Shown: in pieces, positions 1 to 64,000 of the stretch
How the letters are laid out: every line of letters starts with the position of its first letter
Position numbering within the stretch: position 1 is the first letter of the stretch
DNA from: Torpedo marmorata
Taxonomy: Eukaryota
Reading direction: 5' to 3'
DNA length: 64,000 nucleotides
Assembly (NCBI GenBank): GCA_977017645.1
Contig: OZ360236.1
Coordinates: 21,204,001 to 21,268,000 of the forward strand
Position numbers and translations under genes: made by a program
Notes under the pieces: generated by a model
The model's database searches: none
Told to the model about the DNA's origin: nothing
The model's input: only the letters and a program-made list of their open reading frames with translations

Positions 1-865
1 TTGGACAGTTTAGGAGAGTGGGCAAAGAAATGGCAGATAAGATACAATGTTGAGAAATGTACAGTTGTACATTTTGGAAGAAAATATAAATGGGCAGATT
101 ATTATTTAGATGGGGAGAAAATACAAAATTCGGAAGTGCAGAGGAACTTGGGGGTCCTTGTGCAGGATACCCTAAAGGTTAACCACCAGGTTGGATCAGC
201 AGTAAGGAAAGCGAATGCTATGTTGGCATTCTTTTCAAGAGGAATAGTGTACAAGAGTAAAGAGGTGTTAATGAGGCTCTATGGGGCACTGGTGAGACCT
301 CATTTGGAGTACTGTGTGCAGTTTTGGGCCCCTTATCTTAGAAGGGATGTACTGATGATGGAGAGAGTACAGAGAAGATTTACGAGGATGATTCCTGGAA
401 TGCAAGGGCTAACATATGATGAGCGTTTATCAGTTCTTGGACTGTATTCATTGGAGTATAGAAGAATGAGAGGGGATCTCATAGAAACATTTAGAATGCT
501 GAAAGGATTGGACAGAGTAGATGTGAATAAGTTGTTTCCCTTGGTGGGTGAGTCCAGGTCAAGAGGGCACAGTCTTAGAATTAGAGGGTACCCATTTAAA
601 ACAGAGATGAGGAGAAATTTCTTTAGCCAGAGGGTCGTGGATTTATGGAATGCGTTACCACATACAGCTGTGGAGGCCCGATCATTGGGGGAGTTTAAGG
701 AGGAGATTGATAGGTATCTAATTAGTCAGGGTATCAAGGGATATGGGGAAAAGGCTGGAAATTGGAACTAGATGGGAAAATGGGTTAGCTCATGGTGGAG
801 TGGAGGAGCAGACTTGATGGGCCGAATGGCCTACTTCTGTTCCTTTCTCGTGATCTTGTGATCTC
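1..865 (+). mobile_element. CR1 LINE, 3' end (C-terminal ORF2 plus 3' UTR)
   Basis: ORF 1..771 has CR1 motifs LVRPHLEYCVQFWAPY, ERVQRRFTRMIPG, RRNFFSQRVV. The 3' UTR carries gatgggccgaatggcctacttct and a short tandem tail. Confidence 0.93.
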
Positions 866-1964
866 TTCCAGCAGGTTCCCTGTTGGACTTTATTCCTAAA
901 GATCGCAAGGTTGCATATTTTTGGACAATTCACTGCACAACATCCAGAGATTAACAACCACCTTCTTGAGTTTTGCCTTTGCTGGATTAACATAGTCATG
1001 TAATTTGTACCTTTGCTTCAAACAGATGTAACATGGCCCAAAATTATTCTAGATCAAACATTGAATACATTTATTTAAAAACTCAAACATAAAAGGAATT
1101 GACATCTATAATTTCTTACATCATCAAGCATGTTATAAAACCTCTAATGAGTTAGTTTTTCTTTACATCAGCATCTGATAAAGGATTACGACAGTTGTTG
1201 CAATGAATAATGAAATGGTGTTCTGGTTACTGAACAGACAAATTCAGTACATTTTGGTATCATAACATCATTGTGCAAATATGGTTTTAAACAATAGACA
1301 TAATGCAAGCCATATGTTCCAATGACCTGTGTCCAAGAATTCAGAATGAATTGGTAAACAGAAAAACCTTCGAGTTTTTATATTAATATTCCCATTGAAG
1401 TAAATTGAACTGAATCAAGCATAATAGCACTCAGATAATGGTTTTGTGATCTCGTGGATGACAGCAATAGTGCATTTCATTAGAGCCATTAACAATGGCT
1501 GAACATTTGATTTGAGAACAAAGAAAATAGAAAGATTTCTTCTGATCATTTCATCCAGACTAAGTCCATTCAGATCAGAGAATATTGCAGTGAATCAATA
1601 GATCAATAAATTCTGTCTCTTTTAATCAACGGGCTTCCTTTTTGCTTTAGAGAACTATGAATCGTAAAAGCTCAGCATTTGCGACGCCATTCTCTTTCTG
1701 TTTTATCAATAGTTACAGCTGCTGTCACATGGCACGTGTGAACGGACCTTGTATGTACTTTGCATTATGTTAATCTATGTTTGTTATTTACCATGATGGG
1801 GATTGGAAGATGTGGAAGATTGGTGTTTCTATTTCCATAAATTAACGGCAATATTTCTAGGGTACCAAAGTCTGGTTTTTCATCTGCATGGCGTATCTTT
1901 TTAGCAGGCAACTAATAAGCAGTAACCAAGGAGTAACCTTGAAGCACACTTTTAAGCTGTAATG

Positions 1965-2260
1965 CAGTATTTCTCAATCTGAGGTATGTAGTGGAGACAA
2001 ATATCACTGATAGAATAAACAAATAATGCGTAAAACAAGGTTGTAAATTGGAGGACAAAGAAAAATTTAAAAAATCTCAAAAATACTTCCCACCAAAACA
2101 ACACAAAACTCCTCTTGGTGATCTGAGAAGGGGCTTGAGCTCATAAGCCCACCCACTCCTCACCCCCGATTGGTGGTCTGTGGGTTTGTTGTAGGTGGTC
2201 TGTGGTAATGGAAGAAATACTTAAGGTGATCTATGGGTGAAAAAAGGTTGAGAACTGTTG
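1965..2260. mobile_element. hAT-type non-autonomous element (MITE)
   Basis: Imperfect TIRs cagtatttctcaa / ttgagaactgttg. 8-bp TSD ctgtaatg at 1957-1964 and 2261-2268. Confidence 0.8.
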
Positions 2261-2700
2261 CTGTAATGAATTCTTTCCAAAACTTTGATGTTATTTGGAC
2301 CATTTTATTCCAGGATTCTCTTTTGATGTGAATACAGTTTGATTAGTTTTATATATTATGTATACAAATTGCTGGCAATACTTTATATATTATATATGCC
2401 AGCAATTTGTAGGGTAATGCTGAACATAGAAGACTAAATGAATCGATGAACTATTATATTGCCTAATAGTTTCCAAAGGTTGCAAATTCTGCATTTCATA
2501 AGCTTCTGTTCTTTGGTTTGTTATCTAGAAAAGCTCCTGGGGCAGGTTTGTGAAAATCTGCAAGAGGATCTTTTTGATTATCATTACTAACCTGACCATT
2601 CTATAACATCTGCAACGACTATGTCAAGAGTTATTATAATCATAGAAATCAAATATCAGGATACAGAGGAATCCAAAGCCATTCAGATCAATAGTTCTTA

Positions 2701-2930
2701 CAGCCACTCTCAACTTTTTTTTGGCTATGGCCCCCTTGGGACTCTGCTCAAAGGTTATGGGTCCCCTTCCCTATGAAGCAGTCAAGTATAGTTTGTTTCT
2801 TCCGTACTTCTCTCCTACCGACTACATAAAAAACATAAAAGTATTTTATGATTTCATTCCGTGCCCCCCCACCCCCCCCTTAAATGTGCTGTGGCACCCA
2901 GGGTTGCCGTATAGCCCCCATTGAGAATGG
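2701..2930. mobile_element. hAT-like MITE, same family as 56647-56901
   Basis: Ends cagccactctcaac / ttgagaatgg. Internal ggctatggccccc..gggactctgctcaaag is the reverse complement of the copy at 56.8 kb. Confidence 0.7.
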
Positions 2931-5344
2931 ACCTAATACTGATTAATGTAAAAGAGATGTAAAGAAATCCTGTCCTCTTCCAGATCAACAAAGCCTGCCA
3001 AGGGACAAAAGAGGTAATAATGGCTTTATTTTAACATTATGTTTCAATTTAAAAAATGATCTGCACAAAAACCTAGTAGGAGAGGTTTATCGCACAATAT
3101 GTTTTTATCAAATAATGTTGCCTTTGTACACAGCAGTTCAAACACTTCTGTGGAACCTGGACTATTGAAACAATTGTTAAACCATGCAAAATTTCTGACA
3201 TACCCATTGGCACCAATTTACCCCCTATCTTTCTGGAATCACAGCATGAATAAGGTCAAACTTGTGAATTAACTGTTATAGGAGCCATGTTGTGATGTTA
3301 ATGCAGTACAAAAAAGTGCTGAACATTACTTTTGGGGCTCACTCATAAAGAATTAGTGTAAATATCTTCCACAATTTAAGATCTTTGTACCAATTTTTGT
3401 TTTTCTTTCAACTTTATAACATTCTTTTCTTTGTTATTTTTTTCTGGTGATTTGTAAAAAGCCAACTTTTGGCTCCTTCCTCCATGTATTTGTCAAGAAC
3501 AATCCCTTTTCTCTTATCACCTGCATTTATCTAAAGAGCAGGAGGCTTTCTTTAAATTTGGATTCTACAATACTTGATTTACCTTGTGTTTTGTAAGTAA
3601 CTTTGAACTTAACAGCCTTTACAATTTATTGAACTGCTTCCATCAGTCATGTTCTACTTCACATCTTACAAAATGAATCAGAAATAATGCATTTTTTTGA
3701 CTTCGATACAAAATAACGGACCATACCTTGAGGAGTCAAATGTTATATTTAGTTGATTTGGCTACTGATTTTCTTCCTCCTATTCTTCTGCTTTCCAATA
3801 GCATGATGCCAAATACATATTAAAGAAATTTTCAACAATTCAACTGATATCTTGCACATTGACTATCCTGGTGTTATTCTTTAAGAATCTGAATAATTTA
3901 TTCCCCCAAATTCTCCCCCCCCCCATTATTTCTTTGCCATTTATCATGAACAATGTTCTACTAACTCAATGTAGCCTGTTCAACTATGGGAATGGTTTCC
4001 CAAGTCAACCTAATGCCTCACTTGGGAAGCAAGCCTCAGGTCAAGTTGCTTAAACAAATATATCAAAATGGACTTTTGAAAATGTTTGAAGCTGAGCTTT
4101 ATCTGGATTTTATTCATCTGACGGAGCACCTTGAGCAGCAGTGAATAATTAAACACACGGCAGAAGCGAGACGTTCCATGAACATTCCGAACTTCAACAA
4201 CAACAAAACTCAGCAGAAGGCTGCAAAGTTCAAGGCCTCTGCAACCAATTGCAGCCAGAGATAATGAGATACCAGTGTCTAGTCAGATTAGTTACTTCCA
4301 AGTGATTTCAAGAAGTGACTAAATGAACTGCATGATCACCTATGACCCAACATAACGATTACAAAATTTAATGGTGAATTTCCTTACTCTCTCGGAGTGA
4401 CTTGAAACAGACTGTCCTTTGAGTTGGTACCAATGTAAAGGATATATCTCTGGGCTAATGGCAAATTGTCTATTGGAATGTCAGTTTCCTCAGCAAAAAG
4501 CCTTTTTAAAGAATAGAGGAAACGTAACTCATGACAAGGACTGCAGCCTTCTCTCCTGATTAAAATCGGGCAATTTAGATAGGAATATGCAATATGGCGG
4601 GAAGCTACATGCAAAATGTTTGCATAAAATAATTTCTGATCACTGTTTGTAATCACTGGGCTTGATTGAGTGGAATTACACTGTCATTTTCATGATCTGA
4701 AAAGAGCACCATGTGCATTCGATTAAAAATATATCATTGCTCATGACTAATGAATTCCTTAAGGATGTGCAATTGATTTTTTTTACCGTTTTGCATTCAC
4801 CCAGGATGTGAAATGCTTGAATACCAATAGTTTGCTCAAAAAACTTCAAACATTTCTCCTGCCTAGGATCCACCCCATTCAGCTAAGTACAAAGACTTTA
4901 GAAAGAACATTTGTAGTTGTAGCTATTTGGAGGAGTAAACTCCATCAACATCCTAATCCTCAACAGTGAGGAAGCCCAGCGCTTGTGAGCAATCAAAGGT
5001 GGAGAGTTTGCAATCATCTTCTGCACACATTCAGAGAATGTAAAGACAATCGGAATTAACTGGTTACATTGCATAGATTTCCAAATGCAATCAACTTATG
5101 ATCTTCACAATGGCTCCCTAGCTAGGCATAGACTATTGGCCAGACGTCTGATTTGCAGTGTAACTTCAAAGAATTTCAATCACATCATAAATACAGATCC
5201 CATCAAAGACCCATTGTCTTTGCTCTATAGTCAATAGGGATTGGGGTTGCTCTGATCTTTTAAGAAAGTCTAGGTTACCAAATATGTAACATAAGACTAA
5301 ATCCATCCTAGTCTTCTGGATATGCCATCCATGAGATAAACTAT

Positions 5345-6152
5345 AACCAAAACCAAGGAGCTGATTATTGACTTCAGGAAGGAACAGCCAGAGGTATACA
5401 ATCCAGTGATCATTGGGGGAATCAGAAGTGGAAAGGGTGAGGAAATTTAAGTTCTTGGGAGTCACTATCTCAGAGGATTTTTCCTGGACCCAACACACTT
5501 ATGTCATCGTGAAGAAAACACATCAGCACCTCTACTTCCTCAGCAGTTTGCGAAGGTTTGGTATGACATCAGAAACCCTAGCAAATTTCCACAGATGTGT
5601 GGTGGAAAGTGTGCTGACTGGCTGCACAACAGTCTGGTATGGGGACACCAATACCCCTGAACGTAAAGCCCTGCAGAAGGTAGTGGATAGAGCCCAGGAC
5701 ATCGCAGGCAAAACCCTCCCCACCATCGAGAACAACTACAGGGAGCGCTGCTGTCGGAGAGCAGCAGCAATCATCAAGGATCCACATCACCCAGCACCCG
5801 CTCTGTTCTCACTGCTACTAGGAAAGAGGTATAGGTGCCACAAGATTTGCACCACCAGGTTCAGGAACAGCAGCTGTACCTCCACCATCAGACTCCTCAA
5901 CAACAAACTCAATCAGAGACTCATTTTATTGATTTTATTTGATTTTTTTCCTCTCTATTGCACAGTCAGGTTGTTTAAAATTCTTTATTTGTTTATATGT
6001 ATCTGTATCTTCTTGAGTACATTTTTTTCCATTATTAATAAGTGGTAATTCTGCCTTGCCCGCAGGAAAAAGAATCTCAGGGTTGTATGTGATATCATGT
6101 ATGTACTCTGACAATAAATCTGAACTTTGAACTTTGATAAATCTGAACTTTG
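5345..6152 (+). mobile_element. Rex1/Babar-type LINE, 5'-truncated
   Basis: ORF 5413..6048 has FKFLGVTISEDFSW, LYFLSSLRRFG, ESVLTGCTTVWYG, IIKDPHHPA. Tail caataaa(tctgaactttga)n. Confidence 0.88.
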
Positions 6153-7406
6153 AAACCAATCCCAAATAAACATAGCTTGATTTCTATCTATAAGGAGAAG
6201 ATACAAACAAAGCAGTTTTAAGACAAAAATATGACTGTATGTCTCCTCCAGATGAACAAGTTACAGCAGCAATACATTAAGTGCCGAGAGATCAACTGGA
6301 CAAAAAATATGGGGAAAAAATCATTTTAGAATTATTTCTGTTCAGTATTGGAATCAGTCAATAACTTATGATACAAAGATGATAAATAGCATTCATTGTG
6401 GGTTGTTCGAACTATTAAAAGCTGTTAAGATATGACATGTCCATTTAAGAGAAAGTTCTTTGAAGTAATTTCTTTTGATCATTTCATTATATTTTACATA
6501 AGCTGGAAGTAGGGACCTGGCAGTTGAAATCCAAATGCTTCCAATTTTTTTATTAGATACTGTAGAAAAAGATCTTTATAAAGCTGTGTTATTATATTAG
6601 ATATTTAAATGCAAACAGGTTCCTCTGAATAACGTTTTAATGTTTTAAGAAGTACAAGTGGCCCAGACACTTGCTTGTAAAATGTCTGTGGCTTTATTGA
6701 GAGAAATCATTATGATCTCTAAACGGACTTGGAATAAGGAACAGGCTTGTAGACTTTCCTCCTAAAACATTCAGTGATGAGAAGAATGGATAACCAAGGG
6801 AAACCAGCACTTGAAAGCATTGCAGAATAGATTAAAGCAATATGTTTGATAGCTGATGATAACATAATCAAAGAAGTAGAGTAAAGAAATCACTATTTTA
6901 GATGGAGTAAACTTCCAGATTTTGTCAAAATCTAATGAATCACCAATAAAACTATAGAAGCCACAACAGCTTAGACCAGGGGTGGCCAAACCACAGCCCC
7001 CGGGCCATCTGTGGCCCATTGCCCATTTTTAAGTGGCCCAGGGTGAATTTTAAAAATGAAATGGAATATGACCCATTATACCATAGTCTCTAACAATAAA
7101 TTGCACTGCATGTATATTGCACTTCTTAGTTTCAACACTAGATGTCACTGCCATTTTGAACAACTACTAGACTGACCTATGCAATGTTACTCATTGATGA
7201 AAGCGTTTACCTCAGTTGATTAAACATGTCAGAACTGAAAAGGCGGAAAATAGCAAGGGAGTGCCGAAAATTTGAGACATGGTGGGAAAATGAATACTTT
7301 TTCACAGAAGTCAAGGGGAAGTGTGATTGTTTGATTTGCAAGGAATTAAATTTAAGAGCAGCAGATACAGAAATGCCTATTGTAATATGTGAGCACATCG
7401 ATAAAC

Positions 7407-7981
7407 TGCCATATATGCTGGCATATAAGACGACTGTATAAGACGACCCCTGACTTTCCACCTAAAATGTAGATTTTGAGCGATACTCATTGCATAAGGC
7501 TACCCCAAGTTTTACTGCCCCAATAGTCCTTTACCAATCATCTCACTGACCAATGGAGTGATGCTGTCAATATTTTAAAAGCAAATTATCCAGTAAAGGT
7601 TTAAATTTTATTAGCATATTTTAAAATAAACCGCCGTCAGCTCCTTTAACAGGCTGTTTAAAGCCTATACAGAGCCGATGCCAGTCGGACTAGGCAGATG
7701 GACCCTGCGGGGGAGCTCTGAGACTTGGCTGTTAAGGTTCAGATTTTATACTTGGTGTGGGAGAGCGCTGAGACTTCGCTGTTAAGGTTTGGATTATATA
7801 ATTGGCATGGGGGAGCGCTGAGAATTCGCTGTTACGGTTCGGATTTTATACTTGGCGTGGGGGAGCGCTGAGACTTTGCTCTTAAGGTTCGGATTTTATA
7901 CTTGGTGTATAAGACAACCCCTGGTTTTGAGGTGACATTTTTAAAGTTCAAGTACCATCTTATATGCCTGCATTTATGGTA
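7407..7981. mobile_element. Tc1/mariner (pogo-like) MITE nested in the hAT element
   Basis: TIRs tgccatatatgctggcatataaga / tcttatatgcctgcatttatggta. Related to the elements at 30660 and 60353. Confidence 0.7.
7711..7910. repeat. 50-bp minisatellite, 4 copies
   Basis: Unit gggagcgctgagacttcgctgttaaggttcggattttatacttggcgtgg starts at 7711, 7761, 7811 and 7861. Confidence 0.95.
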
Positions 7982-8882
7982 CTCTAATGTTAACAGTTAC
8001 ACTGTTCAGTAGTGTCGTATAGTTATTTTGATAGAAAATTAATTTTCGATGGCACAGGGGTTTTCTCGTCTAAAAATACCATTTTTCTTGCAGTGTAACT
8101 GGTTGAAAACTGCCGGGCTTAATATTGTTTGGCCCATAACTCCATATATTTTTCTCTATGTGGCCCACAACCAAAAGAATTTGGCCACCCCTGGCTTAGA
8201 CTCATACTGCAGTGGGAAAGTATTCACTCGTTTGACAGCTTGAACTCAACGATGAGGACAATTTGAAAATATGTGGATTGGTTAACGTTTGGATATACAA
8301 GGTGAGCAATGTCATGGAGGAAAAATGGCTTTTGAGAAGTATAGAAATATCAGAAGTGTTTGCAATAAGAAACTGATATTAACGAGGTGACAGGGATAAT
8401 GCACCCATAACTAATGAAACAGCCTTCTTACACTCAGCTCCTATTTTCTTGGGAACCATGACGAATGAACACATAGGAAAGATTCCAAAGAGTTCATAGT
8501 TGGCCACTGTTCCAGCTCTCAGCTTGGAAAGAGAACTTTTCAAATAGCAATCCACTGATCTTGCCTATAAAAATAATGAAAATGTTAATTCCTAATTCAC
8601 AACAGTCCCTTTAGAAATAAAATCTCCACTAGAAATGTTGCACAACATGTTAAACAATATATAAAAATATATGCCTACAATGTTGTCAGAAAGGCGAGGA
8701 ACTTGGAATAAAATAAAAGATGATTAAGAAATTAATAAAAGGGTAGAAAATAGAATAGCAATAAAGCTGGACTGTATGTTTTACAAGGGTACAGAAAGGA
8801 GGGAATTAGTAGCAGAGACAAGAGAAATTATGATAAAGAAAGAAGGATATTTTAAAGTTATTAAACAAGCATTTTGCATCTT

Positions 8883-9381
8883 TTTTAAAATCACACAATA
8901 CACAGTTTAAAACGCAAATTTCTCAAATTACATGTGATACATTTTCACCCCCCCTCCCTCCCTCCCACCCTCCCCTCCCTAACCCTCCCGAAAAGAAAGA
9001 AAGAAGAAGAAAAGGATAGAGTAAGGAGAATGTCAATCTAAAAAGAACAACTATAAACTGATCTTATTGTGGAGGATAGGCTCGCCAGCCAGACCCGATG
9101 TCCAGAGATCTTCAAATCCTTAAACCCACAATTTTTATATATGGGCTCCATACTTCCAAAAAGAAATGATACTTATCACGTAAATTATATGTAATTTTTT
9201 CGAGTTGTATGCAAGAACGCAATTCTGCGTGCCATCTTTCCAACCCCAAATCTACATCTGACTTCCATGTAGTGGCAATACATTTCTTAGAAACGGCCAA
9301 AGCAACACGCAAAAACTCCGTCTGGTACATATTCAATTTCACTCCAACACTGGTTCCTTCAATATCTCCAAACAAAAATAT
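8883..9381 (-). mobile_element. L1/Tx1-type LINE, 5'-truncated 3' fragment
   Basis: ORF 9112..9387 closely matches the C-terminus of the L1 at 48795..49310. 16-bp TSD aagcattttgcatctt at 8867-8882 and 9382-9397. Confidence 0.9.
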
Positions 9382-9399
9382 AAGCATTTTGCATCTTAT

Positions 9400-10130
9400 C
9401 TCATGGTAAAAAACCCCAAAAAATGACAGGAATGGAGAAACAAGAAGAATTTAACTTATTCAGTGTGGGTAACGGAAAAGTTATGGAATCACAATCAGAC
9501 CAAAAGCTAATGAATTCTCTGTGCCTCATGGTCTGTTCTGACTTAACAAGAGGAGATTGTTAAGGCATTGGATGAATTCGTTTTGTCTTCTTGAATTCCT
9601 TGGATTCTCAGTTGACCCTTATAAGTGGGAACATAGTGATTGCAACCCACCAGTTCAAGAACGGAGAGAAAAAACAGGGAGCTCCGTCAATAGCTGCTGT
9701 AGTGAAACAGCTCATTTTATGCCCCAACAGGAATTTTTCTCGATCAAACTATGATTGACCAGAGTCCACAGAATCCTAGAAGGGAAATCCTGCTTGTCAA
9801 ATCTATGAAGACATTTGAGGATTTATCAAATAGGGTGGGTAAGAGGGAAACTGCTGGTCTTTTTGGATTTACAGAAGATTGTCATACAGTAGGATAACAT
9901 AAAATTAGGGTACCTAGATTGCAGGTAACATCGGCATGGACTGGGAAGTGGTTAATAAGCAGAACATAGAGAGCAGAATGCTGCAAGAATCAATACTTGG
10001 GGCTCAGCTATGTACAATATTTTACAAAGGATTGGCTGAGGGGATTGAGTTTATATACTGTATATCCAATGCAATTCAAATAAAAATGCAGTTATGGGGA
10101 GAATATACAAACTCTTTACAGAGAGCTGCA
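9400..10130 (+). mobile_element. Heavily decayed CR1 ORF2 (RT region)
   Basis: Remnant motifs gggaaatcctgcttgtcaaatcta (GKSCLxNL) and MLQESILGAQLCTIF, resembling VPQGSVLGPxLF. Confidence 0.55.
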
Positions 10131-10499
10131 GACTTGAATCAGTGTTGCGCTAACCACGACGCTAACAATGCCGCCCAGTCTTACACATTACTTCCAATGT
10201 CACTAGTTCTAACTTAGTATAACAGCCTTTTGTGCTACATCTTATTAAAGCCTTTGGAAAATCCATCTGCTGGCTTTCTCCAGATTTAACATGCTGAATA
10301 AACCCTAACAAATCTTAATATAGTAAAACCACTGACATTCGGCACCTATGGGGATTAGTAGATGCCGGATAAGTGTATTTTCCGGTTTGCTTGAGACTTA
10401 CTCTTACAATGCCTAACTAATACACCTGCAATAAGAATAAACAGTTTAAAAGACAAAAATGCTACACTATACTTACACTGAACAAACTTCACTTGCATG

Positions 10500-10501
<2 letters not shown>

Positions 10502-10536
<35 letters not shown>
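10502..10536. repeat. (TA)n microsatellite, left flank of the Penelope composite
   Basis: Pure TA run. Confidence 0.97.
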
Positions 10537-10541
<5 letters not shown>

Positions 10542-10702
10542 AGGTAAGGTTCCATTATTGTCACGTAATACTACATTTTTTAGAATGTAACATACATGAA
10601 ATTATTTAATCTTTGTCTACCGTAAGGCAGACAGAGAGTCGTTAGTTTGTCCAGCACCCCTCACAGAAGCCTACAGCACCTGGTGTTCCTAGACGGTCTC
10701 CC
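10537..10702 (-). mobile_element. 5S rRNA-derived SINE (SINE3-like), 5'-truncated
   Basis: Minus strand 10702-10667 GGGAGACCGTCTAGGAACACCAGGTGCTGTAGGCTT matches the 3' end of vertebrate 5S rRNA with about 4 mismatches in 36 nt. It is followed by a tail shared with 32300-32412 and by (ACCTT)n. Confidence 0.72.
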
Positions 10703-11753
10703 CTCATTACTTTCATCTGACAGAGCATCATTTGACAGAGCCGCACCACCCTACCAGAAGGCACTCGATCAAAATGGATACAAATACACACTCCACTACG
10801 AACCCGCAACAAATACAAGGCACAGAAATCGGAAAAGAAACAACATACTATGGTACAACCCACCCTACAGTATGAATGTCAAAACCAAAATTGGACAAAT
10901 ATTCCTCCGACTCATAGATAAACACTTCCCGGATGACCACTGCCTACACAAGATCTTCAACCGTAACACCGTCAAAATCAGTTACAGCTGCATGAACAAC
11001 ACCACGCAGATAATCGACAACCACAATAAGCGTATCTTATACCAACTAAAAAATCATAACATTAACGAAACAAGGAATCAAATGTGTAACTGCCGACCTA
11101 AGGCAAAATGCCCACTCAACGGCAAGTGCCTTCAATCATCGGTAATCTATCAAGCCACCGTAACCCGCAAGGACAACAATACCACCGAAACATATATTGG
11201 ACTAACAGAAAACACGTTCAAAATAAGATATAATAACCACACTGCCTCATTCCGCCACAAGAAACACAGGAACGCAACGGAACTCAGTAAACATATTTGG
11301 AAACTAAAGGACGAAAACATAGACTATTCCCTCTCATGGAACATACTTTCATCAAACCCTGCATACAATAGTTCTAGCAAGCGATGCAACCTCTGCTTGA
11401 AAGAAAAGCTTCTAATTATTTGCAACACCAACATATCATCCCTAAACAAGCGTAATGAACTAGGAGCTTCATGTCCACACAGAAACAAAGCATTGCTATG
11501 CAGCAATTAAATACTCGGCACCAATTGAACAAAACACCACTGTCTACCATTAACACCTAATTTGACTCACATACCAGACCCCTTACTATATAACCGAGGT
11601 ATCCCTTACAGCAACTACCCCTGAAGAGTGGAAAGATCCACGAAACAAGCTTGTCGGGCACATGTGAGTAGTGTGCTTTTCTGTTTACTTATTTATTTAG
11701 CTCCACAATACGTGTTGAGCACTATTTTATAGTGAAGATCAACCTTACCTAAA

Positions 11754-11755
<2 letters not shown>
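10703..11755 (+). mobile_element. Penelope-like retroelement, 5'-truncated, with uninterrupted thumb/linker and GIY-YIG endonuclease ORF
   Basis: ORF to 11510 has ILWYNPPYS, HKIFNRNTVKISYSC, CNC-x5-C-x5-C, VIYQA..YIGLTE..FKIRYNNH, TELSKHIW, RCNLCLKEK. Hammerhead in the 3' region. Confidence 0.92.
11618..11658 (+). ncRNA. Minimal type I hammerhead ribozyme
   Basis: ccc-CTGAAGA-gtgga(aaga)tccac-GAAA-caagcttg-TC-ggg. Complete catalytic core, 5-bp stem II, palindromic stem III (acaagcttgt), GUC cleavage triplet, ccc/ggg stem I. Confidence 0.88.

Positions 11756-11796
<41 letters not shown>
11756..11796. repeat. (TA)n microsatellite, right flank of the Penelope composite
   Basis: Pure TA run. 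Confidence 0.97.
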
Positions 11797-11800
<4 letters not shown>

Positions 11801-11804
11801 CGCA

Positions 11805-12046
11805 GGGGTGGCACGGTTAGTGTAGCAGTTTGAATCCCACGCTGTCTGTAAGGAGTTTGTACATTCTCCCCATGTCTGCGTAGGTTTCTTCTGGGTGCTC
11901 CGGTTTACTCCCACCATTAAAAAAAACGTACCGGGGGTTGTAGGTCAATTAGAGTGCAATTGGGCGGCATGGGCTCATGGGCCGAAAGGGCCTGTACCAT
12001 GCTCTATGTCTAAACATTTTTTAAAAATTAAAAATTAAAAAATTAA
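11805..12046 (+). mobile_element. tRNA-derived V-SINE (HE1-like)
   Basis: Head ggggtggcacggttagtgtagc, V-domain-like core tctccccatgtctgcgtaggttt..gctccggttt, tail ggccgaaagggcctg. Confidence 0.85.
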
Positions 12047-12949
12047 ATTCTTTGAAAACATTTAACCGTCGCTGCATCTGAAGGTTCCTCCCCCTCCATG
12101 GAGCCGCCCGAAAGACAAACAATAACATAATAGATAATTAACCCTCCCCCCCTCGCCCAAGCTTACAGATAAAGCCTCTGACCGGAGTGACACTTTCTAA
12201 GCAGGGATAAGGAGACACTTTAAGAGAGTGAGCGGCATCAACCAGCTCTTCATCCTGGGTGACGCCATTTTATTCAAACACAACTTTATTCAAACTTTAT
12301 TCAAACAGCTGCTACATGCAAAGCACGACCAAGGCCCTCCACTGGCTGAATATTTGCTCCCATCTTCACCAAAGGTTTATGTGTTACTTCAGAGAACATT
12401 TACTTTTACAATTTTAAACTTGCATATTTTTTACTTATTATTTTATTCTTATTTATTTTAATTTTTTAATGTATTTTGCTCAATTGTTTTGCCGTTTGCT
12501 TGAGGCTGCCGTTTGCTTGAATTCCGGATACCAGGGGTTTTACTGTATATTTGTCCAACATGATTTTCCTTTGAGACAACTATATTGACAATGCTCAATC
12601 ATGTTTCAATTTTTAATACGCTGTCACGACATCTTTAATGGCAGATGTTACCATTAGCACTAATGGGCTAATTGGAAAGTTGCAGTACAATAGCAAATGA
12701 ATCTTGCTGCAATTATACTGGACTATAGTGGAAGCATGCATAAAGTACTTTGCTCTGTTTTAGACTCTTTTCCTAAGAATTTACTAATTAAACTCAAAGA
12801 TTCATTTGATTGGAGGATAAAATATGTACACTTATCATTAACCACTTGCAAAGTCTCATTCCCTGATTTCGTATCATGTCTGATTAGATGAACTCATCCA
12901 ATTGAAGACAATAACAACAATCAACATAAAACAAGTGTAGGGCAGTCAT

Positions 12950-13390
12950 ACTGTCTCCCTTGAAGAGAGTGCAGCAAGTGTTCATTCGAATGAATCGTGA
13001 AATAAGGGAATTGCTCAGGGGAGAGATATTGGATTTTTCCCAAGTTCAAAGGAATTTAGAAAAATAAGTAGTGGTCTTACTGATATGATTGATAAGTGTT
13101 TGCTTCACCTGGCTGAGGCAAAGAATCAGATTCTTGGTATCTGTCCACTGAAAACTGAATTGAGAAGAAAATTATTTATTCAGTTTTATGATTCTTTGAA
13201 ATTCTCTAACCAGAGGAATTTGAACATTTTGATTCCTGAATGCATTCAGGACTAAGACAAATGGATTTTTTTCTGATATGAAAGGAATATAATAAACATG
13301 AAAGAAAGTGGAGCTGATGTTAAAGTTTAGCTGTGATCTTAGTAAATGGTGGAACGGATTGAGCTGCATGATGAAATCCATTTTGAATAA
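12950..13390 (+). mobile_element. Old decayed CR1 3' fragment
   Basis: Remnants of LxRVQxxFxRM (gagagtgcagcaagtgttcattcgaatg) and gagaagaaaattattt..cag. Confidence 0.5.
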
Positions 13391-13396
13391 GTTAGA

Positions 13397-13550
13397 CCAT
13401 AAGACATAGGAGCAGAAATAGGCCATTCAACCCATTGAGTCTTCCCTGCCATTTAATCATGAGCTGATCCATTGTTCTTCTCAGCCCCACTGCCCAGCGT
13501 TCTCCCCATAACCTTTGATGCCCTGGCTAATTAAGAACCTATCAATCTCT
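13397..13550 (-). mobile_element. CR1 LINE extreme 3' end
   Basis: EIDRFLISQGIKGYGENAGQWG matches the C-terminus of the CR1 at 1..771. Tail cataagacatagg. Confidence 0.85.
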
Positions 13551-14002
13551 GAAGTTTGGGATATTTTCTCAACTATTATAATTCTCAATATGATGAGTAA
13601 TGGTTTCGACGAAACCCTTTTCAGAGCTACAACAGTTGAAGTATGCTCCTTTATAAATAACAGTTCTGTATCATCGTAAAACCACCCAAAACTGAGAGTA
13701 GGTGTCACTTACGGAAGAACAGAAGCCGCACTATCTTCAATAGTAAATCTGGATGTACGATGGGTTAACTACAGATATAATCACTTGTACACCTTTCATA
13801 TGGTACTTCATAAAGTGGGTGAGTCCATCTGCTAAAATGTACATGAAAACATCACAAAATGCACAAAGCCAAACAAACGAGACACGTTATAATAAATTTA
13901 GCTGCTTCACCAAGTAATGAAAATTACTTGTGTATAAAGGATAGTGTCAGTCACCCAGAAGTAATCAATCATATTACAGCTTGGTACAGTAAATGTACTC
14001 TT

Positions 14003-14251
14003 TTTAATTTAATTTAATTTAGAGGTACGGCACGGTAACAGGCCCATCCGGCCCTCAAGCCTGCGCTGGCCAAATATACCCACGTGACCAATTAACCTGC
14101 CAACCTTGCACGTATTTTTTGACGCTGAGAGGAAACAGCAGCACCCCAGAAGAAACCCACACAGACACGGAGACGTACAAACTCGCCGAATTTGAATCTG
14201 GGTCGCTGGGGCTGTAGTAGCGTTGCACTATTCACTCTGCTAACCATGCCC
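14003..14251 (-). mobile_element. tRNA-derived V-SINE (HE1-like)
   Basis: Reverse complement of the SINE family seen at 33759. Confidence 0.8.
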
Positions 14252-14542
14252 AATAAATATTTTCAAATGTCACATTGTAGCAACATTCTGGGCTTCAGGA
14301 TGTCCCAGATTCATGCCACAATCAATGAAGTGCAATCACTGTTTAGAGGTGGAAATCCAGCAGCTGGTTTACATGCGGACGTCCCGAGAGAGGAAAAGTG
14401 ATGAGCTGGATTTTGCTTTGGTGTGGATGGAGAGATAATGGTTTCTTAGGGTGAACAAGAGGGTGGACAGAGGGCTTGGTTCAACATTTCCTCTGAAAGT
14501 TGGTCTCTCGATGATGAATCTTTTAGTATTGTTCCAGATTCT

Positions 14543-15225
14543 GTAGTGAAGAGAGTAGAGAGCACCAAGTTCCTTGGAATTCACTTAACTAGTGACCTAT
14601 TGTGGACACACATCTCCACACTCGTCAGGAAGGCACAACAGCGACTGCACTTCCTGAGAAGACTGAACTGGCCAAGGCTATTATGGCAACCTTCTACAGG
14701 AGCTCTATCGAATGCGTCCTGGCCGGCTGCATCACAGTGTGGTACAGTTGCTGCAGAGAAATGGATCAGAGGTCAAACCACAGGACCATAAGAGTGGCAG
14801 AGCGAATCAATGGAGTCTCGCTCCTCTATCGATGTGATCTAACGGATAGTTGTCTGAAGAGTGTGCGCAAAATCATTGAGGACCCCTTCCACCCTGCACA
14901 CAGCATCTTTCAGCTGCTCCCATCGTGAAAGAGATACAGGAGTATCAGAGCCAGCTCCACCAGGCTGAGGAACAGCTTCTTCCCATGGGCAGTGAGAATG
15001 CTGAACGACTAAGGGAACTGCTCACACTAACCATCCAAGACATTCATATTCATGAAACAATATTTATTTATTTGTATATATGAATACTTGTCCTGCATAT
15101 GTATTGTTTGTCTGTATGTGTGTTATGTCTGGTTGTGGGTCTGCGTGTTTTGCATCAAGGACCGGAGAACGCTGTTTCGTCGGGTTGTACTTGTGCAATC
15201 GGATGGCAATAAACTTGACTTGAGA
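14543..15225 (+). mobile_element. Rex1/Babar-type LINE, 5'-truncated and frameshifted
   Basis: KFLGIHLTSDLLW, KAQQRLHFLRRL, FYRSSIECVLAGCITVWY. Tail caataaacttgacttga. Confidence 0.88.
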
Positions 15226-15304
15226 TTGTCGGCCAAAATTTTGGGTTTGGGTCCCTGGACCAAGATTTGATTGACAACTTAATGAATGAAAATTGGAAAT
15301 CAAA

Positions 15305-15430
15305 GGACTGTAAATGCTGGGAATCTGAAATAAAAACAGAAACTGTTGGAAGCACTCAGCAGATCGGCAGCTTATGTGAAAGAGAAACAAAGTCAATGTT
15401 GCAGATCGAAGACTCGAACGATCCTTCAGA
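15305..15430 (-). mobile_element. Decayed Penelope-derived short repeat
   Basis: tgctgggaatctgaaataaaaacagaaactgttggaagcactcagcag. Similar remnants at about 18225, 18990-19170, 28125, 43940 and 46380-46535. Confidence 0.5.
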
Positions 15431-15987
15431 AAATATTGACAGGCAGCGATATTAGATTGTCGTGTCGTTTAAGGGATACACAACTAATCCGGTACTCTTG
15501 AATAGAGCTCGTAATTTAGGTTGGACTGCATTTTCCAGGTTCAAAGATAAATTTGGTTAATTCAATTCTTGAATTTTGGGGTACCTATGATAGTAGTCCT
15601 AAAAATCAGTCATTTTAAATAAATTGGTTCAGTAAAGCTCTTTCAGGAAAATAAATTCTTGCTTAGTCTGGCCAATATATGCCTCAGGCTAACAATGATA
15701 TAGCAATTAGGAAAGGTCTTTAAATATTGATTGCCAGAGGCAGTAGCATCATATGAAGAATAAAAATAATCTTATTTTTTGTGTTAAAATGTGCTTCCCA
15801 TTTTCTCCAAACAGTTAAAAACATTACCGAATAATCAAAATTCAACATTTTCAATGGGGACATGCTAAAAAATCTACTTGAGGATATAAATCAACATCCA
15901 TTAAACCATACTAGAATCCCTAAGCCTGGCATTCTTGGAGAACAATGCACTAACTTGCTTAAATCCCACATTTATTGCTTTAGGTGG

Positions 15988-16690
15988 CATAGAACCATAG
16001 AACACTGCAGCACAGAAACAGGCCTTTCGGCCCTTCTAGTTTGTGCCAAACTATTATTTTGCCTACTCCCATATCCCTCCATACCCTTCCATCTATATAC
16101 CCGTCCAAATTTTTCTTTAATGTCAAAACTGAGCCTGTATTTACCAATTCACCTGGCAGCTCATTCAACACTCTCGCCACATTCTGCGTGAAGAAATTCA
16201 AGTCGTCAAGTCAAGTCAAATTTATTATCATCTGATTGCACAAGTACAACCTGATGAAACAGCGTTCTCTGGTCCTCGGTGCAAAACATGCAGATACACA
16301 ATCCAACATAACACACATATGCAGGACAAGTATTCATATATACAAATAAATAAACTATTCGTAAATATGAGAGTGTCAGATGGTTAGTGTGAGCCAGTCC
16401 TTTGGATGGTCAGCATTCTCACAGCCCGTGCTGGCTCTGATACTCCTGTATCTTTTTCCCAACCGGAGCAGCTGAAAGATGCTGTGTGCGGGGTGGAAGG
16501 GGTCCTCGACAATTTTTCCCGCTAATATTCCCTTTAAACTTTTCCCCTTTCACCCTTAACCCATGTCCTCTAGTTTTTATCTCACCTAACCTCAGTGGAA
16601 AGAGAGAGCTTGCTTGCATTTACTCTATCTATACCCATATCATAAGTTTGTATACCTTCATCAAATCTCCCCTCATTCTTCATGCTCCAG
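15988..16690 (-). mobile_element. CR1 3' fragment interrupted by a Rex1 3' fragment (about 16200-16510, minus strand)
   Basis: CR1 peptides NFFTQNVARVLNELP and KTRGHGLRVKGEKFKG flank a Rex1 3' end homologous to 14900-15225. Confidence 0.8.
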
Positions 16691-17622
16691 CGCCTGGTTA
16701 GGTCTGCGCAACTGCTTTAAAGCCTTCCTTTTTGTTAAACTAACCCATGCTGAAGTGGAGCAAAATGTACGCACACTTGGCACACAATATCACCTTTCAA
16801 ACTGAGTAAAAAGAAATTGACTTCCTGGCTCATAGAGTAACTGTTTCAGGCAGAGACATTACATGGTAGAATTTCACTGAAAGTAATTGCACAAGGGTTG
16901 TGGCAGTTTCTGCTTAAGCACACTCCAGGTTAAAGACGAGTCTTTTTCAAGTTGTTCACCAGCTGCCAGATGTTGCATTGCACCAGGTTCACCTGATCTG
17001 TAGGGTTTTTTTGTAGCCGTCAAGCACACTTGATATTTTGTCTGAAGCTAGTTTGTCTTTGGTTTCTCCAATGAAAAATTATTTTCCCCTGCAATGTTCA
17101 TCAATTTTTCCATGCTCTAAACATGAAATAAATTGTTATTCTTCCATGTGTTCTATTCCAAGACATTTTCTCTCATCAATTTTCCCAAACATTAGAGAAG
17201 TCAAGGAATACACCCCATGAGATTGCCGCTGTGCACTATTCCGTGATAAAAAGGCATTTTGTTCATTATTGGTTTTGTAACACTCATGGACAAGAGGAAG
17301 AACTATTTGAGAAAATCCAGTGCATTGCCCTTTTGTCCTGAGACACTATTATTGGACAACTTCCTGGCAGTTGTAAATAACAATTCCCCAAGGAACATTT
17401 CAGAGCAAAGTATCATGAAATATGGTGTCTCAACAGGATCTTTACGATTTTTAACTTTAAAAAAGTAACAACAGACAAAAATACCACCAATGTGCTGCTT
17501 ACTGCATATCTTTTGGTCATAAGATTTATCTGATAATGTGCTTTTGTCAAATGTCAAATACAATTTTAAAATTAAATTAGCTGCACAGATCATGAGGCTT
17601 AGAGAATCAACATGGGACATCT

Positions 17623-17880
17623 TTAAATATAAATTTTAAATTTAGGCATGCAGCATGGTGTCAGGCCCTTCCGGCCCATGAGCCCATGCCGCCTAAATAT
17701 CCCAATTAACCTACAACCCCCTTACATTTTGAAGGGTTGGAGGAAACCGGAGCACCCGGAGGAAACCCACGCAGACACATGGAGAATGTGCAAACTCCTT
17801 ACAGACAGCGCCGGATTCGAACCCGGGTCGCTGGCACTGTAATAGTGTTGCACTAACTGCTACGCTAACCGTGCCACCCA
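17623..17880 (-). mobile_element. tRNA-derived V-SINE (HE1-like)
   Basis: ggaaaccggagcacccggaggaaacccacgcagacac; B-box ggattcgaaccc; head gctacgctaaccgtgccaccc. Confidence 0.88.
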
Positions 17881-18707
17881 GGAGACTCAAAGGAATATTT
17901 CAATCTCTTTAAATAAATGTAAGGGTTAATAACATCCCAGAGTAACATGGAAGAGAGAGCACAAGCACGAGGATTCACTTGTTTCACAAAAGCATGGTTG
18001 AAAATAGGGGAATGTTGGCAGGCAGAAGCTGGTTTAACATCAGAAGGACTCCAATGATTTGGCAATTAACTAACGTGAGTTTACTATACAAGAGCTTAGG
18101 AAGCACAAGCCATGTGATCATGCTAAGAGACATGGAATGAAACCTAGTAACATATATTGCAATATTCTGATAAGCAAAATACTGTAAATCTAAGGAAGCT
18201 AAGACTACAAAAAAAAAACTGCAAGAAAGATGCTGGAAATGTAAAATAGAAATTGCTGTAAACACTCAGGCAGCGCCCGTGGAGAGAAGAGCAAATGTTT
18301 TCAGTTGATGACCTATCATTAGCCCGATTAAGTATTTTTTTTTGGCATTTCACTATATTAGTGTGAAGGGCAGATTTGCTGAATAATAGATATATCCATT
18401 TAAAAATTATTTGAGGTTGCTCTGTGGGAGCTTTTCAAAATGCTGGAAGTCCTGCCATGAGCAAGAATTACTTGAGCTGAATCTTACATGGCTTAATTAT
18501 CTTTTTAATTATAGATTCATTTGATTCTCTGCATCATGATGGCTCAGTCCAATTAATAATGTAACATGAATTAGTGAAATCTCTTATACAACATATAACA
18601 CTTATGTGGAGCAAGATATTTTGATAATTTGAGAAAACTGCAAAATTGAGTCTTCAAAATTTCAACTATTTTGAAAATTTGACAAGCTTCAGAGAAAGGC
18701 AGGACAC

Positions 18708-18971
18708 GGGACACGGTTAGCGTAGCGGGGGTGGCATGGTTAGCGTAGCAGTTAGCGCAATGCTGTTACAGTGTCAGTGATCCGGACCGGGATTTGAATC
18801 CCGTGCTGTGTGTAAGGAGTTGTACCCGTGTCTGCATGGGTTTCCTCTGGGGGCTCCGGTTTCCTCCCACCGTTCAAAATGTACCAGGGTTGTAAGTTAA
18901 TTGTGTGTAATTGAGCGGCACGGGCTCGTGGGCCGAAATGACCTATTACCATGCTGTATGTCTAAATCTAA
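18708..18971 (+). mobile_element. tRNA-derived V-SINE (HE1-like) with duplicated head
   Basis: ggttagcgtagc occurs twice, followed by the standard body and tail. Confidence 0.88.
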
Positions 18972-21545
18972 AATAATTATACTACTTTGATGCAGCAGCA
19001 AAGACAACGTTGGGAAAATTGAAAGGGACAAGCAGCATCTGTGGTGAAAGAAACTGAGTTAATGCCCTTGACAAACATTGACTGTTTCTCTCCCCACAGA
19101 TGCTCTTTGGTGTGTTGAGTGCTTCCAATGATTCCAGTTTTGTTTTGAGTTTCAAGAATCTTCAGTTTTAGGCTCCAGTTACTTTGATCTTGGATAAGCC
19201 TTGCTTGGCATTCTTACTGTTGTGAGAAATTGGTTCATTTCTTGCATTTGTGACAAGTCTGGTAGACGGTCCTTTCCTTTATCTGTCACCTTTTTTGGGA
19301 TGTCATTAGGGTGGAGAAATGGCAGGCAGGTTGCACACAGCAAGCTCCTTCAAATTGCCAAAAATGTGTGGGTTTCAACTATGTTTTGTGCTCATCTCTA
19401 TTTATTTAGATGTGTAGACACTTATGCACAGTGAGTGAATTTGAGTGACTGGCAGCCAAATTTTGTTCATTGTTCTGAACATTTTGAATTAATGATAAAA
19501 TCATTGCTCCTCGAAATTGCATTGTTAATGTCACAAGCCCAGTAATCCATCCTGGTAAACTCAGCTTTGGTTTTGTGGTCTATAAAATTTTATAGTTGGT
19601 TTGTTAACATTTAATCTGGCTTATTAGCTAAGTAGTAAAAATTTACTTAAAGCAATCTGTAATTATGGAACTGCTCGAGAAAAGTTTGTTGCAGGGTGAT
19701 GCAATTCTTGCAATCTAATTTCAAATAGACAACAATAGAAATGTATCATTATACTCAATTGAAGGAGATTCTACATGTAAAAAAGTTCTATGTCTAAACA
19801 ATTGTTTAAAAAACCATTTATGTCCTGCTTAGTGCCAATGTTGATGTAATTGCTCATGAAGACAATGAGCTGTTAATTTTAAGAAATACAGTATATGATG
19901 GATAAAGAAGGCAAATGTAAAAAACAATGTTCAACATGTAACACCAGACAGAGTTCAGTAAATTATTTGTATTTATTGTCAACCTTGTAAGGATGAAACA
20001 TTTGACAGCAAAAGTACTGAAAGTAATCATTTTCTTGTCCATATCAATCATAAACTAATTAGACTTCTGAAATGTGCACAATACTCAAGATAAATGTATA
20101 AAAACGTGTGATACAGTCAGTAAATTGAAGATCAATAACAGGAGTCACACTCTGATGTTCAAATCACTTCATTAGTGTACTTTCTAAAACTAATCATCTC
20201 ATTCTTTGCAGTTACAGTTCATCTCATGGTTGGTAATTTGTAATGGTATATAGCAATTAGATGCCATATTTTGCATAATTAAAATACATATTATTCATTT
20301 GTAACCTAAGAGAACACTTATTTTAACTCAATGCTTTGCCATCATTTAATTTTCGATTGATACCCAGTTCTTTCTACAGTTCAGCTTCTCTAGTAATCGA
20401 AAGAAGAACAATATCTGATTTCTGTTTATTAGCAGATAAAGCAATGTTTGCCATTGATTTAATGGCATAATTGGTATGTACAATTGTCATTTAACTAATA
20501 AATATTCTGAATAAACCATTAGATAGGAAGTAAGAATCAAAAGTGAATATGTATGTGTATGTATATATACACATACATACATACACAAATGATTAGTAAT
20601 GGAGAATGACTCTTAATTTCTTTTGAGGTATCTTGTGTACTTATTGATAGAGTTTTTTATTGCTTAGAGTGATTTCTCCATTGTACCTCAAGAAAGAGTT
20701 CAACTTGCAAGTCCAGAAATCCATAGTAAACATCTGTTTCCTATTTGCTTCCCAGTTTGGCTCCTGCACAACAATTGGTGAAAACTCTGTTGTTGTTATA
20801 TTTACAACAGTGTCTCGAAGGTTAATAGAGCTTCTGTATTTTTTGAATATGCAAAACATTAGTATTGTTTCAATGACCTTTCTACAACATATTTGACATG
20901 CCAAATGCTGCGCAATCCCAATTTTCCCATTGACAGTCTGTGAATATTCCCATGTAGAGATTGGAAGCCTTGATTTTGTTTATATATATTTATAGATTAT
21001 AGATTAATTAATTAAAGTTTTTTTAAAGGTTCGATAACAAAGGAACTGACTGCACCTTAGCATAACATTAAAATATTCAAAGAAAATGTGAAATAACTGT
21101 TCATTGAAAGAACCAATATTTCAACATGACATACAATAATTTCTGTTCACATTTTCCCTTTAAATTATTAAGTTATTTAACCTAACAGGATCAGTTGTTA
21201 TTACTGATCTAATGAAATTAATTGCACTCACAAATAGTTTACAAGAAGTCACTTTAAAATGGTTTTGATTTCATTCATAGTTTTGAGATGAACAGCATAC
21301 ATTTCCACTTGATCGCTTGTTGCCAGGGATGTTGGAATTTATTGATTCACCAATGAGGCTTGTACCCACATATGGAAATCAAAGTGATTGCTGGGATGTT
21401 CAGCTATGTACGTTTTTGTAGCATTTCACCAATTAGAAATACACAATACAAATACCTGGATTCATGTGATTTCTTTCCGTTCCTTAGGGTATTTGGGTTT
21501 TCCGCTCAATAATAGAAGCAAAAAAGCTGCAAAAACAACTTTAAT

Positions 21546-21710
21546 TTATGCCAGCGCCAAGGCACACCAAGAGTCTTGTCTGAGTGGAACATTAACTCCA
21601 GTCTGTGGGATCACAGTGGCTGAGGTATAAGAATAATCTTCGGTTACATATTTCAATTGTGAAGGACCAGGATTCAAATCTTCACGACTTATCATTGCTG
21701 TGGGTGGAGC
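21546..21710 (-). CDS. GATA5: GATA5 last coding exon (exon 7)
   Basis: Acceptor tttctgtag. Encodes APPTAMISREDLNPGPSQLKYVTEDYSYTSATVIPQTGVNVPLRQDSWCALALA*. The WCALALA terminus is characteristic of GATA4/5/6. Phase 0, 165 nt. Confidence 0.93.
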   Translation of the reverse strand, partial: APPTAMISREDLNPGPSQLKYVTEDYSYTSATVIPQTGVNVPLRQDSWCALALA

Positions 21711-21869
21711 CTACAGAAATAAGAATGACTAAACTTATTCCAATTGTCTAATGATAAAACAATTTCCAAAACACTGGTATTTTAATGCACTGCTCACCAT
21801 TAAAAAATAAAAATGACTATTCTGTATAAACTAAATTTAGTATTGATAAGAATTGTTAAATATCATGCA

Positions 21870-22605
21870 TGAACATAGAACAGAGAACACTACAGCCCAG
21901 TACAGGCCCTTCAGCTCTCGATGTTGTGCCGATCTATACTGTATATTCCTACCACAAAAAAACGAAACCCTTCCTACCTCGTAACCCTCTAGTTTTCTTT
22001 CATCCATGTGCCTGTCTAAGAGTTTCTTAAATGCCTCCAATGTTTCACCCTCCACCACAACCCCTGGCAAGGCACCCCAGGCACCCACAACTCTCTGTGT
22101 AACTCCCTGACGTCTCCCCTAAACTTTCCTCCCTTCACTTTGTACAGATGTCCTCTGGTGTTTGCTATTCCCTTTTCTCCTGGGAAAAAGGCGCTGGCTG
22201 ACTACCTTATCTATGCCTCCCAGAATCTTGTAGACCTCTATTAAGTCACCTCTCATCCTTCTTCGCTCCAGAGTGAAAAGTCCTAGCTCTTCTAACCTTG
22301 TCTCATAAGACCTATTTTCCAATCCAAACAATCAATTCTGAGAAACTCAATCCCCCGATTTATGAAGCCCAGCATGACATAGGCCTTCTTAACTATCCTT
22401 TCAACCTGCACGGCAACCTTGAGAAAATTATGGATTTGGACCCCAAGGTCCCTCTGTTCTTCTACACTGCTAAGCATCCATCCATTAACCCTGTACTCAG
22501 CTTTCAGGTTTGACCTTCCAAAATGCAGCACTTCACATTTAACCAGATTGAACTCCATCTGCCACTTTTCCGCCGAACTCTGCATTCTGTCTATATCCTT
22601 TATAT
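21870..22605 (-). mobile_element. CR1 LINE 3' portion, decayed
   Basis: [40 protein letters not shown]. Confidence 0.88.
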
Positions 22606-22617
22606 ATCTATATCACT

Positions 22618-23042
22618 GACTGATACGGAGGTGCCAATGCTCAGGACAAGAAAAACTCCAGAGGGTTGCTAATTCGGCCTGCGACATCACGGGCATCACT
22701 CTTCACTCCATCGAGGACATCTACAAGAGGCGGTGCCTTAAGAAAGCAGCCTCTATCCTCAAGGACCCCCACCACCCAGGCCATGACCTCTTCACTCTGC
22801 TACCATCGGGAAAAAGGTACAGGAGCCTGAAGACGAGCACTCAGTGGCACAAGGACAGCTTCTTCCCCTCTGCCATCAGATTCCTGAATGAACAATGAAC
22901 CACAGACACTGCCTTGCTTTGACTTTTTCTTGCACTTTTTAAATTTTATTTTGTAAGGTGGTTTATATAAATGTTTGCACAATGATGCTTCTGCAAAACA
23001 GTGAATTTTGCGACATGTTCATGACAATAAATTTTGATTCTG
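22618..23042 (+). mobile_element. Rex1/Babar-type LINE 3' fragment
   Basis: Closely similar, in inverted orientation, to 29303-29710. Tail catgacaataaattttgattctga. Confidence 0.85.
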
Positions 23043-23209
23043 AAGAACTCAATTAGGCCCCTGAGGCACGACCTTCCCCTTACAGAATCAATAGATTTCC
23101 AATGTTATTTTAACTGCTCTATAACCACAGTGTCAGCTGTTTGCCTCAATGCCTCAGGTTATTTTGTGCTTAGTGCAAGCAAAAGATGATGCATGTCCTG
23201 TCATTTTAC

Positions 23210-23334
23210 CTGAGAAACGGTCACCACTGTTTGCCCGGCATATGGAGATGAGGCCAAATCAGATTCAGTTTTGATAGTTGATGCATTTTCAGAGTTCGAT
23301 ATAGAAGATGGGGAATTAGTTCCTGAGGTTGTGC
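23210..23334 (-). CDS. GATA5: GATA5 exon 6
   Basis: Acceptor ttccatttcag, donor CAG/gtaaaa. 125 nt, phase 1 to 0. Encodes (G)TTSGTNSPSSISNSENASTIKTESDLASSPYAGQTVVTVSQ. Confidence 0.88.
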
Positions 23335-24349
23335 CTGAAATGGAACAGAACTTGTTAATTCATTCAGTTTCTGAGCAGTGTGACATCTCATTTGATTGTT
23401 AAATCGGAGTCATTAATGTGGAAAGAACTGGCACCTCGACAGCAACTTTACAGGAGACCCCATGATAGTACAAAATGGACCGATGGACAAAATAGACAAA
23501 TGTGCCTGAAGTTTTGCTACTTGTCTAATTTCCTTATCGATTGTGTAAGTGTTTTCCTCCTCCAATGAATTTTTAAGATGATCAATTTTGTATACAGCAA
23601 GATCTGACAAGCAGCATAACAGATGAATTATTTTTGGTGGTATTGCTTAAAGCAGGAATCTTGCACGGGCCATGAGTCAGACCTTCTGTTCTTATGTCGG
23701 GGAATAACTCCAATGATACAGCAGTCCCTTCAGCTCTTCAATCAGCCTCAGCAGAGATTAAGGCCTCAATCAACCAACTTCAGTTTCAGGAAGCAAAATT
23801 ACTGGTGAAAGGATCAAGCTGGAAATATAACATTTGATCAGGATTGTTTAATTTATTTAACACGGGATCATCCATGACTTGGCTTGTTCCCACCTTCCTA
23901 ATATTCTTAGAATATGTCCTCAGGTTTAAACTTTTGTGCCTCACGTTCCTCATCTTAGCACTGGTATTATGATTATCTCGACCACTATATTCCTGCTTTT
24001 TGTGATCTATTTCGCACCGGGCTTTCTGTTCCAGCTTCTCCCTTTAATCGACAAAGGCTAAACAGCTCACCTACTATTATTACCCTTCTTATCAATACTA
24101 CTGCTTCGTTGGCCAACTGAGCCAAAGAATAAAATTACCCTGGACTGGGGGAGTGGAGAGAATTTTAAGCCAAATAGTGGGAGCAAGGGATCAAAGTTGG
24201 GAAGATTGGTAAATCAAAGAGACAAGACTACAGAGAAAGTTATTAACTTGGGAAATAATGAACAGTCTGTGATGAGAGGGCATCAGGAGTGCAAGACTAC
24301 GGTAATAGCAATTCAGTAGATACGGCCAGGTGATACAAATAATATGAAT

Positions 24350-26040
24350 AAAAATGAAGCTTCTGTATCTGAATGCACATAGCACTCAAGACAAAGCAGA
24401 TGAACTGTGTGCAAATTGAAATAAATATGATTTGGAGAGTAACAAAGGCCTGAATATTGAGGGGTGTATGACATTTAAGGACTGGAGTGATGAAAAGGTG
24501 GAGGAGTGGATCATTTCATTACTGGTGGTTTAAGTGCCACACTAGGATGCTCTAAGTTCAGGAAATTAGGACATAAAGCAGTTTGAGTGGTGATGGGAAA
24601 TAACTAGGGCACAAAATGACAAGTGGGATTGCTATTCAGGTCTCCTAACAATAACTGAACAGTAAATGAAGGATTAAATAATGAGAGCTTGTCGGAAAGG
24701 TATGGTGATAATCACAGGGGATTTTAATCACAACAGAGTGGAAGAAAATAGCTAGCTGAAATGTTCATCGTCACTTAGGAATAGTTTCTCAGAATAGTAT
24801 ATTCTGGAGCCAAACCCTGGTATTGTGCCACAATAATAATGGATTAATAATGCATTCACGGTGAAGACATTTCTTGGTAGCATTGATCATAACACAACGT
24901 AATCTTGCATTCGGTTTGAACACTGAATTTCATGACTTGTTCATGACAATAAATTCTGATTCTGATTCTGAAGGAGAGAAGAATGAACCCAAAGCTCGGA
25001 TTTTAATTCACGGCAACTTGGAGCACATGAAAGCAGATCTGAATGAGGTGAACTTGCAAATTAGGTTAAAGAATTGTTCAGTTGAAGTGCAAACATTTAA
25101 GTGAAGAGTTTTCAATGAGAAAGAAAGATTCCATGGACAGGGCCACTGTCCCTGACAACTAAAAAAGTTGAAAAGAGTATTAAACATGTAGATAAAGCAC
25201 TGAAGTAAAAACACAATGCTGGAGAAATTCAGCAGGTCAAACAGTATATTTTATATAGTAAAGATAAAGATACATAACCAAAGTTTCGGGCTTGAGTCCT
25301 TCATCAAGGTATGAGCAAAATATAGGCAGGCGCCTGAACAAAATGGTGCGGGTGGGGAAAAGGGTGGAGAGCTGGAGGAAAGAAGGTAGAGGGAAAGGGA
25401 AGAGAGAGAGAATGGGGAGTGGGCTAGCAGAAACTGGAGGTCAATATTAATGCTGTCTTTCACACCCCCTGAACTCTACCCCCTTCCCTCTCCATTCACA
25501 GAGCCTTCCCCCCTCCCCCTGTTTGCTGTTGTGCCCTCCCTCCCTTATCCACCTATTACCTCCTGCCGGTGGGACTGTGCTCTTACCTCTGTCCCTCCCC
25601 CCCACCACCATTTTGCTCGGGTGCCTGTCTACATTTTGTTCATACCTTGATGAAGGGCTCAAGCCCGAAATGTTGGTTATGTATCTTTATCTTTGCTATA
25701 TAAAGTACACTGTTTGACCTGCTAAGTTTCTCCAGCATTGTGTTTTTACTTCAATCATGGTGTCTGCAAACTTTGTTTTACTCTAGATAAAGCACTTATT
25801 GGTGCAAAAAAAGGTGGCCGGTCATAAGATTGGGGGAAAAAAGCAAAATGGCAAAGAATGACTTACAGGTTAATAACAAAAAAGGCAAAGCTTGCAAGAT
25901 CTATAATAGGAGATGGTAAGAATTTCTGTCAATATTTTATTCAGGTGTTTTTCATTGGTCTTACTATGGAAGATACAAGCAACATTGTAGTAAACGTGGT
26001 TTAAATGTTGAATTGGGGGAAAGAATGAAGGGAAAATTAC
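24350..26040 (+). mobile_element. Old decayed CR1 ORF2 (APE region) with younger insertions
   Basis: Remnants ctgtatctgaatgcacatagc (LYLNAHS, like LYxNARS) and ggggattttaat (GDFN). Confidence 0.55.
25202..25783 (+). mobile_element. Penelope-derived non-autonomous element with inverted 5' copy of its own 3' end and hammerhead-like motifs
   Basis: 25202-25340 is an inverted repeat of about 25615-25755. 13-bp TSD tagataaagcact at 25189-25201 and 25784-25796. Motif ccttgatgaagggctcaagcccgaaatgttgg. Confidence 0.78.
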
Positions 26041-26291
26041 AATCACCAGAAAGCAAGTGGTTGGAGCAGGTTGATATGTCTCTGGGTCCAAAGGAACTGA
26101 AACCAATGGGGTTTAAGAAAGCCTGTCATATGGTTGGAAACGTTTCGAACAAATTGTAATCCTTTATTCAAATTTTTTTTGAGGCATGTGTATATCTGTC
26201 TCCCCTGTTGAATTGTTTTATTTAACACATCATAAAGCAGGCCAGCTTTTAGTTTATGTCATATGAATGCAAGCTCTTTAATTCTTTGACC

Positions 26292-27152
26292 ACGGTTAAC
26301 GTAGCAGTTCGCGCAACACTGTTACAGCGCCAGCGACCAGGATTCGAATCCAGCGCTGAGTGTAAGGTGTTTGTTCGTTCTCCCCGTGTCTGCATGGGTT
26401 TCCTCCGGGTGCTCCGGTTTCCTCCCACCTTTCAAAACATACCGGGGGTTGTAGGTTAATTGGGTGTACAGTACGTTTCCGATTATCTGAAAACCACTCA
26501 CCGAAAATTTCAGTTGTCTGAAAAAAATTTTGGCGGCAACATGACGTCACAAGTTGAAAAAAAAATTTCACCCGACGTGCTCATGTGGGGCTCTGACGCG
26601 CTGTTTGTACCAGTTTGGTAACATCAGTGAGCGGCTCGAGGAAGTCGGCGGGTCAGGCAGCGCATGGGGAGATTGTCCTCGTTTCAGGTAACTCCATCCC
26701 CTCTCTCTTTCGATTTCTTCTTTACCCTCCACTGTACTTGGTTCTCCGCTATCCCAGTGTCATTAAGGAGAGCGGCCTCCCGGACAGGAGCGGGGACCTC
26801 GGGCTCCCGGGCAGGATCGGCGACGGCGGTGGGGAAGTGTCGGGGATCTGCGACGGCGGCAGGAGCGGGGACCTCGGGCTCCCGGGCAGGATTGGCGACA
26901 GCGGTGGGGAGGTGCCGGGGATCGGAGATGGCGGTGGGGAGGTGTCGGGGATTGGCGACGGCCGATACAAGTATTCTGCTGATGCTACTGGGCTGCTTAA
27001 AGCCATTTCTCAGTTATCCGAAAAATGCAGTTAACCGATACACGTCCGGTCCCGAGCATTTCGGATAATCGGAAACACACTGTATGTAATTGGTTGGCAT
27101 GGGCTCGTGGGCCTGAAAGGCCTGTTACCGAACTGTATGTCTAAATTTAAAT
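26292..27152 (+). mobile_element. V-SINE (HE1-like) split by a Tigger-like insertion
   Basis: SINE head and body at 26292-26468; the tail resumes at 27085-27152. Confidence 0.85.
26469..27082. mobile_element. TcMar/Tigger-like MITE with GC-rich internal repeats
   Basis: TIRs cagtacgtttccgattatctgaaa / tttcggataatcggaaacacactg with TA TSD. Repeats ggcgacggcggtgggga at 26775-26960. Confidence 0.85.
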
Positions 27153-27683
27153 AAGTTCATGTCCCTTTACCTTTATACTTTCCAATATCATAGTAACCTT
27201 CTGGCTGACTGCATGTTACTTCCATTCTCTATCTGGGAAGTATTTGAATGATCCAGGATTTAGAGAAGTGATCGATTGCTTCCTTGCTCTTGGGAGAATC
27301 AGCATTTGGGCAGATGCATGAGACCCCTTCAGTCCACATGCATTGTTTTAAACGTAACACAAGGAAAAGCAGACTGATAAGGCAAGAAGGATGGAGGACA
27401 ATTACTTTTGGAGACAAAAGAGCAATTACTTTTGCTTGTGCACTTTGACAGAGGAATGAAGTTTTGTGGCTATTCGGTCGGGGAGATCTATACAGTGCCA
27501 ATGTAGATTTTGTGTCATGAGGATGCAAAGCTCTTCTCCAGGATGCTTCCTCTTCTGACCAGAAGCGTTACCTTGGCAATGAGCCTCGGCAGTCCTTCAA
27601 GTCCACTCAATAATGGACTTGAAGGACTGCCGAGGAAAATGGAACAGGGTTCAAGTTGATGAAAATGATACAAAGAAGACTCA

Positions 27684-27845
<162 letters not shown>

Positions 27846-28062
27846 CTACTACTAGAGATATCATTCAACCAAGATCAAACCCAAATATGCTGTAGTATAT
27901 TTTGAACCTCAGTGGAACCTATTCAAAACTTCCCTTTCTGGGTTATTCTCTTTCATACACCGGAGAGACTAGGATTTTCACTTGTATAACCAGTCATATC
28001 AATGCAGACGACTTGAAACAACTCAATGTAGAATTGGTAAATGGAAACTGCCTTTAAAATCA

Positions 28063-28065
<3 letters not shown>

Positions 28066-28099
<34 letters not shown>

Positions 28100-28108
28100 T
28101 CTCTCTCT
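28066..28108. repeat. (CT)n microsatellite
   Basis: Near-pure CT run. Confidence 0.95.
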
Positions 28109-28580
28109 CAAATATATAAAACATGAGATGCTGTAAAACTGAAAATAAAAAAAAAATGCTGGAAATATTCAACAGGTCAGGCAGCACCTGTCGAAAGAGA
28201 TGTTTCGAGTCTGAGATTGTACATCAGAACTGGGAAAGAGAGAAAAACACATTAGTTTTCAATAGGAGAAAAGCAGGGGGAGGAGTGGGAAGAACAAAGG
28301 GAATATTGCTTGTAGGGTGAATTCAAATGGAATAATGGCGACAGCTATAAGTATATTAAGCTTCTTTGTCTTGTTTAATGTGTTGTAACTGGTGAGGCCG
28401 TGGGCCATGCCCAGCCGACCAGACTAAGTGAATAAAGAAAACTGATCCAAAAGGATAACAAAGCAGAAATGGCCAGCCTGATAAAAACAAAGAGTGAGTT
28501 ACCTGAAGTTGGAGAATTCAACATTAAATTTAAAATAAACCCACATTGAAGACAAACTGCTCTTCAAGCTTGCATTAGAC

Positions 28581-28953
28581 CAGTGGTTTTCAAACTGCCC
28601 CACTAAACTCACATTCCACCTTAAGTAATCCCTATGCCATAAGTGCTCTGTGATTAGTAAGGGATTGCTTAAAGTGGTATGTGAGTGGAAAGAAAAAATT
28701 TGAAACCCACTGTTTTAATCGTACCTAATTGACTCGTTATGTGCACGGTTTCATAACTCCAAAGGAAATGGGCCAATGACAATTTTTCTCAAGCAAAATA
28801 TTTCAGTAACAATTGGGTCTGGAGCAGTGGTTCTCAACCTTCCTTCCCACTCACATACCACCTTAAGCAATCCCTTACTAATCACAGAGCACTTATGGCA
28901 TAGGGATTGCTTAAGGTGGAATGTGAGTCTAGGGGGCAGTTTGAAAACCGCTG
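28581..28953. mobile_element. Composite hAT (Charlie-like) MITE with long inverted arms
   Basis: 28581-28712 and 28825-28953 are inverted copies, each bounded by cagtggtt..ca / ttgaaa..ctg. Flanks cattagac / atttagac. Confidence 0.85.
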
Positions 28954-29302
28954 ATTTAGACCTTGTTGTATGACTAAACTTTGAATTATTTTAATATCTC
29001 CATATATTGGATCAAATTTTGGTAAAGCTGGAGAAACTTGAATTTTTGAATCATTAAAGGGACTAAATGAATGTTATGTGGGTTTTCCATAGATTTAATC
29101 ACTTCCTGAACTAAATTAAAATATCAAATGATTCACACCAGGCTACTTCTTCAGCTAACTTAAAATCATTGTTAATCTGAAGTTTTTCTAAAAGTTTTGT
29201 TTCTGGTTCGTCAAGCAGAGGCGTACTTTCTGAGGTCAAAATTCTTTTGCACATCAAAGGTGTTGAGGGTCATTGGGCAGCACCATCAATGTTCATGAAG
29301 CA

Positions 29303-30130
29303 GAATCAGAATTTATTGTCATGAACATGTCACAAAATTTGTGGTTTTGCAACAGCATCATAGTGCAAACATTTATATAAACCACATTTCAAAATAAATA
29401 AAATAGTGCAAAAAAAAAGACACAGTGTCTGTGGTTCATTGTTCATTCAGGAATCTGATGGCAGAGGGAAAGAAGCTGGCCTTGTGCCGCTGAGTGCTCA
29501 TCTTCAGGCACCTGTACCTTTTTCCCCATGGTAGCAGAGTAAAGAGGGCATTGACTGGGTGGTGGGGTCCTTGAGGATAAAGGCTGCTTTCCTAAGACCC
29601 GCCTCTTGTAGATGTCCTCGATGGAGTGAAGTCTGGTGCCAGTGATGTCCCAGGCCAAGTTACCAACCCTCTGGAGTTTTTCTCCTGTCCTGAGCGTTGG
29701 CACCTCCGTACCAGACAGTGATGCAACCAGCCAGAATGCTCTCCATGGTACACCTGTAGAAGTTTTCGAGAGTCTTCAGTGACATACCGAATCTCTTCAA
29801 ACTCCTCACAAAATTTAGCCGCTGGCGAGCCTTCTTCGTGATTGCATCGACATGGAGGCTCCAAGACAGATCCTCAGAGATGTTGACACCCATGAATTTT
29901 AAGTTCTTGACCCTCCCCACTGCTGACCCCTCGATGAGGACTGGTTCAAGTTCTCCTGATTTCCTCCTGAAGTCCACAATCATCTCCTTGGTTTTGCTAA
30001 CATAGGATGCAAGTTTGTTGTTGTGACACCACTCAACTAGCTGATCGATCTCCCTCCTGTACGCTTCCTCATTGCCGTCTGTTATTCTGCCAAACAACCA
30101 TGGCATCATCGGCAAATTTGCAGATAGCAA
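29303..30130 (-). mobile_element. Rex1/Babar-type LINE, 5'-truncated
   Basis: YRREIDQLVEWC, KTKEMIVDFRR, ISEDLSWSLH, FYRCTMESILAGCITVWYG. Tail (ttctga)n. Confidence 0.9.
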
Positions 30131-30659
30131 TTGGAGCTTCAATGTACACTGGACAGATAAGCCCACTTGATTGTCATTTGATTCACCACTCAAACTATTC
30201 ACTCTCTTCAACTTTGACATGCTGTGGTAGCAGTGTTCAACTTCCACTAAAAAACACTTGCCAATGTTACTCCATCAGCACCTCCCAAATCCACCACCAT
30301 CACAGTTGCTGGAGGCATCAGCAAATGCAACTTCCTTCCCCCAAGTCACGCACTGCCTTAATCAGTAAATTTTCCTCCATCATCACTTGAGTGTAAATCT
30401 CTCTAAAGAATAATGTGGGAAAACATTCACCACAAGGTATTTCAAGGTAGGGTCTTACCGTGACCTTCTCAAGGGCAGTTAAGGATGGGAAATAAATACT
30501 GACCTTGCTAATTCCCACAAAAGAAAACATTAAAATTCTGATAGTCCCAGTGCTGTCTGGATTATTTAAGGGATAAACTATTAAATTTGACTTGCACATC
30601 ACACATCTGTTTCTTTCCAATGAATCTGAAAAACAGCTTATTTTTTTCCTATTCAGAAT

Positions 30660-31136
30660 TACCATATATACTCGTGTAATCATCAATTTTTTTGGACCAC
30701 TTTTTCGGGCCAAAAAAGGGGTGGGTCGACTTTTACATGGGTTGAACTTTTGACCTCGTGAAGTACCTGCGTTGTTCAAAGCAGGGAACTCAGATAGTCG
30801 GAGCCGGGTGGTAAGTCCACGGTAGGGAGTTCGGATGGGCTGGCGACCGGAGGAAGAATCACGGTCCAGAGCTCGGATGGGCAGGCGGCCGGGGCGTCAG
30901 GAGTTTGGATGGGCAGGCGACCGAGGCAAGAATCTGTGGTTGGGAGAGCAGATAGGCAAGCGGCTAGGGTGAGGGTCCACTGTAAGGGCGTGGGGAGCTC
31001 GGATGGACGGGTGGTCGGGGCCACAAATAGAGGGGTCGGCTTTTACACAGGTCATACAAAAACACCTGATTTTTGGGCCAAAAAAAGAGGGGTCGACTAT
31101 TAAACGGTATCGACGATTACACGAGTATATACGATA
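30660..31136. mobile_element. Tc1/mariner (pogo-like) MITE
   Basis: TIRs taccatatatactcgtgtaat / attacacgagtatatacgata. Longer relative of 60353-60618 in the opposite orientation. Confidence 0.8.
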
Positions 31137-31473
31137 ATTTAAACTTTTTAAAAAAATCTCCCACAGATGCTTGTCCACTACTGTCACTGAATGTGTTTGA
31201 ACACATCTCAAAGTCTGTCTAACCTTCCCAGTTTCTGTGGCACACTTAATTTAAAATTCTACCGCATAATCCTTAAATCCTGTCCTTGACAAAAGTAGTT
31301 CCTCAGGTCTAAATTTAACCTAGTTGTTAAAATCTCAAAGCTCTTTCCTAAATCATCCCCTCTTCATACTCCTCCCCAAAGTTTCAACAAGCAACACTCC
31401 TCATCACTTCCAGTCTGAGTTCAAGGATCCACTTGTCCTTCTGACTGCCATTTTCAAAAATATTCTTTAATTT

Positions 31474-31732
31474 TAAAAATTTTTATTTAGACATACAGCA
31501 CGGTAACTGGCCATTTCGGCCCACGAGTCCGTGCTGCCCAATTTACACCCAATTAACCTACACCCCCGGAATGTTTCGAACTGTGGGAGGAAACCGGAGC
31601 CCCCAGGGAAAACCCATGCAGACACGGGGAGAACGTACCAACTCCTTACAGACAGCGCGGTATTTGAACCCTGGTCCTGATCGCTGGTGCTGTAAAGGCG
31701 TTGCGCTAACCACTTCGCCAACCATGCCGCCC
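31474..31732 (-). mobile_element. tRNA-derived V-SINE (HE1-like)
   Basis: Full-length reverse complement of the 33759 copy. Confidence 0.88.
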
Positions 31733-32019
31733 ACATGTAAAGGTCAAAATTAAACATCTCAGTCAGTTGTTTGTTCAGAGGCATCCTTTATTTTGCTTGT
31801 CCCTGTTCGTATATTTCTTTCACCTTTACTATCTTCGAATACTGAATCCACAGTTTGAATAACCTTTTTCCCAAATCTTGTTGTTGCTCTGTTATATAAA
31901 CAGATGAATTCATTATCCACATCCTTCCATTTAATCTCCTGTGTATGGCACCAATAGAGGTCATTTATCTTCTTGGGTTCATATTGGCTCCAGCAGAACA
32001 AACCAAATATTTTTTCCAA

Positions 32020-32578
32020 GATAAAAATGCCAAATACTAGTGGACATGCATATTAGGTGAGAAGACGCAAGTTTAAAGGAGATGTGTGGCAAGATTTTTT
32101 TTACACATGTATGCCTGGAGTGGGCTGCCAGGAATAGTAGTGGAAGATGATCATGTTGAAGGTTTGGATCTGGAGCTCAGGTTGCCGATGGATCGAACAG
32201 GAATCTGTGCGGCTGCAGAGGCTACGGGGGCGCTCGAGGCAAATCCATGGGCAGTCAGTGACTCTGAAGGGACTCTCATTTGCTTCTCTTTCTCTCGTAC
32301 TGTAAAGGGTGCTGGGCTACACTAATGGCGACTCTTTGTCTGCCTTACGGCAGGCAGAAGGCAATTTTGTGGTATACTATTGCATGACAATAAAGGAATC
32401 TTGGAATCTTGTATGATACAATAGTACCACTTAAGAGGCTTCTAGATGGACAGATGAATATGGAGCGATATGGATCATGTTGCAGGGAGAAGAGATTTTG
32501 TTTAATTTGGCATCATGTTCAGTGCAGACATAGTGGCTGAAAGTTCCTGATCCTGTGTTGTACATTTCTATGTTCTAA
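32020..32578 (+). mobile_element. CR1 3' fragment interrupted at about 32152-32412 by a non-coding retroposon with a Rex1-like tail
   Basis: CR1 actagtggacatgc..AWSGLPGIVVE. The insert ends tgacaataaaggaatcttggaatcttg; possible short TSD atgat. Confidence 0.65.
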
Positions 32579-32639
32579 TTCCATCAATCCTGTTCACCTA
32601 TTGTCCTGCAACTTATTCACCCTCCCATACCCATTGATT

Positions 32640-33100
32640 CTCCTTTGGTTCTTTTGTCACTTACCTGCACAACCCGAACAATCTAAAATAAAAACAGTAA
32701 AACCCATGCCAGAAGCACTAGAGCACAAAAGATCTAAAACCTCATTGTGCCAAAAGTTTCTGGGCTGTGTCCCTGACAGACATAAACCAGACACCTGACC
32801 CACTGTCTCCCCAGCTAAACCACACCTTCTGCAACTTCTTTCCATATTAGGCCTTTCAAGAGCCAAGGCATTTTGAACAGGAGACACATTTGATGTAAGT
32901 AACAAGAAGGTGATGTCACCTGATTGCTTGAAAGACGTGTATCCCTTGACACAGCTGTGGAATTGGGGGTCATTCTAGTAGCAAGACATCCCAATACTTT
33001 GTTGACCGAGTCTGGACCATGTCCATCCAGTTGCTCTGTAAATTCCGATTTCCTTTCTACTAGCATTATCCCTATCAACACCCTCACTAAAACTAACAGC
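32640..33100 (-). mobile_element. Decayed RLE-type (R2/NeSL-like) non-LTR retrotransposon fragment
   Basis: CRRCGLAGETVGQVSGLC..HNEVLDLLCSSASGMGFTV is a CCHC knuckle plus RHN-type motif, homologous to 60890..61147. Confidence 0.65.
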
Positions 33101-33105
33101 CATAG

Positions 33106-33348
33106 TGGTTAACACAACGCCTTTACAGCGCCAGCGATCGGGACCGGGGTTCGAATCCCGCGCTGTCTGTAAGGAGTTTATACGTTCTCCCCGTGTTTGC
33201 GTGGGTTTTCCCCGGGGGCTCCGGTTTCCTCCCACCGTTCAAAACGTACCGGGGGTGTAGGTCATTTGGGTATAATTGGGCGGCACGGGCTCGTGGGCCG
33301 AAATGGCCTGTTATCGTGCTGTATGTCCAAATTTTTTTAAATTTTAAA
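33106..33348 (+). mobile_element. tRNA-derived V-SINE (HE1-like)
   Basis: B-box gggttcgaatccc, V-domain, tail ggccgaaatggcctg. Confidence 0.88.
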
Positions 33349-33758
33349 TAACGAAAAATCAAACTGGAAACTCGGGCAATTATCCAACCAATATGTCGAT
33401 ATTGAACAACATCCCCACCTGTTATTTCACTGATCTATCTAACATGGATCCCTTGGGATTAACTCACATTGGTAAATTTCATTACTTACTGCATTCAGTT
33501 TGTTGTCTTTTGCAAATTGTAACTTAAAAATACTGTCTTCTAAATCAATGGTAATGCTCTGTAATTTATGAAAATTATAACTAACACTGCCTCCTCTGGG
33601 ATTTCACAACTGGATTCCACATCATATCTCCCATTTTTTCCTGTTTATATTGCAGCCACATATTGTTCCAAACTGTTGTATCCGTATTATGAATCTATAA
33701 TGTGGAACAATGTATAATATCTTCTTCATGTTTATACCTAAATTCTTTACTACATTTA

Positions 33759-34012
33759 GGGCGGCACGGTTAGTGTAGCGGTTAGCACAGCGCTATTACA
33801 GCGCCAGCGATTGGGACAAGGGTTCGAATCCCACGCTGTCTGTAAGGAGTTTGTACGTTCTCCCCGTGTCTGCGTGGGTTTCCTCCAGGTGTTCCAGTTT
33901 CCTCCCACCGTTCGAAACGTACCGGGAGTTGTAGGTTAATTTGGAGTAATTGGGCGGCACGGGCTCGTGGGCCGAAATGGCCTGTTACCGTGCTGTATGT
34001 CCAAATTTAAAT
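33759..34012 (+). mobile_element. tRNA-derived V-SINE (HE1-like), full length
   Basis: Head gggcggcacggttagtgtagcggttagc, B-box ggttcgaatccc, core tctccccgtgtctgcgtgggtttcctcc. Confidence 0.9.
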
Positions 34013-34657
34013 TTTACATCTAAACTTTATTGTAAAATATTAACCTTCACCAGTAAAACTGAACATATGAAAATCCAATTGAACTGACATTCTATTGGAT
34101 TCATTCATAAATGTGGTAAGTTTATAAGTAGGCTTCACCAAAAATTTAACATGGGTATAAGCATTGTTAGTTTGAAATCTGATTTACACTTGTTGATTGT
34201 AACTATCAGCCTTAATGGTTCTCTAATGCTGGCAGATTTGCTTATGCTTTGCAAACAACTTCGAGATAACTTTGTGACTGAGAGCTGGGTGAAGCTAGCA
34301 AAAGCTGTAGGAACAAAGTTCATTTATTAAACTGCCATATGACCAAATTAAGGAATTAGATTCTGAGGCAGGTGTTCAATCTTGAATTAACGTATAATAT
34401 TTGATCTGATTGATAAATAATTAAATAAATTTCAACATGAGCACTGGGAGTGGCTAGCCTATTCATTTAAATTGTGTCCTGGTTGATGACTATGCTCCAG
34501 TAATCACTTCTCTCATCTGCAATTGAACTGGAAAGAGAAAATAGTCTGATGGACACTTCCCGTTTTTACTGAATATTTAAAATGCTCCTATTTTAAAACA
34601 ACAGGGAATAAAAGAGTCGGTGATTACTCAGAAATAATACAAACTCTAGTGTAAATT

Positions 34658-34880
34658 GTGGTTAGTGTAGCGATTGGCGCAACACTATTACAGCGCCAGT
34701 GACCCGGGATCGAATTCGGCGCCATCCATAAGGAGTTTGCATGTTCTCCGCAGTGCTCCGGTTTTCTCCCACACTCCAAAATGTACGGGGGTTGTAGGTT
34801 AGTTTGGGTCTAATTGAGCAGCACGGTTTAAATGGCCAGAACTAGCTTCTACCGTGCTGTAAATGAAATGTTAATTTAAA
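34658..34880 (+). mobile_element. tRNA-derived V-SINE (HE1-like), diverged
   Basis: ggttagtgtagcg..ttacagcgccag..aaggagtttg. Confidence 0.8.
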
Positions 34881-34918
34881 AAATAAATAGTTCACAGGTC
34901 TATTAAGTTCTAAATTCA

Positions 34919-35071
<153 letters not shown>

Positions 35072-36055
35072 TCAAACACAATTTTTGGAGCAGCTTTAAA
35101 TAACTTTAACATCCGTTGCTGCGACCTACAGAACTTAGCAACAATTTTTTTTTGGTTGGTACAAAGATTGTCATTCTATTTTTCTCATATGTGTTGTCCT
35201 TTATTCAGTTTTGTGAAAGGAATGTCCCAATTTGTTCGGGTGCACACAATTTCAACAAGGGATCAACTATCTGAACGCTACACAAGCTAATATAGGTGGT
35301 GTAAAGGAGAGCCTAGTCACAACTGTGTGTGTTGTTTTCGATCTAAGATAAAGGCCCAAGGTTCCTCCCATGCTTATTGAAAGGCACAAGGCTAAAATAA
35401 TTTATATCGCCAAGGCCTAAGTAGTTTATTCAGAACGGGGAATGGGCCTCTGAAGGATGCCTCTTCACAACTCTGACCTTGTCAAGGAAGTTGTTGACCC
35501 CCAACATTGTGATGTAGTGTTGTTATTTAAGACATAAAAATTATGAGTGTGTTTTGCAGGCTATTCAACTTGAATGGTGTTTGAGGACAGAAAGTTAAAT
35601 ATATTTTAAAGTATCGGAGCTTAAATTGCATTGAATGAAAAAGATAAGTAATTCAAGAAAAGTACTGCTTTAGGTTGCTTGGTTTTGGAAGATTGAGTGG
35701 ACCCCACCCCCCGCCTGCCCCACTCCAGCCTTCAGTTATCAATTTCGTGTCAGATTTCTCATCCAAAATCAATGAGGCTTTGCTCTCTATTCTGATTTAT
35801 GGTCTGGACCACCAGTAAATACATCTCAATGGGGAAAGGAAGGGAAAAGTCACAATTTTCAACAGAAAGATCTGTTGAAATAATCACCAAAATTGAAGGT
35901 GCTTAATATTTTCCAGGGTATCCTTTAATGGGTTACTTGACTTCACAAACCCAGGGTTTTTTTGAGAGATGATTGAGTGGATTGTGGAAGACGTTCTGCA
36001 CTGATTTAGAATATGTTTTTTTCGCTCATGATTCAAGATCAACCAAACTGCTTAC

Positions 36056-36222
36056 CAATCTCCTCTGCGGTTTAATGAGCGGTCGGTTCATCCCATTCAT
36101 CTTGTGATACAACCCACAGGCATTGCAGAGATAATGGCCCGTTCCATCCCGTCTCCAGAGTGGAGTAGACATGGACCCACAATTCACACACTCCCGACCC
36201 TCGGGGAACTCTTCCAACATTT
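36056..36222 (-). CDS. GATA5: GATA5 exon 3 (N-terminal zinc finger)
   Basis: Acceptor ttaaatag, donor TTG/gtaagc. 167 nt encoding (E)[55 protein letters not shown]. Confidence 0.96.
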
Positions 36223-37419
36223 CTATTTAATCAAATAAAGCAGAAAGAAAGAAATCAGTGACATCTGGTTTGTATAATACAGAGATTTGTGACTGTCAGA
36301 AAAGTGCATCCTGTTAAAAATATGTTCTAAAGAAATAAAATAAAAAATGGCTCCACAGCTAATAAATTATATTATTTATTACCCTACTCAGTCCTGGAGT
36401 ATGTTATCTTTAATTCATAATACATGAAAAAGCACATTAGCTTAAACTGGTGTAATTCTATACTATTAGCAAGGAAAAATAATGTTTAGATCACTTAGAA
36501 TCTAAGGTATTATGGAATTTCACCAAAAGGAGAACCATAATATTTCCTCCAATAATACTAAGTATTATTAAATTGTGATTTTGGTCACAATTCATATCCA
36601 TTATATATGCCAGTAAAAAGGATAAATGGTACAAATATCTGTCAAGATTTGAATTGTTTTTAACATCTCAATTGATTGAAAAATAAGAAAGGCTTACAAT
36701 TGATCGACAGTGTTCTTGGGCAAATTTTGTGACTTCACACTTGTATATTAATTTGACATATCAGTTTTCCTAGCATTGTATAAATGTTAAAATGGATGCA
36801 AGTTAGATATTTCTATCTTAAAATGATGCAAGTGGAATTCTAAATATTGGGAAGTTTCCACATAGCTTGAAGGAATAAGTGTTTTGTTCCACTGCATGTC
36901 TGTGAAAAGGCCTAACATTTGCCACAGAGAATTAACTTTCTCTTCCAATTACTAGCAGCAATGATAGTCAGGAGTCAATAGTACTTTCCAAATAAATGCT
37001 GAATAGTCAGTAAAAGATTTCCAAAAATGTAGGTGGAGGACAATACTTTACGATTTTATTGTAAGCAAGATGGACATCAGATCCAAATGCAATAAATATA
37101 GTGGATGTTTTGTAGTTGAAACGTGTCTGACAATCCATGTTAGTGATTCCTCTCTTACACTGGAAACAATAAATTTTATTGTGATCAAAAAGGTGGCATC
37201 CAAACGTGCCTGCGACTGCATTGTTACTTTATGCACCGTAAAGTGCTTTTAATAGAAGGCACAAATCATTTCCAAGGAAGATGAAAAAGAGATTAAACTG
37301 CAGGGCTTTTTTTTTTGAAGAGGGTTGGTGATAGAAATCATAATGCCTTGCCAAACTTTCCCGTTTTTCATCAAAGTGTTTTTGGATGTTGACTAGTGGC
37401 GACAAGGAGACTGGCTCCG

Positions 37420-37590
37420 AAGGCGGATGGAATGCTCATTTGTGTTACAGAACGCTCTGTGATCCACTACCCGATTTATCAATCACACCTATTGCACTCG
37501 GCTGACAAATGACAGCTTGTGGACGGAAAACAGGTCAACATTCTGGATTTATTCCTGCAGATGTCAAAACGTGCTGTAAACAAACCCCTT
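37420..37590. promoter_or_regulatory. Candidate intronic enhancer (motif cluster)
   Basis: GGAATG (TEAD), overlapping TTATCA / ATCAATCA / TCACACCT (GATA / PBX / T-box), TGACAG (MEIS), TGTAAACA (FOX) within about 160 bp of unique sequence. Confidence 0.4.
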
Positions 37591-39130
37591 CCTTAAAGGA
37601 GTTAAAATGTACTTTTTAAAACTTTAAATTCAAGCTGCTTCCTCAAACGAAGTCGATTCAACAATCTCCCTTCATCCTATCGTTCACTTCTGCATTACAC
37701 GATGTTTGTATCAGTAATTGTGAGCTAGATTGGAAAAGGAATTTACTAAGACACCCCTTCGCATCGTTCTTAAATTTTTTTTAGGAAGGCAGCGGATTTA
37801 AATCTTGGTAAACTGGTGCTGGCTGCGTGTTGAAAATTCATGCACATTTCCAATAACTAGAATCACAATCAGAATTTATTGTCATGAACAATTCATGAAA
37901 ATCGGTGTTTTGCGGCAGCATCATAGTGCAAACATTCATATTATAACCATATTACCATATCATAACCACATTACCATCAAACTAGCGTTTGTTGGTAGTC
38001 AGAAGATTGTTATGAGAAGGGTATTTTACAAATCTGAGACTATATAGGAATAAATGTAATAGTGTGTTTATAAAGACACATATGTTTTAAATCGATTGAT
38101 TTTTATATTCACATTAATATATTTTAGAGTACTCGTGAAATTGTTAGGTGTTGGAACGTGTCTTTCACTATGAAGGATTAGACAACTACCGCCGAACTTA
38201 ATCTAAATTCCTGTGATAAATCTTATCAATGTGTCCATTTATCACTTAATTAATTTAATATCGAACGATGCAAAGATACCAAATGTATCTAATATTTGAT
38301 AGCACGTTTCAATGGGCTGTTAAAATATTGAAAATGTCCCCTCTGTTAATTCCAATCTATGACAGTTAAAAGTGGACGTTGAGTATTAGCAGGTAAAGAA
38401 GTGTGATACTTGGGATGGTCGATCAAGTTTCACTGTCTCTTTCTATCTTCATCTATGGTAAATAACGGGTGTATTTGCAGATTGTTTTCGAGATTGAGTC
38501 AAAGGACTTATAGACTTTTTAAAGAGTATGCGCTGAGCTAATGTGATCCAGTAAAGTGCTTAATAGGCTTACAAGCCATAAATTTCTAATGTTACTTTAA
38601 ACATCTTCAAAACAGTTAGTGTTAGAAAATGTCTCAAAGAGCATTGTCGAGTCCAGATTCAGCCGATCCACATTGTTTAATGTTTTCGGGCAATGACATA
38701 AATTACTGCCTTGCATTTGCTAGTCTGAATATTTGCAGAGATAAACACACTTCAGTGTAACCAATCAAACTAAACCAGTCCTCGGTATTTTTATTACTTC
38801 AGAACTCCATTCTTTTTTTTCAAACTAGATTTCCAGACGCCGAATGAAATGAAGTATTATGATGTTTAACGTGGCCATAATAAGGCCATCTCCGAATTTA
38901 GTTTCGAACGTTTATTCTTTTCTATGTACCAGGCGCAAAAGCAGTGTTTAAAGACGTCGCATTTCCAGAAAGATAATTGTGATGTGTACTATTTATAAAT
39001 TACCGCCACGTATTTATTTAAATATGTAGCACACAGAATAACATTTAGCTGAAAATTTAAATGAAATGGGATCTGCCGTTTTCTTTTTAAAGATATGCTA
39101 AAAAATTAAAACAAACACTTGGTCTTGTCA

Positions 39131-39252
39131 CGAGTAAAACACGAATACCTTGATGAAGGGCTCAAGCCCGAAACGTTGGTTATGTATCTTTATCTTTGCT
39201 ACATAAAGTACACTCTTTGACGTGCTGATTTTCTCCAGCATTGTGTTTTTAC
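39131..39252 (+). mobile_element. Short Penelope-derived insertion with hammerhead-like motif (39147-39180)
   Basis: acc-TTGATGAA-gggct(ca)agccc-GAAA-cgtt-ggt, preceded by an inverted terminal stub gagtaaaacacgaa. Flanks tggtcttgtca / tggtcgtgtca. Confidence 0.78.
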
Positions 39253-40649
39253 TGGTCGTGTCATGTTGTTTTTGATGTAATATCTTGATTCGTTCGTTTT
39301 GCCGAAAGTTCTAAACAGATGACGAGTAAGTATAGAGAATAAATGACTTTAGTGGCTTCAAACTACCTGCTGCAAAACTGAATTGGACCACTATCTCCCC
39401 AGTAGATACACCCTTTTTGCCTGTGTCGTAGAGGCCGACTGGTCGCAAGAATTACTGGAAAGACCAGGGTCAAACAGATAAAAAGAATGATTTGAAAATG
39501 AATTGTTTAAATGACACATTTCATGTATATTAAAATAAAATATACAGAAAGTGTTGTCTCAATGTACAGGATAATTTAACTTTTTTACAATTTGTATCTG
39601 GTTGAGAGAATCGCATCTGTCAAAAAAAATGTTTTGTTGCAAAACTTAACTTCCCAGAAAGTCGCAACTATTTGTTCGAGCCAACTTAACACATGGATGT
39701 TCAAGCGGTGACTTAATTTGCATGGTTTGTCCAGAACTTAATTCAACAGAACTTGTCCAGCGACTCTCTACAATTATAATTTACACTATGATCAATAAAA
39801 CAATATAATCAAACTAAAATTAACAATTTTAATTTTTATCCATCGTTATTTTGTCAACAGTTCCAATGAAAATATTGCTGTTTCAGTAAGATCTTTTAAA
39901 TTTTAAATGTGCCAACGCGCATGAACACAACATTAGAAAGTGGACAATTAATTCTCTAAGACAGTCCAACTTGGCAAAGTGAAATCCAGTCCTAAATTGG
40001 GAATAGCTTTAGAACGACCTATTTACAGATGTCAGTGCGTAATAGTTTGCGATGAATGAGTTTTCGGTGTGGAAGCAATTGCTAATCGGCATCACAACAC
40101 TTGGACTACAGTCTACCCAAAACGGGTGAAAAGGTGGCCCATTTTTAAAACAAAATGACAGTCGAAGAGTGTGATAAATCAAACACTGACTGTAATTTCA
40201 AGCTATTAGGTACACAGTTGCCCCGAGGTCACTGCGAGTGCTCCGGCCCTCCGCTGCGCTCCGGGTTTGTCATGTTCATCATAGCCCTGGGCTGAAACAC
40301 CAATTCCGATTACACGCGAAGAAAATTTCAGGTAGTAACAGTTGAAATCGGAAAATGAAGTTGTTAATTGTTATTCAGGAGAGAACCCGCTGTTATTGAA
40401 AGAAGATGAATATTATTCCCCAAATTGAATTATATTTGGGGGGTTGTGGGTTATAAAGTATCCTGTGGCTCGTCAGATCGTAATGTTTGTTCCAACTTTG
40501 CCGCAGTTACAATATGTGCAGCAATATTTGTTCAAAGGGGCCTCCAATCGTATACAGGACATACGTCTTTAATGGTACGAAATATTTATTTGGACTCGAG
40601 CGGTTGTACTGCCCTCTCCAATTTTTTGAAATGAATGTCAGTGACTTAC

Positions 40650-41178
40650 CCAGACTGGATCTCCTGCCAGACATGGAGACTTGTCTTGCCTGAAGGCTGT
40701 GAATCATCGAGCTCTCGAACGGTCCAGGTGGCCAGGCTGAAGTCATCTCTGGCCCGACGTAGGTAGGATACGGACTGGAATAGGTTCCGTTCACCGATCT
40801 GACCAGGGCATTCCCGTACTGCTCCCTGCCACCGGCGCTGATGACCAAAGGGTTGGTGTACGCCGCATCCCTCCCTGCGCCGTGGCTCATGGGGGGACTG
40901 TGAGAATAGGAGAAGGTGGTCGAAGGATGCGGGCTACTGGCGTTGAATCCAGAGTTTTCTGTGACTGATTGCGGCCAGCCCGTGTGATTGCTCAGGTGAT
41001 GACTCTGATGGGCTGAATCGCAGTTCTGGAGGTAGGGTAGGCTGGGTAACATGGAAGGGACGCGAGTTGTCGGCACGTACACGGGTGAGCCCGCCGAAGA
41101 ATGCATAAAATTGCCGGAAGCCTCGTGGGGATAGGTCGGTTGTCCATGGTTTGCAGCTAGCGCCAAACTTTGGTACAT
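40650..41178 (-). CDS. GATA5: GATA5 first coding exon (exon 2, transactivation domain)
   Basis: MYQSLALAANHGQ..SPVYVPTTRVPSMLPSLPYLQ..FSYSHSPP..SWPPGPFE. In-frame TAG two codons upstream of the ATG. Donor G/gtaagt, 529 nt, phase 1. The six exons total 1200 nt (399 aa). Confidence 0.95.
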
Positions 41179-41385
41179 TTTCTATCCGACCCGAAGCCCT
41201 GATGCGTCACGAAAACGAATGCACACTGAAATTGTTTAAACTCTGAATGCACTCAAATTGCCTTCACTTTGAAATCAGTTCATTGCTAATTGTGTAAATA
41301 AGAGGGGTCCCTCAAAACGAAGACGACCGCGGGAAACCGTCAATGTTCCTCTATTCACGCTCTGACCTCTCAGCGAGAAATTCAC
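41179..41385 (-). other. GATA5: GATA5 exon 2 5' UTR portion
   Basis: Strong acceptor atttatttgtttcag/GTG at 41386-41387. Confidence 0.7.
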
Positions 41386-41685
41386 CTGAAACAAATAAAT
41401 AGATCACAATTATAAATGACTCATGGTACAATCTGTCGTCCAGTGTTCACCACCAGCTTGATGCGCTCCCCAAAGTGAAATACCTGTTCTAAGTGACAAC
41501 TTCCCCTTAACTTTAAGCCCACGACCTTTGAGCAAGTTCTATTTCAACATTTTAAATGGGGTCATCTAGAGTTGATATTTTAAAGTAATGTTTTGTTCTA
41601 AATATACCGGCCGAGATGTTGATTTAAAATAGACTTCCGGGGTTGCAGAATGCATCAAAGGCTCTTTCTAAACTGTGATTCCATA

Positions 41686-41828
41686 CCTTGATGAAGGGCT
41701 CAGGCCCGAAACATTGGTTATGTATCTTTATCTTTGCTATATAAAGTACACTGTTTGACCAGCTGAGTTTCTCCAGCGTTGTGTTTTTACTTCAGCCACG
41801 GTGCCTGCAGACTTTCGTCTTTTACTAC
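41686..41828 (+). mobile_element. Short Penelope-derived insertion starting at the hammerhead-like motif
   Basis: 10-bp TSD tgattccata at 41676-41685 and 41829-41838. Begins ccttgatgaagggctcaggcccgaaacattgg. Confidence 0.8.
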
Positions 41829-42340
41829 TGATTCCATATGGTTATTCTATGATTTAAGACAAAATTTCAGGATCTGTTCTGACTAAAACAGATCCGGTAG
41901 AATAAGATTTGCAACTTCACAATGCACATAAGGCATGAATAATTTCTCCAGCATGAAATATTTTCTAGTGTTAATCGAATAAACAATATAACTTGTGTAT
42001 ATTAATCCAATTTTAAGGTTTCCGCGACTGTGGCAGAAATTTAAAATACAGTATATATCGTGGAGTCATGAGCGTTTATAGAATGCCTGTCCCTTTACCC
42101 GAAGGCGCCCTATAAAACTTTCCACCTTGGGGTTAAAGTCGTTATTATCTCTGACCACACAAATCACAAAAAAATCGATAACTGCGCTGCTCTAAAGTAA
42201 TAGCAAGGTTTTACACGGCATCCTCTATCTATGCGATAAGGAAACTTGACAGATAAGGGCGAGGAGGGAGAGAGAGAGAAAAAAGTCTCCACCCGGCAGA
42301 TTCATTGACTGCGGGGGATTACTTTAAACAATACACTTAC

Positions 42341-42600
42341 GACCGAATCCAGAGCGGCCAGACGCTGAAATGAGTGGAGAAAATAAAATATCCGAGAAGA
42401 ACTCTTATTGTCCCCACTTTTGCTTGTGCACCAGTTTCCAAGATTGCAGGGCGACGATTGTAATTTGTCAGTGGGACGTGCGCGGCGAAGGAACTGTTGA
42501 TCAGGGTGCTTCTGATACCGACTGACCTGTCTCCTATCTTGATTGGTGACTTGTTTCAGAAAGCTGCCTGTGTTTTTCTCCGCTCCAACTGTGCCAATTC
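42341..42600 (-). other. GATA5: Probable non-coding exon 1 of GATA5 (5' end uncertain)
   Basis: Consensus donor GTC/gtaagt at 42340, downstream of an E-box element. GATA4/5/6 genes typically have a non-coding first exon. Confidence 0.55.
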
Positions 42601-42720
42601 ACTGAGCTAATTGTAGCCCCGGGAATCACGTGACGCACGCCCTCCTCCACTGTATTTACATAGCAGGACACTGTATTCTTAAAGAGACAGGGTGCCTATT
42701 CGTGGAGCGTCATAAAACAA
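42600..42720 (-). promoter_or_regulatory. Probable GATA5 proximal promoter with USF-type E-box
   Basis: TCACGTGAC at 42626-42634 next to a GC-box-like cgccctcctcc. Confidence 0.55.
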
Positions 42721-45700
42721 TTTGAAGAGCGTTATTAATGTGAAAGCAGGTTACACCGATTAGCCATTCCCTTCTCATTATTAATATAATACTCCGGTTT
42801 TGGAAATGAAACAAAATAAAGTGCTAAAATGAAAGGAAGCATTCCTGAAATCATACTGTCAATGCTTCAGATACCCCTATTGGTTGCATACTATGACCCT
42901 TCATAGGTCTACATAACCGAAATGAAACCCAAACTTAAATTCAACAGGGCAACACAGAAATTTTATGAAGTCAACGATTGTGAAAAGCATCCCGATTTCT
43001 TATAGGACATGGTTTTGATAACTCTATAATATTGATAGGCATTTCGTGACTACTAAACGTTGTCAGGAAGATCACTGCATTTCGATGTTTTTGAAAACAT
43101 GAAAGTGGAGAATTCATCTTCAGCCTTGTGATGCGCATGTCTGAAATTGCAGCGTTAGAGGCAGGCTGTGTTTAAAATTCATCGTATTAAGTTTTCAAAT
43201 CCCACAATTTATCTGCAGATTTGAATATTTTCAGATGATGCAAATTGCGAAAGTGCGTTTAACAGAGACGGCGACCAAGTCCAGCACCCCCATGAACGTC
43301 AATGACAGGATTACCGCGGTAACAGTCCGTGGAGCTCTTATATAAAATCTCTATTTCGTCCGTCCCCTTCTGGTACAAAATGTTAGTTTCGGCATAGTGG
43401 GAGTTTATTCCCCGTGGTTTCAATATATGACATTAATTTCGCACACAAAATATAAAAGTGGAAGCAGTTTATTTACATGCATTTAAATGCACGGCGCTCA
43501 ACCCTCGAGGTGGCTTCATTGAGTATAACATGACAAATCGTTAGTATACACGCATATTTACTTTGGTAGAAAGTCACTTTGGGACATTGTAAAGGCGCTA
43601 TATAAATGCAAGTCTTTAATTTCTAATATATTAGTTCATAGGTTTTCAAAGGTGCCGCGCTCCTGCTTATGAACCTGGGATGATATCCATCTATATCGGT
43701 GTTATCATTTTTTTTTAGTTCATAGATTGTTTCATGTCTCTGATCTTTAAAAAAACGGGGGAATGTATCCTTGATTCTCAATCAGTAAATATAGTTTATC
43801 GTTCTAATGATGCAGGAAAGAACATCCGCGCCACTCTCAAAGGAAGATTCTTCACAATCTGACGTTTCTAAAGCGCAGTTGGAAAGCATTTCCTTGCGTG
43901 CCGGCAAAATAGTAAGGTTACTTAGATGGAATCAAGAGGCTGGATGCTGGAAAATGAAGTAAAATAAAACCCAGCAAACAGTAGGAGGAACTCAGCGGAT
44001 TGAATAGCCTCTGTGGTGGGGAAAGAGTTGGTCGATGTTTCAGGTCGAGACCATCCTGCAGATGTTACTTTTTGAACAAGGTTATGTGGATGCCTGGTAT
44101 GGGATAATGGTAGTGCATGGTTTGTAGAAAGAGAGCAACAAGCAAATGTTTCGTTTGCAGTCGTTCATTCCTCTCTTTGAATACAACTTTGTCATTCTGT
44201 CCGGCAGGCATGGCAGATTTCAAAATTCTTTTTAAAAAAGGATTTCGAATGAGGTCGGTGTGGATTTACAACATTCTTCAAGAGATCAATTTTAAAGGAG
44301 AGAAACGGCATTTGAAGCCAAGTTAAAATAACTTCGGTCAGGTTGACCTGGTGTTTTTCCTTCATCAGCCCCAATCCGGAAAACAGCCCGCACCAAGTCA
44401 GTTAACTTGCCACTTGCATGTTTTTAATAATCATTTATAAAATGCTGCAGTATTGGCAGGTTATTGAGGATAAGCAGGATAATCTGTACATTATTTTACA
44501 AGCAATATCCTAACCATCTAAAAGGGCCGTTGTGTTATGCAAAAATATTTTTACAGATTTTTTTAAACGAAGACCTCTATAAACACTGTCCACCGCTCCC
44601 CAGTGACAAGCAGGTTATTATTATTTCTGCAGACAACAGTGAGTCTTTACAACCTAAGATCAGAAGGAATCTTCGCCTCTGTTATTTAATTGCTTGGGTT
44701 GTTTTCTTGAATTATATCTCTTTCCCACTTTTCACCAACACCTCCCTGCAATTTCAATAAAAAAATTCTAACATTAAGCCTTTTCAGTTATAGCTTTTAC
44801 CATTTCAAAATGTTTTCTTTTTAACTGAAGATAAATGCATCTCGGTCATCTTAAAACGGGCTTTCTTTCCGAGGCTGACTTCTCGCTCACATCAATAGCA
44901 GCGGCGTAACTTTTATTTGATCAACAGTTAAATTTAAGACGCAGCTCGAAATCTCACCTTTCCAACGACAAACATCTACAATTCAGGTTAGTTTCAGAAT
45001 AGCAATGGCATACAAGCCAATCTTTTAACTTAATTTGTTTCACAGTCTTAAATCGTTTTAAAAAAGTTTCAAGTGGAAAAAGAGCATTTTCAAATAATCG
45101 TTTTTCCCCCTAAATAGATTCGTTCTAACGATGCTGTGAGAAGACGCGTTGAATTTTGATTAATGGACGGAGATATCATGACAAAACCGTGAAGGTAATA
45201 ATTATCTCAAAGATGAGGAGTAAATGAACTGATTGGACTGCGAGCAATTGTGATGTTTGTTGTCTCTTAGTTAGTCATAAATGGCTCCTGACAGTCGACC
45301 GAAATTTAATTATATCTAAACAGTAAACAGTAAAATCCCCCTGTACTGGATTATTTTAATATAATTTAGATCAGCTCCGTGATTGTATTAGCCGCGTCTG
45401 CTCGGTTTCAGAGCAACACAATGACCTATTGAGTTGGCCGACTTGAGACGTGAGGGGGAGGCTTGCAGGGAGGGGCAATCAAGTGAAAAGAAAATGTCAG
45501 CCTGTACGTTTGTCTTCGACTGATAATGTAAATAACTACTTAATTAAAGGAGACAGAGAAACACGTGTGTGCGCTTGTAAGTACGCAAGCGTGTGGAAGA
45601 GAGAAATGTCCTTGTTCGGATTTTCTTGTTACTGAGAGCAAAACGCTGCATTAATGTTTAACATGATAAACTCATTGTATTTCCATTGCTGTGTACGGTA

Positions 45701-46984
45701 CCACATTGCAAGGTATTTTGTTTGAATTATTTTTATAGATTCTTAAATTAACAAGTGTAAAACGAGCTCTCAAAGCAATTGATACGCCTACTTCAAGTGT
45801 GTGGAAGGTATGAGATGAATGGAGGCTATAAATCATAAAATCATGCTAATTGATTATACCGAGGAGGCCATTCGCCCTATCTAATACATCTCCATAAGAG
45901 AAAAATAAAACGACCCAAACTGATCCCACAGTAAATTCATCTTTCCTAAAGTCTAAAAACTGCCCTCAACACTCTTTTCGGGTCGTGAGGTCTAGATCCT
46001 CAACTACATTTTAATCATTTTACTATTTACCTTTTAGATTCGTGGCCTCTTGTTAAGATCTTACAATGCGTTATTTTTAAAACATCGATCACACGATCGT
46101 TTTGTTATTTTTATTTATTTCAACTCGGAATGTCTGATTGCGCGTCTTTAGGAATTAACGTATTTTATATTACGAACAGGTTTTAACTAAATCGGCTGAC
46201 TTCAACAATTTAGAAATAGTCAAACGCAGACGCTCTTTGCAAATAGATAACGAATTTGAGCGTTTTCTCATGGCTTCAATACAATAGTAACTTTCCTAAA
46301 GTACTCAAGCGATCCCAGGCAACAGAATACAACTTGATATCAGTGACCTCGTTGTAAAAATCATTAAGTTTATCATTGCAAATGCTGGAAATACTCAAAT
46401 CAGGCAATTCCGGTGTGGAAAGAAAGTCTCAAATATATGATAATCATCGATCTAAAGTGTTGATCCTTTCTCTCTCCGCTGATGCTGACTGGCCTGCCGA
46501 GCACATTCTGTTTTTATTTCAGATTTCTAGCATCTAAAGCAACATTTTGCAGCCCGTTGTCATCTCCAGCTGAGTGACGGGATCGTTTACCAGCAGCGTA
46601 TGATTGTGTCTGCATGTCTGCGTGTGATTCTAACGCTCTCTTTAAATATAAATAGTAGTTGATGCCTTGTAGGAGCTGTTATAATCGAAATTATGTTTGC
46701 GCGATAGGTCAAAAAATAGCTTTGGAGCATAACTTCATCTTAAATATTTAACTTATACTTTAGCAATGTTTCTATGTATTATGACAGCAGCCAACTCAAT
46801 ACCAACTCAATATTTCTTTATTATTCCTGCAGGACTGTTACAAATAAATGATGTGTGTTGAGTCTGGTTAATGTGGCAAGCTATTCACTTCAGATAAAAT
46901 TATTGCTCAGAACGAAAACGCGGGGAAGTATAAATACTAGATGAATGGCATAAATGTCATTAAATCGTAAATATTAAAACCAGC

Positions 46985-47231
46985 GAATCAGAGTCAGAAT
47001 TTATTGTGAAGATTTATTGTGAATCAGAATTTATTGTGAACATTTCACGAAATTCGTTGTTTTGCGGCAGCATCACAGTGTAAACATTTCTATAAGCCAG
47101 CTTAAAAAATAAATATAAAAACAGTGCAAGAAAAAGTCAAAGTTAGGCAGAGTCTATGGATCATTGTTCATTCAGAAATCTGATGGCAGAGGGAGGAAGC
47201 TGTCCTTGTGCCGCTGAGTCCTCGTCTTCAG
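46985..47231 (-). mobile_element. Rex1-type LINE 3' end
   Basis: Homologous to 29303-29510 (gttcattcagaaatctgatggcagag). Confidence 0.8.
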
Positions 47232-47625
47232 TGGCAACGTTATTTTTTAAAAAAGGCACGGATCTTGCATTGAAGTAAGCAGATTATCTTCAAAATTCAT
47301 CCACACTGTACTGGACCTTTGGCCCATTTCCCCCACCGAGCGGCGTCTTGTTGTCAGTCAGGTATTCGGTTAATTCACCAATTCTTTGGATTTAACTCAG
47401 AATTGGAGGTCAGCTCTTCGTGTCGTATCGCTTTATTTCCCCAGCAATCTCGCTCTGCTCTGAGTGTGCGTTGTTTAATTTGAGTGGTTAAAATATACAA
47501 AGAGAACCCCTCAGTTGTCCAGGTTCCCTGGTGTCGCTACATCATGCCTCGTCCTCTTATCCGCATCTGTTGCTTTCTGCTGGCAATTATTAAAGTTATC
47601 TGTCTCATTGTTAATGTAGACGATT

Positions 47626-47935
47626 TGAAGTAAAAACACAATGCTGGAGAAACTCAGCAGGTCAAACAGTGTACTTTATGTAGCAAAGATAAAGGTACAT
47701 AACCAACGTTTCGGGCTTGAGCCCTTCATAAAGATATCACTCTCTGGATACCCTTTATCACCCCTTTCTCTCTATCGACTACATGGCGTCTTTTTCCTGA
47801 TCTAGTCTTGATGAATGGTTTCGGATCCAAACATTGACCGTTCTTTTACTCCCACTGATGCTGCTCGACCCGCTGAGTTTCCCTAGCAGTTTTGGTTTTG
47901 CTCGAAATTCCAGCATCTGCAGTCTCTCGTGTGTC
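47626..47935. mobile_element. Two Penelope-derived short repeats in inverted arrangement
   Basis: 47626-47730 is a reverse copy of the 39147 family, truncated in the hammerhead core. About 47760-47935 is a diverged forward relative (cttgatgaatggtttcggatccaaacattg). Confidence 0.7.
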
Positions 47936-48794
47936 TGGCGTCTTTGTATATTGGATTCCATTTTTTGTTCGTATTGCTGCTGCTGATGTCAGTGTAGGTC
48001 CAGGCTCGCAGTACTGATCACTGTAGGTGGTCCCTCACTCTAGTTTCGCGATGCGTAAGATTCTTCGGAGGCTGAGGGGGTGGGGGAGGGGGTGTGGGGG
48101 TGGGGTGGGTAATTCGGCATCTACCGACCCATTCACAGGGTATTCCGAAGATTTGGCAATTTCACAATGACCAGTCCTCAATGCTCTGTTGTTTTTAATC
48201 ATCTCCTTATCTCTACCAGCTTTCTGTGTGAGTACCTATCTGGGTCCTGGGCTCTTTGCCTCCGAGTGTGTGTCAAGACAGATTCTGTCTTTGAACTGAC
48301 TGGCAATTCCCTTCTCACTCACACACTCTGACCTGTATTTGAGTTCACACTCCCTGAATAGGTCAAGATATTATAGAACTGTAACATGATTACAGCACAG
48401 GAGGCTCCAGGCCCCAGACCCAGAGGGTTCCCTACACCCTTTCCCTGTAGTCCTACATGTGTTCCCCTTCCAAGTGCTGACTGGTTCTCTTTTGAAACGG
48501 AATCTGTTCTTATTCATTTTTTTAAAAATTATTTTATTTAAACTTTTAAATCACAAAATACATAGAGTAAAATATAAAATTGTCCAAATACATGTGATAT
48601 ATTTTCACCCCCCCCCACCTCCCTCCCCTCCCTAGCCCCCCCCCCTCCCCACTAATCTAATAATATAAAGTAACAGTAAAAATAAAAATAGAAAAAAGAA
48701 AAGAAAGGAAAAGATAGAGTAAGGGGAATATCATCTATAAACTAATTCTATTACGGAGGTCAAGTTTGCCAGCAGATCCGATATCTAGAGATCT

Positions 48795-51700
48795 TCAAAT
48801 CCTTAAACCCACAGCTCTCATATATGGGCTCCAAATTTTCAAAAAGAAATGATATTTATTACGTAGATTATAAGTAATTTTTTCCAGTGGTATACACGAA
48901 CGGAGCTCTGCATGCCATCTTTCTAATCCTAAATCTAAGTCAGATTTCCAAGTAATAGCAATGCATTTTTTCGAAACTGCTAAAGCAATTCGTAAAAATT
49001 CTACTTGAAACATATTTAATTTCTTTTTAATACTAAATTTTCTAATATCTCCAAATAAAAATAACATAGGATTCATTGGAAATGTAATATTAAATACTTT
49101 ACCTAAATTTTTTTTAACTTTCAACCAAAAATCTTGAATCTTTGGACAAAACCATGTAGAATGTACAAAAGAACCTTCCTCATTATTACATCTAAAACAT
49201 AAACCTGATAATGTCGGATTAAATTTCTTTAATTTTTTAGGTGTTAAATATAATTGATGAAAAAAATTATATTGTACTAATCTATATCTAACATTGAGAA
49301 TCTTCGTCATACTTAATTTTCATAATTCTTTCCAATGATTTTCATCTATTCTTACATTCAAATCTGTTTCCCAATTTAATCTTGATTTATGAATTCCTAC
49401 TTTAGGCATTTTCTTCTGAAACAATTTATACATTTGAGAAATAAATTTATTAACTTCTCCATTGGTGACTAATAATTCTAATTCATTTTGTCTTGGTAAA
49501 ATCAAAGCATGACCTAATTTCTCAATTAAAAAAGCTTTAACTTGATAATAAGCTAAAAATGTATTATCTAATATATTAAATTTATCTTTCATTCTTTGAA
49601 ACGTGATAAATCTTCCAGCTTCAAAACAATCATTAATCTTCTTAATACCTTTTTGAAACCAAATTTTAAATAATTGATTATTAATAGTAAATGGAATAAG
49701 TCCATTTTGATATAAAGGCATATTTGAAGAAATTAATCCTCTTCCACCTATCTCTTTATCCGTCTTACCCCATATTTCTAACAAATGTTTAATAATTGGT
49801 GAATTTTTCTTTTTTACTGATATTAATTTAGAATCCCATTTATAAATAATCTCTTCTTTAAAGTTTTCTCCTATATTATTTAATTCTATTTTAATCCAAG
49901 CCGAAGTTTTATTTGGATCGAAAAATTCATTAACAAATTTTAATTGAGCTGCTTTATAATAATTTTGAAAATTAGGAAGTTGCAATCCCCCCAACTCATA
50001 ATTCCAAGTTAACTTTTCCATACTTACTCTTGCTAACTTTCCTTTCCACAAAAATTTCCTAACAATAAAATTTAAATCTTTAAAAATTTTTTGAGGGATT
50101 CCAAAAGGAATTGATTGAAAAAGATATTGAACTCTTGGGAAAATATTCATTTTAATACAATTTACCCTTCCCATTAAAGTTATGGGTAAATCTTTCCAAT
50201 TCTCTAAATCTTTCTTTATTTTCACAAATAATGGTAAATAATTTAATTTATATAAATTTTCCAATTTTGTATCAACCTTAACCCCTAAATATTTAATTCC
50301 CTCTTTAGCCCATTTAAATTGTGTTATTTCTTTACATCTAGTATAATCACCTTGAGATAAAGCCATTATTTCACTCTTATCTGAATTAATTTTATATCCA
50401 GATATTTCACCATATTCTCTTAGTATAATAGATAATTGTTGAAGTGACATAATAGATTTTGTCATATATATCAATACATCATCTGCAAACAAACTAATCT
50501 TATGTTCTTCCCTACCAACTTTAATACCCACTATTTTAGGATCTTTTCTAACTAATTCAGCCAAAGATTCTATTGCCAAAACAAATAATGCTGGTGATAG
50601 GGGACATCCCTGTCTCGTAGATCGTGTCAAAGAAAATTTTGGCGATATTTGTCCATTTGTGATCACTTTAGCTGATGGTTCTTTATATATAGTTTTAATC
50701 CAATTTATAAATATATTACCAAAACCAAATTTTTCTAATACCTTAAATAAAAAATTCCATTCTAATCTATCAAAAGCCTTTTCAGCATCTAATGTTACAA
50801 CTAATGGTAGATCTTCCTTCTTTTTATGCAAACCAATTAAACTAATTAATCTAGCTATATTATCCTTTGAATATCTATTTTTAATAAAACCAGCTTGATC
50901 TAAGTGTATCAAATCTGGTAGATATTTAGCCATTCTATTTGCTAAAATTTTTGCCATTATTTTATAATCTACATTTAATAATGAAATAGGTCTATATGAT
51001 TCAGTTTTTAATACATCTCTATCTTTCTTTGGTATAACTGTAATTATAGCATTTAGAAATGTTTTCGGTAATAAATGAGTTTCCGTAATTTGATCTAATA
51101 CTTCCATATATGGAGGTATTAATAAATCTTTAAATTCTTTATAAAATTCTGATGAAAACCCATCATCACCCAGAGATTTACCATTCTTCAACGATGAAAA
51201 AACTTCACTGACTTCTCTCATTGTAAAGGTAAGTCTAAAGAATCTCTACTCCGGTCATTCAATTTAGGTAATGTAATTTTAGATAAAAATCTATTAATTG
51301 TAGAATCATCTTGATCAATCTGTGATCTATATAAATTCTGATAATAATCTTTAAAAGATTCATTTATCTCTTGAGGTTTATAAGTTATTTCTCCAGTATT
51401 CTTCTTCCTTATAGCGTTTATAGTTTTAGAAACTTGTTCTTTTTTCAATTGCCATGCCAAAACCTTATGGGCTCTTTCTCCTAATTCGTAATATCTTTGT
51501 TTAGTTTTCTCAATTAATTTTTCCATTTTATATGTTTGCAACAAATTATAATGTAGTTTCTTCCTTATTAAACAATTTCTTTTTTGAATTGATCTATTTC
51601 TCTGTAAAACTTTTTCCATAAATTCAATCTCCTTCTCTAATTTTTCTGATTCTCTAAGATAATCTTTCTTAATTTTAACTGAATAACTTATTATTAAACC

Positions 51701-53444
51701 CTTTAAATAAGCTTTTAAAGCTTCCCATACTATAAATTTATCATTAGTAGAGTTAGCATTTATTCGTAAAAATTCTTGAATTTCTCTTCTTATATATTCA
51801 CAAAAATCTTTCCTTTTTAATAACGATGAGTCAAACCTCCAATTATATATAGTTTTTTCTCTTTCCGGGATTATACAAGACAATAACAAAGGTGAATGAT
51901 CAGAAATTACCCTCGCTTTATAAGATACTTGCAATATTCTATCTTGAACTTGTGATGATAATAGAAATAAATCTATTCTAGAATATGAATCATGTCTAAA
52001 CGAATAAAATGAATAATCTTTTTCCCTAGGATTCAGTCTCCTCCAAATATCTATTAAATTTAAATCTTTCATCAAACTAAGAACTTTTTTCACAATTTTT
52101 TTTTTTTTTTTAAAAATAATTTTATTTAAATTTTAAAATCACAAAATACATAAATCAAAAATACTATATCATTCCAAATACATGTGATATATTTCCCCCC
52201 CCTCCCACCCACCCCTCCCCAACCCCCCCAGCACTATTCTAAAAAAAAAAAAAAAAAAATAGTTATAAAGAAAAAAAAAGAAAAGAATTGAATAATAAAG
52301 AATTAAAGAATTAGAGTGAGGAGAAAACAAATTACAAGCTAATTCTATTTATATATTGGAGGTTAGTTTTGCCAGCGGCACCGACTTCTAGAGAATTAAT
52401 TTATACCCATAATTCTCATATATGGGCTCCAAATTTTCAAAAAGAAATGGTATTTATTACGTAAATTATATGTAATTTTTTCCAATGGTATACAAGAACG
52501 TAATTCTGCATGTAATCTATCTAAATTCAAATCTAAATCTGATTTCCAAGTAATAGCAATACATTTTTTTGAAACCGCTAAAACAATTCGCAAAAATTCT
52601 ATTTGATACATATTCAATCTATTTCTAATACTAAATTTTTTAATATCTCCAAATAAAAATAACATAGGGTCCATTGGAACCGTAATATTAAAAATTCTAT
52701 CCAAAAAAATCTTTAACTTTAGACCAAAAGTCTTGAATTTTTAAACATGACCATGTACAGTGTACAAAAGAACCTATTTCATCCTTACATCTAAAACACA
52801 TATCTGATAATGCAGGATTAAATTTCTTTAATTTTTTAGGTGTTAAATATAATTGATGAAAAAAATTATATTGTACTAATCTATACCTAACATTAATAAT
52901 TTTAGTCATACTCAATTTACATAAATCTTTCCAATGTTTTTACTTTTTTCACAATTTTAGGTCTAACAGATGATCTTGAAGTTCTATCCATTATTGAATC
53001 TAAACAACAATTGAAGTCTCCCCCAATTAAAATATTCTCATTAGCATCTGATAAATGTAAAAAGGCATCCTGAATGAACTGCTCATCATCTGGATTTGAC
53101 ACATATAAATTCATAAGCGTCCAAGATTCTGAATAAATTTGACAATGTATCAAAACATATCTTCCTGCTACGTCTGTAATTACCGATTGTATCTTAAAAG
53201 GTAATTTTTTATTAACTAATATAGCTACACCTCTTGCTTTAGAATTAAATGAAGAAGACACCACATGGCCAACCCACTCTCTTTTTAATTTTTGATGTTC
53301 CAAGTCTATCAAATGAGTCTCTTGTAAGAAAGCTATATCTACCTTCAACTTTTTAATATATGGTAAAGTTCTTTTTCGCTTAATTGGATTATTAAGCCCA
53401 TTTATATTTATACTTACTAAATTTATATTTTTACTATCCATCAT
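48795..53444 (-). pseudogene. Disrupted L1 ORF2 (endonuclease-reverse transcriptase)
   Basis: Broken by the nested insert 52100-52941, a frameshift near 51220 and a TGA at 49320-49322 where the sister copy has TGT. Confidence 0.9.
52100..52941 (-). mobile_element. 5'-truncated sister L1 inserted in the host L1 endonuclease domain
   Basis: 17-bp TSD acttttttcacaatttt at 52083-52099 and 52942-52958. Own poly(A) and 3' UTR; peptide parallels 48795..49330. Confidence 0.92.
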
Positions 53445-54439
53445 AATCAAATTGTAACAAATCTCTTTCAATCAAATCCACTGGCTTCCCCCCCCTTGAA
53501 TTGTAAACTAATAAGAGGAAGCAAAAAATCCACCTCCCCCCAACAGATTAATGTAAACTTATACATTATATTTTCAATTAACCGATCCAATGTCCAAATC
53601 TTCTTGTTCATCCTCATTCTGAATCCGAATTCTCTCCTCTCCTGGCAAAAATCCTGGTACAGGAGCTTGCATTTGTTGATCTCCTTGATCTTGCTGACGA
53701 ATTCCTGCTCCATAATATCGACGCAAATTTGGAAGACATTGCGCATGTTTAAAAGCTTGCTGAGGATCCATAAACAAAAGGAAGTCATTTCCATTATTTT
53801 GAATTCTCAATACCGCAGGATACTTAAACGAAAACTTGTATCCTTTCTGCCAAAGCAATGCTTTTGCTGGATTAAATTCTTTACGGCTTTTAACCACCGC
53901 TGGACTTAAATCTGGATAAAAAAGAACTTTATTTCCACCTATCATCATTGAAGCTCCATTATCTCTCACTTTCTGTATTGCTGCTCTTAATATTTTTTCT
54001 CTATCTTGGTATCTCAAACATCTCATCAATACTGGACGTGGTCTCCGATCTACCTGATTACGTTTCCCAATTCTATGTGCTCTTTCCAGCTCCACTGTAT
54101 TATCAAAAGCAAATGTTATCCTCAACCAATCCTGAAAAAATTGAGTTACGTCCAATGTTTCAGTTCCTTCAGGTAATCCTAATATTTTAACATTATTTCT
54201 GCGGCTTTGGTTTTATCTGTTCTTATTCTTGAATCTAACTTAAGCTTGTCTGGTAATAGGCTTGAAGATAGCACCCACGCCCTACAGTAATAAAATATGT
54301 TTTTTCTATAACAATAAATAACAATGTTTTCTCACAATGGCTTTATTTCTCTGGCAGGTCTATGTCTTTTGTTGTTGAAACTTCCAATGGGGAATAATTT
54401 CTCACTCTATGTACCCTGAACTTCTCATTAATTTGAACA

Positions 54440-55416
54440 CTTCTATCACTTCTGTCCTGTGCTGCAAGGCCTACAAGCCCTGATTTTGCATCTCTCCATC
54501 CCAACAACGTTCTACAGGAATACAAAAGGGAGTGTCCTGGCTGGCTGCATCATAGGGTGGTCTGGTGGTTGCAAAGCATCAGATCGGAGATCAGTGCAGA
54601 GGGTGATTAAAACTGCTGAGAAGTTACTGGGGACTCCTTTCCCTCTATCGATGATATCTACAGGGAGCGGTGCTTAAAGAGGGCTCAGAGAATCATTGAG
54701 GACCCTTACCATCCAGCCTGCAGTATCTTTAGCCTCTTTCACACTGGCTAACCAGTAAATTGGCCATTCAGTGTCCCGGTTAAAGAAGCCGTTTTTTGTT
54801 CACACTGGGCCACTGTTAACCGGGACACTGCGTCCTTTCACATTCACCACAAGGCATCCCCGGGGATAGGAGAGTCTACCTTCTACTGGAATCCCTGGAT
54901 AGTAAGTGTCCCTTTCACACTGGGCTAATCGGCACGCAGGCGTCAGATGAAGCCGGGGTTGAGAGTAGGGGCCGAGGCCGTCCATCCCCGGCGTGATTTG
55001 ACGCCGGCATGCTGATTAATTCGCTTTCACACTGGACCCTTAAACGGTAAATCGGCCGTCAATTACTAGGACAAGGTGCCAGTGTGAAAGGGGCTTTTGA
55101 GACACTATCTTCAAGGAAGAGGTACAGGAACATAAAATCCAGGGCTGCCAGGCTGGGAAACAGCTTCTTCCCGCAGGCAGTGAGACTGTTGAACAATTCT
55201 AGAAACCCATAAATTATTTTTATATACCGGTATATTTATTTTGGATCACTCTGTATATACGTATTAGTGTGTAGGGTGTACTGTGTGTCTGTGTGTGTGC
55301 ACTATGGTCCAGAGTTACGCTATTTCGTTGGGTTGTATATGTATATGCATATTTCTCCAGCATTGTGTTTTTACTATGTATATGTACACTCAGATGACAA
55401 TAAACGAACTTGAACT
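54440..55416 (+). mobile_element. Rex1/Babar-type LINE 3' part, interrupted by a MITE
   Basis: FYRNTKGSVLAGCIIGWSG, VQRVIKTAEK, atcattgaggaccc. Tail caataaacgaacttgaac. Confidence 0.82.
54731..55095. mobile_element. PIF/Harbinger-like MITE
   Basis: TIRs agcctctttcacactggc / gccagtgtgaaaggggct with 3-bp TSD ttt. Internal ttcacactgg repeats. Confidence 0.78.
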
Positions 55417-56646
55417 GGCTCTTTTAAAATATCTATACATCAACGGGGCCGCCATGAATTGTCCAGACAATCCTAGTCTTCCTGTACATTTCTTGCATCT
55501 TTTTAAATTCACCTTTCTTCATGGTATTTCTCTTTCAAGCCCCTGAGTTGAGTCCATGGGTTGGCCTGGGGTTCGCCATGGGCACTTGACTATCACCTTT
55601 CCCATCTATCCTACACATGTTATTAATAATATTGCAAACATATTTTGTAGCTACTAACCCCTTACTGCCTTTCCACACCTTCACCTACTTACTAAACAGC
55701 AGTCTCCAGTATGCAATGGGGCATTCCATTTGTGGCTAATCCAGTGTTTTATAAATTCTTGCTCACTTTTGTATTCTATATTTATTAAACCCATCTATTT
55801 ATGTTGCCTTTTTAATTGCTTTCTCAACCTGCTATGGCACTTACAAACATATGTGCACACATCCAGGACTTTCTGCTCCCACAAACCCTTTAATATTGTA
55901 ACTGCTCTTTGTTCTTCCAGCTAAGATATATCATTTTGCAGTCTTCTGTACTGCTACAGCTAGCTATTTCAAGTTTGTATGTAACTCTTGTGCTTAGAAT
56001 ATGCGCAAGAAAGACAGCAGGGACTGGTAAAATAATTCTAAATTAGAAAAAGAAATAATACTTTTGATTTTTTTTTTCCATTTTCACCCATTGCAGTGGG
56101 GGGGGGGGGGACCGAGTTTATACCAAGTTTTATCTTAATTTATATATATATATATACATATGTGATATTGTATTTTCAGTTTCATTCCCTTTTCTTCATT
56201 GTATTGTATTTCTTATAAAAACCAATAAAAAAGATTGAAAAAGAAAGAAAAAAAAAAGCAGAGCCAATAGGAGAACCACGTATTAGATACAGAGCCAGGG
56301 TTCAGTTAGATGTTTGTAACACTACAACATTTGACGTGTTGAAGAAGATAAAAAAAAGACTAAAACAAGATTAATTACAAATTTTAGGATAATATCAGTT
56401 TAAAAAATAGCAAAATGCAGCAAAGCAGAAAAAAAACATGACCAAAAACTAACAGATAAAAAAATCTAAAAATGTCAATGGTCTCAGGAAAAGCAGCTTC
56501 ACGATGAGAAGGTTTTAAATTTAATAATGCTCAAGAAGCTCGTCAAATAGTTATTTTCAGGGAACCACTTGTCCCAACACCAGTAATGAATCCAAAAACG
56601 CTCACTGGTCAGACCTTGCAAAGATTTTTGATGATATCTTCAAGAT

Positions 56647-56901
56647 CAGCCATTCTCAACGGGGGCCATACGCCCCCCCACCACCCACCCTGGGGGGTCC
56701 AAGGCACATTTAAGGGGGGCCATGGACTGAAATCATATTTTTAAAATGTTTTATAGGGTTAGGGTTAGTCAGTGGTCAGCAGTCAGTAAGAGAGAAGAAC
56801 AGAAAACAACTAAACTTGACTGCTTCACAGGGAAGGGGGTCCATAAACTTTGAGCAGAGTCCTAAGTGGGGGCATAGCCAAAAAAAGGTTGAAAATGGCT
56901 G
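56647..56901. mobile_element. hAT-like MITE
   Basis: TIRs cagccattctcaac / gttgaaaatggctg. Family member at 2701. Confidence 0.8.
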
Positions 56902-57655
56902 TGCTAGATGTTTATACTTTACTGACTTTTCAATATTAGTCTTGCCTAACTAGCCAGAATTGTCCATGAATCAAAGCAATACACCCCTGTGTATAAATAT
57001 ATGTGAGAGTTTGTCACATTCATAAGTATAATGTACAGATGCACTGAAATTCTTACTTGCTGTAGCCACACACAGATGCTTAAGATACATCAACATTATA
57101 CATCAAATTACCATAATACACCATGAGACAGAAAAAGAGATGATAAATATAATTGGATAGATGAATAAATGTTCACATTGTCAGTTAGTGCAAAACAAAA
57201 GTGGGGCTTCAATAGTGCAGGAAGATCTTTTGTTGATTGCAACAGGAATCCATGTCATTCCAGCAACACCCATGAACTGCAACTTAAAGACCAACCAACC
57301 AGCTGAACGGCTCTGTTGCAGTGACATTTTATCCTCAGATTCTTCATGGTGTGATACTTTTCTGATACAAGTCCCAATGATTCATAACTATTTTCAAATC
57401 AGTTTAGGAGCTTCGATGAACCTGGTGGAGCTTTGCAATAGTGGGTCTGACATCATTGCAGTTTGCTGCATTCCAAGGGGAGGAGAGGGATACTCACTCA
57501 GAAGCTGAAACGGATGGGAGATGGAACAATGGTCAGGGGGTGGATGGGTGCTGCAGCATCTTAACAACGAAGGGGGCTCATTCTAAAGCAGTTCATTCAA
57601 CAATTGAATGGCGACGTGCCAAGTAAGTGCACTAAACTTCTCCCATTATTCCCAT

Positions 57656-57872
57656 GGGCGGCACTGTGGTTAGCACAATGCTGTTACAGCGCCAGCGACC
57701 CAGGCTCAAAGATTATACGTTCTCACTGTGACTTGCGTGGGTTTCCTCTGGGTGCTCCGGTTTCCTCCCACTCTTCAAAATCATAGGGGGATTGTAGGAT
57801 AATTGGTGTGTTTGAGGGGCAAGGACTCGTGGGCCAGAAGGGTCTGTTACTGTGTTGGATGTCTAAATTTAA
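57656..57872 (+). mobile_element. tRNA-derived V-SINE (HE1-like), diverged
   Basis: gggcggcac..ttacagcgccagcgacc..gggtgctccggtttcctcccac. Confidence 0.82.
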
Positions 57873-57899
57873 AATAACAATGTCAAATAATTATGGGTC

Positions 57900-58220
57900 T
57901 CTCCTTCATAACCAAACTGAGAGAATCTAGAAATGGGTTCATTGCTTAAAGATAAAGGATCACCCATTTCAGACAGCAATAATGACATTTATTTTCTCAG
58001 AGGGCCTTTGGAGCTCTTTTCCTTGAAAGGAGCTGGAAGCAGCAATGTTGAATATTTTTTACAGCTGTGGCAGATAGATTATTGATAAGCAAGGAGTGAA
58101 AAGTTACTGCTGGTATATGCGGAGTTGAGGTCACAATTAGATTACCCATAATCTTATTGAATGGCAAGCAGCCACAATGGACTGAGTAGTCTGCATTTAC
58201 TCCAAATTTATACGTTCATA
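57900..58220 (+). mobile_element. Old CR1 3' end
   Basis: ttttctcagagg, gatagattattgataagcaaggagtgaaaagttac, similar to 700-750. Confidence 0.6.
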
Positions 58221-60352
58221 TCTATGGCTGTTCAAACAGAAGTTCCAATAAACCAATGGGATAATTTTTATTCTAAAATTGCAGTTGTACATAGAAAGCA
58301 ACTCAAACCACAAGTTCAAGTTAAGTTTTTTTTTTTTTTTTTTTAAACAGGATCGTTATTTCGCCATTTAATTGACAACATTAAGCTCATTGTCCACTGA
58401 TTTTCCATTTTTGTTTTTGAGTGAGATTTGCTTTGAGTGTTAGCCGGCAAGGTTGCTTTCCCTGGAGTCTGAAGTCAGAACAACTTGGAACATTTTGTAA
58501 GGCTCAAGGTACTACAGATTGCAAGTTACTGTTGAGAAAGGAAGTAGATTCAATGGCACCCCCTGAGAGGCCAGTGATATCTACAGGAAATCCTTACAGC
58601 TCATTGATGCTGGCAAAGGGTCAGAAATGCAATTGAGGAATGTAATCACAGACAGAATTATCTCAATCAGACTTTGGAAGCTGTCTCTGCTCACTGGATT
58701 CAGGTTGATCTTCAGCCAAAAGCCACAACTGTCATAGAACCGTAGAGCACAGAAACAGAAACTTGGGCCCACTGTAATAACCCTGCTTCACTGATCGCAT
58801 TTCCCTCTTACATTCCCACTACTCACCCATAATGGATGCAATTTACAGCAGTGAATTAGCACAACAATCATCTTTGGCTCATGAGGAAGCTACAATATCA
58901 CAGAGAGAACATACAAACTCCGCACATTCATCACCCAAGGAAAAATCGAATCGGGGTTCTGGGAGCTGTGAAGCGGTCACACTAAACCCTGAACTTCACT
59001 GCACCTTCCTGATGCCTTGTTGCTGCGACTGTTCACCTGAACTGTTACGCTTCCCTGGCCACTGTGCAGGTCACAAAGGAGTTGCCACAAGGTGTTACTG
59101 ATACAAGTCATGAACTCCCCGCAATAACCCACTATTCAACCACATTTGTATAAACCCTTGACTACCTCCGTAGGAGAATATTATTTCCTAATTTATTTCT
59201 TTTGCAAATTGGACCATGGAGATCTGAATCCGCCAGTTTTCTGGTTTCTTATCTGAGGCTTAACATTCTTTCGGCTAAAAACCTGTTTCCTCTTCCATTC
59301 CCAGATCTTCAATCTTACTCATGCAAAGTGCTTCTTGCAATATGCAGCCATTAGCTCCTTGATTACTTCCTTTTGGAATTATTTTCTCTGTGCTAATGTT
59401 GGCGTGAAGGTGAAGTAACATGATGTTAATTTAGTCATGCCAATAAATCATATTCTGGATGTTTCTCTCATATTACTGGAGTAGTTGGTCTCCTCCATAA
59501 GGCATTCCCAATGATGTGAATCACAGAACAGTGGTTACAGTACCATCTCCTCTCAATGTGTGTTAGTTAATGTTGAGACGGGGCAAAATACTGCGTCAGG
59601 CACTTCCCAGTTTGTGCTAGCTTTCACTCATCTCAGCAAGACTAATTTTGCAGTAATCTCACCATTTTCCATTGCCTTTTTGGCTTCCAATAATTTTCAC
59701 CATCCATGAAAACTGAGGACTTTGACTGATCACCTCTGATTCAATTTCTGTGACACTGCTTAATGTTCTAACTATTCCATTAAAGAGAAATAAAAATACC
59801 CAAAGTAATAAGTGAGTAACAAAGGTGTTTCTCAACTGAGTTGTGCATCCATGAGATGAGAAGCAGAGGTGTTTCTTTAAATGAGGTACCTTGAAAACGT
59901 ATGTTTTTCATAGTGATTTGAGTTAAGATGGTGTTCAAATGCTTTCACAAGTTCCCTTTGCATAAGTGAGTTTGCATACATGTGCTAACTAAATATATAT
60001 GCAACAGCTAACAAGGCTAGGAGTGTGTAGAAGGCATGTATTGGATAATGTACTTTGACTTTCCTTGACTCCATTGAGAATCTTTCAGTAGTGCCTTGTT
60101 CATGAGTGGTGAAGGATATACTAACAGCATGTGCTGCCTCATTCCATGAAACTTCAGTTATGTTGTCTCCTGCTCATGATCAAAGAGTCACTCTTTTTGA
60201 GCTGAACTTGATTTTCCTTTTCATTGTCACTCCATATTCAGTAAATTGTGCTCTTTACCCAGCTGCATGAATGCGAGAGATAGCCTATAAGACTGTTTGC
60301 AGAAGAACCCTTCTCCCAGTGCTAGGTATTTTCTGACAAATAAACTTATGTA

Positions 60353-60618
60353 TACTGTATACGCATGTAATTGTCGATACCGTGTAAAAGTCAACCCCCT
60401 ATTTTTGGCCCAAAAATCTGGTATTTTCCATGTATCGCGTGTAAAAGTCGACCCCTCTATTTTTGGCCCTGGCCGCCTGCCCATCCAAGCTCCTGACACC
60501 CCGAACGACGCAGGTACTTACCGCGGTCAAAAGTAGTATGCGTGTAATAGTCGACCCCCTAAATTTTATGCTAAAAATTAGTCCAAAAAATTCAACTATT
60601 ACACGTGTATATACAGTA
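60353..60618. mobile_element. Tc1/mariner (pogo-like) MITE
   Basis: TIRs tactgtatacgcatgtaat / attacacgtgtatatacagta. Internal gtcgacccc repeats shared with the 30660 element. Confidence 0.8.
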
Positions 60619-60689
60619 AACTTAAGAACTTAACTGCAGATTTGGTCATTTGGGTGATTAGGGATTTAAAATGCTGGATCTTTTAAAAA

Positions 60690-61660
60690 AAAATCAAAAC
60701 ATCTTTCTCAGATAACCAGGTGCCCCTAGAACCCACAATAAAACCAAATATGGACAACGAGGAGACACCGCATGTCCTTCACTGCCTCCGCAAAGTGAAC
60801 GTATTCGTTGAGATGTTTCAAGAAAAATAGCACCCGGTGATCCTGAGTTGTCCTCGAAGCAAATGGACACATCCAGGGCAGCTGCCATATTATTTTCGAT
60901 AAATATGACATCCAGAACCCAGCCCGATCTTAAAAAAAACACCGTCTTTTAAAACAGTAAACCCAGCGGCAGAAGCCATAGCACATAAAAGATTTAAAAT
61001 TTCACTGTCTCTGAAAATTCTCCACCTTTTCATGACAGTGCACCATCCAGAAATGTGGCTCAGTGTCTCGCTGACCAAACCGCACCTTCTGCACATCCTG
61101 TCCATCCCTAGTCTGGTGTACTTTTGATGGTATAAGCACTTGTGCACAATAAAATAAATGTAATGAAATAAGATGGTTTAAAATGAGAGTAACCTTTCGT
61201 CCAGTTGTGGACAAGAGCATTGTTCTTGAAGGATGATACCCCTATGTCCTGGTGACCCAGGCTACTCTATGCCTCAAATTCCAAATCCCGCTAATGATTC
61301 CGATTCACTAAAAACCCTGGTTCTACGAAAATCATCCCTAACAATATAGTCTTAACAGAATTTGGACTGCTAAGTAACTAAGCAATAAAATCATTCAAAT
61401 CAATATCAGCAAAGTTAAAACGAGCCCTAATAAGAACGTCATCAGCCTTAAGAAAGCCGTTATATTTGTTAATTATGGTCAGCGAGATGTGGATCTCTAA
61501 TTTTAGATTTGCTAGCCTGCTGCCCCTAATATCCCCAATTCAAGAAGCCACTGTTCAGGCAAATAGGTAGATGTAAATATAATTTAATATAATTTCTTGA
61601 TAATTTTATCTAACCTAACAAAACATTCTGTGAGGCATTATTGAATGTACATAAATAAAA
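60690..61660 (-). mobile_element. Decayed RLE-type (R2/NeSL-like) non-LTR retrotransposon, C-terminal region
   Basis: CRRCGLVSETLSHISGWC..RIFRDSEILNLL (CCHC), then LDVIFIENNMAAALDVSICFE, a PD..D-like restriction-like endonuclease motif. Confidence 0.72.
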
Positions 61661-61779
61661 GAAATGAGAGAAAACTAAGGTCACCTTCCTTTACCCCTCT
61701 TACTAAAGGGATGGATCCAGTTCTACACTAGCCATTATCAATCAAAGTCTCAGCATCAGCATAAAGGTCAGAAACAAGT

Positions 61780-63750
61780 TCATGTCCAGATACTTTTTAA
61801 CTTTTTACCCACTCTGGCAGCATACAGTATTCCGAATTCCAACCACCCTCTGGGTGAAAAGAAATCTTCCTCAGAATCTTTCTGAATCTTCTACCTCTTG
61901 CCTTTAAACCAAAGCACTGTGGCTTCAAAATATTCTGGCATGGGGAACAGTTTATCATTATCTCTCCTATCTATGCCTCTCAATGCATATTTGTATCAGA
62001 TTCCCACTTAGCCTTCTCTGCTCCAGGGAAAACAAACCGAGCCTATCATTCTCTTCTTGTAACTGAAGTGCTCTGCCCCTGGCAATATCCTGGTGAATCT
62101 TCTCTGCACTCTCTCCAGTGTAACCACATCTTTCCGGTAACACAATGACTAGAACTCTACGCAGTAATTTGGCTTTGGCCCTGATCAATTGATCTATATT
62201 TTTACATAACCTCCTTGCTCTTATAATCTTTGCCCTGGTGAATGAAGGTATATCCCTTTGGCCTTCTTAAGCACCTTATCTACCTGTACTGCCAACCTTG
62301 GAGATCCTTGACTTGTAAATCAAGGTCCTTCCCTTTCCTAATACTCCCAGGGCCTTATTATTCATTGTATATGTTCTAGTCTTATTTATTCTTCCAAAAT
62401 ATATCATCTTTCACTTACCATGATCAAGTTCCATCTGCCATTGTTCTGCCACTCTTACCAACTGGTTGATATTCTCCTGAAGCTTAATTCTATCCTCCAT
62501 GCTATCAAAACACCACCAATTTTCATGTCTTATACCTCCCTCATTTGCATCCAATTTATTGATGCATGTACGAAACAGTAAAGATCCCAGCACAGATCTG
62601 CATGGGACACCATTGGTCAAAGGCTTCCACTAACACAACTTCTTCCTACCATCACCTTGTCGTCCCTTAACTAACTCAACTTTGGATCCAAATGTTAACT
62701 GGCCCTGGACCCCTAGGGCTCTAATATTTTGGACCTTGTTGTTGATGTCCAACAACTGTTCTTATCAATGTACTTTGTTATCTCTTCAAAAGAAAATTCA
62801 GACAAGGCCAAGTTGACTTTGATTAATTCCTTTCTTCCCAAGTGTCACTTCATCCTGTCCCTTAGGAGATTTCTTCAATAATCAATATTTTCTCAACCAC
62901 TGCCAATAGACTCACATCTGAATTACTAGCTTGTTTCTGCTGCTCTCCTTAAATAAAGGGACATTTGTTGCCCTTCAGTCATCTGGCATTCACCCGTGGC
63001 AACAAAAATTTATAAAGCTATCAAAGCTCTGGCAATCTTCCCCCATTGCTTTCCATAAAGAACTGTGGATTTGTCCACCTTTTAAACCTGCGAAGACTCT
63101 AGTACCTCATTTTCAACAGCAACTTGATCTGGAGTTCCCCTTTCCTGAATTCTAAAGGTACAAAGTTCTTCATTCATGCATACAGATGAAAAGTATTATT
63201 TTAAGACTTCACTGATATTCTCTGGCTACCCACACAAATCGGCCCTTTGGTCTGTAATGGGCCCTACTCTTTCTCTTTTGCTCTTAACATACCTGATTTT
63301 CCTGTCTGCTCTGATATTTTGTGTCCTCCTTTAACTGCACCCCCAACTACAATTTCCAAAATTCAATCATTTTCAGTTTGTTATATGTTTCCTTTTTCTT
63401 TATCCTATCCTTGGTATCCCTTGACATTTAGGGTTTTTGGAGTGTTGTTCTTCACCCTTACTGTTGAACCCTCTCATTTTTGAATGATTTCTTGTTGTCA
63501 GGTGTAGACTTACCTATAGTAGCTTCTCCCTTCCTACTTTTGCTATGTCTTATATTGAAATCGGCTTTTCCCTGATACAGGACCTGAATTTTCAGTCTAT
63601 CCTTATCCTTTGCTGCAATGACCTTGAAAATTTGAGTCATAGTCACGTCTCCAAAATGCTCTCCTCTGACACTTGCTTAACTACATTTTCTAAGATTAGG
63701 ATCAGTATTATGTATTCACTGGTTCAAAGTTCTCTTCAAAGTTCACACTT
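61780..63750 (-). mobile_element. Old decayed CR1 ORF2
   Basis: TNGVPCRSVLGSLLF, AEQWQMEL, LGLFSLEQRRLSGNLI. Confidence 0.7.
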
Positions 63751-63859
63751 AAGTAATCTCAGTTAATATTGGGATTCTTACAACTATTATTCTTACACCT
63801 CTCTTGATATGCTTACATATATCCTTTATCTTGCAATGACTATTAGGAGGTCTATATTA

Positions 63860-64000
63860 CCATATAACCATATAACAATTACAGCACGGAAACAGGCCAT
63901 TAGGCCCTTCCAGTCTGCACCGAACCAAACATTCCTATCTAGTCCCACCTACCTGCACCCTGCCCATAACCCTCCACTTCCTTCTCATTCATATACTTGT
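63860..64000 (-). mobile_element. CR1-type 3' tail
   Basis: accatataacaattacagcacggaaacaggccat..ggccc, similar to the CR1 tails at 15990 and 21870. Confidence 0.7.

Follow-up and report, generated by a model that had tools for sequence, protein, structure and literature searches.

Hydra-clade Penelope-like elements (PLEs), as set out in the portions of Craig et al. (2021; PMC8557442) drawn on here, are shorter than 3 kb and carry a single ORF with RWK and DKT motifs, a CxCX5C linker and an endonuclease that has CxxC/CxH and no CCHH, insert at (TA)n targets and bear a hammerhead ribozyme after the ORF, all features in common with the Torpedo marmorata element analyzed below. The hammerheads of Penelope-1_NV, 1A_NV and 2_NV from Nematostella have the same layout as the Torpedo motif, with a 10-nt near-palindromic helix III (PMC8557442). 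The 27 Hydra families listed there are all invertebrate, whereas the Torpedo family resides in a jawed vertebrate and has undergone a very recent burst; the role of PLE hammerheads is called unclear in the same account, and Naiad PLEs thrive without them (PMC8557442). Metazoan PLE minimal hammerheads, in the part of the description by Cervera and De la Pena (2014; PMC4209133) used here, share with the Torpedo motif the type I topology, the location in the terminal repeat (pLTR), a palindrome at positions 15.2-16.2, the G10.1-C11.1 pair and a predicted dimer; their activity is low and dimer-dependent, and a circle model was put forward for tandem arrays. They have an unpaired nucleotide between A9 and position 10.1 and a helix III that is absent or 1-2 bp long, whereas in Torpedo no extra nucleotide separates A9 from stem II and helix III spans 10 nt. 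The Torpedo stem I measures only 3 bp next to the core, and its copies hardly vary, as in the exceptional D. virilis case of that description (PMC4209133).

Two further systems bear comparison. The Anolis Poseidon PLE (PAc), from what is excerpted of its characterization by Frangieh et al. (2024; PMC11167929), resembles the Torpedo element in that two internal reverse transcription (RT) starts, located 3' of the hammerhead, delimit a tail, the targets are AT-rich and both strands are used. It belongs to another clade, its hammerhead overlaps the ORF start and its RT starts lie inside the ORF, whereas the Torpedo motif lies 110 nt past the ORF stop and the tail is 62 nt long. PAc hammerhead mutants inserted normally in vitro, cleavage was protein-assisted, and the excerpt reports no RNA-seq ends at the cut, in contrast to the single probable A5 scar on the cut in the Torpedo genome (PMC11167929). 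Non-LTR retrozymes (PMC7229834) also consist of tandem units with type I hammerheads; the vertebrate retrozyme motifs need dimers and RtcB circularises retrozyme monomers. Retrozymes are non-coding and 170-400 nt long, unlike the Torpedo unit of 2,403 nt encoding an RT and an endonuclease (PMC7229834).

The motif lies in a 64,000-nt stretch of the T. marmorata genome (contig OZ360236.1, positions 21,204,001-21,268,000; henceforth the window), whose relevant features are collected in Table 1.

Table 1. Features at and around the PLE insertion, in window coordinates.
Feature	Position	Strand	Basis
Type I hammerhead motif; predicted cut C11655/G11656	11618..11658	+	Sequence; Rfam RF00163, 22.5 bits; strict descriptor, 0/200 shuffles
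Helix III, perfect 10-nt palindrome ACAAGCUUGU; predicted intermolecular duplex	11645..11654	+	Duplex -12.9 kcal/mol; homologues self-complementary
Two predicted structures: distal stem I (11610-11617 with 11669-11677) and a hairpin that competes with it (11656-11663 with 11671-11678)	11610..11678	+	Folding energies
3' 169 nt of a 5S-rRNA-derived SINE	10537..10705	-	Family head matches Rfam 5S above gathering score
5'-truncated PLE, almost certainly Hydra clade; unit nt 1352-2403 plus up to 3 nt	10704..11758	+	99.9% to the 2,403-bp tandem unit
C-terminal ORF segment (residues 435-702, approximately) with the CxCX5C linker and the GIY-YIG endonuclease; this copy lacks the RT core	10704..11510	+	
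3' non-coding repeat (pLTR); insertion termini near 11696 and 11758 with the 62-nt tail between them	11511..11758	+	36/60 and 16/60 arms end there
(TA)n tract at PLE 3' end	11757..11796	.	Sequence; fetched copies have a like target
(TA)n tract adjoining SINE 3' end	10502..10536	.	Sequence

An earlier note on this DNA had claimed intact core bases, a 5-bp stem II and a 3-bp stem I, and direct reading of the sequence agrees: CCC (11618-11620) and GGG (11656-11658) form the two strands of stem I, the core comprises CUGAAGA (11621-11627), GAA (11642-11644) and C17 (11655), and stem II consists of five Watson-Crick pairs (11628-11632 with 11637-11641) closed by an AAGA loop. All type I core positions (C3 U4 G5 A6 N7 G8 A9, G12 A13 A14, A15.1-U16.1 and H17) are accounted for in the sequence and in the Rfam alignment, and there are three helices, open-ended in stem I, with covariation among descriptor-selected homologues (8 of 29 loci). 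A loose pattern of core letters was insignificant, with 2 matches in the window vs 14 expected, while a strict structure-aware descriptor matched once in the window and never in 200 approximate dinucleotide shuffles. The Rfam search that the earlier note had proposed gave a split result: Hammerhead_1 came first when 181 nt were searched, its 22.5 bits (E 0.002) falling short of the 34-bit gathering score, and a search over 15 kb returned no Rfam hammerhead at E<=1. The RF00163 model is a poor fit to short-stem PLE variants. The low Rfam score, together with a fold z-score of only -0.95 for the 41-mer, is what could be cited for a chance match or a dead relic, a reading we find scarcely credible in view of the empty shuffles, the like position and layout in published Hydra-clade elements and homologous loci, the intact ORF of the carrier and the roughly 99.9% identity of its copies.

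The predicted fold of the monomer places the motif in an inactive state. Stem I can be extended distally by 8 pairs beyond a 10-nt bulge, which holds a second palindrome, CACAUGUG (11659-11666; predicted duplex -12.4 kcal/mol), and such a bulged, extended stem I is a candidate for a loop 1-loop 2 contact. The competing hairpin, immediately 3' of the cut, is predicted to be more stable (-14.9 kcal/mol) than the fold with the extended stem I (-11.0 kcal/mol), so that stem I is disfavoured by about 4 kcal/mol and its pairs have a predicted probability of at most 0.002 in the monomer; the hairpin would sequester the 3' GGG of stem I, and the default state of the monomer would thus be off. Pairing of the helix III palindrome between two copies is predicted to yield -12.9 kcal/mol, and homologues keep the self-complementarity through sequence changes, which bears out the suggestion in the earlier note that this palindrome favours dimers. 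That note had also termed the motif minimal, with a loop-less stem III: the palindrome stands, while "minimal" is loose for a helix III of 10 nt that could alternatively close a weak 3-bp hairpin.

Among 29 related metagenome loci, 8 carry a hammerhead, located 104-241 nt after the ORF match where measurable; many of the remaining loci lack the region or are decayed. Across these homologues stem II is changed on both sides at 4/4 pairs, stem I and helix III vary yet pair, and helix III is self-complementary throughout, even where it measures just 6 or 8 nt and could not fold into a hairpin. Because the homologues were picked by a structural descriptor, their pairing is partly built in, their position and palindromy are not. 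The catalytic core is invariant in 9 aligned motifs with differing stems, in part again through the descriptor. In one related metagenome element, the ORF is followed by two distinct hammerheads at a distance of 137 nt (L167:2263 and L167:2400). Within the window, hammerhead-like motifs of another repeat family, D5 (25647 and 39150, plus strand; also 41682), carry U in place of C3 and have a helix III of 4 nt.

Used as query against its own genome, the last 356 nt of the element gave 944 candidates, 40 of which were scored. At one locus, six 2,403-bp units and a further 644 nt stand in tandem, each unit with 0-2 differences and the array with the standard 3' end, and an array unit contains an open 702-aa frame with an RT followed by a GIY-YIG endonuclease at the C terminus (the translation shows YRDD and VIY..YIG). 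Searched with the partial or the full ORF, Pfam matched neither RT nor GIY-YIG; the ORF's neighbours in a protein atlas carry RT and GIY-YIG families. The frame has RWK, and DKT replaces DKG, as in 100/120 homologue rows; the CxCX5C linker (C562, C564, C570) is kept in 119/120 rows. CCHH is absent and no Cys lies between the GIY and YIG strands, and the endonuclease has CxxC (C662-C665) and CxH (C691-H693) around conserved E and N residues. With a unit below 3 kb (2,403 bp), a single ORF, (TA)n insertion and a hammerhead, the motif is almost certainly a Hydra-clade hammerhead. A Penelope/Poseidon, Neptune or Nematis PLE was ruled out by the lack of CCHH and DKG in the ORF, and a non-LTR retrozyme by the encoded 702-aa protein, in place of a short non-coding unit. 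Placement of the type I hammerhead in a PLE terminal repeat, as put forward earlier, is supported; the clade had not been named.

The family is very young, as had also been proposed: the window copy differs from the full-length unit at 1 position in 1,052 nt, and 42 fetched loci show 32 internal substitutions and 0 internal indels in 45,422 aligned nt. The hammerhead pattern occurs 2,337 times genome-wide, vs 203 for a reversed control, and among the matches listed 91/100 are the Torpedo Hydra-PLE hammerhead sequence. The 22-mer after the cut is carried by 3,606 arms genome-wide and 2,730 arms span the cut at normal length; among those listed, 100/100 are identical, so the conservation in other genomic copies on which the earlier note had staked its reading extends to thousands of matches. 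The family's youth leaves selection on the motif unmeasurable within the genome. The window copy is truncated and without a role of its own: it lacks the 5' half of the element and thus cannot make element RNA. Elsewhere, four two-armed insertions of the family are stacked in 3.5 kb (G000:C1:16162000-16166000), which suggests reuse of one TA tract.

A full RAG1 match (1,241 bits) identifies the host genome as that of a jawed vertebrate. Our search, which covered published papers, found no vertebrate Hydra-clade PLE, and a 2026 preprint that surveyed 35 species, 31 of them vertebrates, reports Hydra in coral only, in the part cited here (10.64898/2026.07.22.740005). Named members occurred in 3 of the 10 homologue clusters consulted, and all of these are stony corals, at 69-76% identity; a Nematostella homologue has 70% identity. 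A search among shorter proteins gave nothing above 77% identity, and no named vertebrate was among the 120 matches listed. In trees of 49 and 21 rows chosen from the search matches, the query is sister to Pocillopora elements with SH-like support of 95-96; nesting within anthozoan elements is not established, as anthozoan monophyly without the query was not rejected (AU p 0.32). On the similarity to coral elements and the reported invertebrate host range, we infer that the family probably arose by horizontal transfer from an anthozoan-like lineage. Near-identical PLE sequence is present in organisms A and B and versions about 90-95% alike in organisms C and D, so entry into vertebrates may predate the Torpedo burst. 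In C and D the resemblance ends immediately upstream of the hammerhead, and one change is listed within it. In organism C, about 41% of the depth at the equivalent of window position 11656, the first base after the cut, is A, not G.

The left end of the window copy abuts a 5S-derived SINE, joined head-to-head to the PLE via 2-nt microhomology. The SINE 3' motif has 24,493 exact matches in the genome. The window SINE differs from all 41-42 covering fetched copies at 3 positions in 169 nt and from most of them at 4 further positions (best identity 95.6%), private changes that far exceed the PLE divergence. The SINE is likely older than the PLE and was likely there first. We considered co-insertion by the PLE, given a SINE 3' end next to (TA)n and a position like that expected of an inverted arm, and judged it unlikely. 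SINE ends at (TA)7 are not clearly enriched: the 34 overlapping matches at about 22 loci among 24,493 lie within the background, which ranges from about 5 to 38 with the sample taken. A second SINE/PLE junction is found at L149:1578-1712, where a 38-nt PLE arm is directly preceded on its 5' side by a 3' fragment of the 5S SINE in like orientation, and several 5S SINEs (L198, L199, L207-L211, L224), a number of them 5'-truncated, have TA-rich microsatellite on both sides, like PLE targets. On the other flank, tRNA-type SINEs, which we take to resemble HE1 of sharks and rays, occupy 11800-12010, one beginning directly after the TA tract of the PLE, and also make up repeat families D2/D3; an HE1-like SINE makes a cartilaginous fish the likely host. 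The window further contains a tandem repeat with a 50-nt period and about five copies (7709-7955), an exon for a GATA-type transcription factor N-terminal domain (40507-41181, minus strand; PF05349, E 5e-77) and a broken LINE-type element in which endonuclease, RT and zf-RVT are matched (48795-53471, minus strand).

Among 60 arms, drawn from 36 loci that were picked because each holds a short arm, 3' ends fall at two fixed sites (36/60 and 16/60 arms; Table 1), about 40 and 100 nt 3' of the cut. Since both termini lie 3' of the cut, copies longer than about 100 nt came from RNA intact across the bond; insertion templates are thus uncut or re-ligated. No copy ends 3' at the cut, the 3 matches found being two G-to-A changes and the A5 locus described below. 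Among 32 arms with a non-C before the cut, 30 were examined and comprise 25 junctions, 3 C-to-U changes and the 2 arms of the A5 insertion; 5' junctions at the cut are therefore unenriched, at 25-32 vs a mean of about 29 per position nearby. None of 2,731 spanning arms has a deletion across the cut. The claim that cleavage at C11655 processes element RNA consequently finds no trace in the bulk of insertions, by way of 3' ends, 5' ends or templates. Among the short arms, 5' ends are concentrated at the hammerhead's 5' edge (unit 2266-2285; 38/60 arms) and at 2298-2313.

These observations fit a motif that serves as a structural or dimerisation element and as an RT pause site by the initiation sites, with cleavage incidental to transposition and arrays arising from long uncut transcripts. 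The absence of copies ending at the cut and of a truncation peak there, the short-arm clusters and the two palindromes with their predicted duplexes are as such a role would have them, as are the dispensability of anole PLE cleavage in vitro and the success of Naiad PLEs. A purely structural role, however, does not need the invariant catalytic core of the 9 motifs, and it leaves out the insertion of A5 exactly on the scissile bond; we regard it as unlikely.

The A5 insertion is present in both arms of one insertion (G000:C30:132513272) and is the only length change in the 10-nt cut window among the 2,731 spanning arms. There is no adjacent A run to slip on. Its location would arise by chance about 1 time in 11, and with the indel rate at its 95% upper bound, as many as 0.18 insertions would fall on a single bond by chance. 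A5 is a probable cleavage scar (n=1), and its simplest reading is that RNA was cut at C17, oligo-adenylated, and then joined or bridged by a template jump. We think it likely that some real cleavage occurs at C11655 in vivo. An oligo-A 3'-OH end is not the usual substrate of RtcB, so the scar indicates a break, not a circle. The literature searched reports no oligo-A scar at a PLE hammerhead. The insertion concerned (G000:C30:132513200-132513395) is short and two-armed, and its long arm has a T-to-C change at the position of the short-arm terminus.

Two-armed insertions also speak to the number of templates. Fifteen span a segregating site, and their arms are T/T in 7, C/C in 6 and discordant in 2. 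Discordance is unlikely to stem from new mutation (p about 4e-5), which implies that an insertion is at times served by two RNA molecules; concordance, at 13/15, is above random pairing (p 0.004). Discordant arms fit a dimeric particle and do not imply helix III as the dimer-maker. At segregating site 1872 the arms of one insertion differ at L038 and L244; L038, L232 and L247 have two long ends, vs the usual long/short pair.

Cleavage might alternatively be efficient and followed by seamless re-ligation, with circles as the main, scarless template. Arrays are indeed periodic at unit length with near-identical units, both termini lie just 3' of the cut in a geometry suiting a circle, and ligation of cyclic-phosphate and 5'-OH ends, being seamless, would leave a genomic record the same as that of uncut RNA. 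Against this, the predicted fold hides stem I, PLE minimal hammerheads are slow in vitro, and efficient cleavage should have left more copies truncated at G11656 than the background seen; we deem it quite improbable.

We favour, with moderate confidence, a terminal-repeat hammerhead of a very young Hydra-clade PLE that is cleaved rarely, via dimers, and likely with assistance from protein. Tandem arrays would give rise to read-through transcripts, most of which would stay uncut as the default hairpin hides stem I. Two copies could pair via the palindromic helix III and undergo occasional cleavage, likely aided by the element's own protein; cleavage of the dimer would free unit-length RNA, which could then be re-ligated into a circle. 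With uncut multimers or circles as template, reverse transcription would have its internal starts at the two termini and proceed through the hammerhead, and rolling reverse transcription on circles could generate multi-unit arrays, whereas a cut linear monomer would support cDNA of about 100 nt or less only. Whether circles serve as templates is, in our estimate, slightly worse than an even question.

The ribozyme motif alone is ordinary and of a published type; its carrier, a Hydra-clade element in a vertebrate, is more unusual. As the Torpedo family is intact, short and nearly invariant and has left thousands of insertion records, sequence decay cannot explain a negative result, and the scar predicts oligo-adenylated 5' products ending at C11655. 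A fuller reading, rather unlikely as a whole, is that of a currently active Hydra PLE in jawed vertebrates, derived from an anthozoan-like lineage, whose germ-line cleavage is recorded by the A5 scar and whose helix-paired, re-ligated circles are the rolling templates for twin-primed insertion. If true, the genome would bear witness to cleavage by an animal PLE hammerhead in vivo, in a system that is intact and can be tested directly. Within the literature searched, the Torpedo family extends the Hydra clade to vertebrates, through a probable cross-phylum transfer.

Follow-up and report, generated by a model that had tools for sequence, protein, structure and literature searches.

Hammerhead motifs of a minimal type have been described in Penelope-like elements (PLEs), where an extra base after A9 and a palindromic CG-U-H are given as typical and GUU is frequent among the motifs of Fig. 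S3 (Cervera and de la Peña 2014, PMC4209133). The constructs assayed in that work came from S. mansoni (family 1), D. virilis and S. lacrymans, and for metazoan minimal motifs the published result is no cleavage of monomers and weak cleavage of dimers. The core form discussed there and in PMC3088659 is U3-A8. As for the elements themselves, a Cx2-5CxxC linker between the reverse transcriptase (RT) and the endonuclease (EN) is a Neptune feature that is also common to Nematis, and the need for cleavage by PLE hammerheads has been called unclear (PMC8557442). Animal non-LTR retrozymes also bear hammerheads; they are 150-450-bp head-to-tail repeats with mostly canonical type I motifs and with both linear and circular RNA (PMC7229834; bioRxiv 10.64898/2026.07.22.740005).

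We analysed a window of 64,000 nt of the Torpedo marmorata genome (contig OZ360236.1, positions 21,204,001 to 21,268,000) for which a preliminary description had proposed a family of tiny, non-coding, Penelope-dependent retroposons carrying a variant hammerhead, possibly a retrozyme-like system. Our results lead to a different reading, to which we assign a probability of about 0.9. The units are 5′-truncated, partly inverted stubs of the 3′ pseudo-LTR (pLTR) of an abundant PLE that encodes RT and GIY-YIG domains joined by a Neptune-type linker; target-primed reverse transcription by the element itself is the likely route of their insertion, they are now decaying passengers, and their hammerhead is the usual cargo of the pLTR, probably a weak, dimer-dependent cutter at most. 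The observations behind this reading are the linkage of the unit to RT and endonuclease sequences, the existence of full-length copies of the form pLTR-ORF-pLTR, 5′ truncation to graded extents, two fixed 3′ ends ~35 nt apart, a tail on one arm only, target-site duplications (TSDs) and decay at CpGs.

Four insertions of one repeat in and around GATA5

Comparison of the window with itself recovered the five previously noted units, at 25202, 25646, 39147, 41686 and 47626, with pairwise identities of 89-95% (E 1e-41 to 1e-56), and a sixth piece, a 24-nt fragment of the 3′ end of the same pLTR (55352..55375, plus strand) whose flanks form a 12-bp near-repeat in TA-rich DNA. The five units had been listed singly; all of them are present, but those at 25202 and 25646 are the two arms of one insertion that share one TSD, so that the five units correspond to four insertions. 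The first insertion is bounded by a 13-bp TSD (25189..25201, identical to 25784..25796). Its inverted, 5′-truncated arm (25201..25453, minus strand), recognised by self-comparison and by blastn to two genomic loci of the element, L029 and L107, comprises PLE 3′ UTR and the pLTR without its tail, and its hammerhead motif (25273-25313, minus strand) is damaged relative to the subfamily majority, with a broken stem II and G16.2>U. The direct arm (25471..25782, plus strand) comprises PLE 3′ UTR and the pLTR with a tail of ~35 nt, contains a motif with C15.2>U (25641-25681, plus strand) and lies antisense in a GATA5 intron, between the exon boundaries at 27687 and 23359. The idea of an element with a fixed length of 110-140 nt had to be abandoned, as this 25646 arm alone continues ~170 nt further 5′, into the PLE 3′ UTR.

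The second insertion carries an 11-bp TSD (39120..39130, with one mismatch to 39253-39263) followed by an inverted 15-nt piece of the pLTR tail (39131..39145, minus strand), the reverse complement of which is the extreme 3′ end of the family. Its direct arm, a pLTR stub antisense in the GATA5 intron between 40651 and 36226 (39145..39253, plus strand), has no tail, the tail piece being present only in inverted form. The minimal type I hammerhead motif of this insertion (39147..39180, plus strand) was identified by sequence, scan, folding and the architecture of Fig. S3 in PMC4209133. The third insertion is a tailed pLTR stub whose motif carries G16.2>A (41682..41828, plus strand), located antisense 504 nt upstream of the GATA5 ATG; its 10-bp TSD (41676-41685/41829-41838) overlaps the first 4 nt of the element. 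The fourth is a stub without tail and with a broken core, G5>U (47625..47737, minus strand), for which no TSD was found within 60 nt. Three insertions have TSDs of 10-13 bp and two have an inverted copy of their 3′ end (the 25201-25453 arm and the 15-nt piece), just as originally reported. Relative to the subfamily majority, each window copy has 2-6 changes over 108 positions, and neither self-comparison nor the scan revealed tandem copies of the unit within the 64 kb.

The host gene, encoded on the minus strand, is 94% identical to stingray GATA-5, and its coding exons occupy 41178-40651 (ATG at 41178), 36226-36047, 35068-34940, 27776-27687, 23359-23207 and 21710-21549. An intronic location, initially assigned to all units, therefore holds for 25202/25646 and for 39147, but not for the units at 41686 and 47626, which lie upstream of the start codon and might at best be placed within a 5′ UTR intron. 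The presence of the copies in or just upstream of GATA5 could suggest that they have been co-opted to cut or regulate its pre-mRNA. We regard this as extremely improbable, given that the sole intact motif, at 39147, is antisense to the gene, that the two sense-oriented motifs are broken, and that four insertions in 64 kb are not unusual where the exact-word copies of the family number at least 9,397. The window copies are likely passengers that are now decaying.

The coding element upstream of the unit

The 30 best genome matches to the unit share its 3′ end, and their common upstream sequence spans 2-724 nt. At one of them, L029, this upstream sequence encodes an RT with YIDD, a cysteine linker and a GIY-YIG domain. 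The linkage was also examined in the opposite direction, with RT/endonuclease/UTR DNA stripped of the unit as the query. Results showed that the unit lies directly downstream in 28 of the 30 loci retrieved, one of which was the query's own (27 of 29 when it is left out). A search with the RT protein gave 127 scored matches; the unit was carried by 25 of the 30 loci fetched, and the remaining five resemble copies of one duplicated segment.

Several of 20 wider stretches contained single open frames of 774-941 aa with an RT (YIDD), a Cx4CxxC linker and a GIY-YIG domain with CxxC, the linker preceding GIY-YIG in L097, L098 and L101. Pfam gave significant matches to RVT_1 (E 7e-7 to 4e-6) and GIY-YIG (E 2e-4 to 1e-2), with scores that all fall slightly short of the curated cut-offs, and database relatives carry RVT_1 and, in many cases, GIY-YIG too. 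The 941-aa ORF had 0 matches among PDB sequences, and a 331-aa RT fragment searched alone hit 0 Pfam families. Five copies are full-length, of the form pLTR-ORF-pLTR (L095, L098, L105, L107 and L109), with direct pLTRs 3.8-4.4 kb apart and 96-98% identical to each other. The autonomous PLE with the same pLTR, for which a search had been proposed, is thus found: the repeat is the 3′ terminal repeat of an abundant EN+ PLE with RT, cysteine linker and GIY-YIG.

These data bear on the possibility that the unit is an ordinary LINE or SINE tail, or a DNA-transposon terminus, in which a hammerhead-like word arose by chance. Truncation at the 5′ end and variable TSDs would fit LINEs too, and a scan of the window against Rfam (E<=1) found no hammerhead or other relevant family. 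Against this explanation, a single frame of the ORF upstream encodes RT and then a C-terminal GIY-YIG, with direct pLTRs on either side, the motif agrees position by position with the published consensus of PLE minimal hammerheads (PMC4209133), and between sister families position 7 varies while G8, A9, A13, A14 and A15.1 are invariant, as described below. We consider the explanation refuted by the ORF linkage and leave it hardly any probability. Minimal motifs are evidently not captured by Rfam.

In the pLTR, the window subfamily (GUU triplet) shares 84-87% identity with the youngest subfamily that bears an ORF (GUC); it is therefore an older sister subfamily. None of the loci examined has an intact ORF that belongs to precisely the window subfamily, and the closest coding copy, L029, carries a frameshift. 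The Neptune-type label would follow from the layout of the motifs, with a linker that Nematis shares, and not from a tree with named references. Both of these observations were counted against the truncated-stub reading. A literature search found no published description of the pLTR of this ray family; the supplements of bioRxiv 10.64898/2026.07.22.740005 may list such a family from Chondrichthyes.

Ends and arrangement of the copies in the genome

The genome contains 7,831 exact copies of a 30-nt word from the motif and 9,397 of a 40-nt word downstream of it, the reversed controls giving 0. We sampled 90 loci in contig order (30 + 60 of the first 100 of the 9,397 matches to the word 3′ of the motif), so that the motif itself was not imposed on them; this number includes a few loci that are duplicated or represent both arms of the same insertion (L182/L183, L248/L264 and L277/L278). 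Their 5′ ends are spread from +70 to beyond -1400: 45 of the 90 loci continue upstream for over 50 nt and 31 for over 300 nt, and 16 reach the locus edge. When a separate set of 30 loci was chosen through the motif, 12 of the ends lay within 36 nt and another 12 lay more than 300 nt away. The 3′ ends are bimodal, 35 short and 55 tailed, ~35 nt apart. An adjacent inverted arm is present in 21/90 loci, with the tail on one arm only in 19 of these 21. Copies are variably 5′-truncated ends of the coding element; the dependence on Penelope that had been proposed for the family is in this sense upheld, while its status as a separate non-coding family is contradicted by the 45 loci that extend upstream. 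An exact TSD of 8-16 bp was found in 20 of the 74 loci that do not run to the locus edge, a low proportion that we counted against the truncated-stub reading.

If the units belonged to a non-LTR retrozyme system, tandem non-coding repeats would be cut by the hammerhead to monomers and circles and reinserted by PLE proteins. A hammerhead motif and a PLE partner are indeed present, and an origin of animal retrozymes from PLE pLTRs has been reported (bioRxiv 10.64898/2026.07.22.740005). However, no tandem copies exist in the window, and across 120 loci we found four close pairs of motifs on the same strand (spacing 263-1162 nt) and no head-to-tail arrays. Around the predicted cut at +34/35 (within +30..+40) we counted just two of the 90 5′ ends. 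In addition, the motif is of the minimal PLE type and not of the canonical type that PMC7229834 ties to retrozymes, and the unit is colinear with coding PLE DNA. The retrozyme-like system first suggested is thus largely refuted for the window copies, which show neither tandem units nor independence from the ORF-bearing element, and we judge it very improbable. Cleavage-defined 5′ ends were rejected likewise, on the two direct ends and on 2/21 inverted-arm ends at +35/+36.

It had also been proposed to ask whether 5′ ends cluster at the motif. They do so to a limited extent, at its 5′ edge and not at the cut: 18 of the 90 ends fall within the 22-nt stretch -11..+10, most flanking bins having 0.2-0.3 per nt. 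Such a density is not predicted by random truncation alone and was counted against the truncated-stub reading. Together with the fact that four of the five window units begin at this edge, it may indicate that the shortest class (~110-145 nt) was copied from a short template of its own, for instance an RNA starting at a pLTR promoter or the product of an RT stall at the hammerhead fold, and forms a SINE-like solo-pLTR class beside the truncated copies. On the other hand, the interval was chosen after the first 30 loci and the excess is not significant in the 60 held-out ones (8/28, p=0.12); the ends spread over 22 nt instead of being fixed, local-alignment ends are uncertain by a few nt, a second bump occurs at +55..+64, and short copies show by eye no diagnostic bases peculiar to them. 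We therefore consider a separate short template unlikely, although it is the least improbable of the alternatives.

For the truncated-stub reading, PLE biology suggests how the copies would have arisen. A full-length element would be transcribed from its own pLTR, its GIY-YIG domain would nick the target, and the RT would prime at the pLTR end and usually stop early, leaving stubs. Template switching or second-strand priming could account for the inverted arm, and staggered nicks for the TSDs of 10-13 bp.

The hammerhead motif and its closest relatives

The motif at 39147-39180 consists of helix I (ACC/GGU), U3-UGAUGA at 39150, the extra A, stem II, GAAA (39170-39173) and CGUU (39174-39177), with cleavage predicted after 39177. 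Stem II, given earlier as 5 bp closed by 2 nt, folds as 4 bp with a 4-nt loop. This is the only intact motif in the window: the sequence quoted in the preliminary description for both 39147 and 41686 is exact for the former, but the latter reads ...ctcaggccc-GAAA-cauu. The minimal hammerhead fold recognised there is borne out, as the motif fits the minimal type I layout of PLEs in PMC4209133 (helix I, CUGANGA-H, G10.1-C11.1, GAAA-N-palindrome-U-H) except for U3 in place of C3.

The Watson-Crick core pair, C3-G8 or U3-A8, is absent. U3 occurs with G8 in 35/35, 28/30, 48/48 and 5/5 copies of the sets compared, and in 61 of 64 dispersed motifs on which the core was not imposed (26 of the 90 loci, truncated or gapped, were dropped). 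As G8 stays G, it can form only a wobble pair with U3. Among sister-type words, of which there are 15,275, the first 100 listed include 96 with U3, and in sister families position 3 is T in 16 and C in 0 of 22 (8/30 loci dropped). U3-G8 is a master-level trait, fixed in the lineage. The variant core highlighted initially (U3, extra A, CGUU) is accordingly real and fixed, but it is not new, having been published for Saccoglossus (PMC4209133, Fig. S3). We rejected the existence of a C3 master for the family: exact C3 words number 460 versus 7,831 for a longer U3 word, and the 15 C3 loci inspected looked like members of the same families with sporadic point changes or deletions. The explanation of GUU as mere CpG decay of GUC was rejected in part, with U17 in 34/35 of the window subfamily and few TCAG counterparts in this query-biased set; in a less biased one, position 17 is U in 47 and C in 17 of 64, and the youngest subfamily has GUC in 44/48.

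Position 7 is the free position of hammerheads. Between sister families it varies (A15, G5 and T2 of 22), whereas G8, A9, A13, A14 and A15.1 are invariant (22/22), a pattern that points to selection in the source elements. Stem II is nearly identical between families, and the outer helix I differs, by eye in a partly compensatory manner. Among the dispersed copies, stem II showed no covariation (of four double changes, one gave a standard pair), and the motif remained intact in 10/64, with losses at CpGs that speak of neutral decay. An uncompensated C3U change would lower hammerhead activity further; a literature search found no kinetic data on U3-G8. The minimal hammerhead is the usual cargo of the pLTR. 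In the source RNA its cleavage would probably be weak at best and depend on dimers, and in the window copies it is likely a weak or dead cutter.

Given that pLTR hammerheads, odd core included, are already described for PLEs, the repeat is ordinary, and what is added here is mostly repeat annotation, namely a further family of fish PLEs that has the hammerhead known from PLE pLTRs. This very high-copy, recently active lineage with a fixed U3-G8 core is nevertheless a natural test case for whether PLE hammerheads must cleave. More speculatively, and in our opinion with a rather low probability, a Neptune-type radiation might have kept a U3-G8 wobble hammerhead under selection, with position 7 free and the others fixed, the shortest insertions beginning at the 5′ edge of helix I and not at the cut; the fold would then mark an RNA start or a point at which the RT stops or jumps, spawning a SINE-like solo-pLTR class, and cleavage would be slow or dispensable. 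If this were true, the role of PLE hammerheads would become directly testable.

Compared with retrozymes, the window copies lie scattered, as single or inverted stubs, and are colinear with a coding element, and the tandem units and ORF independence that characterise retrozymes are both lacking. By contrast, agreement with EN+ PLEs of the Neptune clade (PMC8557442) extends to the single ORF with RT, Cx2-5CxxC linker and C-terminal GIY-YIG with CxxC between GIY and YIG, to heavy 5′ truncation, partial-tandem pLTRs and an adjacent inverted 5′-truncated copy, and to a 30-40-bp tail on one end and variable TSDs; compared by layout and not by tree, no structural difference emerged from the portions of that source covered. 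With the minimal hammerheads of PMC4209133 the motif shares the short helix I, the extra base between A9 and G10.1, the G10.1-C11.1 pair, the absence of a true helix III, the palindromic CG-U-H, the location in the pLTR and the occurrence mostly as single motifs of truncated PLEs or as opposite-strand pairs. The closest entries in its Fig. S3 are Saccoglossus kowalevskii(1) and the Neptune entry of Acropora digitifera, the former being PLE-linked and having the same U3-G8 core, extra A and CGUU as the window motif. That U3-G8 case is printed in the figure, is not discussed in the covered portions of the text and is not among the assayed constructs. The covered portions of the table and alignment contain no cartilaginous fish, whereas in the present genome several sister families, which account for tens of thousands of word matches, have U3-G8 as a fixed trait. 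Taken together, in the comparisons that could be tested, the repeat behaves as the pLTR of an EN+ PLE with a minimal hammerhead.

Architecture of the sampled Penelope-like elements

Three of the full-length copies of the Penelope-like element (PLE) among the sampled genome loci, L098, L107 and L109, have a common boundary of the 5′ pseudo-LTR (pLTR), located ~500 nt upstream of the hammerhead motif. L098 and L107 also have in common an upstream segment that derives from a more internal part of the ORF, which suggests a single source copy whose partial tandem was rearranged. The N-terminal frames of the young elements L095, L096 and L097 contain, upstream of the reverse transcriptase (RT), a long Pro/Ala-rich and internally repeated stretch, in which the frameshifts differ from copy to copy. 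Five RT copies without a pLTR (L075, L076, L080, L089 and L092), found at 25.7-29.2 Mb of G000:C45, have identical frame coordinates and are likely one truncated copy within a multiplied segment.

Of the 21 inverted arms, two (in L186 and L189) have their end precisely where cleavage is predicted, at +35 and +36, a number too small to carry meaning yet.

A further PLE remnant and a probable one in the window

At 47795-47935 on the forward strand lies a pLTR that belongs to another PLE family and has decayed, bracketed by a 10-bp direct repeat (47784-47793 and 47936-47945) and arranged head-to-head with the pLTR copy at 47626. It has a UUGAUGA core, and its stem II and GAAA are damaged. A weak match to the 3′ part of the pLTR (28143-28179, reverse strand, 78% over 37 nt) is probably a remnant of an older PLE family.

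MITE-like, tandem and SINE-like repeats

A MITE-like element of ~140 nt occupies 28818-28960; it has terminal inverted repeats and forms a near-perfect hairpin, and similar sequence is contained in the pLTR of the sampled locus L057. The tandem arrays at 7709-7955 and 26785-26964 are short and have periods of 50 nt and 75/30 nt. A repeat of ~250-300 nt whose 5′ part is tRNA-like also occurs about 10 times in the window (11782-11995, 17701-17873, 18729-18973, 26294-26468, 27078-27152, 31538-31732, 33086-33338, 33759-34012, 34660-34812 and 57670-57874), and we take it to resemble the HE1-type SINEs of sharks.
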